From positions 63,676,001 through 63,740,000 of the forward strand of contig NC_058368.1 of NCBI RefSeq assembly GCF_018350175.1: 64,000 nt of DNA, in the 5' to 3' direction. The number at the start of each line of letters is the position of its first letter. The first letter of the stretch is position 1. This document shows positions 1 to 64,000 of this stretch, piece by piece. This stretch comes from Felis catus. Taxonomy: Eukaryota. A program made the translations under genes and the position numbers. The notes beneath the pieces were generated by a model. That model was not told the origin of the DNA, did no database searches, and saw nothing but the letters and a program-made list of their open reading frames with translations.

Positions 1-629
1 TAGTTCAGCTATATCCAAAGAAGCTTGAGTACACAGTATTAAATCTTTGGAAGTGAAATAAATTAATAATTTGGTCACACGGTTTCTGATCCCAGTTGGT
101 GATAAATGCCTAAGTAAGACAAGATTATGTTTATTATTATGATTTGTAACAACACCATTCCTACATAACTCCTAATGATTTGAAGCATTTATCTCTTATC
201 ATTTTCCTCTATTTACATACTTCTTTATGTAGAAAGCCTACTATATATAAGTTGTTTTTTATTTTACTTCTCCATATTATTAAATATTTTTTGGAAAAAT
301 TAGAAAAATTGATAATTGGTAAAATTTGGAAAAATTGATAGCTATAGAAGATTATATACATATATTGTTTTATTTCTCTGCTAAAATTCTCTATTTGTTC
401 ATGACTCTTATCTACTTTTTTCCTCTGGATCCCTTGACATACTCGTCATAGTTCTTTTAAAAGTCCTGGTCTGATAGTTCCAACATCGCTACAGCCATCT
501 CTAGTTACGGTTTTATTGTCTACTTTATGTTTTGACAGTGGGTCATTTTTTCCCTTGTCCCCAGTTTTTCTCATGAATACCAGGTGGAAGTCTTTGGAAA
601 AGAACTGGTGAATGATACAGATTTCTTTT

Positions 630-1268
630 ATGTGGAGGACTACCAGAAATTAACGAACAACGTGAGATACATGCACACATATACATGTATATACACATAC
701 GTGCACACACACCCCCCCACAAAATGGAATGTCATTCAGCCTTAGAAATGAAGGAAAGCCTGCCATTTGTGACAACAAGGATAAACTTGGAGGACGTTAT
801 GCTAAGTGAAATAATTTAGATACAGAAAGGCAAGTATTGTATGATTTCATTTATATATGGAATGTAAAATAATCAAATACTTAGAAACAGAGAGTGAAAT
901 AATGGTCACCAAGGGTGCGTGGGGCGGGGGGAGGAGAAATGGGGAGATGTTGGTCAAAGCATATAAACTATCGGATATGCAAAAAAGTTTTGGAGATCTG
1001 TGCAACAAAGGGTCTATGATTAAGAATTGTATATTTAAAAATTTACTGAGAGAATATTTCATATGTTAAGTGCTCTTATCGCAAAAGGAACAAGCACAGG
1101 TGTTAGAAAGGAACTTTTGAAGGTGATGGGTAAGCTTACAGCATTGATAGTGATGATGCTTTCATGGATATAAATCCATCACCAAACACCTCAAATTTTA
1201 TACATTAAATATCTATAACATTTTGTATGCAAATAATACCTCATTGAAGCAAGTTAAAAAATAAAAAC
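630..1268 (+). mobile_element. LINE-1 3' end (end of ORF2 plus 3'UTR; older L1MA/L1_Carn-type), 5'-truncated
   Basis: aaaatggaatgtcattcagcc...gccatttgtgacaacaaggataaacttggaggacgttatgctaagtgaaata is the typical ORF2 C-terminal motif. It is followed by L1 3'UTR sequence and an A-rich end near 1256-1268. Confidence 0.8.
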
Positions 1269-1290
1269 ATGCATTTAAATGTAACTTTTT

Positions 1291-1481
1291 AAAGTTTATT
1301 TATTTATTTTGCGAGAGAAAGAGAGTAGGCAGAGAGGGAGGGATAGAGAGACAATCCTAAGTGGGTTCTGCACCATCAGCTCAGAGCCCAATGTGGGGCT
1401 TGAACTCATAAGCTGTGAGATCATGATCTGAGCTAAAATCAAGAGTCAGATGCTTAACCAACTGAGCCACCCAGGCACCCT
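1291..1481 (-). mobile_element. CAN-SINE (SINEC)
   Basis: Reverse tRNA-derived head (ctgagccacccaggcaccc), (GA)n, T-rich tail; 18-bp TSD atttaaatgtaacttttt at 1273-1290 and 1482-1499. Confidence 0.95.
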
Positions 1482-2608
1482 ATTTAAATGTAACTTTTTA
1501 AGAAAAATATATTTTAAAATAGAAAACGAAAACAATGGACACTTAAGAGTTACACATTGATTCAGGCAAAATATTATAGTATTTCATTTTAATAAAAGGA
1601 GAGTTTTGGATTCCTAAGGGACAGGGGCATCTTAGGCCACAAGGAGCAGATTATAAATCTGTAAATGGTGCTCACACTATCTGAGTTTAGTCCTGGTGCT
1701 CTTCACAATGCCATGCTCTCACAACACTTTTATAACTCTCTCACAATCTGGAGATTTAGTTTTTAAGGAGTTTACTAACTTTCATAACTTTTTCAGTAAA
1801 GTTGTTACAATGGATTGTTTTATTTTATTTCTTCTGGAAGAGAGTGATTTGTTGAAAATACCTTAGTGACTTCTGATCTTATATCCTGTGTAATAGTGTC
1901 TTGTGGAGGATAAGTTATGTTCAGTCATTGTACCTTGTATTTCCAGCTGCTCCTTATCCCAGCACCATGGGGAAGTAAAGAAAAGCTGACTCATTCATTT
2001 ACACATTTTTACCTTAACCACTTACGTTTTTATGATATGGCAATTACATACCCATCAAAGATAGGGTGATAATAAGGATTCACAGGTGGGGCAAGTTGGT
2101 GTTTACCTGTGTAGCTAAAGCCTGAATGATTTTCAGAGGAAGGTAATTATTTGAAATTGCAAACTGGTTTTGGATAAAGCTGTAGAATACATTAGGTTGA
2201 ATAGAGAAAACTTAGTTCCAAGAAAAAGAGAACTTAGAAAAGAGTCACATAAAAATAGAAAAATTTAATGAAAAAAGGTTAGGAAAATTTGGGGGTCTGG
2301 AAGAACAAGAATGGAAATTGCAAGTGAAGGACAATGTGCATTGACTGGCTGGGGTTGGGTGGGAGATTTTGATCATGAAATCCAGACTTCTTGGAGAGTG
2401 GAGTCAGTGAAAAGAACACCAGCTTATATAATGGGCGCTCAACTTACAAAAATCCCTATGTTTACAACTTGTTATAGTATGAAATATAAACTGATTTTAA
2501 AAATGTAAAATCAGTTAATGAAAAATGAGCAGGCTCACAGTGGTGTGATTACTATATACAGTAGATAGATTGCCTGTATCCGTAAATTATTTAATAAGAA
2601 AATGTGTG

Positions 2609-3018
2609 TGTGATGGGTAATTTTATGTGTCAACTTGGCGAGTCTCTGGTGTCCAGATGTTTGGTTCAAAACCAGTATGGTTGTTGCTATGAAAGTATTT
2701 TTTAGATGCAATTAACATATCAGCAGACTTTGAATAAATCAGGTTACCTCCACAATGTGAGTACACCTCACCCAATCAGCTGAAGGCCTCAAGAGAAACA
2801 CTAAAGTTTCCTGAGGAAGAGGGAATTCTGCCTCCAGAATGCCTTAGGATGCATGCCTGTGGCATCAGCTCTTTTCTGGATACCTAGCCTGCAGGCCTGC
2901 CCTGAAGATTTTGGAATTGTCAGCCTCCACAATGGCATAAGCTAATTCCTTAAAATAAATCTCTCTCTCTTTATATATCAGTCTATTGGTTGTTTCCTGG
3001 AGAACTCTAAGTAATATA
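2609..3018 (+). mobile_element. ERV-L solo LTR, MLT2 family
   Basis: Starts tgtgatgggtaattttatgtgtcaacttgg, contains aataaa at ~2955 and ends ctggagaactctaagtaatata. These match MLT2 termini as I recall them. Confidence 0.8.
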
Positions 3019-4145
3019 ATGTGGATAACTTATTTTGAAACATTAATAAGGTAATCCTATCATTGCTTACTACATTAAGGTAGTTTTACAGATATGCAAA
3101 AAAATTAGTGATTTCCTATAGAAATAATTTGGGATTTTTGGTAACTATTCAAGTTATAACCAAAAATCATTAAAATTTAATGAGTAGGGATTTGGGAATT
3201 TAAGTTAGTTTTCATAATTTAATTTTAAATTCTAATAATTCTATTTATATGTAATAAATTATAATGCTTTCATTGATATTCTTGTGGAGAGTTAAAATAA
3301 GCCCCATACTGAATTATAACAGCGATTAGATTATCTTTTGTCACTTGGAACAAGGCCAAACTGCTTATTTACCTTTGTCATGTGCAGAAGACTTTCCATT
3401 TCTAGAATTGTGAGGCTGGCAGTGTTCCATAAGATGTGAAACGAATTCAGAAAAATTAATGTAAAACAGAGTCTTCACACAATGCAGATCTAGTGGGGTT
3501 CCTCTGCTTTTCGTTTAAGTTCCACAGTGTTCATGGTTGTCCTAGGAATTGGAGCTGAAAGCAACTTCTGGAATGTTTGAGAAAGAAATATAAATTCATG
3601 CCAAAGAATACTGCCAGTGCCTTTTTATAGGATAGCCTAGTTAAACATGAGAGACATCATAGGGATGGACAGAAATATTGTTTATTTTCCTCTCTTCCTT
3701 CTTTGTTAAAATTTTCATTTCTTGTCAGTGTGTAATGTCTCTTACATACTTTTGTCTATAACAGTGATGTTTAATATTGATTGATTTAAATTACTGTGTT
3801 CATTAGTTTCAGATGTACAATATAATGATTCAGCAATTCTGTACATTACCCAGTGCTCATTACAAGAGCGCTCCTTAATCCCCATCACCTATTTAACCCA
3901 TTCCCTTATTGCCCTCTCCTCTGGTAACCATTAGTTTTTTTTCTCTATAATTAAGAATCTGTTTCTTAATTTATCTCTATTTTCCCCCCATTGCTCCTTT
4001 ATTTTGTTTTTTAAATTCTAAATATGAGTGAAATTATATGCTATTTTTCTTTGACTTACTGCACTTAGTGTTATACACTCTAGCTCTATTCATGTCCTTG
4101 CAAATGGCAAGATTTCATTCTTTTTGTGACTGAATAATATTCCAT

Positions 4146-4146
<1 letters not shown>

Positions 4147-4180
<34 letters not shown>
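4147..4180. repeat. (TG)n microsatellite inside the L1 ORF2 end
   Basis: Direct reading. Confidence 0.97.
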
Positions 4181-4186
<6 letters not shown>

Positions 4187-5469
4187 CCACCTCTTTTTCC
4201 GTGGATACTTGGGCTGCTTCCACAATTTGGCTATCACAAATAACGCTGCTATAAACATAGGGATGCATCTATCTCTTTGAATTTGTATTTTTGTATACTT
4301 TGGTAAATACCCAGTAATGCAATTACTGGATTCTAGGGTAGTTCTATTTTTAACTTTTTGAGGAACCTCCATACTGTTTTCCAGAGTGGCTGCACCAGTT
4401 TGCATTCTCACCAACAGTGCACGAGGGTTCCTTTTCTCCGCATCCTCGCCAACACTTGTTTCTTGTGTTGTTGATGTCAGCTATTCTGACAGGTGTGAGG
4501 TGATATATCATTGTAGTTTTGATTTGTATTTCCCTAATGATGAGTGATGTTGAGCATCTTTTCACGTGTCCGTTGGTCATCTGTACGTCTTTTTTGGAGA
4601 AATGTCTGTTCATGTTTTCTGCCCATCTTTTTAATTGGGTATTTGTTTTTTGAATATTGAGCTGTATAAGTTATTTATTTTGGATAATAACCCCTTACCA
4701 GAGATGTCATTGGCAAATATCTCCTCCCATTCCACAGGTGGCCTTTTAGTTTTGTTGATTGTTTTCTTTGCTGTACAGAAGCTTTTTATTTTGATGTAGT
4801 CCCAATCGTTTATTTTTGCTTGTTTCCCTTGCTTCAGGAGACCTATCTAGAAAGAAGATTTCTTTCTGTTTATTCTTTGCACATATATTTTTGATATATG
4901 GTTACTATTAGTTTGTATATATCCTCTTCTGCATATAGCAGTCTGTATTAAATGGATGGTCATCTAAGTTTAACCCATTCTTTACTCCTCCCCACATTTT
5001 AGGTATATGTTGTCATATTTTACATCCTTTTATTTTGTGAGTTCCTTGAATGACTTTTACAGAGATATTTGTATTTACTGCATTTGTGTTTCCCACCATC
5101 ATACTGTCACTTTCCATCTCTGCTTTCCACTCAGAGTCCCTTTTATTACTTTTTGCAGGGTTGGTTTAGTGGTCCTAAACTCCTTTAGTTTTTGTTTGTC
5201 TGAGAAACTCTTTGCCTCTCCTTCTATTCTGAAGGACAACCTTGCTGTATAGAATATTCTTAGCTACAGATTTTTCTCATTCAGCAATCAGAATAGATCA
5301 TGCCACTCCTTTTTGGTTTGGAGAGTTTCTGCTGAAAAATCCCTTGCTAGACTTATGGGTTTTCCTTTGTATGTTAGTGTCTTCTTTTGTCTTGCTGCTT
5401 TTAAATTTTTTTCTTTATCACTATATTTTGCCAATTTAATACAGTATGTCCTGGTGTGGATATGCTTTT

Positions 5470-5473
5470 GATT

Positions 5474-5512
<39 letters not shown>

Positions 5513-5723
5513 TTTTTCATTTGAGAGAGAGGGAGAGAGAGAGAGGAGGGGAGAGAGGGTGTAGAGTCTGAAGTGGGGATTGAACTCATTCGAAGCAGGG
5601 CTCAAGCTCACCCAAAGTGGGGTTGAAGCTCACCCAATGTAGGCAGAACTCGAGATCACAAACTGTGAGATATGACCTGAGCTGAAGTTGGATGTTTAAC
5701 TGACTGAGCCACTCAGGCATTCC
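5470..5723 (-). mobile_element. CAN-SINE variant with a tandemly repeated 22-bp B-box segment, inserted in L1 ORF1
   Basis: (TTTA)n tail, (GA)n, head ctgagccactcaggca; TSD-like tgcttttg on both sides. Confidence 0.9.
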
Positions 5724-7416
5724 TGCTTTTGTTGATTTTATTTTGCTGGGGGTTCTCTGTGATTCCTAGCTCTGAAAATCTATTTCCTAACCCAGATTAA
5801 GGAGTTTTTCAGCTATTAGTTCTTCAAATAAATTTTCTGTCCCCTTTTCTCTCTCTTCTTCTTCTGGGACTCCTCTAATATGAATGTTATTACATTTGAT
5901 GGAGTCACTGACTTCGCTAAGTCTATTCTCATTTTGCATAATTCTTTTTTCTCTTTTGTTCAGTTTGATTACTTCATTACTCTCTCTTCTAGGTAATTAA
6001 TTCCTTCCTCTGCTTCTTTCAGCCTGCTCTTTGTTCCATCAAGTGTGTTTCTCATCTTGTTTATTGAATCATTTATCTCTGCTTAGTTATCTCTGTGTTA
6101 AGGTTCTCACTGATGTCTTACATTCTTTTCTCAAGTCCAGTGAATACCCTTATGATCATTGCTTCAAATACTCCATCAGGCATGTTACTTATATCTGTTT
6201 CACTTATATCTCTGGCTGTGGCTTTGTCAGTTTCTTTCATTTGGGATAAATTTCTCTGTTCTCATTTTATTTAAGTCTCTCTGCCTATTTCTCTGTGTTA
6301 GGGAAGTCAGCTGCATCTCCTGTTCTTTAGAAGAAAGGCAAAGAAAAGAGTCCTGTAGTGCCATGAAGTGTGGTGTCCCCTGTTACCTAGGGCCTGGTGC
6401 TTTCAGGAGTGTCCCTAGTGTGTGCTGTATGTACTCTGATGTTTTCTCCTGTCTGCTTTATCCTTCAGGCTACTCCTTTGCAAAGTATCTCTTTGTCTGT
6501 TGTGGGCATTGTTTGGTCCTTTGCCTGAATATGGTGCATTTTTACTAGGTATGCTCTGGTATATTTGTGAAATGAGACCTGTAACTACCACTGCAGGAAC
6601 AAAGCCTCTGCAAAGCTCCCATATTGGGGCTCGCAGTGTTGGCATGGGTTTGGGCTGGTCTTTTGGGAGAGGAGACCTGCTGTGCTGGGTCTGAGGCAAG
6701 TGTGACTGGAAAAGGTGGTTTCAGCAGAGTGTGGGGTCAGGGCTTGGTGTAAGCAAGTTAGGTAGTGAATGTCCCTGCTCTGCTGGTTCCTGAGGGTGGT
6801 CCTGTGCTCATCCTGAGGGATGGGGGGTGGAGATGATGCAGGCCAGTTCCTTTTTCCCTGAGAGGTCTCTCTGTGAACACTCTCTCTGAGATAAGCTTTA
6901 AGATGAGCAAATAACATCGCAACTCTGTCCCAGGCAGTCTTCAGATCACTGTTTCCATGCTGTATGTCTGCAGGCTCTTTGCCTGCCTTTTCTCAGAGAA
7001 TAGTGAAATGCCCTCTGGGCCCTATCCCAAGTTGGCCTGCTGAACCTTTCACTGCTGCTGGTTGCCAGAGTCATGAAATTCAGCCCCTCTTGTTTTCCAA
7101 GCCAATTGCTGTGGGGAGTCACTTTTGCTGTGTGTTCCTCTGTGTGTTAGTCTGTCTCTCACTTTTCTCCATGACTGTGGCTCCCTCCTCACAGCAGTGG
7201 CCATAATCCACTTCTCTCTCAAACTGTGTCTTAACATTTCTTGTCTTCTTCCATGAGGTTTCTTCTCTACCTTTAGGTATGGAGTTTGTTCTTGTAGTGT
7301 TCAGTCAGTTTCTAGGGTATTTAGGATGATTTGATAGTTATCTTGTAGTCATGGGACTAGCTGAGCCTGGGTTCCTCCTCCTCCACCACCATCTTCCAAC
7401 CTCTGATGTTTAACTT

Positions 7417-7642
7417 GTTTTTAATGTTTTTATTTAAATTCCAGTTAGTTAACATACAGTGTAATATTAGTTTCAGGTGTACAATTTAGTGATTCAACAC
7501 TCCCGTAACATACCTGGTGCTCATCACAAGTGCACTCCTTAATCTGCATCACCTCTTTCACTCATCCCTCCCCCACCTCCCCTATAGTAACTATCAATTT
7601 GTTCTCTATAGTTAAGAGTCTGTTTCTTGGTTTGTCTCTGTG
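7417..7642 (-). mobile_element. Short 5'-truncated LINE-1 (3'UTR only)
   Basis: T-rich tail, then agttagttaacatacagtgtaatattagtttcagg..., homologous to 3790-3970 and 27560-27770; TSD tgatgtttaactt at 7404-7416 and 7643-7655. Confidence 0.88.
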
Positions 7643-10600
7643 TGATGTTTAACTTTTATATATAGGTTTCCTCTATAGCTGTGCATCCTTTTGCTAATGA
7701 GATACCATCTTTTTGATGTAGAATAAAAGAAATGTAAAATAGGGATCACATAATTTAAAAATTCAAGGGAAAATTAAAAATAGGGGCAGTCTTTGAACAT
7801 TACAAAACCTGTAAAATGAAGAGTAAAAGGAATGAATGATTTCTCAGCTTCTTTGAAATTTACATCCCTTGTCTGATGTTCACCATCTTTCCAGTGAGCA
7901 AACTGAGGCCCAAATGTTTTATACCATGTTAGTCATAGAGCTAATTAGTCCACATCTTTGGACTCTTCGTTAAATACCTTGTCTCTGATGCCCCAAAGAT
8001 GAAATTTACCCTAGAAACGTATTGTGGCAGGGTGTGTTTCCTTATGTTACCATTCAGTTTAGTACAATGCCATTTTATGATTGATGTATTGTGGTCACAA
8101 TTAATACAAAACATTAAACTTTCATTTCAACACATGAAGATACTTAAAAATGAAATAAAAATAATTCAGATCACTTCAGGCAGATTTTTTAACACAAAAT
8201 AAATTTCTACTGCCCGCCCCCCCCCCCCCCAAACTGGAATTTTAGAAAGTGCAGACTAATCTATTCTTCAAAGAGAAATGGCATTAATTATCTTCTGCTC
8301 AAACACTAACCAAGGGCTTATTTTCTTTAGGTCATTTTTCCTGCTTTCTGCTTTACTTTAACCTGGGCTAGACCAGGTAGGAGTTGGTTCTTTGGGTGTC
8401 TACACATCTGGGAATCAACTGCTCTCTTGCCTAGTAAGGCCGAGGGTTACTTTCAGGTTTTCAAGGTGAGAACATGTATTCATCCTTTCTTGCAGGCATT
8501 TTCTTACCATGGTATGTTACTCTTAGTAAGAGTGAGATACATACATGAATATTTGTTTCATCAAATACCTGTTCCCATTTACTTAAAAAAATGTCAAAGC
8601 AATGGAAATTACATACAAGTCCACTGCATTATTTACTTATTAAAAAAATCACTCTTGTATTACTGATGAAAAAATGTTATTCTACCATTGCTGTCAAATT
8701 CAGGTATACAAATGTAGATATTGAAGTTTCTGTGGCATGGTACATTGAGTGTCAGAAACATGCTTACTAATTTTTATGTACATAATTAATGTCCTCTTGA
8801 TTTTGCAGCCGACTTTTCCTCTCCTTGTATGTGTATGGCTTGTTTCTGTATCTGGAGGAACTGGATGTCATTTACTTAGCAATAAAACAGTCCCTAGATT
8901 TAGAGGGTTTTACTTTTTTCCCTCAGAAATATAAATATTCCATCAGTGAAAATTTGTTCTAGAGCAACTTGAAGGGTTTAGTAAAGATAATTGAGCAATC
9001 AATAAAAACACTTAAAAATGTTCATACGTTAATATTTTACATCTCTTAATGAATTTTAAATGTTATTTGGTACTGAATATTGAAATCCAGTGATGGTGTA
9101 TACCATTCTTTAGGTTATATATAGCTTTGGGAACTTATTAAATAATAATTGGCCATATTAAATGCTAGCACCAGCTAAACCCATAATTCTGAAACCAGCT
9201 TAATTTCTGCCTTATTTCTTGAAACTGTGGTTATTACAGAACTGCAAACTTGAGAAATAACATTATTATTTACCTTTTCTACATTACCTCTTTCTAAAAA
9301 TCATCTGTGGCATCTTTACTGAGATATAGGATCAAGTGAGTAAGGGGATTGGACCACTGGGGAAAGGACCGATGGGATGCTTGTGCTCAGAAATTCAGTT
9401 TTTCAGTTGATATTGTCTCAATTTCTTTTAAATGTATGAACTACTTTGGATTTAATACAAATAAAGCTCTGGGTCCATTTTTCACTTTGTTGCAATTACT
9501 GTAGTATTTCTCCAACAAGAGTGTTGCACTTAGAAGTTAACAAAATTGGGCCTTTAATCAGCAATTTAGGTCAGGGAAAGTAAACAATATCAGTATATGG
9601 TTTACAGTATTTATTACATAAAAGAGACCTAAATTATTCTGCAGATCAGAAGAGCAACACCAAACATTTGGCCTTTATCCCTCAAGGTGCAAAAAGTGAA
9701 TTTTATCCAGCCAGAAGTAGGGTCTTCTGCAGGGGAGGTAATTAGCTGAGCAGAGAGATGGGGATGGTGAGATGGGAGGGCAAGGTAGTTTGAAGAAGTA
9801 TCGTCCTTCTAAAGTTTTTGTTTAAAGCTTCAAAATGCTATCCAGACTCGTTTGGAGGAGGTTCTGGTGTGGGGCCAGAGGGAGAGAAGATTTTTATACG
9901 TACGTGAGCTAAAAGACTGTACCTAAAATAGTCATCAGTTATCCCAACGTCTATAACACTCTTACGGGACTCATTCTGCTAGACATTGGGAAGAGAAAGA
10001 TGAATTTGATCTGTCTCGAGTTGAAGACCTTGCTGCTGGCTGAGAAGAACGGTGGCTAGACAAGGGGTAATCCCAGTCTGGCATGATTGTGCTGTAGCAT
10101 GAATGCTGACTGGTCTGTTGAAACAGAGAAGGCAACATGCTTTTCTTCCAAGATAGGGAAAAAAATGGGAATTGGAAGTGCAATATTGTCTCTGAACCTG
10201 GTTAGAGGAAGCTAGATTGAAAGCGTTAGAGCCCAGAAAGCCAGATTTAATTTTTGCTTTTAACTTAGCTTTGTGTGATCGACAAGGAGTTTTGCCTTCT
10301 AAAGGAGTGTGTCACATGAAGACAAGTCTCTGTCAGTGGCTATGGCTCGCCATTTCCGTAGCTGCTTTCTTTTGCTTGATTCAAGAGTTTTGGGAATAAT
10401 GAATCCAAGCTGATTTTATTATTACATTTGGGTATGAAATGTCGATGTAATTAGCATACATGGAGTGAAGGTTACTTTTTGGCTTACAGAATGAGACACT
10501 TTGTTTTGCTTATCAATACTGAGCTGGCCAGACAGCTTAGACATTAGTATATTTATTTTATTTATACTTCTCCTGCTTTCTTAAACATTGGGTTTCATGT

Positions 10601-10779
10601 TAGTTAAAATTACTTTTAAGGTTACTTACATTACGTTAAAAAATAACAAAAAATTGTATATATTTGATTTTTCTTAGTTTTATTAAATTTATCTCAAAGG
10701 GGATTATAGAGGAGAGGAAGTAAAATCATGAAAAGCCCAAGTGTTGGGGTGATACCCAGATTTAAGCTGCAGCTGTCTT

Positions 10780-11016
10780 TCTTTTTAATGTTTATTTATT
10801 TTTGAGAGAGAAAGAGAGAGAGAGAATGAGAGAGAGAATGAGAGAGAATGAGCAGGGGGAGGGGCAGAGAGAGAAAGAGGGAGACGCAGAATCCAAAGAA
10901 GGCTCTGGGCTATGAGCTGTCAACACAGAGCCCTATGTGAGGCTTGAACTCATGAACTGAGAGACCATGACCTCACCTGAAGTCAGGCACTTAACTGAGT
11001 CACCCAGGTGCCCCAC
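10780..11016 (-). mobile_element. CAN-SINE
   Basis: SINE body; 15-bp TSD agctgcagctgtctt at 10765-10779 and 11017-11031. Confidence 0.95.
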
Positions 11017-11082
11017 AGCTGCAGCTGTCTTAATTTATACTTGGTGCTTTGAGAAAAATCATATCTCTGTTTCAGGTTTTTG

Positions 11083-11086
<4 letters not shown>

Positions 11087-11130
<44 letters not shown>
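11087..11130. repeat. (TG)n microsatellite
   Basis: Direct reading. Confidence 0.97.
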
Positions 11131-11132
<2 letters not shown>

Positions 11133-11230
11133 AACACAGAATATTTAAAAGTCTATATCTCATGAGAGAATTAAGGCAAAGTTTGCCATTGTGCCTATGA
11201 AAAATAATCATGTAGTAAGTGCTAATTAAA

Positions 11231-11440
11231 TTTTTTTAAAAACATTTATTTACTTGTGAGAGATGGAGATAGAGCACGAGTGGGGAGGGGCAGAGAGAGA
11301 GGGAGACACAGCATCTGAAGTAGGCTCCAGGCTCTGAGCTGTCAGCACAGAGCCCAGCACGGGCCTCAAACTCAAGAGCCACGAGATCATGACTGGAGCC
11401 GAAGTTGGACGCTTAACTGACTGAGCCACCCAGGTGCCTC
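11231..11440 (-). mobile_element. CAN-SINE
   Basis: ggctccaggctctgagctgtcagcacagagccc...ctgagccacccaggtgcc. Confidence 0.93.
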
Positions 11441-12770
11441 ATCATTTTTAATAACAAAATAATACCAGCATTGTTAACTTGATAGAGAGAGAGATGAAGT
11501 GATTGAAGATCTGGGAGATGTAGAGGGTAGTTTTCCCTTGTGATAAAAAAATACATAGTTTATTCTGATTCCCCCCATCGTAGTTAGTTAATTGAGCTTA
11601 CAAGTGTCCTGGCGATTTTCCCTCAGGGACTTAGGCTGTGGAATAAGATCCTGGTTGTTTCATTGCCTTCTCTTATGACCTCATGTATCTGGGTCGCATC
11701 AGCTCCTGGCTCTCCATCCTTGACCTGGGTCCTGTTCTAAATGCTAAACTTGTTTCCCGTTTTTCCCTAGCTCCAGATAAGGCACTGATAGGGACCATCC
11801 GAGGGTGCTGAGTCCTCAATCCCCAGGTAGTCTGAGCTTCACAGTAGCATTTCACTGAAAATAGTCTTTGCTTTCTTTTATGACAAGCAAATATTTTAGG
11901 GATCACTGCATAGTTGCCGTCATTTTTTGCCAAATTTTTTGCATTATCTTTTCTAATTTTAACATACATGCAGAAGTGTGGCCCCCCTCCCCTTCTTTGG
12001 CCTTCTGTGAAAAATCTAATATTCAAACCATTGCTTCTGTCCACTTAAAGAAACAGGGATTATAGTGTACACTCACCTTTAGATTCTGGCTTGCTGGAGG
12101 TGATCAAGAATTTTGTAGCAGATTGGTATCACTTGGTGACGTGAAATTGGCCAGAGTAGAAGTACCTACACCAGAATCAACAAATACTACAATCAGCTCT
12201 TTTTTTCTCCATCTAGAACTGATTAGTCTAGAGCCTCTGACACTGGTATTCTAACATTTTGGGCTGGGGTAGTAGTAGATGCATGCCTTCTTCATTTGAA
12301 AGAAAAGAAAAATCCTATACAAATCCTATACGTTTTCTTTCTGTTGATTTCACCTGTAGCCTTTTCAGCCACTACCATGGCAAAGAGCTGCTGTCTTCTT
12401 TTATATATCAAGGGATAATAGACTGCGTGTATGTTGGCATTTGTGAAATCCAATGCATTTAATTCCCTACAATCCAAAGCAGACCACGATTATCCTTGTT
12501 ACTACAGGATGTGAGGCACCAAGGGAGGAAGGTATTGGCATATTGGCACTTTTCTTAAGTAAAAGTAAACTTTGCAGCAAAGATGTCATTTAATTTATAT
12601 GAAATTCCTTAAAGTTAATGAATATAACCCTAAAATAGATCAGGTGCTTATTTCTATTAATTTATTATGTTAGCATAAAATCTTATTTTGAGCATAATGT
12701 TAAATAAAACCTCTTTGGTACAGTGCTATGGATAGGTCTCTCAGATTCTAGTTTGGTGGATTCTCTCTTT

Positions 12771-12799
12771 AAAAAATTTTTTTTTAACGTTTGTCTATT

Positions 12800-12856
<57 letters not shown>

Positions 12857-13020
12857 ACGAGCAGGGGAGGGGCAGAGAGAGAGGGAGACACAGAATCTGA
12901 AGTAGGCTTGGGCTCTGAGCTGTCAGCACAGAGCCCAACATGGGGCTTGAGATCATGACCTGTGAGCTCATGACCTGAGCCGAAGTCAGATGCCTAACTA
13001 ACCAAGCCACGAGGCACCCT
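12771..13020 (-). mobile_element. CAN-SINE with long (GA)n
   Basis: SINE body; degenerate TSD gtggattctct / gtggagtctct. Confidence 0.93.
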
Positions 13021-14787
13021 GTGGTGGAGTCTCTTCTTGATAGTTGCTCTTGCTTACTGTTGATGCTGAAGTCCCCACATGGTCTACATTTAGGGAGATA
13101 TTTTAGAACATTTGTCTTCTGTTCCTCCATGACTATTGGCTCCAGCTGTGGAGAATGCCCCTGGAAGAAGAATGGTCTCACTGAGGTAGCCTGCACTATC
13201 TATATCTTTGAGTCATGATGATTTGATTTAGAGCTTAAATGTAATTGCAGCACATTGTATTCTAAGTCTCATTTTGTAGTATTGAAGTTTGCACAAAAAT
13301 GATTTACAAATAATGGTCCCTTGTTTTACTCTAAGACAGCTTGATACCTATTGAATAGCTACAGTCATTGGAGTGATTCTAAAACCTTGAAATGACTTTA
13401 TAGAAGTCACCTTGAATAAAGCAAAGAACATAGAGGGTATTTTTTTCCCCCTAGAAAAATTCTGTGCTAACCTGGTGGCTTTCTCTGATCTAGTGGGGGG
13501 AGGGGGGGTGGTGGGAGACTGGCTATTAGAAAAAAAATCCTAGCTCTCTCCTTTTAAAATGCACAAAGGCAAGGTACTTGTTAACACAAAATGTTGAAAG
13601 CTGTTACCCTAGGCTCCTTTAGGAACTCATCCTTGACTCTTGTGGAAAAAACAGAGGGAGGTGTGTCATTATTAGGCACAATTGCAAAATGTTAGACGAC
13701 AGATGTCTTTATATTCAGTCCTTATTCAAAGCATCGCTGTGTTTATGTACTTCTCTTTCTCCTTACTCGTTATACAAAAGGAGCGGCTTGAATGGAAACT
13801 GCAGAGCGTACTTGAAACAGGAGCAGGTTCATGTGATTCAACTTTAGAGGGTAAATACTTTGGATCAGACTTTTCCTTTTTATTCAGTCTCACTATACTT
13901 TGTCATTCAACTTGATGCCTTCTGGTACTTTCAGATTGGGGATGATCGCTGAAACACTTTGTTTCATTCTTTCCATGAGTGTCTTAGAAAGACTTTTGCA
14001 CTAAGACTGAATGTGTTACTTGCAGCAACAGGGTTTTGTCACAAAAACATTTTTGTGGGGATCCAGCAAAGGGTGGTTTTCTAATCTATTCAAGCAGTTA
14101 TTGAGCCTTTAATGATTTGGCATGGGAATTAGGCACGAGATTGTGAGAAACTCAATTAACTCCTCACTGGAAAAAGTAGAGAGGGGCAGATTAAGGAAAA
14201 TGACACTTGAGTGAAGAGTTTACTATGCTTTGGACAAAAATCCTGCATATTTATTTTATATACACTGTTATTAAAGCTCTGTCTGAGAACAATTAAATTG
14301 CAAATGGTCCTGAAAGGGTAATAATTCAGCATTTGTATAATCCAAATGCAGGAAGATGCTCCTAGATCAAACAACCAAATGATTCTAAATGGATTCAAGT
14401 ACCAAACAGACTTAAGGTCCAAAATAAATGAACTGTATGACTAATTGCAGTCTCCATCTAATTTATTCAAGTACATATCTATATTTTTTTCTCAGAAAAA
14501 TTTCTAATGACCAGAAACTTTTGAAAGTCTTTATTTTCCATGGAGCTTGGTATACTCACTTACAGTAATTTTTGGCCATATGTTTTGATTGCCTTGTGAG
14601 CCATTTTAGGCTTTGGTGAAGTTAGCAGGTAAGAAAAAAGAAATTATAAAATGGTTCCCATTATTAAAAGATGTATAGTCTAATATAGAACATAACATTA
14701 CATATATATGTGTTTGTGTGTTTATGTATATACAATCAAGAAATTACCATATATACATGTATACACAATTAAGAAATTACTAATGGA

Positions 14788-14848
14788 AGCTTTGCGCAGT
14801 GGCAGTATCGTAGCCAATGAGGTTTATCCGAGGCGCGATTATTGCTAA
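14788..14848 (+). pseudogene. RNU4: U4 spliceosomal snRNA retropseudogene, nt 1-61, 3'-truncated and without poly(A) tail
   Basis: agctttgcgcagtggcagtatcgtagccaatgaggtttatccgaggcgcgattattgctaa matches the mammalian U4 5' end as I recall it. 17-bp TSD aagaaattactaatgga at 14771-14787 and 14847-14863. The Sm site and 3' stem-loops are absent. Confidence 0.95.
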
Positions 14849-16214
14849 GAAATTACTAATGGAGAAAGGAAATTAAAGGCTGTGGATGGTCAGAATAACT
14901 CACATATTCTAGAAGACGAGAAATTTGGAGAATCCAGAGTTAGGTGGTTAGTGTAGATGGTGAGGATTTTGGAATTATGATTTGAGGCTTGGGAGATGAG
15001 TAGATAGCCATGTAGGCAGATTCAAAAGCTACACAAGGAGGAGCTATACATGAGCCTATTTCAGCCAGATGAGAGTATCCAGGTGACTTTCCAAAGACAC
15101 CACCTCCCATGGCCTTCCTGTTCTTTTCCAATTTATTTCTGGTAATTTTCAAAGAAGTGTTTTAATCATTAGCTGGAGAAAACTAGTTGAAGGGCTGGAG
15201 TTGTCATCAATAGCTTCATTTTTATTTTCTCATTGGTCAGCTTATATTTTTGAATAAAATCCTGCATAGTAATGTGTAATTAAAAGCACCCTTAGTTCCC
15301 ATCTGTGAGCTAAGATTCAGGGCTGTGCATGGAAACAAAACAGTCTCAGCCTTTGACCTTGTGGAACAGACAGTCGTGGGAAAGACAGATATCGAATGGT
15401 TGTGAAGTATGCTCCATGAGACGGCTTGCAGAGGGAATTGGAGTGCCATGAAAGGGTAGCTACCATGGTCAGTAGAGACCTTCCTGAGGAAGCAAAACCT
15501 AAATAGGTCTATGAATGCAATTGAGTCACTTCCATAAATCGTTTTCCAAGCACCTGCTCAGTAGAGTAGATATGAATTTAGAGGTAATTAGGGACTTGAA
15601 TCATGTATGTAATTCTGAAATCAAAGATTTAGAGCCCTCTAAAACGTACCCTTTCCAATTCTGAATCAGAGAGTTGACATCTAGAATAGTGCAGTTAATG
15701 AAAATGGGGTTGGGGGGTATTTCAGATGAAATATTCTCTGCGGTTTATTATTTTTAATGAAATAAGAAGGAGCATTTCTTTTCAGCTACTCCCCTCTGAG
15801 AATTTGCATTGAAGCACAACAATAAAATTAATTTTTTTGTGAAAAAGAGTAGTCTGCCCTGCTGAGAAGACATAGCAGCTCTTGTCCTGAAAGACCATTA
15901 TATATATTATATATCTTGTTCACCTAACGTTGGGATACTTCATGATTATATATTATGATTTAAGTATAAATTAACTTTGGAAGAACAAAAAATAATTTTC
16001 TGTTACTGAAGTTGAAAACCCAAAAGTGGACATATTCCTTCTCTCTCCCATTTTCTCTCTATCCCTCATTATTCATGGAATGCCTCTGTGTGTACACTTT
16101 CATACATATAATATTAAGCTTACAAATTAATTGCACATTTATTTTTTTACGCATTTTTATCTCTGCGCCTCATTGCCTATGCAAATGTTGACATGTTTAA
16201 TTAATTTAATAATT

Positions 16215-16330
16215 TATTCCTCAGTTTTCACATCTCTGAAATGGAGATTAAATTATTTAATAACATAAAGTACGTTGAGCAGTGCTGGCACACATCTAGA
16301 ATTCAGCACATATTAGCTGTTGCTATTATG
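16215..16330 (+). mobile_element. MIR fragment
   Basis: cctcagtttttcacatctctgaaatggagat...agtgctggcacacat...tattagctgttgctatta (MIR core and tail). Confidence 0.65.
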
Positions 16331-16766
16331 GCAGGCCATGATGAGAGAGAGACAGAGAGTTGATTTTGTTGAAAATCAAATTGCTAAAGTCAAGGACTCT
16401 TTGTGTTGGAATTAACTTTTGTTAGAGGAATAATGGGTCAGTAGAGAATTATTGAGGGGATTTGCAAATGATGGAGCTCATTGCAGATTATGGTAACATT
16501 GGGAATCTGAAGGATTGTGTCATCCTGAATTCCTTTAACCACCCTCCTTACCCCTATCTAATAAATTACTGAATCCTGGCATTTGAACTTCCTTAATTTC
16601 TCAGCAGTCCTGTTTTTCTCCATGCCCTAGTCCAAGCCAGCATCACTACTTGGCTTGGCCATTGCTGTATCCTGTAGACTCTTATAGCCGTATCTGGCTC
16701 CGTTATTCTTCGCAGTGTAGCCAGGATGCTTTGTACAAATGCAATTCTAAGTATGTTAAATGCATG

Positions 16767-16944
16767 TTTAAAAAAATATTTATTTATTTGGAGAGAGAGA
16801 GAGTATGCAAAAGTTGGGGGGAGAGGCAGAGAGAGAGGAGAAAGAGAATCCCAATTTGGGGCTCGACCTCACAAACTGTGAGATCATGACCTGAGCTGAA
16901 ACCAAGAGTTGGATGCTCAACTGACTGAGCCACCCAGGCACCCC
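16767..16944 (-). mobile_element. CAN-SINE
   Basis: gatcatgacctgagctgaaaccaagagttggatgctcaactgactgagccacccaggcacccc. Confidence 0.93.
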
Positions 16945-17819
16945 TGTTCCATTACCTTTAAGAACAAATCCAACATTTTTTAAATGGCCTATAAAGATTC
17001 TGTGAGATCTTAACAAACCATTTCTTACTTCTTAAACTTCATTTTTTATCTCTAACTTCTGCCGTCCACTCTCAGTATCTCAAGTTTATCATTTCTCATA
17101 TCCCAAGAACATTGCCTGTGCTTGCTGTCTTCTGTCTGCAACTTTTTCTCGTGCTCCTCTGGCATTGGTTATGATTTAGGGCTCAGTTTAAGCATTACCC
17201 TTTCATCAGAGAGCCCATTTCTGACATCCTAAACATGATTTATTCACTCTGCATTTTTTACCCTAAAAGTTAATTTTTATAAGACATATATGGATTCCTC
17301 AAGCAGTCTCTGTTGTTAAGGGTTTAGCCAGAGCATGCCCTGCTATCCTGTGTTGCGTTAGGAAGACCAAGAAATATGTCATGCAGATGCCATATGATGC
17401 ATTGTAGATGCATCATAGATGCAACTAATGATTAGTTGCCATTGCCTTTTCCTTTTGTCTACCAGCAGAGTGGGTGTTCATTTAATACAGATCGGTTTAT
17501 GTTTTCAAACTATAAGAATAATGAGAATATTATATATCCACTAAATCACTTATTTGTTCATGTATTTTATATTGCTCATTTAAAATTATTATATTCTGAT
17601 TGAGGGCCCAGTCCTTTGGGACACAGTAATGATCAAGATAGAGACACAGCTTCTCTCTTCAGGAAGCTCATATTTTAATGAGAAGTAAGACAGTAAAACA
17701 AATAGTGATGATTAATGGACATACCTGAAATATTAGGAAAATGGAAGGGGGCTCTGGGGCTGCATGGCAAGGTAGTAGGGAGATCCCATCAAGAGGTTTG
17801 TGAGTAAGCTGTTCACAGT

Positions 17820-18045
17820 GAGGCTATTAGAGTCAGAATGTAAGTACTTACTTTGGTACTAGTTTCCTTTGTGACTGTCGCAAAACTACTTGTGACTGTC
17901 TCTAAGGTTTAGTATCCACGTCTATAAAATGGAGAGGTTGGTATTTTCCTCAAGGCATTGGTGTGGAAATAAAATGAGATAATTCATGTAAGTCATCTAT
18001 CATAGATGAAGCATGTAGAAAGTTCAATAAATGTTAGCTGCTGAT
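17820..18045 (+). mobile_element. MIR fragment
   Basis: ctataaaatggag...aaaatgagataattcatgtaag...ttcaataaatgttagct. Confidence 0.65.
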
Positions 18046-18125
18046 ACTGTTTTCTTGAATCTTGAATCATGATTCAAATATCATGACTATTTCTATATAT
18101 GATTAATTACTTTTAAAACATTTTA

Positions 18126-18352
18126 TTTTTTTTTTTAAATTTTTTTTTTCAACGTTTATTTATTTTTGGGACAGAGAGAGACAGAGCATGAACAGGGGAG
18201 GGTCAGAGAGAGAGGGAGACACAGAATCGGAAACAGGCTCCAGGCTCTGAGCCATCAGCCCAGAGCCTGACGCGGGGCTCGAACTCCCGGACCGCGAGAT
18301 CGTGACCTGGCTGAAGTCGGACGCTTAACCGACTGCGCCACCCAGGCGCCCC
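18126..18352 (-). mobile_element. Young felid CAN-SINE (CpG-intact)
   Basis: gccatcagcccagagcctgacgcggggctcgaactcccggaccgcgagatcgtgacctggctgaagtcggacgcttaaccgactgcgccacccaggcgcccc; TSD aaaacatttta at 18115-18125 and 18353-18363. Confidence 0.97.
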
Positions 18353-18479
18353 AAAACATTTTAATGGCTTCATAATGTCATTATATAAGTTGGCTACCAT
18401 TTATTTTTAAACCTTCCTCTGTTTAAACGTTTCCTCTTTTTTGTACAATTACAAAACATGCTTTGCTAAAATTTTTTGT

Positions 18480-18870
18480 ATAGGATGTCAGCAAAATGTT
18501 TCAGTAAGGACATTCAAAAATTTACCCCTCCATCAGAGCAAGAAACTGTTTAGCAAAAGTGTCAGAATCAAAATGTTCACAATTCTGGAAGCTATGCAAA
18601 AGATTGTAGCAACCCAGGGAATATTTACTCAAGAAAATTTACTTAGTATTGATAACAGTGAGCTCTGTGGCATTTAGCTTTCCTTAGTCTCATCTCTTCC
18701 CCTCTAGCTCACTGGTACCCTTGACAAATAACAGCCCGTATTCCTGGTAATGAAGTTCACCGAACCAAGCTAGAGCTCTTTCAGAGTCTCATGCCCAAAG
18801 AATTGTCATCATGTGGCTTTTTGGTGATTCCCTGGAAGACATTTGAAATGTATGTCTTTGACCTGAAACT
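18480..18870 (+). mobile_element. Probable 5'UTR fragment of an old L1M element
   Basis: ggatgtcagcaaaatg...tgtcagaatcaaaatgttcacaattctggaa...gcaacccagggaatatttactcaagaaaa resembles old L1M 5' ends (from recall). Confidence 0.5.
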
Positions 18871-19125
18871 TACTGTCACGGTTCTGGAGGTTACAAGTCC
18901 AAAATCAAGGTATCAGCAGAGTTGGTTCTTTTTAAGGGCTGTGAGGGAAGGATCTATTCCAGGCCCCTGTGCTTGGTTTGTATATAACTCTCTTCTCCCT
19001 TGAGTTTTCTTTGCATCATTTTCCCTCTATATGAGTCTGTACCCAAATTTTGCTTCTTGTAAGTACACCAAATAGGATCAGGAGTCTCCCACCAAAGGAC
19101 CTCATTTTAACTTGATTACCTCTAG
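18870..19125 (-). mobile_element. MaLR LTR fragment (MLT1)
   Basis: cacggttctggaggttacaagtccaaaatcaaggtatcagcagagttggtt...gacctcattttaacttgattacctc; homologous to 41910-42340. Confidence 0.75.
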
Positions 19126-20012
19126 CACTAGAAAGAAGGGACCTTATTTGCCATTGAATCTCCAATGTCTTGCTCACCATCCTGGCTTTGGGCTACTTTT
19201 TCCTCCCTGAAGCCTCCACTGACAGATTGACCACCCTGGGGTCATGTGTGAGGTCAGCTGACCTAAATGTGTCAACAGAGAGTTGGGAGGGTGTTCCCAG
19301 AGGTTAAATACAAGACAGCAACAACAGACAACAAATAACCAAAAATCTAAGAAATGAAGAGGTATACTCTATAATCATAAAAGATGCAAACCTCAATTAA
19401 TATCTATTTGTACAGTGTGTCAAATAGTAGCAACATACATGTAGTAATAAATTAAGATTAAAACATAATAGAAATAAAAGTTAAAAAATAAAGAAAAAAC
19501 TTAATAGAAATAAAAACTTTCCAAGGTGTAGAACTATTGTGTAATACCAAGAGCATAATGGAATTTCTGGAAGCATTTGCTTTAAAATCAGAAACGTGGC
19601 ATTCCTGTCATGTATTACATGTTCCAAGTTAATTTTTACATGGAGACACTAAATCATACACTAAGACAACAAAAATTTAAGCATGTATTGTATTTTTTTC
19701 CTGGAAAACAATGTTATATGAGGCTGAATAACTGAAACCAAGATAATTCTCTGTCCCTTGTTAAATAATATTTAGTCTAAGCAAAAGTAACTTTGCTGTA
19801 TGTTCCAGAAATACCTGCTCCTGGAAGAAAGGCTGAAAGAATTTAACTTATCAAAACTAATAGCCTACCCTGGAAGACCTGCTTCAAGATTTTTTCCTCT
19901 GAGGATCACCAACCTGCATAAACGTAGCCCACTCCCAACCCACTTCTCCACCTTGTAAGACCTTATGATCACCCAGACCAGGCCCTAGGATCCTATAAAT
20001 ATCTGTTCTCTA

Positions 20013-20280
20013 AAGGCCACATATTGTGTGATTCCATTTATATGAATTTTAGAGAAGAGGTGAGTTTATGGTGATTGAAAACACTTTAATCTTTGAATAG
20101 GCCTAGTGAGGTTGGAAGGAAATGGGGTGTGATTGCCAATGGATGCATGCCGAGTTTCTTTTTGGGACAATAAAAATATTCTAAAATTGTTTGTGGTGTT
20201 GGTTATACAATTCCGTGAATATACTAAAACCATTGAATTATAAATGGATGAATTGCATGGCATTCAGTGAAGCAGTTGTT
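20013..20280 (+). mobile_element. Old L1 (L1MB/ME-type) 3' end
   Basis: ccacatattgtgtgattccatttatatgaa...gtttctttttgggacaataaaaatattctaaaatt...gtgaatatactaaaaccattgaatt. Confidence 0.7.
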
Positions 20281-21099
20281 ATATATTAAACATGTAAATA
20301 GATGGACTTGGAAGGTTGGGCAAAAATATGATACTTTGGGAAATTAATTTTTATTATTCCTTTCTTTAAGAACTATTTATGGTTGCCTGCTCATTTCGTG
20401 AACTGTTGTAGATTCTGGGGGTGTAGGGATGAACAGCACAGTGAAATTCCCTGTAGTCATGTGGTACATATGGCAGCAGATTGCATGTGCCTGATATTCA
20501 TCCTCCAGAGTCTGTGTTAGACGCACAGAAAATAAACAACCCGCTGAAACAATGACCATAATATTACACATTATAGGTTAAGAATCGTAAGCTGATTGAA
20601 TCCGAATTTATAGCTGTATTTCTGATCTGTGCATATATTCTTGGATAGATGGATAAAGATTCAGATTATTGTATAATTTGATATGGTGAATTTTACTGCA
20701 TGTGAAGTCCGTCTCAATTTAAAAAATGTTATAAAATCACACACACTCACAACACACACAAGCATACATACATGCATAAATCTTGGCCCACATTTTCTCA
20801 AGAGTTTTTCATATATAATGGGAAATTTATTTAATTTTTGTATGTGAATACCTATAATCAAATCAGTGTTATTACTATTAAAGCACATTGCTATTAAAGC
20901 TAATTCAAATGGTGGAAATTTTATATACCTATTAATGAAACTTATGAATTGTCTATTAATAAACATGAATATTTTGTGGGGTTTTTTTTTGCTATGTATT
21001 TTCATCCTTAAGCTTTCTATTTATACAGCTTACCCATTTTATTTCTAACGTATGCAACTGATTTTCTTATTCACCTACTGTTTAGACTGTAAGAACTAA

Positions 21100-21980
21100 A
21101 TTTGGGAGCTAGAAGTTTCTCTTGGTTATATTCTCTCTGATATTCTTAAATAATTCCTCCCTTTTGCATAGACTTTCAATTCTTCATTTATTACAAATTT
21201 CATTCTTAGATATACTGGGTTCTGTGTCAAATCAGTATATTATAGTCCTAATCAATTATATTCTACATTCTTTTAATTTATATTGTGTTTTAATGTCTGG
21301 TGGGTAAGTATTGCTACATTTCTTCCCTACCTTTTAAAGATGTGTTTTCACCTATTTATTCTTTAACATAAATATTAGAATTGTATCATCAAGTTCCAAA
21401 GGTAAAATAAAAACAATCCTCACTGGTAGTTTGATACACTGATATATAGAGGAATTGAGCTTTGTAGATTTAATAAAATCCCACATCAAAATTAATGGCA
21501 AATAATTATATTTGCACATCACTTAAAAATGGCAATTATTCTATTTATTGTTTGTGTTAATATACTGAGTAGAACATTTAAATTAATAATAAAGAATAAT
21601 GGAAGTAAACACCTCTTATTTCTGATTTTAGCAGACAAGAAAGATTCCAGTGTTTTACTCTTTTTTTAGTAAATACTATCAGTTTGAGATAGGTTTTCAT
21701 TATTCTTTATTACCTTAGTTTAGTATGAGATTTTATCAGGAATAGGTGGTGAATATTATCAAATATTTGGATTTTTTTCTTTGAGTTTTAACAGAATGCA
21801 TTAATATTATTAAATAACTTAATATTAAACCCTTCTTCATTTTCCAGGATTGGACTTTATTTCATGTGGGGTATATTTTTTTTGTAATTTGCTGAAACAT
21901 TTTCCATCTATATTCTTCTGTGAGATTGGGTTTTATTCTCCTTTTTAATGCTATCTCTGTCCACTTTACATATCAGAGTT
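21100..21980 (-). mobile_element. Highly decayed L1 ORF2 fragment (L1ME-like)
   Basis: Patches such as ttttatcaggaataggtggtgaatattatcaaat resemble the antisense ORF2 seen at 29750-29800. Confidence 0.5.
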
Positions 21981-23171
21981 TCAAATGCATTGGGATATAG
22001 TGACAATTTCACTCACAGTACTGAAATAAAATAATCCAAGCCTCTCCTATCCCACACAGAACAAAAAAATGTGAAATCACAAAAAAAGGCTCCCTTTAAG
22101 GAAGGAATTAGCTATTTACTAAAAGAAACTGTGAGGCAAATTTTCATCTCTTAGAGTCTCGTCTACCACAATGCCTATTTCTGAAGTGATAATTAGCTAT
22201 TGTGTCAGTATAATGTCGAAATCACATTGTTAGATTCACATTTTCTAGTATGTTACTGTTTTTGCACCACAGCTAGTGCATGCACAGGACACGAACACAA
22301 TCTGTGAAGGGGTGACAAAGCAACACAGGACTGAAACCGTATCTGTAGTCCTCACATCCTTGCTTGTGGCGTCTGTCTTGGAAGTATTGACAGCACAGTC
22401 ATCCCTGATTCTGTACACATTTCCTTTGTCTCCATTCTTTACACAACCTTACATCCAGCTCCTTTCACGTCTGATACATTCTCATATTAAATGAAACATT
22501 TAGTTGTTAAGAATGTAACATGCCGTTTTAGCTATGTTTGTACATTGTATGGTTTATAAATTTTATTTTTGGTCTGTTTACCAGTTGCATATTTTTCTCA
22601 CAATCTTTCTTAATCTCAGTACATGATTTTGCAGAGTGTCAGGTTTATTGTTATGTGATAATAAAAAATGCCTATGCTTTGGATACTTATATACAATATG
22701 ATAAATCTCCTCTGTGTATTGATAAAGGTGTTGAATTTATAACCATAGAGACTAAAGTGGCCTTGGTTAATTATTCAGATTGAAGTGGAGGTCTGAAAAA
22801 GTTTAAATTTAGTCATTTAATCTGCAGTAAGTGAAGACTATCTCCTTTGTTGTTGTTTAATTAATCGTAAAGAGATAAAGACTCTTTTCAAGTTATTTTG
22901 CTACAGGGTCTGTACTTGCTCTCGAATGCAAACTTCTGTGTTGCTATGGATATCAAAGTTTTTGAAATGGGAGTTAGGTGACTGTGGTAAGTCATAAAAC
23001 AGCTAACATGGCAGAAAGCCAGAGTCCATAATTTGTATTGTCTTCACTGAAAATGAATTTGCTGGATATTTGTTTTCAAACATTACTGTAGCCTCAGTAT
23101 AATTCCTGGCATCTAAAATATCAGTCTTATGTGTTACCTCTTCTTTATGGCAGTTAAAAAGTTTCTGGTAA

Positions 23172-23367
23172 ATTTTTTTTAATTATTAATTTTATTTTAG
23201 AGAGAGAGAGAACACGAGTTGGATGGAGGGACAGAGGGAGAGAATCTTAAGCAGACCACAAGCTCAGTGCAAAGTGTGACAGAGGGTTCGATTCCATGAC
23301 CCTGGGATCATGACCTGAGCTGAAATCAAGATTCGGACACTCAACTGATTGAGCCACCCAGACACCC
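23172..23367 (-). mobile_element. CAN-SINE
   Basis: SINE body; TSD ttctgg(t/c)aaa. Confidence 0.92.
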
Positions 23368-23510
23368 TTCTGGCAAAGTTGAAATAGATTGGTATAATAG
23401 GGATAATAGGTTTACGTGTTCTATGCACATTTGAAAATTTTACTTATAAAATCATTGATTCTTTTAGGAATTCTGTCTTTTGTTAATGTTGGTAATTTTA
23501 TATGTTTAGT

Positions 23511-23727
23511 ATTCTTTTTAATTAAAAGTTTATTTTTATTTATTTTGAGAGAGAGAGAGAAAATGAGTGAGGGAGGGGCAGAGAGAAGGAGGGAGAGAGA
23601 GAATCCCACGCAGGCTTCCCGCTCAGTGCAGAGCACAATGTGGGGCTCAGTCCCACGACTGCGAGATTAAGACCTGAGCCGATATCAAGAGTCGGACTCT
23701 TAACCAACTGAACCACCCAGGTGGCCC
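23511..23727 (-). mobile_element. CAN-SINE
   Basis: SINE body ending ctgaaccacccaggtggccc. Confidence 0.92.
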
Positions 23728-23979
23728 TACATTTAATACCCTGAAATTGAAGTTTTTATTTCTTCTTAGACTCAAATTTTTTTGTTTTTTTTTGTTTCCA
23801 TCTCCAACTACTTTGATTTTCTTCATGACATCATGGTTATGTTCTAGTTATCTTGTATCACGGTCTGATTTCAGTATTCTTATGTCAGCTGTTGTATCTA
23901 GAGAGTTACATCTTTCATCTTCTCCCTGCATTTTGGTTGTTTTTGTTTTAGATATTTAGATGGTTTCTTTTTCAACACC

Positions 23980-24508
23980 ATACTAGTAATCTATTACTGC
24001 CAAACTAGTTACCCTGAAACTTAGAAGCAAAAAACAAAAAACAAAAGTTTATTATCTCACAATTTCTGAAATGGCTTTTCTAGGTATTTCTGGTACAGGG
24101 TATCTCATGACATTGCAGTCCAGATATGGGCCTGGGTTACAGTCTTGGTTGGGGCTGGAGAGTCTGCTTCTAAGAAGGCTCACTCATGAGGTTGTTGGCA
24201 GCAGGCCCCAGTGTCTGCTTGGCTCAGCAGTCAACACAGGTGGCCTCCGTGCTTCTCCTGGCCCTCACGGTAGGGCTAATCACAACATGATGCTAACTTA
24301 CCCCAGAGTGAGCCAGGAGGAAACATTAGAAACATTAGTGTCTTTTATGACCTAGTCTCCCAAATTGGACACCATCACTGCTGCTTTATTCTGTTCACGA
24401 GAAGTGAGTCACAAAGTTCAAAACACACTCAAAGGAGAATTCATTGGGTTCTACCTTTTGAAGGGAGGATATTTCAAAATTTATGGATATATTTTAAAAT
24501 ATGCCACA
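23980..24508 (-). mobile_element. MaLR solo LTR (MLT1F-like)
   Basis: The end atttatggatatattttaaaatatgccaca is reverse-complement similar to the start of the LTR at 59236 (tgtgatgatttaaaatatgtccacaaatt). Confidence 0.7.
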
Positions 24509-26569
24509 AGCAACTAAAGTTTCATGTCTATACATCTCTTTATTGTAGACTTAACTTTTATCACTCTAAAATTTATGATTGCAAAATGAACTTCTAGATC
24601 CAATGTAATGCTTTTGGAGTTGGATCTAAACCTACTACTGATAATTGCTGTGTTTCATTTGATTGGTACGTATTTACAAATCTATTAATTTTTTGTAAGT
24701 TAATACATTGAAGATAGCATTACAATTAATTTCAATCTGTGAATCTATGTCTAAATTTGAGTAGGAATAATTTATTTATATTTATTTTCATAAATGCATA
24801 TCAATAATTACCTTAAATTGAAAGCAATATAAAGTAAGTGTTTTAATGAATTCCATCAATACTATGGATATATGAATGCATAGAATTGATTTATAGATAA
24901 TTTTTTTTCCTTTTTTGCTTTAAAATGATATGGATCATTTTCTTGGATGTGTTTATTCTGTGTGTTCAATTATTATTTAGATAATATTTGGGGTTCATAC
25001 ACTCAAAAGGTTTTTTATTTAGCATACTTTGATATTAGCTTGACTGCTAGTATTTGGATAATATTACTCTAGATTATTATACCCTGAAACCCTTTGACTT
25101 AGCATACATCTCTATCATCTAGGAGGACATATTAAAATGGCCATGGCAATGAAACAATCAATTTTTCAATGAATAATGTAAACATTTTTCTTGCAGATCA
25201 TTTAGGATAATGTCATGATCTCAGTAAGCTGAAAACTAATATATCTATTACATCTTTCTAGCTACAAATCTATAGTGGAAGAAAATAGCTGTTCTGTATT
25301 TACTTTTGAAAGCACTATGTAAATAAATGGTCCAACAGAAATGATATATCATAGAAAGCAATATAGAAGCTGAAATTTTGATGCCCTCAAATGGCTCTAA
25401 GTCAAATTTATGTCTAATTGAGTGTCAGAAACCAATATAATTGTGCATTATTGAGTAAACAGAAAGCTAGATTAAAATTAACATTAGATATGTTTGCAAA
25501 AAGGACTGTTGCAAATAATAAGGCAGGCTCTAACTCAATTTCTATTAAGAAACTTAATAATTTTATAATTAGCAATTTTGATAAGACTGAGAAATTCCAA
25601 AAAATGTATGCTGACTTTAGTCATGTGTTATTTAAATATTTTTTTTGTAAAAGTTTTCTTTTCAATGCCAGACTATTTTTTTGCAAATGGTTCGGAGACA
25701 TTTAAAGAGGCTATTCTTTGATATGTATGCCAAGATGTTTGTGTTTTAGAAATATTTTTGCTTCCTTTCAGTTAAACAAATCAGAGTCAGGCAGTTTGTC
25801 TGGATCAGTTGGAAAAAATGTCCAGCAAAGAGACTGAACTAAGAGGACAAATGCTAAGTCAAGAAGGACCTTGTAACCCAGATTAAGTACTTTAGACTTT
25901 GACATACAGGTGGTTGAAAAGCACTGGAAGATTTTAATTAAGTGATCCATTTTACATTTAAAAAGATTACCCTGTTTAGAATTAAGAAAGAATTGGAGCA
26001 GATAGAGTGGATTCAGGTAGAGAAAGTTTGTAGGCTACTTTAACGATCATGGCAGCCAACGATCTTGGCAAGGACTAAAGTGAGGACAGTAAGAATGGAA
26101 AGAAAGTGAAAAATTCCAGTGATAATAGGAAGGTAGATGGATAAGTTTTGGATGTATGAAAAGGAGATGAAAGAATAAAATCCCAGGTTTCTACCTTGCG
26201 AAACTGGATGAGTTTTCTAAGAGAGAAAACTCTAGAGAAGTTTGGGAGAGGAGTACAGAGGATGCATTCAACAGTAGAAAAAAAATAGATACATCATGCA
26301 ACATCCAACTAGAGGTATTTAGGGGTCATTCATGTTGGTCTGAAATTCAGGATGGTATCCTGGAATTGAAATAGGAGAAAATGTTTTGATGATTTATGTA
26401 TTAAAGGGTTTTCATTATTTCATATGAAGAGAAAATGTGCTTTTTTTTTTTAATTTAGAAGAAACGGAAGAGGAACAAAGGGAAAGAAAGGAAGAAATAG
26501 CAAAAATAGTGACACAGGGTTTAGCATTTAAGCATTTAAGCATTCATTGTGGATGTTCTTGTTGATTGG

Positions 26570-26790
26570 GAGTATAGTGAAATGGCACACAGCATCGTAG
26601 CCATAGTTCTGCCATCAGGGAATAGGGTGGCTTTGGACCAATTTCTTCGTTTCTCTGAGATCTGGTTTTCTCATCTGTAAAATGGGGCTAATAATTACAT
26701 AATGGGTCATGTGAGAAATGAACAAAATACCTGAAACTGAGCATTTTCTATGGTGCTTGGTAAATGCTAAACATCAGGAAATGGTAATTT
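26570..26790 (+). mobile_element. MIR fragment
   Basis: ttttctcatctgtaaaatggggctaataat MIR core. Confidence 0.7.
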
Positions 26791-27522
26791 TTGATGGAAG
26801 AGAATGATCTCTAAAATAGGTGGGTTGATATTTAAGTGCCTTTGGGCTCTAAAGTGCTGTGATTCCCTGAAGACAGTAAAATCTTTAGTGTAGGAAATCA
26901 GTGTAAAATGGAAAATTGCTCGGAGTTGAAAAATTACTATTGTATTTATTATCTAACCACCCATTATATTTTTACAGGAACTATAAAAAGAACAGGGAAA
27001 ACACCATCCCAATCTCTAACAGCTTCCAGAGTAAGGTACACAAGACAAGGAAAAGTTTCACAGAGCATCCATAAAATAGATTGAGGGAAGTTAAATAGCA
27101 TATGTCATTAAAGAGACAATAATTATGAAAATACTTGGAATAGTTTAGTTCCATGGTGTTTTAGGAACTGATGTGATAAATGAATCACAGACATACTAAT
27201 TTTGGTAGGGAGATTAAAAAATGGGTAATAAAATGGGAATAGCAAACAGTAGCCCCAAGAATTCTAGGTTTATGTATGGTAGAGTGAGAGAGAACTTGAT
27301 TTATTTTGCTCATTCTGCAAAGACACGAAAAAGTAGAAGTTTTGAATTTTGAATTTGAATTGAATGATTTGGTGAAAATGTATTTGGTTCTTTTTAATGG
27401 TATAATGAGAAATGTTGTTCATGAAAAATATATGGTCAAGGTGTGGTGTTTCTTTTAGGTGATATATATATGTTGATATGAAAGCTTTTTACATTGAGAC
27501 ATGTTAGACATAGAATATTTTA

Positions 27523-27951
27523 TTTTTTTGGTATCTGTTTTTTAGAATTCTTTTTTCTTTAATTTAAATACAAGTTAGTTAACATATAGTGTAATAATGA
27601 TTTCAGGAATAGGATTTAGTGATTCATCACTTACATACAACACCCAGTGCTCATCCCAACAAGTGCCCTCCTTAATGTCCATCGCCTATTTAGCCCATCC
27701 CCCCACCGAACACCCCACCAGGATCCCTCAGTTCTCTGTATTTAAGAGTCTCTTATGGTTTGTCTCCCTTTCTGTTTTTATCTTATTTTTGCTTCGTAGG
27801 TTCATCTGTTTTGTTTCTTAAATTCCACATGTGAGTGAAATCATATGATATTTCTCAGACTGATTTATTTTGTTGAGCATAATACGCTCTAGTTCCATCC
27901 ACATTGCTGCAAATGGTAAGATTTCATTCTTTTTGATTGCCAAGTAATATT

Positions 27952-27993
<42 letters not shown>

Positions 27994-30525
27994 CATTTTC
28001 ATTATCCATTCAGCAGTCAATGGACATTGGGCTCTTTCCATACTTTGGCTACTGTCAGTAGTGCTGCTATAAACATTAGGGTGCATGTGCCTCTCTGAAT
28101 CAGCATTTTTGTATCCTTTGGGTAAATACCTAGTAGTGGAATTGCTGGGTTGTAGGCTAGTTCTATTTTCAATTGAGGAACCTCCATACTGTTTCCCAGA
28201 GTGGTTGCGCCAGGTTGCCTTCCCACCAGTGGTTCCAAAGGGTTCCTCTTTCTCTGTATCCTCACCAACATCTCTTGTTGCCTGAGTTGTTAATTTTAGC
28301 CACTCTGACAGGTGTGAAGTGGTATCTCATTGTGGTTTTGATTTGTATTTCCCTGAGGATGAGCAATGTTGAGCATTTTTTCATATGTCTGTTAGCCATC
28401 TGGATGTCTTCTTTGGAAAAGTATCTATTTGTGTCTTTTGCCAATTTATTCATTGGATTATTTGGGTTTTTTTGGGGGGGGGTGTTGAGTTTCATAAGTT
28501 GTTTATAGATTTTGGATACCAACCTTTTATCTGACATGTCATTTCCAATATCTTCTCCCATTCCATTGCTTGCCTTTTAGTTTTGCTGATTGTTTCCTTT
28601 GCTGTGCAGAAGCTTCTTATCCTGATGAGATCCCAACAGTTCAGTTTTGCTTTTGTTTCCCTTGTCTCCAGAGATATGTCTAGTAAGAAATTTCTTGGCT
28701 GAGGTCAAAGAGGTTGTTGGCTATATGTTTGTGGGTCCATTTCTGGGTTGTTTTCTCCCCTAAGATTTTGATGGCTTCCTGTCTTATGTTTTGGTCTTTC
28801 ATTCATTTTGAGTTTATTTTTGTGTGTGGTGTAAGAAAGTGGTCCGGGTTTCTTCTGCATCTCTGTCCAGTTTTCCCAACACCATTTGCTGAGGAGACCG
28901 TCTTTTTTCTATTGGATATTCTTTCCCACTTTGTCAAAGGTTAGTTGGCTATATGTTTGTGGATCCATTTCTGGGTTCTCTATTCTCTTCCATTGATCTA
29001 TGTTTGCTTTTCTTTTTCAACATTACTTTGGCTATTTGGGGTTTTTTCTGGTTCTGTACAAATTTTAGGAGTGTTTGTTCTAGTTCTGTGAAGAATGTGG
29101 GTGTTATTTTGATAGGGATTGCATTGAATATGTAGATTGTTTTGGATAGTATTGACACTTTAACAACATTTGTTCTTCCAAGCCATGAGCATGGAATGTT
29201 TTTTCCATTTGTTTGTGTTTTCTTCAATTTCTTTCATAAGCTTTGTATAGTTTTCAGTGTATAGATTTTTTACCTGTTTGGTTAGGTTTATTCCTAGGTA
29301 TTTTATAGTTTTTGGTGCAATTGTAAATGGGATTGATTCCTCGATTTCTCCTTCTCCTGCTTTATTATTGATGTATAGAAATGCAACCGATTTCTGTACA
29401 TTGATTTTATATTTTGTGACTTTGCTGAATTCACGTATCAGTTCTAGCATTTTTTTTTGGTGGAATCTATGGGTTTTCCACACAGAGTATGATGTCATCT
29501 GTGAAAAGTGAAAGTTTGACTTCCTCCCTGCCAGTTTGGGTGTTTTTAATTTCTTTTTGTTGTCTGATTGCTGAGGCTAGGACTTCTAATACTACATTAA
29601 ATAACAGTGGTGAGAGTGGACATCCTTGTCATGTTCCTGTCTTTAGGGGGAAAGCCCTCAGTTTTTCCTCAATGGGATGATATTAGCTGTGGGTCTTTTA
29701 TATATGGCCTTTATCATCTTGAGGTATGTTCCTTCTATCCCTACTTTCTTGAGGGTTTTTATCAAGAAAGGATGCTATATTTTATCAAATGCTTTTTGTA
29801 CATCTATTGAGAGGATCATGTGGTTCTTATCCTTTCTTTTGTTAATGTCATGTATTACATTGATTGATTTGTGGATATTGAACCAACCCTGCAGCCCAGG
29901 AATAAATCCCACTTGATCATGGTGAATAATCCCTTTATTTTATTGTTGGATTCAGTTTGCTAGTATCTTGTTGAGAATTTTTGCACCCATGTTTATCAGG
30001 GAAATTGGTCTGTAGTTCTTTTTAGTGGGGTCTTTGGCTGGTTTTGGAATCAAGGTAATGCTGGCCTTGTAGAATGAGCTCAGAAATTTTCCTTCCATTT
30101 CTATTTTTTGGAACAGCTTCAAAAGAATAGGTGTTAAATCTTCTTTAAATGTTTGGTAGAATTCTCCTGGAAAGCCACCTGGCCCTGGACTCTTGTTTGT
30201 TGGGAGATTTTTGATTACTGATACGATTTCTTGACTGGTCATGGGCCTGTTCAAATTTTCTATTTCTTCCTGTTTGAGTTTTGGTAGTTTATATGTTTCT
30301 AGGAATTTGTCCATTTCTTCCAGCTTGCCCAATTTGTTGGCATATAATTGGTCATAATATTCTCTTATTATTGTTTGTATTTCTGCAGTGTTGGTTGTGA
30401 TCTCTCCTCTTTCATTCATAATTTTATTTACTTGGGTCCTTTCCTTTTTATTTTTGATAAATCTGGCTAGGGGTTTATCAATTTTGTTAATTATTTCAAG
30501 GAACCAGCTCCTGGTTTCTCTGATC
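27523..30525 (-). mobile_element. 5'-truncated carnivore LINE-1 (ORF2 from upstream of the RT domain to the 3'UTR), disrupted
   Basis: ORFs 29952-30419 ([16 protein letters not shown]...NYRPISLIN), 29160-29498 (IKYLGINL), 28262-28561 and 28017-28271 are ORF2 pieces. Degenerate TSD agacatagaatatttta (27506-27522) / agacataaagtagttta (30526-30542). Confidence 0.93.
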
Positions 30526-30689
30526 AGACATAAAGTAGTTTACATTTGAACACTCATTAATAAATATTAAGTATCTGTTTATATGCTGATAAATGTTTTA
30601 GGCTAAGAAACTAAGCATAAAAGATCAAGAAAATATTAACAGACAATAATCCTGGGAAATCAAGTGAATTTAAGAATCTAATTTATTTT

Positions 30690-30906
30690 GGGGCACCTGG
30701 GTGGCTCAGTCAGGTAAGCATTCGACTTTAGTTCAGGTCGTGATCTCTTGGTTTGTGAATTTGAGCCCCGCATTGGGCTCTGTGCTGACAGCTCAGAGCC
30801 TGGAGCCTCCTTTGGATTCTGTGTCTCCCTCTCTCTTTGCCCCTCCCCAGCTCATGCTGTCTCTCTCTGTCTCTCAAAAATGAATAAAAACGTAAAAAAA
30901 AAAAAT
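30690..30906 (+). mobile_element. CAN-SINE
   Basis: ggggcacctgggtggctcagtc head, A tail; TSD aatctaat(t/a)tatttt at 30675-30689 and 30907-30921. Confidence 0.95.
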
Positions 30907-32562
30907 AATCTAATATATTTTTGCACAAAGTGACTGATTATTATTGTTCTGTTATAATCATTATGAGCATGATTAATTATATTATATTATCTTGCTATTA
31001 TTTTAATGATCAATATTCCCATCTTAGAGATGAGAAAGGTCTCCAGGAAGGTTGTTAAGTGCCTCAATGTTTTAGGTGAGATTTTACCCATGTCCTTGAT
31101 TCCATGTTTTTCCCTGAATTGAACAGCATTTAAAGCTTAGTTTATGGCACAGTTGTGTGGGTGATAAACAGCTTTGTGGGTAAACAGCTCTTTACAGTTC
31201 TAAATTGTAAGGACTATTTCATCACTTCTAATACACACATTCCTTAAAATATTTCACTATCTTACAAATCAGAATACATCTTAAAATTGATGTATTAGAT
31301 GGTACATCATAGTTTAATTGGCAGAATTTTCCCTTTCTAAATAGAAGACAAAATATTTTGAATACTGTAGTTCTAGATTTATGAAATATGGCATCTCATT
31401 TGCATATTTAAGAGTAGGTATATTGATTTGGGTAATACACATGAAGGAAATGTGATAGTCTGGGTCAGTCTGGTTAAGTGACTTTGAAATAGATAACATT
31501 TTTTCCTGGCATATTTCCTTTTACTCTTCCACAATTATGTTGAAAATTAGTTTACTTCAGTACCGCCATCATTATCTATCTGTTTTGTTTCTATAAAGTA
31601 TAAGAAGACAGGTGTACTCTTTGGTCCTTTGGAAGACAGAAATAGAATACAACCTAGTTAGTTTTACCACAGTTTAACTAACATGTAAAACCCTTTCAGG
31701 CAGAAACAATGTATAACATTTATCAACCCATCCCCACTCCTTTAAAAAAATAATGCTTAGTAAATGCTTCTGGAACTAAACCTAATTCAGCATGCACTGA
31801 GGGACACAAATGAGTCTTCAATCATCTAGTTCAAGCTGTGTGTGAGGTAATTGCTGTCAAAACCTCCAGAAAGTTTTCTGATATTTTATCTGTTTGTCTA
31901 TGAACTTGAATGATGAATATTTGCATTCTTTACTCTATTTTGTATGGCATTATTTTATATAAGACTTTAATACCATTTTAGAAGATTCAGAGTGAAATAA
32001 ATATTTTGACATTTTCTTTCATTAAGTGAAAGTTATGAATTTGTAATGATGCAGTTTAGCAGTAATTATGTATTCTCATTAAAATAAAACTCTTAGGCAA
32101 ACTGTAAGAGGAATTAAAAAACTCTCTTAATAGCTGCAGCTGGGACCAGTTTGGTTTTTAAGAATAGTGAAATTAAGGAGTATTTATTTAATATAGGCAA
32201 AGAAATTAGGAATGAATGAAATAGTAAATTATGGTGATGTTATCATTTATTATAATAGAGATTTCGTTGTTTTGAAACTTCAGATTTAATTGGGGTTTGG
32301 AATTTGGGATTTCTTAAATATTCATTAAATTTCCCTCTGAATTCAAATTTAATACAACCTATTTCTTACTCCTGATGATCGGTCTTTTTACCACTACCTT
32401 TTGTCTAGTATGTAAATATTTAACTTTAACACTGGGCCTACTGCTTGCACCTAAAACTTAACAAAGAATAAAAAAAGAGAAGAACTTTTTAATTTTTTTG
32501 AAGCTGAATTTATTTACCTGCCAGGCAAGGAAACAGTCACATGAGAGTGTGCATGCGTGCGT

Positions 32563-32563
<1 letters not shown>

Positions 32564-32600
<37 letters not shown>
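32564..32600. repeat. (CA)n microsatellite
   Basis: Direct reading. Confidence 0.97.
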
Positions 32601-32603
<3 letters not shown>

Positions 32604-33109
32604 CAGTGAAGAAATTCACTAAATAATTTGCTAAAGGGGCAAAGTTAGGGGATTTTATATGGTAAAATGTAGCATTTATGGTGACTATGCTAATTAAAGA
32701 TTGAGAGTTTGTTCTCCAAATAGGATAAATGCATGTGTAAGTCTGAATATAGTTGGTTAAAACACATCCTGTTTTTCAAATTAAATCCATTTATTTTATG
32801 GCCAAGAGCAAGTCTTAATTTAGGTCCAGTGAGGGTCTGGTACATTTGGGTCACCCCAAGGTCAGAGTCCATTTACAGCTTCAGCTTTTTCGGACCTGCC
32901 ATTGTGAAGCACGGCATTCAGTTTTCACATCTACCTGCACAGTGCTGAATTTACAACAAGCACACATCCATCCTTCTGTGTCTAGAAACAAGAAACAAAT
33001 CAACAACAAAGCTTTAACCCACATAGGCTTCTTTAAATTTGGGGGAATGATGACCAGGGAATGGACTCTATCTTTCTTTCTTCTAGTACTTCCCTGTCTT
33101 TTATTATGA

Positions 33110-33143
33110 TTATTGTTATTATTATTAATGTTTATTTATCTTT

Positions 33144-33195
<52 letters not shown>

Positions 33196-33335
33196 AAGCG
33201 AGCGAGCATGAGCAGGGGAGGGGCAGAGAGAGAGAGAGAGGGATCTGAAGCAGGTTCTGTGGTGACAGCAGAGAGCCCGATGCGAGGCTCAAACTCATGA
33301 GCTGTGAGATTATGACCTGAGCTGAAGTCAGATGA
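33110..33335 (-). mobile_element. CAN-SINE, head missing
   Basis: Long (GA)n and SINE body ending at gctgaagtcagatg. Confidence 0.88.
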
Positions 33336-33351
33336 CCTGTCTTTACTTATT

Positions 33352-34215
33352 GTTTCTAGTCAAACTTTAAATTTTGAGGTAATTGTAGATTCACACACAG
33401 TTGTAAGAAATCATACAGCCAGATCCCATGACCCTTTACCCACTTTCCCACAGTGGTGATGTTTTACAAAACTATAGTATAATATCACAACCAGGATTCT
33501 GACATTGATAAAGTCAGGATACAGAATGATTTATTAGCCAATGATTCCTCATGTTGCCATTTTATAACTATACCCACCTGCCTCCCACTATCCTTGACCT
33601 CTGGCCACCCCTACTCTGTTCTCCATTTTTATAATTTTGTCATTCCAAGAATGCCATATAAATGGAATCCTATAGTATATGACTTTTAGGGATTGGCTGT
33701 GTTTTTACTTGTCATAATTTCCTTCTGCCAACTAAATGCCAAGATTTATCCAGGTTGTTGTATCATTAGTTTATCTGTCACTATTGCTGAGGAACATTCT
33801 ATGCTATGCATGTACCTTAGTTTGTTTTGCAGTCATTGAAGAACATCTGGGTTGTTTCTAGTTTTTTCCATTAGGAATAAAGCTGCCATGAACATGTGTA
33901 CAGATTTTTGGATAAACACAGTTTTCATTACTCTGAGATAAATACCTAGGAGTGCAATTGCTGGATCTTACGGTAATTGCCTGTTCAGTTGTATAAGAAA
34001 CTACAAAATTGTTTTTCAGAGTGGCTGTACCATTTTACGTTCCCACCAGCAACGTGTGAGTGATTCACTTTCTCTGTGTCCTTGCCAGCATTTGTGTTAT
34101 TACTACCTTTACTTTAGCTGTTCTGATAGGTGTGTACTGATAACTCATTGTGTTTTCAATTTGCATTTCTTTTATGGCTAATGATGTTGAACATCTTTTT
34201 CATGTGCTCATTTCT
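33352..34215 (-). mobile_element. Old L1 (L1MB/L1MC-type) 3' end
   Basis: ttgaggtaattgtagattcacacacagttgtaagaaat 3'UTR, plus ORF2 end (agagtggctgtaccattttacgttcccaccagcaa). Confidence 0.85.
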
Positions 34216-35279
34216 CTGCCTCTTTAATATACACTAATTTACCTTTTCTGCTTACTCTCCCTTTCATCTATTACCCTGATCAGCAAATTTATAATTCAGC
34301 CCCCATCTATTTTGTGTCTACCTCTGCTTCTTGAGAAGCATAAAAGGGCTCACTGTTGCCTCCGGGGATGATGAATTCCCACCCTGAGAGGCTGATGTCT
34401 AGCCCAGAGCTCCGTCTGCTATGGGTGTCAGAGCTGTCGGTTGTTGACGCAGTGCAGAGTTTTCCTGAATCCAAAACTCTGCTGAATGCTGCATTTAGGT
34501 TATGAAAAAGGGCTGTCTGTACCCAGTATTGCACAGAGTCTTCCCATTGAAACATTCTCCATTTGGTCTCCACAACTGCTTGGACAAGAGTGTGAGAGCA
34601 AGTAATCAACTCAGGAAGAAGCACACCACAGGAAAAAAGATGTCCTTAGAAGGCAAGCATAATATTCAAGGAGGCATTTCTGCCTTCAGCTAAACAGCCT
34701 GTTACATTACCCCCAAGCAAGTTCTCAGCTCCTTCATTAGATTATGGATCCTTTAGTTGACGCTCAGCTCCTCACCGCAAAACCTAGGATTGGGGCAGGC
34801 TGAGTTAATTAGGTTCACTGCAATAGGGGAGAACTATTCTGAAATCTCAGAAGATGGCAGTCAGAGGAGCATATTTTTAGGGTTAAAACCTTAAGGATTT
34901 TAGGATTAAAGCCTAAAGGCCCTGGACTAATGAGCTTTAAGGTGGGCCTTACAGCATAGGAAACTGTTTGGAATTGACAGAGTTTTTACTTAGCCATAAC
35001 TTTCGAATTGGTAGGTATCAACAGGTAAGGCTACCCAAATAAGTCCTAATGAGCAAGCTTGTTACTCCTGGTAAGTAACATGTTTGGTTGCTCATAGTCT
35101 ATCATAGTCTGTCACCCGGGAGTTGGGAATTCCTGGAGCATACAACTAGGTTATGTTGCTTTGTCTCAGTGAACTTACAGACGGGAAACTATAGCTGGTC
35201 CCAGCACTGCCATTATAGAGTAAGGGAATCATATTGTTTTAGTTCCCACTACTTTAAATATGCATAAGTAAATTGTACC

Positions 35280-36168
35280 TGTGCCAGTTAGACATTTTCT
35301 TTTTTGTCTTTTTATTGTTGTTGTTGTTGCCTCTCAGTCCTATCATTGCCTAGCTTGTGATACTGGAGTTAGATCATGTGAACATTTCTTCTTTGCCTGT
35401 AGGCATGATATTGAGCATTGTTAGTTGAAGGTGCTAGAAGGACACTGGAGGAGTTTTTCTTGCTGGTTCCAGTGTGATTGCTCCTGTTAGCATGCAGGAT
35501 CTCCAGTGACCCTCATCTCCAGCAAGTTCCAGTGACAACAGCATTGCAAAAAGCTTTGTGGAGAGTTTCTCTGGAAACCTGGAGGACAGTTTCCCACTCA
35601 CACCCCGTTCTGCTGGCCCCCTGAAAGGGAGTTTTCTTCTCACCAGCCCCAGCTTCTTTTTTTTTTTTTAATTTTTTTTTAACGTTTATTTATTTTTGAG
35701 ACAGAGAGAGACAGAGCATGAAGGGGGGAGGGGCAGAGAGAGAAGGAGACACAGAATCGGAAGCAGGCTCCAGGCTCTCAGCCATCAGCCCAGAGCCTGA
35801 CGCGGGGCTCGAACTCACAGACCGCAAGATCGTGATCTGGCTGAAGTCGGACGCTTAACCGACTGCGCCACCCAGGCGCCCCCCAGCCCCAGCTTCTAGC
35901 ACGTCAGCAGACTTTGTCATCATCCAGAAAGCTATCACTGTTCCCTCCCCAGTGGTGTCTGGATCTCAGTCCTGGGAGGAGCATGGGGCTTTTCCCAGAT
36001 CTGTTCCTCTCTTGAGTGCTCTGCGTCACTTCCGTATGAGCTATCTCTATATCTTTGAGAGCTCTCTTTACCTATTTATAGTCAATCTTTGTCCATACTT
36101 TATGTTGAGCTTTTTCTAGTGAAGTTGCTATGTGGTTTTTGCTTTCTGACTAAACCCTGGCTGATATA
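35280..36168 (+). mobile_element. ERV-L LTR (LTR41-like), interrupted by a SINE
   Basis: Starts tgtgccagtta...gcctctcag...aacatttcttctttgcc, ends tgtggtttttgctttctgactaaaccctggctgatata; directly followed by ERV-L internal sequence. Confidence 0.7.
35658..35883 (-). mobile_element. Young felid CAN-SINE (CpG-intact)
   Basis: Near-identical to 18126-18352; TSD cagccccagcttct at 35644-35657 and 35884-35897. Confidence 0.97.
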
Positions 36169-37205
36169 GAAATGCTACTGTATTGGTCTCAGGAGATACA
36201 CCCACAAAGATTGGAATTTGGGATTGGTTTGGTCATGCTCTAGGATTTGAACACAATGCTGAGCCTTTTGCTAATGGAAAATGGGATTCCAGGACTGTTG
36301 TATGCAGTGGAATCATATTAACCAATTTATCACCTGTGGGTGATTGCGATGAAGTGCCACAGGAAGCAAGTGCCTTGGAAGCTCACACAGCTGCCACATT
36401 TGAACGTTATGGTAGTAATGATGGCCATGAGGGCAGGGATATGGAATGAATTCTATTGAGCACACTAGGGTGCTCACAGAAAGAAAATGATGAGCTCAGG
36501 GGCCTTGAACTCCCAGCTAAAGTCATGGTCTAAGAACCAGAGAACTGCATGACAGCCTTAATAATGTCTTGTTTATTATAGGAACAGGGCTGATATTTCT
36601 AAAATTAAGTATAAAATTGCCTCGTATGGGTTGTTAAATTTTAACGCTAATTAATTCACAGTCCTACCATGTTTCTCATTTCAAAGTGAGGGCATTAATT
36701 GGTAGAGAATAGAGTCCTTTGCTTGGAATGGGGACATCTGATGTGACCCACATAAATGGACAGTCTTGAACCCCCACATCACTGTGAGCCTCCCTTACCA
36801 GTGACGTAGCTTGTCTGCCTATGTCCGAGGAGACTACCTTATCTTTGCTTGAAAATTTTGTGATAACCTCACCTGGGGCAGATGCTTTAAAAGTGGATGC
36901 TCATTTTCTTTAAGACTCACTACCACTGATGCTGGTTTTCTGGACTTATCACAAGGGGGATACGGCAACATGCTCCATGGGGATAGGTACACACTGTGAC
37001 TCAGGGTAAATAGTTTACAGACAAACAATGTGCAAGAATTTGTTCTTACATATCTGCAGAACTCTGGGGAACATGCATAAGAGTGAATCTGAAAGGTGTC
37101 AGGCCAAAGAGGATAGAATATAACAGTAAGTAAGGCTGAGTTGTTTGATATAAATGTACTTACTAATGTGTCCAGCTTTAATGTGTTAGCTTGTAAAACC
37201 ACCAG
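36169..37205 (+). mobile_element. ERV-L internal (gag) remnant
   Basis: attggaatttgggattggtt (GIWDW) start; cttggaatggggacatctg; ggaacatgcataagagtgaatctgaaaggtgt...gctgagttgtttgatat...tttaatgtgttagct. These are decayed ERV-L gag motifs (from recall). Confidence 0.7.
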
Positions 37206-37815
37206 TGATATATATATACCACTTTAATGCTTAATGCTATCTACTGTGTACCCATTACAAAGCCTTCAAAACAGTCTTGCACGTAGTAATTAAATATGTA
37301 TTTACTGAATTGACCCCAAAATCTTAGTTTCTGACTCCTAGAACCAAATATGTTCTCAAAAGAGAAAAGGAATAGTAGTAAATAAATAATAGCAAATTTA
37401 CACTGCAAGTAATAAGGGTAAAAGAGAACAAAGCCAGCCCAAAATATCTGATGTTGGTTTATGGATCACTAAAAATGTAAAAGAGAATAACTATACCATA
37501 AAAAGTCATACAACAATGTATACATACTCACCTTCATGATTACATAGGGAAAGTATCAAACATTTAGAAAAAGAAAAAGAGATCATAAGCAGAAATGTAT
37601 TATCTAGCTAGCATATGTGCTATGTTTGACTATTGCTTCTTACATTTCTTACTAGTTCCTAAGTGAATAAGATGACTAGAAAAGTAAGCAGTTATGCTCC
37701 TAGAAATAACCCAGAAACTTAAAAAGCTCCTGTGGATAGGATCATATGTATAAGATCTCTCTTCCTGGACTCAAACTTGTGTCTTAAACTTCTTATTTTA
37801 AAATGAAGGACACAG

Positions 37816-37979
37816 GGGTGCCTGGGTGGCTCAGTTGGTTGAGCATCCGACTTCGGTTCAGGTCAGATCTCACGGCTCATGAGTTCAAGTACCGCATTGG
37901 ACTCTGTGCTGATAGCTTGGGGCCTGGAGTCTGCTTCAGATTCTGTATCTCCCTCTTTCTTTGTTCCTCCCCTGCTTGC

Positions 37980-38016
<37 letters not shown>

Positions 38017-38037
38017 AATAAATAAACATTAAAAAAA
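37816..38037 (+). mobile_element. CAN-SINE
   Basis: Head ggggtgcctgggtggctcag, (CT)n, A tail; TSD taaaatgaaggacacag at 37799-37815 and 38038-38054. Confidence 0.96.
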
Positions 38038-40297
38038 TAAAATGAAGGACACAGACTAGAAAAATTTTCTAGGACACATATATTATTCTTCATCATAGAG
38101 GAAAAGATGTTTCTCCATTTAAAGTAATATCCTATGTTACCCTTTTATCTTAAAATATTATTTATTATAATGAATTATGTTTAGATTTAATGTTTATTGC
38201 CACAAGATAGTAATAGCTAACAATAAATTCAGGTTTCAAGTTTTATCAAATCCTTGTTTCTAATTTTACTCCTGGCTGAAAATTACAACTATTTTGAGTA
38301 ACTTGCAAGTTTATGTGATTTCTGTTTTTAGGAAACTGTAAATCAACCTGTTAGTCACGGGATGTACAGACTAACATACACAAACAGATGAACATGCACA
38401 GATAGAGATTGCCTGCTAACTAATGTCTAAACAAGGAAAAAATAATGTCATGAATTATGCTTTACTGTTCTTTGAAATAGCATGTTAGCAAAAACACTAA
38501 TGAAATGATTTTAGATTTCCTTAGTTTTTTTGATGCTGGCGGATATTCCATATCTCAGAGATCTTTCAGTGTTGATAATGTGTAAATCAAGATTGTGTAT
38601 TTAATTAAATGAAACTGATAACACCTTCACAGAAGTTGAAACAGTACTCTAACTTACAAATGGAACAACTTAATTCCCATACATTTTGTGGGGGACACTT
38701 AAATACTTCTAAGAAATTGACATAATAAGGAGTATATGTATAGACACACCCTTTCTGACACATATGTCAACAGAGGAGCACCGAACCTTGTAATCCGTAT
38801 TTCTGTTGGCAATACCAGCAACCATCTTTGCCTCTTTACCTGCAGCAGGTTGTCTATTCCCTTCCCTCCGACCAATTCCCTCCTCAGCATTGCTGCTTGC
38901 CTACTCTGGCCCTCATTAGAGTTTCAGCTGGATTCTCTCATCATGACTAGTGCTTAATGCCTCTGCAACTAGAGTTGGAAATGAGCGTTTTGCCTCTGGT
39001 TCTCCACAGCTTCCCGACCCCCAACCTCAGCCAACTACTCTTTGGGGTTTCCACAAAATTGCCTTATTATTGGCACCATGCCATCAAGGAATCTGGAAAG
39101 AGTTCCAAAAGGGTGGATTTAAAAAGCATGTAGATGACCATACCCAATGGCTCGCTTGAACGTATTTGTTGACAATTAAGACTGTTCTTATATCAAGGGT
39201 CTTGCTGTGGTGATTTCTACCTTTGAGTGAATTCTCTGCTCCCCTCCCCCCGGCCTCCCACTCCTGTCTACCATTATCTTAGCAGTGAATTTTATTCTTA
39301 GGAGAAGTTTCCATCATTAAGCCACAATATATTGTATTAATTAAATGTCAGGTATGACCTATACCAGACTCCTTAACGGGTGGATCTTGACCCACTGGTA
39401 TGTCATGTAGAGGTAACAAATGTGTTAACATAATGATGAGTTCAGCCTTTGGGACAACACCGGCAGGGTCTGGTTACATCGGGGCACAAACAGCCTGATC
39501 ACCTTAATTCTGTATAGAAGGTTAGTACTATATTCTTTAGGAGGCTGATACTTTCTACAATTTCAAGTAGTATCCCTGGGATATAGATAGATATGAATAA
39601 TGTAGATAAAGATTTAGTGGTCTAAGAAAATAATTGGAAGACATGAATGAGTTTCAGTGTATTTGCGGAGCAATCTCAGGAGCTCGTAACTCAGAATAGC
39701 ATGTGGCAGAATAAATCATCTGCTGACTGTTTCTTAATCTCTGCCATCTTAATGGAATAGCAAGTTTGCTTATAGGTATCCCTGAGATATAGGTGTAAAT
39801 GGAGATTAATTATATATTTAAATTTCTTTCCAGATATCAGATACATGATTTTGCATTCTAAAATGATCAAGCATAATACTGCTTTTTGTTTAGTCTTTAA
39901 GTGATTTATTGGTCTTCCCAATACGTTGCCTTCAAATTATACTATAATGTAAATAAATTAAAATAGTCACTTTTTTAATTAAATGGAATACTGAAAGGGA
40001 GCAAACTAAGTGCTGGTTTTTTTCTAGGTCATGGTTTTGATTTTTAAGTATTTATATTTTAATGAAAAATTGGAGTTTATTCTTCTTAAATGACATGCAG
40101 TTGTTAGAGAAAGTTTGAATTGTTGCTTTTATGATAGAACATGCTTTGGGGTCCAGGTGGTAACAGAGCTGTTAACCAACTAATTGTTAGTGGCCTAAAC
40201 AGTAGAGATACCTTATTCCATTATTACAGGAGTGTAGTTAAATGGTGCCAGAGTTATCAGAGTATCAGAGAAAGAGAAGTCACTGCTTTTCTCCTTG

Positions 40298-40446
40298 GTT
40301 TTTTTTTTTTTTTTTTTTAGTGAGAGAGAGAAAAAAGGGTGTGTGTGTGATGGGGGAAGGGACAGAGATCCCAGGACCCTGGAATTATGACCTGAGCTGA
40401 AATCCAGGGTCAGAAGCTCAACTGACAAGAGTCACTCAGGTGCCCG
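40298..40446 (-). mobile_element. CAN-SINE, short/internally deleted
   Basis: T tail; atgacctgagctgaaatc...gagtcactcaggtgccc. Confidence 0.85.
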
Positions 40447-40839
40447 TCTCCCTGTCTTCTGAGCACACGGGCTTTCTGCCTCTGGCCCCCACATGGTCAC
40501 AGTGGGGCTGTTGCAGCATTCTCTTACTGCTTCATTCTCTTACTCCCTCCCACACATAAGGCAAGACGGACAGTTTCTTCCTGAGCACTTCTTTATCAGG
40601 GAGGAAAACCTTTCCAAAAGCCCCTCCCGCAGACATTTCACAATGTTAATTTTCTGAAAACTAATGGTATTTACCCTGTAAGGGCTGAAATCATCAGGGA
40701 ACGATGATATTAAAATTGCTCTTGGAACCCTTTTTTAGAGTGTGAACAACTAATTTGGCTGATAGGTCAGAGATAGATTTTTATAAATGTAAACCACAAT
40801 TAACCACCTGACTTTAATCTGGTGACAGTAAAGAAAGGA

Positions 40840-41080
40840 AGCGTAGTGTACCGCTTAAAACTGGAAGCTTTGAATTCAGATCAACTCGAGTTTTAATTTT
40901 GTAATTAACTACTAACTGGCTGTGTGTCCTTGGGAAATTTACTGAGCCTTTCTGGTTCTTAATTTTCTCAATTGTAAAAATGCAAATTATATAAAACCTC
41001 ACTCATAGAGATGATATGAAAACTAATTAATTGAAATAACATTATGTTTAAAACAGTACAAGCTCAATTAATGGCAGCTA
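40840..41080 (+). mobile_element. MIR
   Basis: actaactggctgtgtgtccttgggaaatttact...ttttctcaattgtaaaaatg. Confidence 0.75.
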
Positions 41081-41909
41081 TTCCTATACTTTTATTAATG
41101 AGTAAGAGAAATTGAATAAAATGTCAATGTTCTCATGCCTAGAAAGTGATACATTTGGATTCATTCTAAATTGAGAGTCCATGTTCCCTGGATTTACTGT
41201 CTTATTCCTTGTAGTAACTTCACTAACATTTTGGAGATACAGACATTTAAATATTACAGTTTCATCAATTGGTTATTTAATTAGACAAGAATATGATTCT
41301 TAGATTTTATATGTATTTTACTTTCTTGTTTAAATTGTGATGTTAATCCTGCTCTGGGTGTGTACTTAAAGCATATGTGTGTCATTGAATTTTTTGAAAG
41401 GCAACTTTCCAGATTATAATACATATTAATTTTCTAAAACTACAATGGAAAGTTCCAAGAATATATAACTTGGGAATAAAAACGTTATTCTATATGATAT
41501 TGAAGAGACTTCTTACAACAGTGTTTTGTATTTCTGAGAATAGAATACAGCTTTGCAAAGGACTTCTAAACTCTATGCCTATGTGTGAAAGTTGGCTGGC
41601 TCACTTCTGCTTTAGATACTTGGGCTGGGAAGATAAAGTTCTTAAGCAGAATCAGATAACATTTGTTCAACTTATTACATCAGAGAAAGAGGCACTAAAT
41701 AAGTAGGGAAGTGGTTCAGGGAGCCAGTGGTATTGACAAGAATCCTTTGTAAGATCCAGGAGATATTAAGGTGGAAGAGACTGTGTTAAGATTAATTTAA
41801 CATCTCCTTACAGGTTTTATTATTTGTCCTAGTCATCAGGCCTGGCATAGAAATAAACAAATATCACCAATTATTACTTATATTAGTGGTGAATATCTAC
41901 ATATTTTGA

Positions 41910-42340
41910 AAGACTGCTCTAACAAATCGCCATACTTTGGGTAGCTTAAAACAACAGAGCTTTATTCTCTCACAGTTCTAGAAGCCAGAAGTCCAAATCA
42001 AGGTGTGAGTAGGGGTGGTTCCTTCTGGAAGTTCTAAGGGTGAACCTCTTCCATGCTTCTCTCCTAGCTACGGAGAGCTGTTGGCAATTCTTGGTGTTCA
42101 TTGGCTGGTAGATCCATCACACCTTTCTCTGCTTCTTTCTCCATAACGTTTTCTCCTTTGTGTTTGTCTTCTCATTTTATTATAAGGACATTTGTTATTG
42201 AATATAAGGTCCACCCAGTAATCCAAGATGGGCCCACATCAAGATCTTTAGCTTAATTATAACATCTACAAAGACTGTTTCCCAAAATAGTGTTTCATTC
42301 ACAGGTTCTATGTGGACATATCTTTGGGAGAGTATCCGAC
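41910..42340 (-). mobile_element. MaLR solo LTR (MLT1B/C-like)
   Basis: gcttaaaacaacagagctttattctctcacagttctagaagccagaagtccaaatcaaggtgt...taatccaagatg...ttcacaggttc...tggacatatcttt. Confidence 0.82.
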
Positions 42341-42649
42341 TCAAAAAAAAAAAATGTGTAATGTCAAGTTTTGAATTTCTTAGCAAACTGGGCCTAAACT
42401 TTGTATGTGAATAAGAATGACTTGGAACACTTATTGAAAATGCAAATTTCTGTGGCTGTAGGGTCACATATCTGCCTGTTCAGGAAGCACCAAGAATGTG
42501 TATGATGTAAGTAAGCTTTAGATACATTTTGAGAAACATAGTTAAAGGCAGACTAATTCTAGGAGAGACAAAATAAAATATTTACCTAAAACCTTGCTTT
42601 GTTAAAAGGGAAAGCATACCATAGATACCTATGGCATTATTATATTTTA

Positions 42650-42677
42650 AACTTCTTTTAAATTTTTTTATTTTATT

Positions 42678-42715
<38 letters not shown>

Positions 42716-42879
42716 AGTAGGGGGAGGGCAGAGAGAGAAGGAGACACAGAATCTGAAGCAGGCTCCAGGCTCCGAGCTGTCAGCAGAGAGCCTGATGCGG
42801 GGTTCTAACTCATGGATGGTGAGATCATGACCTGAGCCAAAGTTGGACACTCAACCGACTGAGCCACTCAGACGCCCCT
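42650..42879 (-). mobile_element. CAN-SINE
   Basis: SINE body; TSD-like ttattatattttaa on both sides. Confidence 0.95.
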
Positions 42880-43329
42880 GACGTTATTATATTTTAATAT
42901 AAATTTGTTAGGGACTTAAGAGGTTTTTAATTTTGCAAACTAGTCAACTAGAACATTAAGTAAATATTCATCAAGATAAACATTTTGGGGAGAATATATT
43001 ACAAAATCAGTTGAAATATTTTTCTTCCAATTCTTAGCTAGCAAAATAAATGTTCAAAACATGTAGCTGTAATTGGGAAGTGAGAAGCAGATGTATGAGA
43101 GCCCAGATTTGAGACTGTCCTCTTGAACTGTCTCCACTAACCCCCTTCTTCACTGTTCTGTTTTAGATGCTGTGTTAGGATCCTTCTCAGGGCCAGCCCT
43201 ATACCATAAGCACACTATGCCACCCTCACAGACTTAAAGTTCACATTATCATAATTTAAGTCATTTAAAGGAACCTTGGGAATTTCTTTATTTAGTCAGA
43301 ATAGTTCAAGCTGGTATGTGTAAGGGAGG

Positions 43330-43330
<1 letters not shown>

Positions 43331-43368
<38 letters not shown>
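43331..43368. repeat. (TG)n microsatellite
   Basis: Direct reading. Confidence 0.97.
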
Positions 43369-43369
<1 letters not shown>

Positions 43370-43477
43370 TCCTGTGTTTTAAAAGTAAATATTTTTATCT
43401 TTTGTTTAAATGCTTTTTATCCTCAGTGAATTTCTGGGTCTCCCATTTAAAATGGGGTGATAGTTTCCAACTAACTT

Positions 43478-43590
43478 CTTGCTTCTCAATATGTGATCTG
43501 TGACCAACAGCCCTGCCATGCCCTGGGAGCTTTTTACAAATTCAGAATCTCGGGCCTCATCCAAAAATGCTGAGTCAGAATCTGTATTTT
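43478..43590. mobile_element. MER5A-like hAT-Charlie MITE, left part (continues at 52110-52180)
   Basis: gcttctcaa...ctgggagcttt...aaattcagaatctcgggcc...tgctgagtcagaatctgtatttt matches MER5A as I recall it. Confidence 0.75.
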
Positions 43591-43789
43591 TAAAAATTTA
43601 TTGAGGTATAAATTGACATATAATATTATAATAGTTTCAGGTATACAACATAGTGATTTAGGTATATATATACATTATGACTTGGTCACCAAAATAAGTC
43701 TAGTTACCATCTGTCACTTTACAAGTTAACATGATCTTATTGACTATATGCCCTGCGCTGTACATTATATCCACATGACTTGTTTATTT

Positions 43790-44015
43790 TGTTTTAATTT
43801 AAAAAAATTTTAATGTTTATTTCTTTTTGAGAGAGACAGAGAGACAGAACGCGAGTGGGGGAGGGGCAGAGAAAGAGGGAGACACAGAATCCGAAGCAGA
43901 CTCCAGACTCCCAGCTGTTAGCACAGAGCCTGACATGGGCTCTAACCCACGGACCGCGAGATCATGATCTGAGCCAAGGTTGAATGCTCAACTGACTGAG
44001 CCACCCAGGCACCCC
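43790..44015 (-). mobile_element. CAN-SINE inside L1 3'UTR
   Basis: SINE body ending ctgagccacccaggcaccc. Confidence 0.93.
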
Positions 44016-44293
44016 TATTTCATAACTAGAAACTTATGCCTCTTAATTCCCTTTATCCATTTTTCACTACCCCAATTCTTCTTTCCTTTTGCAACCACCG
44101 GTCTGTTCTCTTTATGAGTCTGGGTTTTGTTTTATTTTGTTTGTTTGTTTGTTGATTCCACAAGTCAGTATAATCATGAGTTATTTGTCTTTTTCTGTCT
44201 GCCGTATTTCACTTAACATAATACCCTCAATGTCCATCCGTGTTGTTGAAAGTGGCAAGATTTTATTCTTTTTTATGGCTGAGTAGTATTGCA

Positions 44294-44353
<60 letters not shown>

Positions 44354-45964
44354 CATGTCTTTATCCATTCATTTATGGATGGACACTTAAGTTGTTGCTA
44401 TATCTTGACTATTGTATATAATACTCCAGTGAACAGAGGGTTGCATATATCTCTTTGAATTAGTATTTTTGTTTTCTTCAGATAGATAACAGAAGTGGAA
44501 TTGCTGGATCAAATGATAGCTCTGTTTTTAATTTGCGGGGGAGAGCCCCTATACTCTTTCCCATAGTGGCTGTACCAATTTACATTCCTACCAACAGTGC
44601 ACAAGGGTTCCTTTTTTTCCATGTCTTCACCAACACTTGTCTTTTTGATAACAGCCATTCTGATATGTATATGGTGATATCCCATTGTGGTTTTGATTTT
44701 TATTTCCCTGATAATTAGTGTTGTTGAACCATTTTTCATGTGCCTGTTGGCCATCTTTATGTCTCTAGTGCAAAAATGTCCATCTCTGTCCTCTATTTTT
44801 AATCACTTTATTTTTTTTTTGTTATTGATTTGTATAGTTCCTGTATATATTTTGGATATTAATCTCCTATTGGATGAATTGTTTGCAAGTATCTTCCTCC
44901 ATTTAGTAGGTTGGTTTTTTGTTTTGTTGATGGCTTCCGTCACTGTGCAGAAGCTTTTTAGTTTGATGTATTCCCATTTATTTTTGCTTTTGTTTCCCTT
45001 CTGTTTGGAGTTGGATCCAAAAACCATTAAGACCAATGTCAAAGAGCTTACTGCCTGTGTTTTCTTCTAGGGTTTAATGGTTTCAGATCTAGCATTCAAG
45101 TGTTTAACCAATTTTGAGTTGATTTTCACATATAGTGTTAAGATCATGATCCAGTTTCATTCTTTTGCAAGTTACTGTCCAGTCTTTCCAACACCATTTA
45201 TTGAGATTATCCTTTCCCCATTGTATATTCTTGCCTCCTTTGTCATGAATTAATTGACTATATATGTACGTAGGTTCATTTTAGGGCTCTTTGTTCTATT
45301 CCATTGATCTTTGTGTCTTTTTTATGCTAGTATCATACAGTTTAGTATAGTTTGAAATCAGGGAGAATGTTACCTCCAGCTTTATTTTTCTTTCTCAGGG
45401 TCGTTTTGACTATTGGGGTCTTATGTGGTTCCAAACAAATTTTAGAAGTATTTGTACTAATTCTATGAAAAATGCCATTGGAATGTTGATAGAGATTGTA
45501 TTAAATCTGTAGATTGCTTTGGGTAGTATGGTCCTTTTAACAATATTAATTTTTTGAATTCAAATGGAATATTTTCCCATTTATTTGTGTCATCTTCAAT
45601 CCCTCTCTCAATGTCTATAATTTTCATTGTACAGGTGTTTTAACTACTTGGTTAAATTTATTCTTAGGTATTTTATTCTTTTTGATGTGGTTATAAATTG
45701 GATTATTTTCTTGATTTCTCTTTCTGATAGTTTGTTAGTGTAGAGAAGAAACAACACATTTTTTTGTATATTAATTTTATATCCTGCAACTTTCCTAAAT
45801 TAATTTATTAGTTCTCATTTTTTTTTGGTGGAGTCTTAAGGGCTTTTTCTATATAGCATCATGTCATCTGCAAATAGTAACAATGTTACTTCTTCGTTTC
45901 CAATTTGGATGCCTTTTATTTATTTTTTTCCCTAATTGCTCTGGCTAGGACTTCCAGTACTATT

Positions 45965-46003
<39 letters not shown>
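45965..46003. repeat. (TTG)13 microsatellite at the L1 tail/TSD boundary
   Basis: Direct reading. Confidence 0.95.
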
Positions 46004-46006
<3 letters not shown>

Positions 46007-46248
46007 TAGTATTTTTATTTTTTTTATTTTTTTTAAATTTATTGTCAAATTGCTTTCCATACAACACCCAGTGCTCATCCCAAAAGGTGCCCTCCTCGAT
46101 ACTCATCACCCACCCTCCCCTCCCTCCCACCCCCCCATCAGCCCTCAGTTTATTCTCAGTTTTTAAGAGTCTCTTATGCTTTGGCTCTCTCCCACTCTAA
46201 CCTCTTTTTTTTTTCCTTCCCCTCCCTCATGGGTTTCTGTTAAGTTTC

Positions 46249-47624
46249 TCAGGATCCACATAAGAGTGAAAACATAAGGTATCTGTCTTTCTCTGTATGG
46301 CTTATTTCACTTAGCATCACACTCTCCAGTTCCATCCACGTTGCTATAAAGGGCCATATTTCATTCTTTCTCATTACCATGTAGTACTCCATTGTGTATA
46401 TAAACCACAATTTCTTTATCCATTCATCAGTTGATGGACATTTAGGCTCTTTCCACCATTTGGCTATTGTTGAGAGTGCTGCTATAAACATTGGGGTACA
46501 AGTGGCCCTATGCATCAGTACTCCTGTATCCCTTGGGTAAATTCCTAGCAGTGCTACTGCTGGGCCATAGGGTAGGTCTGGGTCATAGGGTAGGTCTGCC
46601 CTGATCTTTATTATTTCTCTTCTTCTGGTGGGTTTGGGGTGTCTTTGCTGTTCTGCTTCTATTTCCTTTAGGTGTGCTGTTAGATTTTGTATTTGGGATT
46701 TTTCTTGTTTCTTGAGATAGGCCTGGATTGCAATGTATTTTCCTCTCAGGACTGCTTTCACTGCATCCCAAAGCGTTTGGATTGTTGTATTTTCATTTTC
46801 GTTTGTTTCCATATATTTTTTAATTTCTTCTCTAATTGCCTGGTTGACCCATTCATTCTTTAGTAGGGTGTTCTTTAACCTCCATGCTTTTGGAGGTTTT
46901 CCAGACTTTTTCCTGTGGTTGATTTCAAGCTTCCTAGCATTGTGGTATGAAAGTATGCATGGTATGATTTCAATTCTTGTATACTTATGAAGGGCTGGTT
47001 TGTGACCCAGAATGTGATCTATCTTGGAGAATGTTCCATGTGCACTCGAGAAGATATATTCTGTTCCTTTGGGATTCAGAGTTCTAAATATATCTGTCAA
47101 GTCCATCTGATCTAATGTCTCATTCAGGGCCCTTGTTTCTTTATTGACCGTGTGTCTAGATGATCTATCCATTTCTGTAAGTGGAGTGTTAAAGTCCCCT
47201 GCAATTACCACATTCTTATCAATAAGGTTGCTTATGTTTGTGAGTAATTGTTTTATATATTTGGGGGCTCCTGTATTTGGCACATAGACATTTATAATTG
47301 TTAGCTCTTCCTGATGGATAGACCCTGTGATTATTATATAATGCCCTTCTTCATCTCTTGTTACAGCCTTTAATTTAAAGTCTAGTTTGTCTAATATGAG
47401 TATGGCTACTGCAGCTCTCTTTTGACTTCCAGTAGCATGATAAATAGTTTCCATCCCCTCACTTTCAATCTGAAGGTGTCCTCAGGTCTAAAATGAGTCT
47501 CTTGTAGACAGCAAATAGATGGGTCTTGTTTTTGTATCCATTCTGATACCCTGTGTCTTTTGGTTGGCGCATTTAGTCCATTTACGTTCAGAGTTATTAT
47601 AGAAAGATACGGGTTTAGAATCAT
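46249..47624 (-). pseudogene. L1 ORF2 derivative: APE endonuclease domain fused in frame to the ORF2 C-terminal ~110 aa; one frameshift near 47450
   Basis: MILNPYLSIITLNVNGLN start at 47624; motifs LQETH, IAGDFNTPL and SKIDHILGH; ...RRREIIKIRA|DLPYDPDLPYGPAVALLGIYP...LLCGS*. There is no RT FADD motif and no CCHC knuckle. Confidence 0.9.
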
Positions 47625-47674
47625 TGTGATGTCTGTAGGTTTTATGCTTGTAGTGATGTCTCTGGTACTTTGTC

Positions 47675-48602
47675 TCACAGGATCCCCCTTAGGATCTCTT
47701 GTAGGGCTGGTTTAGTGGTAACGAATTCCTTCAGTTTTTGTTTGTTTGGGAAGACCTTTATCTCTCCTTCTATTCTAAATGACAGACTTGCTGGATAAAG
47801 GATTCTCGGCTGCATATTTTTTCTGTTCATCACATGGAAGATTTCCTGCCATTCCTTTCTGGCCTGCCAAGTTTCAGTAGAGAGATGGGTCACGAGTCTT
47901 ATAGGTCTCCCTTTATATGTTAGAGCACGTTTATCCCTAGCTGCTTTCAGAATTTTCTCTTTATCCTTGTATTTTGCCAGTTTCACTATGATATGTCGTG
48001 CAGATTGATTCAGGTTACGTCTGAAGGGAGTTCTCTGTGCCTCTTGGATTTCAATGCCTTTTTCCTTCCCCAGATCAGGGAAGTTCTCAGCTATTATTTC
48101 TTCAAGTACACCTTCAGCACCTTTCCCTCTCTCTTCCTCCTCTGGAATACCAATTATGCGTAGATTATTTCTCTTTAGTGCATCACTTAGTTCCCTAATT
48201 TTCCCCTCATACTCCTGGATTTTTTTATCTTTTTCTCAGCTTCCTCTTTTTCCATAATTTTATCTTCTAGTTCACCTATTCTCTCCTCTGCCTCTTCAAT
48301 CCGAGCCATGGTCAAGTTCACCTAGTTTCTCCTCTGCCTCTTCAATCCGAGCTGTGGTCATCTCCATTTTATTTTGCAGCTCATTTGTAGCATTTTTTAG
48401 CTCCTCCTGACTGTTCCTTAGTCCCTTGATCTCTGTAGCAACAGATTCTCTGTTGTCGTCTATACTGTTTTCAAGCCCAGCGATTAATTTTATGACTATT
48501 ATTCTAAATTCACTTTCTGTTATATTGTTTAAATCCTTTTTGATCAGTAGCTGTCGTTATTTCCTGGAGATTCTTTTGAGGGGAATTCTTCCGTTTGGTC
48601 AT
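47675..48602 (-). pseudogene. L1 ORF1 (RNA-binding chaperone), frameshifted
   Basis: Start MTKRKNSPQKNLQEITTA at 48602; C-terminus ...QPRILYPASLSFRIEGEIKVFPNKQKLKEFVTTKPALQEILRGIL*. A 46-bp tandem duplication and small indels break the frame. Confidence 0.9.
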
Positions 48603-49506
48603 TTTGGGTAGTCCCTGGAGTGGTGTGGAACTGCGGAGCACTTCCCCTGTGCTGTCTTGAATAACTTTGCGTTGGTGGACAGGCCGCAGTCAGACCTGAT
48701 GTCTGCCCCAGCCCACCGCTGGGGCCACAGTCAGACTGGTGTGTGCCTTTTCTTCCCCTCTCCTAGGGGTGGGATTCACTGTGGGGTGGCATGGCCCGTC
48801 TGGGCTACTTGCACAATGCCAGGCTTGTGGTGCTGGAGATCTGGCATATTAGCTGGGGTGGATTGGCAAGGTGCAGAGGGGTGGGAGGGGCAGGCTCAGC
48901 TAGCTTATCCTTAGGTGATCGGCTTTGGGAGGGGCCCTGAGGCTCCGGAAGGGAGTCAGACCCGCCACAGGAGGGATGGATCCGCAGAAGCACAGTGTTG
49001 GGTATTGGCTCGGTGCAAGCAAGTTCCCTGGCAGGAACTGGTTCCCTTTGGGATTTTGGCTGGGGGATAGGCGAGGGAGATGGTGCTGGCGAGCGCCTTT
49101 GTTCCCCGCCAAGCTGAGCTCTGTCGTCTGGGGCTCAGCAACTCCCTCCTGTTGTCCTCCAGCCCTCCCGCTCTCCGAGCAGAGCTGTTAATTTATAACC
49201 TTCCAGATGTTAAGTCCCGCTTGCTGTCAGAACATACTCCGTCCAGCCCCTCCACTTTTGCAAGCCAGACTCGGGGGCTCTGCTTGGCCGGCGGGCTGCC
49301 CCTCCGCCCGGGCTCCCTCCTGCCAGTCTGTGGAGCGCGCACCGCCTCTCTGCCCTTCCTACCCTCTTCCATGGGCCTCTCGTCTATGCTTGGCTCCAGA
49401 GAATCCATTCTGCTAGTCTTCTGGACGTTTTCTGGGTTATTTAGGCAGGTGTAGGTGGAATCTAAGTGATCAGCAGGACGCGGTGAGCCCAGCGTTCTCC
49501 TAAGCC
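48603..49506 (-). promoter_or_regulatory. L1 5'UTR / internal Pol II promoter, GC- and CpG-rich
   Basis: The only extended GC-rich segment with many CpGs in the window; lies directly upstream of ORF1. Confidence 0.8.
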
Positions 49507-50652
49507 CTTCCAGTACTATTTTGAATAAAAATGGGGATTGTGGGCATTGTTACCTTGTTCCTGATCTTAGAGGAAAAGCTTTCAGATTTCACTACTGAAT
49601 ATGATGTTATCTGTGGGTTTGTCATATATAATCATAATATATTGAGGTATGTTCTCTCTGTACCCCCTTTGTTGAGAGTTCTTGTCATAAATGGATATTG
49701 AACTTTGTCAGATGCTTTTTCTGCATTTTTGATATGATCACATGATTTTTATCTTTTATTTTGTTAATATGGTCATCACACTGATTGATTTGTGGATGTT
49801 GCATCATCCTTGCATCCCTGGAATAAATTCCACTTGATTGATCATGGTGTATGACCATGACCTTTAAATGTATTGTTGAATTCAGTTTGCTAATATCTTG
49901 TTGAGGATTTTTGCATCTGTCTTCACCAGGAATATTGGCCTATAATTATATTTTTTGTAGTGTCTTTGTCTGGTTTTTGTATCAGGGTAATATTAGCCTC
50001 ATAAAATGTGTTTGGAAGCTTTTCTTCTTCATTTTTTTTTTTTTTTTATGAAGAGTTTGAGAAAGATAGTTATATAATCTTTGGATGTTTGGTAGAATTC
50101 ATCAGTGAAGCCCTTTGGTCCTGGACGAAAGTTTTTGATTACTGACTCAGTCTCCTTACTGGTGATTGGTCTATTCAGATTCTCTATTTCTTCATGATTC
50201 AGCCTTAGATGGTAAATTTCTAGGAATTTATCCATTTCTTCTAGGTTGTCTGATTTGTTGGCAAATTATTCATAGTAGTCTTTCAATGATTTATTTCTAT
50301 TTCTGTGCTGTTATGTCTTCTCTTTAATATGTTTTTATTTATTTGAGCCCTCTCTTTGCTGCCTTGATGAGTCCAGCTAAAAGTTTGTCAATTTTATTTA
50401 TCTTTACAAAAAATCATCTCTCAGTTTCATTGATCTTTTCTATTGTCTTTTTAGTTTCTATTTCATTTATTTCCACTGTGTTCTTTATTTCCTTCCTTCT
50501 ACTATCTTTGGGCAGTGTATATTCTTCTCTTTCTAGTTCATTTAGGTGTAAAGTTAAGTTTTTTATTTGAGATAGGCCTGTAGTGCTTTGTATTTTTCTC
50601 TTAAAACCATTTTTTGCTGCATTGCATAGATTTTGGTATGTTATTTGTAGGT

Positions 50653-50869
50653 TTTTAAAAAAATTTTTTTCTTAACATTTATTCATTTTTTGAGAGACAG
50701 AGACAGCATAGGGGAGGGACAGAGAGAGAGGGAAACATTGAATCTGAAGCAGGCTCTAGGCTCTGAGCTATCAGCACAGAGCCCAACGCAGGGCTAAAAC
50801 CCACAAACTGCGAGATCATGACCTGAGCCAAATTTTAATGCTTAACCGACTGAACCACCCAGGTGCCCC
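50653..50869 (-). mobile_element. CAN-SINE inside L1 ORF2
   Basis: SINE body; TSD-like tgtaggtttt / tgtagggtttt. Confidence 0.93.
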
Positions 50870-51902
50870 TGTAGGGTTTTTTTTTTTTTTAATTTATCCT
50901 TTGATTTCTTCTATGACCCAATAGTTGTTCAGTAACATGTTGTTTAATGTCCATGTATTTGTTTTTCCAGTTTTCTTCTTGTACCTGATTTCATGCCGTA
51001 GTGGTTAGAAAAAGTGCTTGATATGACTTTGATCTTGGATTTATTGAGACTTGTTTTATAGTGCAAAATGTGACCTCTCCTGGAGAATGTTCTGTGGCAC
51101 TTGAGAAGAATGTGTATTCTGCTTTTGGATGGAATGTTTGTATATATATGGTCCATCTGATCTGATGTGTCATTTAAAGCCAGTGTTTCCATATTGGTTT
51201 TCCGTCTGGATGATGTAGTAAGTGGGATGTTAAAATTCCTACTATATTGTATTGCTGTCAGTTTTTCCCTTTTTTTCATGTTAATACTTGCTTTATATAT
51301 TTTGGTGATTTTATGTTTAGTCCATATATATTTATAAATGTTATATCTTTATTGGATTGACTCTTTTATCATTATGTAGTATCCCTCTTCATCTTTTGTT
51401 ACAGCTTTTGTTTTAAAGTTAATTTTGTATGATACAAGTTTAGCTACACCAGCTTTCTTTTTGTCTCCATTTGCATGGTATATATTTTTCCATACCTTTA
51501 CTTTCAGTCTGTGTGTTTCCTTATACCTGAAGCAAGTCTTGGGTAGAAAGTATATAGATTTATGTTGTTTTTTTAATCCATTTAGTCATTCTGTGTCTTT
51601 TGATTGGAGAATTTAGTCCATTTACCTTTAAAGTCAACATTGATTAGGTATATATTTATTGCTATTTTGTCAATTATTTTCTGGCTGTTTCTCTAGTTCC
51701 TTTCTGTCCCTTTCTTCTTTTCCTGTGGTTTGATGATTTCCTTTAGTGTTATGTTTAGATTCCTTTCTTATTTTGTGTGTGTGTATTCACTGTAAGTTTT
51801 TGCTTTGTGGTTACCATTAGGTTCACACATATCATCCTATGTATATAATAGTCTATTTTAAGTTGTTGGAACTTAGATTTGAACACATATAATCTGCATT
51901 TT

Positions 51903-52109
51903 ATTTTATTTTAATTAATTTTTTTTAAAGTTTATTTATTTTGAGAGAGAGAGAGGGAGAGAACATGAGTGGGGGAGGATTAGAGCGAGTGGGGGAGAGA
52001 GAATCCCAAGGAGGCTCTGTGCTGACAGTATCCCAAAACCGTGAGATCATGACCTGAGCCAAAATCATGAGTGGGGTACTTAACTGACTGAGCCACCCAG
52101 GCACCCCAC
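51903..52109 (-). mobile_element. CAN-SINE
   Basis: SINE body; TSD aatctg(c/t)atttta at 51891 and 52110. Confidence 0.93.
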
Positions 52110-52180
52110 AATCTGTATTTTAACAAATTTTCCCACAGGATTCCTCTGCTCATTGAAGTTTGAGAAGCTGAACAAACTTA
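52110..52180. mobile_element. MER5A-like MITE, right part
   Basis: aatctgtattttaacaaa...caggattcctctgctcattgaagtttgagaagc; the terminal tgagaagc is the reverse complement of gcttctca at ~43481. Confidence 0.75.
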
Positions 52181-52464
52181 AGCAATGCATCAACAGATCA
52201 GCAGTTGCTTTGAATGTAGGAGACATTCCTTGTAGCTGTCTTATGTAACCTTTCCCATGAGATCTCCAGAACTCAAACTATTGAAGTAATGTTGAGTTAT
52301 TCGTCTCTTCAGAGGCTCCTGTACTAATCTTGGCTTAAGAAATCTATAAAAACTGAGATAAAATTATATTTCACGGAGGACAAAAACATACATTACAATT
52401 TTGGAACTACTTGAAATATCAAGATCTGATCCTTGGTGGTGTGTAGCTAGTCGCCTAGCAAGAT

Positions 52465-52466
<2 letters not shown>

Positions 52467-52521
<55 letters not shown>

Positions 52522-52530
52522 CATATATAT
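52467..52530. repeat. (AT)n microsatellite
   Basis: Direct reading. Confidence 0.97.
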
Positions 52531-53081
52531 GAAGTCCTGAGTCATATGTCATATTGCTAGGAATAAATTAGAGGTATTATTGAGTGATGGAATGCAGCTG
52601 TGGTATTTTACTGCAGTACAAAGATGCATTATTTCTCAGAATTTTCCAAATATTTTCTCTTGAACATTGTGTAGGTTTGTTAAAGATTAGCATAAACTAG
52701 AAATGTCACCAGTGCTTATGTTAAAATCAATTTTACCTAGCAAGTCATATACAATATTTTATTTCTTCTTTAATGTAAGGTATATCCATGAATTTTTATA
52801 ACATAAAATATACACTGTAAACTATGTTAAAAATTAATACAAGTGAACCTGAGGCAGAATACAAAGAAAGTTGAGCAACAGACCAAAACATAGTTAAACT
52901 TTGGGACATAAAAGAGTCATTTTAAATTTGTAGGGAAAGATATTTTGTATAGTAATTGGAATTAGGCCAGTAGGCTAAACATTTATGAAAAACTAGAATT
53001 TTTACATCTCATATTATACCCTAAAATGATTTGTCCATCAATATTTCCAAACATTATTTTTATTAGCACCTATAAAGAGCC

Positions 53082-53086
<5 letters not shown>

Positions 53087-53130
<44 letters not shown>
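53087..53130. repeat. (AT)n microsatellite
   Basis: Direct reading. Confidence 0.97.
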
Positions 53131-53133
<3 letters not shown>

Positions 53134-54314
53134 TTTTTCACCCCTCCTTTCTGAAATTTTGATAACAAAGGCACAATCTGTATATCTCCTGATTAGAATT
53201 CGTGTTCAAGAATCTAGAAGGAGTAAAGGTTTAAATGTAACAAAATAATGAAAGAATAAAGTAAGACCTTAAGTGAATGTATGTAAGTAGGGTGATTAAG
53301 TCCCTTCAGAGGAAAATAATAAAAGACAAAATGCACAAAGCATATATTGATATATTAAAGTATGTATTTGAAAACCTTCTGAAGTATAAAAATCATCATA
53401 AATAATGTTAAAATTAGGTCTCTCTGTATCCATCTTGACAAATAGAAAGTTAACAGTGGTTACTTACTGAGTTTATTTATGCATTTAAAAATTTTCATCT
53501 ATACATTTTGTATAGTGAGCATTACTATCATAATCAGAAAACATTTAAAATGTATAGCTTTTAATGGAAAACTCAGGATCATGTTATTTAATCCACTCAC
53601 CTATGTCATAAGGATCTTACTATAATTTCCACTTGATATTTGAGAATGTATGGTTTGAAGCAGTTCCCCAGGCTCCAGCATTTAGTCAGTAAATGTTAGA
53701 GCTTGAATTTGAGCCCAGTAATCTCCAACTTTAAAGTGTTTGAAATTCCTATAATGGATGAGTTTTCTCTAAGTTACTTTTTAAAGCTTAGAGACATCAT
53801 CTGTGATTTCCAAACTCACCAGTCACAGTTCTGAAATTGTTTTGCTTCCATTGTGGGTGTGGTTTGATTGACCATTAGGAGGGATACATGCACTGATAAG
53901 CTTGGCATTCAGAATTCTTGATCCCTCTGGAATTGACATTTAGAGAGAATTAAGTCTCTTAGCCATATAAAGTGTTAATTAGAAAAGTATATAACTCTCT
54001 AATTAGATTCTATTATACATAAAGCCAATAACCTAATAAAAAAACCACACTAATTGCCTTAGTAGTTACTTTTGTTTTTCTAATTGATTCTTCTCTATCT
54101 TATCTCCCTTGTCTAATATTTAAGTCTGTATAAAATTACTCAATTTCTCATTGTACTTAGCTTTATTTCTAATGCTTCTGTTCTTTGCACTGCTCACAAG
54201 CAACTATTTTATAAAATAGTGGTGGTGATTTTAAGTCAGAGTTTATTTCATATACAGAGTTAATGTCAACTTTTAATTAATGATTAATATACAAACATAA
54301 CTAATGCCTTTTTT

Positions 54315-54541
54315 CTTTTTTTTTTAATTTTTTTTTCAACGTTTTTATTTATTTTTGGGACAGAGAGAGACAGAGCATGAACGGGGGAGGGGCAGAGAGA
54401 GAGGGAGACACAGAATTGGAAACAGGCTCCAGGCTCCGAGCCATCAGCCCAGAGCCTGATGCGGGGCTCAAACTCACGGACCGCGAGATCGTGACCTGGC
54501 TGAAGTCGGACGCTTAACCGATTGCGCCACCCAGGCGCCCC
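54315..54541 (-). mobile_element. Young felid CAN-SINE (CpG-intact)
   Basis: Near-identical to 18126-18352; TSD actaatgcctttttt at 54300-54314 and 54542-54556. Confidence 0.97.
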
Positions 54542-57500
54542 ACTAATGCCTTTTTTCTATACTTGGATAGAAACATTTCAATTTTAACCTGTAAATTCCT
54601 TGAATTGTCTCAAATACAGAAAAAAATTTAGAGGCTTTTCTGTTTTGTCTACTGGCAGAGAAATGGGGAGAAGAAAGGGATCTCACCACTAATAGAGAAT
54701 GTCCAGCATTCTTTTTGGTTTTCTTTTATTATACACTTTTTGTCTTGCCAACTAACAAAATAATTATGAAAATTTTGTGTGTAAAAATATATGCTTTACA
54801 CTATAAAGTAGAATATAATAATCTTGAATTAAAGGACAATTCCCCCAAGAAGTTATGTCTGTGAGGAATTCTTCATAACCTTACACCAACAGGACAGAAA
54901 TTTTACTTCTCAATATTGTACAACACCAGGTTTAAAGATTCAACTTATTTCAATTCTTATGGTATGCTTGTTTTTCTGACCTACAGTCACTCCCAATTCT
55001 TTGTTTTACTACTGTTGTTGTTAAAAATCTGGAGTCACAAAGGTATATTGGTGAAAATTGAAGGAAGTCTGTGAAACTTCACTTAATCGAGACATTCTGG
55101 CTGACAGTCATGAGAGAAGTTGAGGAACAAATGGACTCCATTATTTCTTAAATTCTGCTATAATTTCTCTGATGTTCTGGGAAGAAAGTGGGTGCCTGCA
55201 AACCAGGTTAACTATCAAGAGGTGGGCCGAACTTTATTCAAGTAAGGTCCAAGGATACACACCTTAGTCCCTAGTTTGCAAGGTAGAGCTATCAAGAGTT
55301 CATCTAATGATGAGGCAAATTCAGAGACAGATTCTTGTTTGTTGGCTCAGTTAGAAAACAGTGGTACAAACACATTTACCTGGGCGAGGTTTAAGATAGC
55401 TACTCTTAAAGTACTTTATTATTACACATTGTATTCATGCAGCTTACTAAGTGTAGATTACTTCTTGTCTCATCATTAGAACAATTCAGGGAAGATGGCT
55501 GCCATCATGAGAATTTTTCTAGGTTATTTCCTGGAATCATACATGCTAAGAAGTAATGAAGTGAGTATCTTTAGAGCCATTCACTATTTTCATTCAAAAA
55601 CACATTTAATGACTCACCACTATATAAAATGCCTTTTAAGAACTCTGAAGATAGCTGTAAGATAGCTGTCTATTCAATAAAGACTTGATATTCTTTCCTC
55701 TCAAATATTTGGACATGTAAAATTGTATATTGATAATGTTTTCTAGTAACTGCATCAGAATAGTTTCCTAATTATATATTAGCAAAACACGTTAAAATCA
55801 CTTTATATTTTTGAACAGTAGTCAAGATGGAAGTTAGACTTGGTTACAGATAACCTCCTCCATAGATAAATGTGGCAATTAAGTTGAAATGGACTCAAAT
55901 GAGAAAGTAAGTATTCTAGTAAAGATGGAAATTTGTCTTTCCTCAAAATTTTAGTGTGTGTGTGTGTGTGTGTATGTGTGTGTGCACGCGCATGCATGTA
56001 TGTACCTCTGCCTCTACTTATATCTTTCTCCACTTTGTCACTACTTCCTGCTACCTAGTTTGTCATCCTTACAAAGTAGATAAAAGCAGGAAACTGATGA
56101 AAGTTGTTTCAAAAACTGCTGCAACAATATGCTATATTCATGTCTAAATATTTATCCTATTCTTTTTTAAGTGCAGAAATTTAAAATTGGTAAATATGAT
56201 GTAAGAAACATTCAAAATATGTATGCATTTTGAGTACAGTCAAAGCTAAATTCTAATTTGTGATTTTGTTTTCTGGGACTCATTTGGAGCTAAGTAGCTC
56301 AAGAATGCAAATAGGAAATATGGAGGTTTGACTTCTAGTCTCTAATGAGCTATGTGACATCACAGGAATCACTTAAACTGTCTGGGCTTTAGTTTCCAAG
56401 GTATAAAAATAAGATATTATTTAGTTCTAACATACTTTGTAATTCTGACAGTCTAGGAGGTGGAAGTAAACCATAGTGATGGCTCAGGCAATGGCAAGTG
56501 TCATAATCAGGTGACACATTAATGGAAATACAGGAGACAAAGATAGTTTCCTGGAGTTTGAGTCTGTGGGTCAACAATATGGCCAGCAAGGAATCAATTA
56601 TTCAAACATTGATATTAAAAGTCTCTTTAATCAAGAAGTTAAGAATGGATATGCCATCAGAAAACAGTTTATCAGAAATCAGAGCAAAAATACTAGAAAG
56701 CCATAGGGAAGCTGTATCAAGAGGAAGAATGTCATATGTACATGCCTACTACTATGCAGTAAGCATTAATTTTATTTTTGCCTCTGATTTGCCAGGAACG
56801 TAAAAGAGTTTCCCCCAATACATACATAAATTATCTGAATTGTGAGGTTTAGGTAATTTGCCCAGTATCACATTAAATCATAACTTGGGCACTGGCCACA
56901 TTCTAATCCTAATACTGACTACAGCAGTTATCGCCAAGCCTAATTGGACCTTGGACTTACCTAGGTGCAGTTTAAAAATACAGATTTCTAGGCACATCAT
57001 CGTGGACTACTGGCACCAAAACTCTGGCATGAAGCTGTGGAATTTGTTTTGCTAGAGAGTTCTCCAAAAAACTTTGCCGCCAGCCTACTTTGAGAAAGAT
57101 GGTGGTCCAAAGTCCATGCAGAAAAGAAAGAGGACTGAGGAATAGTAGCTACATGTACTGCAGTCTATAACATTAGATGATTTAGGCAGTTTTTGACCAT
57201 AATTTCTGAAGTTTTACTTTCTATGAATATTCTGGTTCTGTCTCAAACCCTATAGCCCTTCATCCTCCAACTATTTTACTGCATTGAAATTGTGGGTGAC
57301 TATTCACATCCAAAAATTAAAAAAAAAACAAAAACACCCATTTTTTTTTCTTCCTTTCTTGGAAAAAATTACCTTAAATTATAGTATGAAATATATGTTT
57401 CTAACTGTAATCATTGAAATACATGAAATATAAACCCCACATGAGTCAGATTCTGTTTGTTCCATGAATTTGAAGCTTACTGCTAATTGACACTTTCAGA

Positions 57501-58274
57501 AGTCTTAACACCGCCCATTTAAAGATAGAGCACATTGAAAACGCACTTTTAAAAGAGCTATTTGCAACTGGATAATAGGGATGTGGAGAATAACAGACCT
57601 ATATAAGAAAATACACTTTTAGCTAGCTTAGAATTTTTTTCCCTAGGAGAGCACATTTTATATACATGTTAAAACTATACTCACTGGCAGAAAAGTTCTG
57701 TTGACTAGCTGTATGATGGTTAATTCAATAGCCTGCAGCTTTTTTGTTCCTCTCTATATGTTAATTGGTCATTCCTTAAAAAGTTTTTTTTTAGTTTTGA
57801 TGAAATAGAAAATGTGTGATGCCAATTTGGTGGCTACAAAATGAGAATGTAGTGACTTTTTCCATTACTAATATTTTGAGTAATGGGGCTATTTTCTTTA
57901 AGAGTATGCTTATAAGTGGCAATACATTTGAAAACCTATTTTTATACTATATCCATTATGGTTCTCATGTTTTCTAGTTGCCACATCACTTTCAGTGCCT
58001 AAAACAGTTCTAAGAGAATAGGACTGAATATAACTGAAGCGGTATTAAATAAGGTTATTTAAATGCCAGTAATTCAGTAATTGAGGCCACCTTTATTCAG
58101 AAGAAAAACTGGTAATGTAAAAATATCAATGAAGAAGTAGGGAGATATGTTCTGAATTTTCTCATTCAATAATAATTTAGGCAAAGCCAGAAGATAAAAA
58201 TAGGCAGGGAAATGTAAAAGAAACAGAAAGAACTAAAACTACTTAAAATAAGCGAATTGGGAGAAAGTACTTGC

Positions 58275-58610
58275 TGTATCGGTCAGGTTCCCAGCAGGTA
58301 ACAGCACTAAGTGTCAGGACTTTTGAGGAGAATTCTCAGTTTCCAAAGGTGTGTGCCAAATTCAAGGTACGCTAGGGGTTGCTAAGTCACTGGGGGCTTA
58401 GCAGCATGAGGAAGACCTTACCCTGGGTGCCCACGTCGGGGGATGGGGAGTGTTGGGGGGGGAGGGGAAGAGATGTCTTACTGGAGCCTGCTGAGAGCGG
58501 GCTCGGTGGAAAGGGGCCCCTTCTGCCACAAACCACTGCCATAAAGATATATAGCCAGTCTGGAGTCTTGCAGAAACACAGCAGGAAGCAGAATTCTCCT
58601 GTCCTTGCCT
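58275..58610 (-). mobile_element. Probable old ERV-L LTR fragment
   Basis: tgtatcggtcaggttcccagcagg is a typical reverse-complement ERV-L LTR 3' terminus. Confidence 0.5.
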
Positions 58611-59235
58611 TCTATGGGCAAGCTCAACTGGAAGCCACCAACTCAAAGTTCTAAATGTCTTGAATTTGCATATAACTTTCCATGTCACCCTTTGCAGATG
58701 CACAGTTGATTGCTTACAGCTTTCAGCCTGTGGTCCTCTGTCTGCACTTATTTTTCATTTGCATATGGAAAAAATTCTTTATGTTTTCCTCCTTTATTTG
58801 TGTCAGAATCTTTGCATAGATTTTATATTCCAAGTCCTCTCCTTGCCCACTCCCCCCTGCGGGGGGCTCTACTACCCAGGCTTCTGTTTCCCAGAAAATA
58901 ATGTGATCCTTGGTTCTTATCTCCTTTGGCACTATCTGGATTCTACTGTTACTGTTTGCTGTTTCTCTTCCTCTCTTCCTCCATGTACTGTCCAGAAGCC
59001 TTCAGACTGATTGTCCTCTTAGACTCCTAACTGTGACAGGCTTCTGTTATTATTATGAAACTATGTCTGAAAGAAAATGGCATTGGTAGGGTTATGAGAT
59101 TCCTCTTCCAAATGCTTGTTACCTTGAGCTCCTAACCAACTGTTGATTTCATAGTAGCTCTAACATGAGCACTTTCTGTCTTTTCCATGAGCTCCAGACA
59201 CCCTGAACTCTTATATCAACACAGCGGAGGCTATA

Positions 59236-59785
59236 TGTGATGATTTAAAATATGTCCACAAATTCGTTGATACTTCTTTTGAAAGTTGGAGCCTAATTCT
59301 GCTCCCTTTGAGAATGAGCTGGATTTAGTGACTTGTTTCTGATAAATAGAATGAGGCAGAAATGATAGTGTGTGATTTCTGTGTTTAGGTCACTAAAGAC
59401 ATGGTGGCTTCTGTCTTTCTCTCATCTTGGGTCACTTATTCAGGGATAAGCCAGCTGCCATGTTAGGATGTTTAAGCAGGCTTCGGAGAGGTCCTCGTAG
59501 CAAGTGACAAGCCTTCTGTCCTAGCAGCGAGGAACTGAGGCCGTCTGCCTAAACCATGTGAGAGAGCCATCTGGGAAGGACATCTTCCAGTGTGGTCAGG
59601 CCTTCAAATGCAGCAGCCTCAGCTGACGTCTTCACTGCAGTCTCTTGAGAGACACAAGCCAGAACCACTTAGCTAAACTACTCACAAATTCTTGATCCAC
59701 CAAAGTTGTGAGATTATAAATGTCCATTGTTTTCAAACTAGGAAAACTGGGACAATTCCTTATATAGCACCAGATTAGTAATACA
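59236..59785 (+). mobile_element. MaLR solo LTR (MLT1F-like)
   Basis: tgtgatgatttaaaatatgtccacaaatt...gccagctgccatgt...gaggaactgaggcc...gccagaaccacttagctaa...gattagtaataca (TG...CA termini). Confidence 0.85.
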
Positions 59786-60862
59786 CTGCATTTGTTTTTA
59801 TTTGTTTTGTTTTGTTTTGTTTTGTTTTCCCAGAATTTACTGTTACCTTTGTCATTTCACTACCCTCTCTCAGCAGAATTTTTGCTCATGTCCCACGACA
59901 TTCTTCCTGGAAGGGAAGCTTGGTTCAAATTTCACTATATTCCTCGAAGTGATTTGTGTGAATTTCACAGTTACTATATTTTAGGATGAGGAAAGAATTC
60001 CCTTTCTTTTCTTCATTTGTTTCTAGAAGGAAAAATGTACAGTCTCTGATTTTGAGTGTTCTGCCTCTTTATGTCCTACGCAAATGCTTGAGATCTATTT
60101 CTAAAATGTTTCCTAAATTAAGTAATGAATTAATTTGCATTTTAAAGTCTTACTCTTGTAAACAAACAAAACAAAAAGTTTCTGTCTCCTTTTACAGTTC
60201 TTTTAAGGTCTCAGGAAGGTCTGTGACATTTGCCATTCATTCTCATACCTGTGGTTTAACCACGGACACCCACTTGTTTCCCTCAGAGATCATGGCATTA
60301 TATATCCACTCCAGATAGCTCTTTAGCCTGGAAGCTCTTAGCCTTTAGCTCTTAACCTTAACACTTGATCTTTCAGACCTCATCTCCAATGTCATCTTCT
60401 TTATCTACTCATCTTGTCATTTCCCATCCCCTTACCCTTTTGGACCTCAGCTTTATGCATGCGTGCTTTATGGGAGTGCCTGTGACATCTTAGTGTGCTT
60501 ATTTGCCCACATGTCTTTCCCTTCTAGTCAGTGCCGTCAGGGGAGTGGATCAGGTGTGATCCACATTTCTGACCTCAGCTCTGTCATGTATCACATGATC
60601 CATGTTAAGTACTTCCTGGCTCTTCACGCATTTTCCTTGTGCATCTTAGTGTTCTTCCTTCTGAGGCCCTTACAGAGTTTGCATCATGCTATCGGTCTGT
60701 ACTTTTCTTTGCTAACCTGTAAGAGCTTCCAAATTAGAGCCTTACAATGCTTTCAGGGTAATTCTTGGGTGATAAGTTTGTATCAAAGAAGCGACATAAT
60801 ATTTCAATTTAGCATAATTAATCTCAATTCTTAAGGTTCACACTATAAAACTTTTTACTGCT

Positions 60863-61030
60863 CTTAGTTTCAGCTCAGGTCATGATCTTGCAGTTCATGA
60901 GTTTGAGCCCTGTGTCAGGCTCTGCACTCATAGTGCGGAGCCTGCTTAGGACTCTCTCTCTCTCCCTCTCTGCCCCTCTCCCACTGTGCATGTGTTCTCT
61001 CTCTCTTTCTCTCTCTCAAAATAAATATAT
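60863..61030 (+). mobile_element. CAN-SINE, 5'-truncated
   Basis: tttcagctcaggtcatgatcttgcagttcatgagtttgagccc...(CT)n caaaataaat. Confidence 0.9.
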
Positions 61031-62449
61031 TTATATAAGTTTATTAAGTTATAAAAAACACTTAAACTTTTCAGTGGAAAATGTATATAACCGAACAGAT
61101 TAAAGAGTATTTTCTTCCATAACATATTATATGAGTAAAAATAATTACTTTTTCTTGAAGGAAATTTTTAGCAGCCTTTCCTAGACTTTGGGAATTTTTC
61201 TTTAGCTTTTTTCCATGAGATCTAGCCACAGGTATTCTGGCTTTTTTCCTATCTCAGATTCCCCCCTTCTATTCTAAGCTCCCACCCTCCCCTCTTTCTG
61301 TTCCCTGCCAAGGACTATTCTTACAGTTAGAAGCCTGTGGAGTTCTTTATTATGCTGCCTGTATTCATTAATTATACACGTGAGATGTGTGTGTTCAATT
61401 TTTACCGTGTAGTATGTGCAATATTCTATGTACTCTAAAAAAAAAGCTTAAGAGATTTTTAGAGAAAATTAGATGTAGATAAGTAATCAGAGTGAAATGA
61501 ATATAACATCATCTTGGTCCCCTGATTATTGGCTCTGGGAACTTCGATTGTTACTATGGATTCTACATTTTGTTTTCTACTCTGATTTCTGACTTTCTGC
61601 CAGGACTGACTCATCTCCCTTCCATCTTAGATCTTGATTCATCTCAGATTTTACTGCAGTCTCTCTGACTTAACTTATAATGACAGGACTGGTGTGCTGG
61701 TCCCCTTTCTAGCTTTAGCTATTGCTTGTGTCAAAACTCATTTCTGAGAAGGATATATATTCACTCACATATTTTATAATTGCATATTCATTTGTAGCAT
61801 TAATCCACTTCTATTTAAAATATTTATAATTACCATTCTGCACAGTTTGTGAGGCCATTATGCTCTAAAATGATTAAATTATCAGTGTAGAATATTGACA
61901 ATTGAAACTAAACCTCTCAATAACTAGCTTAATATGAAGAAAAATTTAAAATTTCACACATGTGCTGTGTGCACACACACGCACCCCCCCCCCCCACACA
62001 CATTTCCCAACAAACATACATGAGGGACTGGATAAATTAGAGTAATCTTTTACTGAGAAGAATTAGCAAATCCCCAAACCCTACACAAACATTTGCTTGA
62101 AGGCATCAGAGAGCTAGCATATAAATAATTATAGGGCCAAACTCCAAGAGAAAAATGAAACCCATAATGATAAGCTTGGCTTGGAGAGGCTTTTCCCCTT
62201 GTGTGTCCAGATTCTGGAAGAGGCAATTGAGAGGCTAAGATTACTTGCAAAGATTTTGACAGATTCACTGTGCTAGGAGAACAAAAGTTGGAAGTTAGAA
62301 CTTGCCAAGGCAGGCTTTTGGACTCCAAAGCCTATACTCTAGGAATAAGCTTATAGTAGAAAAAGAACTGTTTCTCCTAAGTGTGTAAACCAAGCATTGT
62401 ATAATCATAATTTCTGATTATATCAAGGTTATATAGGCTTCCTAATATT

Positions 62450-63470
62450 CCCAGCAAACTCCAAAAATCAAAAGAAAGTATTCTCGGCAGAGGGATAATG
62501 TTATCTTAGGTTGCAAATTATGTCTTTAATTTTCCACATAAAATATCTGGCACTCAAAGAAACAAACAAAAATAGACATATGAGAATACAGGAGAACAGG
62601 ATAGAAAACCAAAGAAACAGACTTATAGAACTTTCAGATAATGAAAATATCAAGCATAAACTTAGGGAAAAATGTTGTATGATAATTTTTAGGGAAAGGA
62701 AAGACAAGATTCAGATTCTAGGTAGAGGCATGGGAAATGTAAAAAAGAAACAAATGGGAAATTTTATTTTATTTTATTATTTTATTTTATTACAAATGGG
62801 AAATTTAGACTGAAAAATAACCACATGAAGACTATGATGGATGAGTTTAACAGCAGACTAGATGAAGCTGAAGGATTGATTAGTAAATTATAATATCCAT
62901 CAAAACAAAATATTCAGAGAGATAAAAGGATGGGAAATATATAAAAGAGTGGTGAGAAAAATTAACATTTCTATTAAGAATCTCAAAAGGAGAGAGCAAG
63001 AGAAGGGGCAGAAACAGTACGCAAAAGAACAGAGTTGAGGAATTTTGACAAAGGGTGAAAGACATCAGACTATAAATGAACCCTAAATGGACTCAATAAA
63101 AAGAAAATCATACCTAACCCAACATAGTAAAACTGGTGAAAACCAAAGACAAAGAAAAGAATTCTTAACATGTAAGGGGCAGTGATAAGATTAGCAGTTA
63201 GTCAACAGTCAAAAGAAAAAAAGAGAAACCAGTAGACAATGAAATGTTAATGGAATAAGTGAAAATAACTATAAACCTAGAATTCTATACACATCAAAAA
63301 TATCCTTCAAGATGAAACATAGCCATATTTTTTTAGACAAATAAGGGACACATTTAAAAATAGGTCTGTTATTTAGGCTGAAAGAAAAATGATCACCTAT
63401 AGAAACTAAGAAATGTAGGAAGGACTGAGGAGCCGTAAAAAACTAAATATATGGATACATTTAAAATAAT
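62450..63470 (+). mobile_element. Ancient L1M/HAL1 ORF1 remnant
   Basis: A-rich; gatggatgagtttaacagcagactagatgaagctgaa (coiled-coil region) and aacctagaattctatac (PRILY motif). Confidence 0.65.
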
Positions 63471-63485
63471 ACTCTGCAGGAAAGT

Positions 63486-64000
63486 GTTATCATAGCAGGC
63501 CTGTTACTACTATCCTTAGAGAAGTCTGCTTGCAAGACTGGCCTTTGGCTGGCCTCTGGGAACTTGGCTGGTAAACAGTTCCTTACACTTATAGAAAACT
63601 TTCTGAAATTGTAACAGTTCACTATTGCTGGGATGTTTATATGAATAACAAGATTTATGCTGAATATCTCACTTCCTCATGAGAGATTGGAATTTTGGCA
63701 CAAGCTTGGCAGAAAGTGCCTATGTGACCAGCCTCTAATAAACCAGTCAAACAACCCCATGGGCCTTGGTCACTGAGTCTCTAGTGAGTTTCCATGAATA
63801 GAAACAATGTGCATATGTTGCTGCATTTTCATTGTTGAGGAAAAAGTACACTCTATGCAACCTCTTTGGGAGGGAGAAGAGCGCCAGGAGATCTAAGTGT
63901 GAATTCCTTCAGACCCTGCCCACTTCTTTACATTACAATCCTGCTCCATGTACTTTCTACAGAGACTTAAGAAATCTTTGCTGTGAGCACAGCTATATGC
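63486..64000 (+). mobile_element. LTR, MER21-like; runs off the window
   Basis: gcttgcaagactggcctttggctggcctctgggaacttgg...gtgcctatgtgaccagcctctaataaa...cactgagtctctagtgagtttcc (from recall of MER21). Confidence 0.7.

Follow-up and report, generated by a model that had tools for sequence, protein, structure and literature searches.

A 5'-complete L1 with the layout of a HAL1 element, probably a single copy that has lost its middle

HAL1 elements are non-autonomous L1 derivatives that encode ORF1p only, and they have arisen independently several times in mammals (PMC5753468, in its available part). The rat family RNHAL1 comprises about 7500 copies, and over its 5' 2600 bases it shares 98% identity with active L1, as far as the accessible portion of PMC2241872 goes, and young HAL1s are known from marmoset and guinea pig (PMC3183009, available in part). 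For the dog, the portion available of a 2026 review counts 83 L1 subfamilies, HAL1 included as a mammal-wide type, and does not name a carnivore-specific one there (PMC13756887). No carnivore-specific HAL1 was found in the literature searched, a scope that leaves Bao and Jurka 2010, Repbase and Dfam outside and does not establish absence from print; the supplements of PMC6230240 contained neither HAL1 nor L1_Carn. Two other kinds of object come close to the element described below: SpIREs, which according to the accessible part of PMC5860796 are intra-5'UTR or 5'UTR/ORF1 splices at donor/acceptor sites, and internally deleted 5'-complete L1s, produced by aberrant reverse transcription or by later deletion. 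For non-inverted multi-kb internal deletions, no rate is given in the available parts of PMC2912911, PMC6466679, PMC13192797, PMC6230240 and 10.1101/2024.08.27.596794.

The element described here lies at positions 3775-7403 on the minus strand of the window (the whole 64-kb stretch of DNA that was analysed), and is a real structure and a known kind of object. It shares with internally deleted 5'-complete L1s both ends, one duplication and one short-homology join, as well as the lack of any sign of further copies, but its deletion removes ORF2 from before its start and leaves ORF1 whole, thereby mimicking a HAL1. With the HAL1 families (rat RNHAL1, guinea-pig HAL1_Cpo and marmoset HAL1-1C_Cja; PMC2241872, PMC3183009 and PMC5753468, each available in part) it has in common the L1 5'UTR and ORF1, the absence of endonuclease (EN) and reverse transcriptase (RT), the L1 3' end and tail and an L1-type target duplication; one trait of a HAL1, ORF1 present and the ORF2 endonuclease and RT absent, is found at this locus. 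It differs from these families in that no second copy of its junction was found, in that its ORF2 remnant of 282 codons is still well conserved, and in that there is no evidence of ORF1 selection after the loss of ORF2, a single copy yielding no selection estimate. Like the SpIREs, it is a 5'-complete L1 insertion without an internal piece, but the join here is between spacer and ORF2. On balance, the locus probably represents one dead copy from which about 3.1 kb has been lost internally, a loss private to that copy.

The boundaries of the element are set by the 10-mer TGATGTTTAA, which occurs three times on the plus strand of the window (3765, 7404 and 7643), always at this locus, and is absent from the minus strand. 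The copies at 3765-3774 and 7404-7413 flank the element as its target-site duplication on the 3' and the 5' side, respectively, while the third belongs to an adjoining short L1 3' fragment. One 5'-complete L1 of 3629 bp, or about 3.37 kb without its SINE, is therefore enclosed by a single duplication, in agreement with the first-pass annotation, which had proposed one duplication around a unit of about 3.4 kb. ORF1 and ORF2 homology, a 3' A-rich tail and the target-site duplication all mark the unit as an L1 insertion. Its 3'UTR and decayed tail (3775-4010, minus strand) can be aligned with the 3' end of the L1 at 27.5 kb and with that of the fragment at 7417-7642. The single duplication fits a middle that was missing at insertion and one that was lost later alike. 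A short L1 nested in an older, longer one was ruled out, since no ORF2 remainder lies to the left of 3765. Of the words sampled from 3020-7400, 68-74% recur in twenty contig runs of a single organism; the locus is thus present in a close relative, word sharing being silent on the junction.

The adjoining fragment (7417-7642, minus strand) is a separate 5'-truncated L1 3' end that shares the target site; TGATGTTTAACTT lies on either side of it, at 7404-7416 and 7643-7655, so that the 5'-side duplication of the long element is also part of a 13-bp duplication. The target duplication is threefold (3765-3774, 7404-7416 and 7643-7655), with the 226-bp fragment and the long element head to tail in one site, and both duplications share their last base on the 5'-junction side. 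Between the fragment and the 3' end of the long element itself, 23% of bases are different, and from the sequence fragment and element are likely to be two insertions into one target site.

For the 5' half of the element, the earlier description of a complete 5' end, 5'UTR and ORF1 holds. The 5'UTR (6266-7403, minus strand) is 1.1 kb long, has a GC content of 48% and is almost devoid of CpG (observed/expected 0.03); at 7395-7386, 9 nt inside the 5' end, it carries the YY1-like motif AAGATGGTGG, which we take to be a CpG-decayed YY1 site. ORF1 (about 5128 to 6265, minus strand) is full length but dead. Pfam recognizes Transposase_22 and Tnp_22_dsRBD in it, and from an ATG at 6265 it aligns with residues 4-297 of a 297-aa ORF1p; with P0003 as reference, it bears five stops and three frameshifts in 285 aligned codons. 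It is split by a later insertion at about 5480-5723 (minus strand), a SINE that matches many SINE copies in the window and whose family name, of carnivore type, we presume. The target duplication of this SINE, as read from the sequence, is imperfect (5463-5479 and 5724-5743), and its tRNA-like part contains three copies of a 22-bp unit (5571-5637).

Downstream of ORF1, about 270 nt of the long inter-ORF spacer are retained (4858-5128, minus strand), which align with 51772-51888 and with protein P0145. Over 4978-4859 versus 51888-51772, ungapped identity is 73% and the score is 79, against a best of 67 in 200 shuffles, which bears out the spacer alignment previously proposed with the L1 at 51755-51890. 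At 4857/4858 the spacer is joined to ORF2 from about residue 994 onward, a position that follows from matches of the remnant to residues 1005-1065 and 1177-1228 of human ORF2p. The remnant (4011-4857, minus strand) is frameshifted, contains only the C-terminal part of ORF2, about residues 994-1275, and includes a (TG)n repeat at 4147-4180; the join at about 4857 was thus correctly placed by the first-pass annotation, and the last 270 or so codons that it allowed for are in fact about 282. It had also held that alignment with an L1 at 28670-28690 stops at the join, and the ORF2 side does align with the L1 at 27.5-30.5 kb only as far as 4864/28696, that is, 7 nt into the spacer side. The junction (4857-4864, minus strand) displays a short imperfect microhomology. 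In P0145, the last spacer residues are the same as in our element, after which the protein continues as spacer and not as ORF2, and the codon before the join in typical ORF2 encodes Asn; from these two observations the number of shared bases lies between 1 and 7, a range that only a consensus would narrow. With the older L1 as a ruler, about 3.1 kb is estimated to be missing and the break to fall within the spacer, about 100 nt before the start of ORF2, sparing the promoter, ORF1 and the 3' end. The claim that both endonuclease and RT are gone stands as well: neither Pfam domain was found in the three sense frames of 4432-7403 and 3777-4325, and the same scan, as a positive control, detected EN and RVT_1 in the L1s at 46-49.5 kb and 27.5-30.5 kb, respectively. 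The stretch 4326-4431, outside the scan, sits between two C-terminal ORF2 matches.

Both halves of the element look old. In the 5' half, CpG observed/expected is 0.00-0.07, and next to the join ORF2 differs from the 28-kb L1 at 19% of aligned bases. Identity to a cat ORF1p is 42-59%, compared with 93% for the 46-49.5 kb L1, so the element belongs to an older carnivore-type lineage. P0145 and the ORF2 fragments assign the two halves alike to carnivore-type L1s.

Further copies of the junction were sought in several samples. In the 64-kb window the only match at up to three mismatches was the junction itself. Among the best 120 of 135 ORF2 fragments, nearly all from ENA contigs (public metagenome contigs), 100 were scorable, in that they extend upstream of the breakpoint by 10 residues or more; of these 100, 93 read as normal ORF2 there, and none has spacer-like sequence (best score 22, against 63 for the element itself). 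Since only proteins with an open frame of at least 112 residues enter this sample, it is weighted towards young copies, and copies of the junction, which likely start downstream, would tend to fall among the 20 unscorable fragments. In at least three of the 100 scorable fragments (P0075, P0083 and P0129), out-of-order L1 sequence precedes the breakpoint region, a sign that further private rearrangements may have occurred close to this part of ORF2. An exact junction pattern of 20 letters gave seven matches in metagenomes, none of them in L1 sequence; run without a positive control, this result is close to uninformative. In the same scan, a 64% match of L003 to the ORF1 DNA was taken as chance, since the sequence reads as a microbial gene region. 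Scans of viral and prokaryote contig proteins with the element's own peptide returned nothing, the patterns carrying its private changes, and a scan based on the conserved alignment returned no viral locus and one locus in a prokaryote record, a stray L1 piece of 302 bp (L008). This piece starts only three bases before the breakpoint, in normal ORF2, and is too short upstream to count; at 1-302 of L008, the carnivore-type L1 ORF2 fragment makes up the whole contig in a Streptomyces assembly and is likely contamination.

A scan with the reading frame that spans the junction found two proteins, both with normal ORF2 upstream. From the spacer side, a full scan with a 34-residue spacer frame also produced two matches, P0144 and P0145. 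P0144 is near-identical to the spacer (three differences in 70 residues) and ends about 50 nt before the join, and is likely, by this similarity, an orthologue of the element's own spacer. P0145 is the sole paralogue that crosses the breakpoint from this side, and it lacks the junction (0/1). Taken together, these indirect samples, which are low in power and include neither a whole carnivore genome nor read depth, lean against a large family.

The state of the ORF2 remnant is relevant to the history of the element, since a long-lived ORF1-only master should let it rot. On the junction side there are no stops and two frameshifts in 140 codons, with 74% identity to P0048, while the ordinary L1 at 28 kb has one stop and one frameshift in 147 codons and 78% identity in the same comparison. 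The far end is more decayed, with five lesions in 81 codons against two in 82 in the 28-kb L1 (reference P0132), the count over the remnant omitting 4326-4431. Overall, the remnant is no more broken than ORF1, with its eight lesions in 285 codons, and hence there is no sign of a long ORF1-only history. By analogy with the rat case, a young HAL1 would show the same pattern of decay.

The window contains another L1 without its centre, at about 45964-49510, and the first-pass annotation had taken the presence of two such elements as support for a family. That argument fails, and a common origin was rejected: the neighbour is of a younger subfamily, a felid-type L1 lying within an older one, it retains the endonuclease and lacks RT, its spacer is short, and its junction is a different one, in which post-endonuclease ORF2 meets the C-terminus at about 46598, where 18 nt are duplicated in tandem. 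The AAGATGG motif is missing from its first bases, and it may be slightly 5'-truncated. Two centre-deleted L1s within 46 kb are a coincidence that is still worth a genome-wide count. Within the L1 at 27.5-30.5 kb, a stretch of about 30-40 nt is duplicated (28690-28960), and comparison with the older L1 shows a further gap near 28960-29030. The five L1 pieces examined (3775-7403, 7417-7642, 27536-30527, 44042-51900 and 45964-49510) all lie on the minus strand, as would be expected inside an intron of a putative plus-strand gene.

How the middle of the element came to be missing can be read in more than one way. The probable course, a private deletion in a single copy, is favoured because no second junction copy occurs in the window, the ORF2 fragments or P0145, because the junction-side remnant is as well kept as the ordinary 28-kb L1, because the neighbour at 46-49.5 kb shows an unrelated internal deletion close by, and because the literature gave no carnivore-specific HAL1. 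We infer that an ordinary full-length L1 RNA was the source; its insertion by target-primed reverse transcription is suggested by the tail and the duplication. RT would then likely have stopped some 1.1 kb from the 3' end and, with a few matching bases as a foothold, continued in the spacer. Loss of the middle after insertion would have the same appearance, and we place it only slightly behind the RT jump. The copy was unable to make ORF2p, and its ORF1 is by now dead as well. Against this reading, the layout is exactly that of a HAL1, all the negative junction tests are weak, and at its far end the remnant has decayed further than the 28-kb match. Moreover, a rough sum, with published totals for mid-size deletions from the available part of 10.1101/081307 and an assumed size share, puts a post-insertion deletion of about 3 kb at only 0.3-1% per full-length copy, so that any one copy would seldom suffer such an accident and a family would yield copies of this kind in far greater number.

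It is mainly this low deletion rate that keeps alive, as a less likely alternative, an old HAL1-like carnivore family, amplified, extinct and so far undescribed, of a 3.4-kb ORF1-only L1 derivative with the spacer joined to ORF2 at about residue 994. Under such a scenario, which we hold to be possible and somewhat unlikely, a deleted master would have kept the promoter and ORF1, and its RNA would have been copied in trans by the ORF2p of full-length L1s; the family might, just as tentatively, have been overlooked since each half matches an ordinary L1 piece in repeat annotation. The retention of promoter, whole ORF1, 3'UTR and tail together with the loss of ORF2 from before its start fits this reading, as do the repeated origins of HAL1s in mammals (PMC5753468, in part) and the example of rat RNHAL1, in that a young HAL1 need not show extra decay (PMC2241872, likewise in part). 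It is opposed by the good state of the remnant beside the junction, by the absence of any report in the open literature searched (most subscription papers, Repbase and Dfam being outside that scope) and by the junction counts: none in the 100 scorable fragments (from the best 120 of 135), none in the single spacer paralogue and none in the seven metagenome matches. The HAL1-like layout proposed in the first-pass annotation is thus confirmed, while the family that it suggested is neither shown nor refuted, these samples being of low power. An improbable alternative is a chimera formed in one insertion, in which RT switched from one L1 RNA, the source of the 3' 1.1 kb, to a second, possibly of another subfamily, that supplied the part from the spacer to the 5' end. 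The single target duplication and the short junction homology suit a chimera as well as a jump on one RNA, whereas the age of both halves and their common placement among carnivore-type L1s speak against it. Least probable is a retrocopy of a spliced L1 RNA of the SpIRE type, an origin that could repeat itself at other loci with no master element involved. Retrotransposition of spliced L1 RNAs does occur in human (accessible part of PMC5860796), but in the unbroken spacer the breakpoint is followed by C in P0145 (next residue Q) and by T in the 51.8-kb L1, so that there is no GT donor, and the 93 of 100 scorable fragments (best 120 of 135) with normal ORF2 upstream mostly end there in the Asn codon, which leaves no AG acceptor at the join. 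In these two unbroken relatives, which do not amount to a subfamily consensus, the splice donor of a SpIRE is lacking at the spacer breakpoint, and splicing of that kind appears unlikely there.

As a single deleted copy, the element is ordinary L1 debris. If its junction recurs, Carnivora would join the lineages with independent ORF1-only parasites of L1, and the family would have been caught at an early stage, before its ORF2 remnant was broken up; the mechanism would be one already known, and the copies could serve as markers for early carnivore branching.

Follow-up and report, generated by a model that had tools for sequence, protein, structure and literature searches.

An old, decayed LINE-1 copy in the cat genome that lost its reverse transcriptase region in a single private rearrangement

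Structure of the element and its insertion site

In the window, a 64,000-nucleotide stretch of Felis catus contig NC_058368.1, we find an L1 element of 3,539 bp on the minus strand (45968-49506). It is flanked by identical target-site duplications (TSDs; 17/17 nt, CTTCCAGTACTATTTTG, at 45951-45967 and 49507-49523), confirming the size and the perfect repeats given in the initial annotation. The features of the element and of the older L1 that surrounds it are as follows:

44182-45950, minus strand: 3′ half of the older L1 that hosts the insertion (blastn of full-length relative L029 against the window)
45951-45967, minus strand: 3′ target-site duplication, a perfect 17-nt match to 49507-49523
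45968-46248, minus strand: 3′UTR with AATAAA (46043-46038), A-rich tail, and (CAA)n run (read from the sequence; the 3′UTR aligns with relatives)
46249-46561, minus strand: C-terminal segment of ORF2 past the duplication, to the stop at 46251-46249 (homology to relatives; same frame as the endonuclease part)
46562-46597, minus strand: 18-nt tandem duplication, AGACCTACCCTATGACCC / AGACCTACCCTATGGCCC, encoding DLPYDP DLPYGP (relatives have one copy)
46595-46597, minus strand: deletion joint with AGA microhomology (native breakpoint sequences in six full-length relatives)
46595-47624, minus strand: 5′ part of ORF2, endonuclease domain and linker, ending at KIRA (Exo_endo_phos; private indels and substitutions)
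47675-48602, minus strand: broken ORF1 remnant, ATG 48602-48600, stop 47677-47675 (Pfam Transposase_22 and Tnp_22_dsRBD)
48266-48357, minus strand: 46-bp tandem duplication in the ORF1 coiled-coil region (two copies, 41/46 identical)
48603-49506, minus strand: L1 5′UTR (homology to 5′UTRs of full-length L1s elsewhere in the genome)
49507-49523, minus strand: 5′ target-site duplication, CAAAATAGTACTGGAAG in element sense (perfect 17-nt direct repeat of 45951-45967)
49524-51628, minus strand: 5′ half of the same older L1 (blastn of L029 against the window)

Its assignment to L1 is borne out by the 5′UTR, the ORFs, and the 3′UTR, all of which are homologous at the nucleotide level to full-length L1s elsewhere in this genome. 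Identity to these elements is 88-91% over the ~900-nt 5′UTR and 92-94.5% over the stretch from ORF1 to the endonuclease, and the 3′ part is 92-94% identical to six relatives. The identities over this 550-nt 3′ part (92.4-93.9%) resolve too little to tell whether the two parts stem from different source elements through an intermolecular switch. Both ends had been described as intact; a comparison of 5′ ends places that of the element ~12-17 nt short of the termini of its longest relatives.

The hallmarks of TPRT are all present, namely the 17/17 TSD, an A-rich 3′ tail, and a T-rich/A nick site. On the bottom strand, the nick reads TATTTTG/AATAA, which we take to be of the T-rich/A type that resembles the L1 endonuclease preference. 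The insertion target was the reverse transcriptase (RT) region of the host L1, which is ~69% identical to young L1, and the empty site can be reconstructed with the flanking translation FNIVLE/VLARAIR.

The deletion joint and the decay of both reading frames

Translation over the joint (...EIIKIRA/DLPYDPDLPYGPAVALLGIYP) places the endonuclease and C-terminal parts in the same frame, as the initial annotation had it. Among six full-length relatives, the native sequence at the 5′ breakpoint is GATCAGAGCAGA/AATAAAC, and that at the 3′ breakpoint is AAAAAT/AGACCTACCCTATGACCC. Because these native sequences show AGA at both breakpoints, the joint has a 3-nt microhomology, bearing out the ~3 nt of AGA proposed earlier. 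The KIRA end corresponds to about codon 343 of ORF2, and ~109 native codons lie 3′ of the joint. The deleted interval measures 2,444-2,466 nt in the four relatives that have no SINE insertion there, or ~2.45 kb of ORF2. It contains RVT_1, as mapped in L029, and RVT_1 found no match among the four scanned proteins; the RT had rightly been reported missing. This absence is a defect of the present copy and no bar to its assignment to the L1 family.

The joint also carries an 18-nt tandem duplication of AGACCTACCCTATGACCC (46597-46562), overlooked initially, whose copies differ at 1 nt. Its first base lies exactly at the joint, so that the two rearrangements have one common departure point.

Two established routes to altered L1 copies can be set aside. 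The native sequences allow four registers of the joint (AG..AT, GA..TA, AA..AG, and AA..GA). Splicing of the SpIRE type is ruled out because no register is GT-AG, GC-AG, or AT-AC, and the earlier description of the joint as not GT-AG is thus correct in every register. Twin priming is likewise ruled out, as alignment to each relative shows the two segments sharing one strand and keeping their order, with no inversion.

The remaining coding sequence is heavily damaged. ORF1 still matches Transposase_22 (E 3.8e-24) and Tnp_22_dsRBD (E 4e-25), but it is not intact: compared with six relatives, it carries three private frameshifting indels (−5 nt at ~48549, the +46-nt tandem duplication, and −4 nt at ~48227) as well as a private in-frame deletion of 3 nt at ~48005. 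The 46-bp duplication is absent in 17/17 relatives examined. Its copies differ at 5/46 positions, and two of these differences arose by independent decay of a single ancestral CpG. Within the ORF2 remnant, matches to Exo_endo_phos and Exo_endo_phos_2 are above the cut-off and are split between two frames. The ORF2 ATG lies at 47624-47622, and the private loss of 1 nt at ~47450 shifts the initial ~59 codons into another frame. Consequently, the 401-codon open stretch starts at an internal ATG rather than at the ATG of ORF2. The 5′ part of ORF2 has also suffered a private 3-nt deletion at ~47055, and a private substitution at 46947 (D to Y) has turned the conserved SDH motif into SYH. With frameshifts in both ORFs and a mutated SDH motif, this copy is unable to produce the protein proposed for it. 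The element is without function today.

An open stretch of 401 codons is unexceptional when compared to equally decayed relatives, six of which have longest stop-free frames of 275-438 aa. The private changes of the element comprise 17 nonsynonymous and 6 synonymous substitutions (23 in 1,180 nt). This 17:6 pattern and the comparable open stretches in relatives rule out selection on the open frame; in ORF1 and ORF2, with their frameshifts and this ratio, we found neither retained coding capacity nor purifying selection. The terminal branch leading to the element is 0.022. On an assumed neutral rate, its age is roughly 10 My. The element is an old fossil, decaying neutrally.

Copy number of the joint and origin of the deletion

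Across the 2.43-Gb genome, a 30-mer spanning the joint, searched with up to 2 mismatches, has a single match, the window’s own. A 23-mer with up to 3 mismatches returned the same site plus 10 matches, all at exactly 3 mismatches. These ten are not relatives: nine of them have no L1 similarity within ~200 nt, and the tenth (L006) is a 5′-truncated L1, starting at the AGACC nucleotide, without the upstream part or the joint. Repeats were detectable by this search, since the native sequences flanking the joint, used as controls, gave 4,641 and 20,620 matches. The joints of the 18-nt duplication and of the 46-bp ORF1 duplication each have one match genome-wide, and no independent insertion with the same internal joint and different TSDs occurs beyond this one locus in 2.43 Gb. 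Metagenome contigs gave 0 matches to the joint, an uninformative result because felid DNA is not expected there, and a general rather than cat-specific literature search found no published description of a felid L1 family with this joint.

Parts of the stretch were also seen in 23 of 24 sequencing runs with 13 organism labels, at shares of 0.35-0.56 that generic L1 words could explain and that speak neither for nor against presence or expression of the joint.

The initial annotation had weighed a one-off template jump or deletion against a non-autonomous felid L1 family copied from a master element. The first alternative is supported. The family is not supported in this genome, where the joint is single-copy; the genome-wide search that had been named as its check gave exactly the unique joint that had been named as evidence against it.

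We favor, with some reserve, one endonuclease-dependent event in which an L1 inserted into the RT region of a much older L1, accompanied by a one-off template switch during reverse transcription. As to the timing and mechanism of the deletion, we infer the following course. Reverse transcription would have proceeded through the 3′UTR and the final ~110 codons of ORF2 before coming to a halt at the 5′ edge of AGACCTACCCTATGACCC. The RT would have slipped back once via an AG match and copied the same 18 nt again, and would then have switched via the 3-nt AGA match to KIRA, a site located ~2.45 kb upstream, either on that L1 RNA or on a different one. From KIRA, copying would have resumed nearly to the 5′ end, and the 46-bp duplication in ORF1 is possibly another slip in the same event. 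The product would never have had an RT; it left no detectable progeny and has since decayed neutrally.

Several observations are in line with this course, among them the insertion hallmarks, the uniqueness of all three joints, and the neutral decay. The two parts of the element keep the order and orientation they have in full-length relatives and meet at AGA. Private tandem duplications of at least 15 nt number 0 in six full-length relatives of similar age (~35 kb in total), compared to 2 in this 3.5-kb copy, a comparison that covers only six relatives. Both duplications appear to be old, as the divergence between their copies (1/18 and 5/46) is consistent with the element’s own divergence, although a measure based on 1 and 5 differences has little power and does not date the deletion relative to the insertion. 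The one useful detail here is that the 18-nt re-copy and the 2.45-kb jump depart from the same nucleotide, in keeping with an RT that halts at a single point on its template and switches through matches of 2-3 nt. Should the deletion prove to date from the insertion itself, this would be a clean natural instance of a double template switch.

It is possible, but on balance unlikely, that a full-length L1 inserted first and was shortened afterward. A later break or replication error in ORF2 would have been repaired by microhomology-mediated end joining of the polymerase-theta type, removing ~2.45 kb and adding the 18-nt copy of the flank. A short microhomology deletion combined with a short flank-copied insertion is also the polymerase-theta end-joining signature of a chromosomal break, and the joint, with its 3-nt microhomology and flank-templated insertion of 15-18 nt, fits this description. 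The element is old enough to have gained other private indels of 1-5 nt, and private deletions of 14-42 nt occur in relatives of comparable age. However, 42 nt is also the largest private deletion in the six relatives, and none is of kilobase scale. A priori, a loss of kilobase size restricted to a single 6-kb element should be rare. Moreover, an accident of its own would have to be invoked for the second, unlinked tandem duplication that this copy carries in ORF1, and the copies of the duplications have already diverged, indicating that the event was not recent.

The deletion could also predate the insertion, although we consider this improbable. The locus would then be the sole surviving offspring, mobilized in trans, of an already deleted source L1 that has since been lost, was never fixed, or is missing from the assembly. 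The insertion hallmarks and the near-complete 5′ end would suit such an origin, implying that a deleted RNA was handled by the L1 machinery at least partly in trans, and the in-frame joint would have permitted a fusion protein at that time. Still, searches of the 2.43 Gb allowing up to 2-3 mismatches turned up the joint nowhere else, and neither the 18-nt nor the ORF1 duplication joint has a second copy. Sister copies, diverged by ~2-3% each, should fall within these mismatch limits. Less probable again is a small endonuclease/C-terminus mini-ORF2 lineage whose deleted RNA was mobilized in trans and which either amplified in another felid lineage or had a source that was lost or is missing from the assembly, with this locus as its sole trace here.

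Least credible is a non-autonomous felid L1 family that amplifies from a master encoding ORF1p together with a mini-ORF2p (endonuclease plus C-terminus), the latter nicking DNA or acting as a competitor of ORF2p: the in-frame joint (a 1-in-3 chance) and ends like those of a transcribable, retrotransposable L1 are set against one copy each of the joint and of the adjoining duplication, a neutral substitution pattern, frameshifts in both ORFs, a mutated SDH motif, and an open frame within the length range of decayed relatives, and the single-copy result refutes such a family for this genome.

The element is thus one old decayed LINE-1 copy that lost its RT region in a single private rearrangement, and not a founder or member of a new non-autonomous family, which makes it ordinary. 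It adds a further case of L1 insertions ending up defective and matters little beyond that. As it has no progeny in this genome, it raises no new question on non-autonomous L1 families.

Comparison with known systems

Internally rearranged L1 insertions are known from cell-culture reports. The present element resembles internally deleted or rearranged L1s in combining L1 ends, a TSD, and a tail with a co-linear internal deletion at short microhomology. Internal deletions are counted among the usual forms of L1 decay in one report (PMC13192797), and another depicts, among the outcomes of L1 activity, an RT that switches templates at the primary RT end (PMC11702581). By contrast, the L1 deletions quantified in a long-read study of tumors are small, with a median of 14.5 bp, and linked to twin-priming inversions (10.1101/2024.08.27.596794), whereas ~2.45 kb was lost here with no inversion.

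HAL1 (half-L1) elements share with our element an L1 origin, a retained ORF1, the lack of an RT, and a dependence on ORF2p in trans. However, HAL1 elements are described as having ORF1 only and as occurring throughout mammals (PMC13756887, PMC4859970), whereas this element is a single copy in which the endonuclease and the C-terminal end of ORF2 are retained. SpIREs (spliced integrated retrotransposed elements) are similar in being L1 insertions without an internal segment that was already missing from the RNA or cDNA (PMC5860796). Whereas SpIREs result from the use of a splice donor and acceptor, the joint here has no splice dinucleotides and carries an 18-nt duplication that splicing would not give.

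The SIDEs of Drosophila, which are short R2 and R2/R1 elements with internal deletions, likewise consist of non-LTR 5′ and 3′ ends joined by such a deletion, and the paper describing them also reports RT template jumps in vivo (PMC3414825). SIDEs, however, exist in multiple copies and spread by TPRT, whereas our element shows no propagation.

Structure of the element and its insertion site

The element is an L1 of 3,539 bp on the minus strand (45968-49506) with a perfect 17-bp direct repeat at each side, matching the size and target-site duplications in the initial annotation. It is an L1 copy by all tests except the reverse transcriptase (RT), which it has lost.

Features of the element (window coordinates)
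45951-45967 and 49507-49523: perfect 17-bp direct repeats
49506-48603, minus: 5'UTR
ATG 48602 to stop 47675, minus: ORF1 remnant with the L1 RNA-binding domains Transposase_22 and Tnp_22_dsRBD
ATG 47624, minus: ORF2 start and APE-type endonuclease (Exo_endo_phos)
46597-46595, minus: joint, the ORF2 deletion junction
Stop at 46249, minus: ORF2 C-terminal part, last ~110 codons
AATAAA at 46043-46038, minus: 3'UTR
Beyond the 3'UTR, minus: A-rich tail passing into a (CAA)n stretch

The 3' nick on the bottom strand, TATTTTG/AATAA, is a T-rich/A site, which we take to be the kind preferred by the L1 endonuclease. Both flanks belong to one older L1 (44182-45966 and 49507-51628, minus strand), ~69–70% identical to the young L1 and broken in its RT region, where the empty site reads through as FNIVLE/VLARAIR. 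This host L1 spans roughly positions 1,900-5,650 of a full-length element, and its age may permit alignment of the site beyond felids. The window also holds an L1 fragment of intermediate age (27631-30525, minus strand; RT-to-3' region, 74–81% identical to the young subfamily) and smaller L1 pieces at 762-861, 4202-5437 and 33937-34207.

When we compared the element with other L1 copies of the same genome (its relatives, L025-L042), its 5' end lay ~12–17 nt inside the 5' termini of the longest ones, which read ...GGGAAGATGGC before GGCGTAGG; one relative, L036, has the same 5' start base. Most of the relatives reach ~12–17 nt further 5' than the element, and the GGAAG in its first bases (compared over 49494-49506) is similar to this extra stretch ...GGGAAGATGGC. 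The 5' join may reflect microhomology or a downstream transcription start.

The joint and its copy number

Our comparison set was the six full-length relatives (L025-L030), to which the element is 92–94.5% identical in the ORF1-endonuclease part and 92–94% in the 3' part. Their native 5' and 3' breakpoints read GATCAGAGCAGA/AATAAAC and AAAAAT/AGACCTACCCTATGACCCAGC; AGA is therefore common to both sides, bearing out the microhomology proposed earlier. The joint can be placed in four registers, and none shows splice dinucleotides, in line with the earlier view that it was not spliced. The absent interval measures 2,444–2,466 nt in the four relatives without a SINE there, the RVT_1 matches of relative L029 fall inside it, and the fusion is in frame (...EIIKIRA-DLPYDP...), so that the reported fusion and missing RT both stand. 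Twin priming was rejected because the 5' and 3' parts have the same orientation. Two of the six relatives carry private insertions of 230–235 bp starting GGGGCGCCTGGGTGGCGCAGTCGG, presumably a carnivore tRNA-derived SINE; these lie at nt ~4,936 of the L1 in L027 and nt ~3,077 in L028.

The initial description of the joint was correct but overlooked an 18-nt tandem duplication starting there. The unit, AGACCTACCCTATGACCC, begins with the joint's AGA and occurs at 46597-46580 and 46579-46562, the copies differing by one base and encoding DLPYDP DLPYGP; the relatives have a single copy.

In contrast to the proposal of a non-autonomous felid L1 family, or of a master encoding a mini-ORF2p, the window's own assembly (2.43 Gb, 71 contigs) contains the junction only once. 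This result had been named beforehand as refuting, and for this genome it refutes both the family and the master proposal. Pattern searches returned only the element's own match for the 30-nt joint (up to two mismatches) and for the joints of the 18-nt duplication and of a 46-bp duplication in ORF1 (up to three each), supporting the one-off reading. With up to three mismatches, a 23-nt joint gave its own match and 10 others, each at exactly three mismatches, and its reversed control gave 3. No L1 similarity was found within ~200 nt at 9 of these 10; the tenth, L006, was rejected as a joint carrier, being a 5'-truncated L1 without the upstream part. The 31-mer directly upstream of the joint and the native 3' breakpoint 28-mer gave 4,641 and 20,620 matches at up to two mismatches, so the search does register repeats. 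Metagenome contigs, where felid DNA is not expected, were also scanned for the joint and yielded no match. Copies of the subfamily lie ~2–3% from their common node in the tree, and sister copies would thus be expected one or two positions off, inside the mismatch limits used.

Of the 4,641 matches to the 31-mer, just 18 carry the element's version, CCAGAAGAAG... (46598-46628), without a mismatch, and one-mismatch copies among the matches listed mostly read GCAGAAG. The variant may mark a minor lineage, but copies with CCAGAAGAAG... are only 89.5–94.5% identical to the element. The L1 at L006 (G000:C11:176543560-176546582, match ~1501-1523, minus) starts at the exact AGACC nucleotide of the element's 3' breakpoint. 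This single case may reflect an RT stop or RNA end at AGACC, after an A-rich run. Upstream of its truncated start blastn found no L1 similarity; by eye, we take its surroundings to be the 3' end of an older L1.

Decay of the copy

The element is a fossil and no working system today. Private changes, called against the six relatives, include indels in ORF1 (−5 nt at ~48549, +46 nt at 48266-48357, −4 nt at ~48227, −3 nt at ~48005) and ORF2 (−1 nt at ~47450, −3 nt at ~47055). The 1-nt deletion cuts off the first ~59 ORF2 codons, among them the LNVNGLN and CLQETH stretches, which we take to carry endonuclease catalytic residues. Therefore the 401-codon stretch noted initially is indeed open but starts at an internal ATG, those first codons being out of frame. 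One private substitution (46947) turns the endonuclease's conserved SDH motif into SYH, and across 1,180 nt of the open stretch the private substitutions, 23 in all, divide into 17 nonsynonymous and 6 synonymous, about the neutral proportion. Decay is as advanced in the six relatives, whose longest stop-free frames span 275–438 aa, and the element's 410-aa stop-to-stop frame is therefore unremarkable.

The 46-nt gain lies in the coiled-coil region of ORF1 (minus strand) and is a tandem duplication found in none of 17 relatives. Its copies differ at 5 of 46 positions, and one ancestral CpG decayed independently in both (CA vs TG), so the duplication is old. In a 16-copy tree the element's terminal branch is 0.022 substitutions per site (relatives, 0.024–0.054). 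At a mammalian neutral rate of ~2.2e-9 per site per year, this gives a rough age of the order of 10 My.

Origin of the joint and comparison with known systems

We moderately favour template switching during target-primed reverse transcription over later break repair, none of the support being decisive. As synthesis moved along the RNA from 3' to 5', the cDNA would have ended at the complement of AGA, re-annealed once through an AG immediately 3' to the 18-nt unit, copied the unit again and, back at the same point, re-annealed through AGA ~2.45 kb upstream. We favour this because two rearrangements depart from one nucleotide and because ORF1 of the same copy also has a private, old tandem duplication. 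The six relatives argue likewise, with no private tandem duplication of at least 15 nt (0/6, ~35 kb) and private deletions of at most 42 nt, as does the presumed rarity of kilobase deletions confined to a single element. A later chromosomal break, closed by microhomology-mediated end joining with flank-templated insertion, would also fit the joint, and we regard it as the less likely alternative. A source locus already deleted and since lost is possible but unsupported, and very improbable.

The finding is ordinary, and the initial observation is confirmed with corrections. The element's architecture recalls non-autonomous derivatives formed by internal deletion, such as R2 SIDEs (PMC3414825) and HAL1, described as ORF1-only elements (PMC13756887, PMC4859970). 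The defining feature of both, multiple copies, is missing here. Nor is the element a SpIRE (PMC5860796), as its joint is no splice junction. Its deletion is also unlike those quantified in tumour L1s, which 10.1101/2024.08.27.596794 gives as short and linked to inversions. PMC13192797 includes internal deletions in ordinary L1 decay, and PMC11702581 counts template-switching RT among L1 outcomes.
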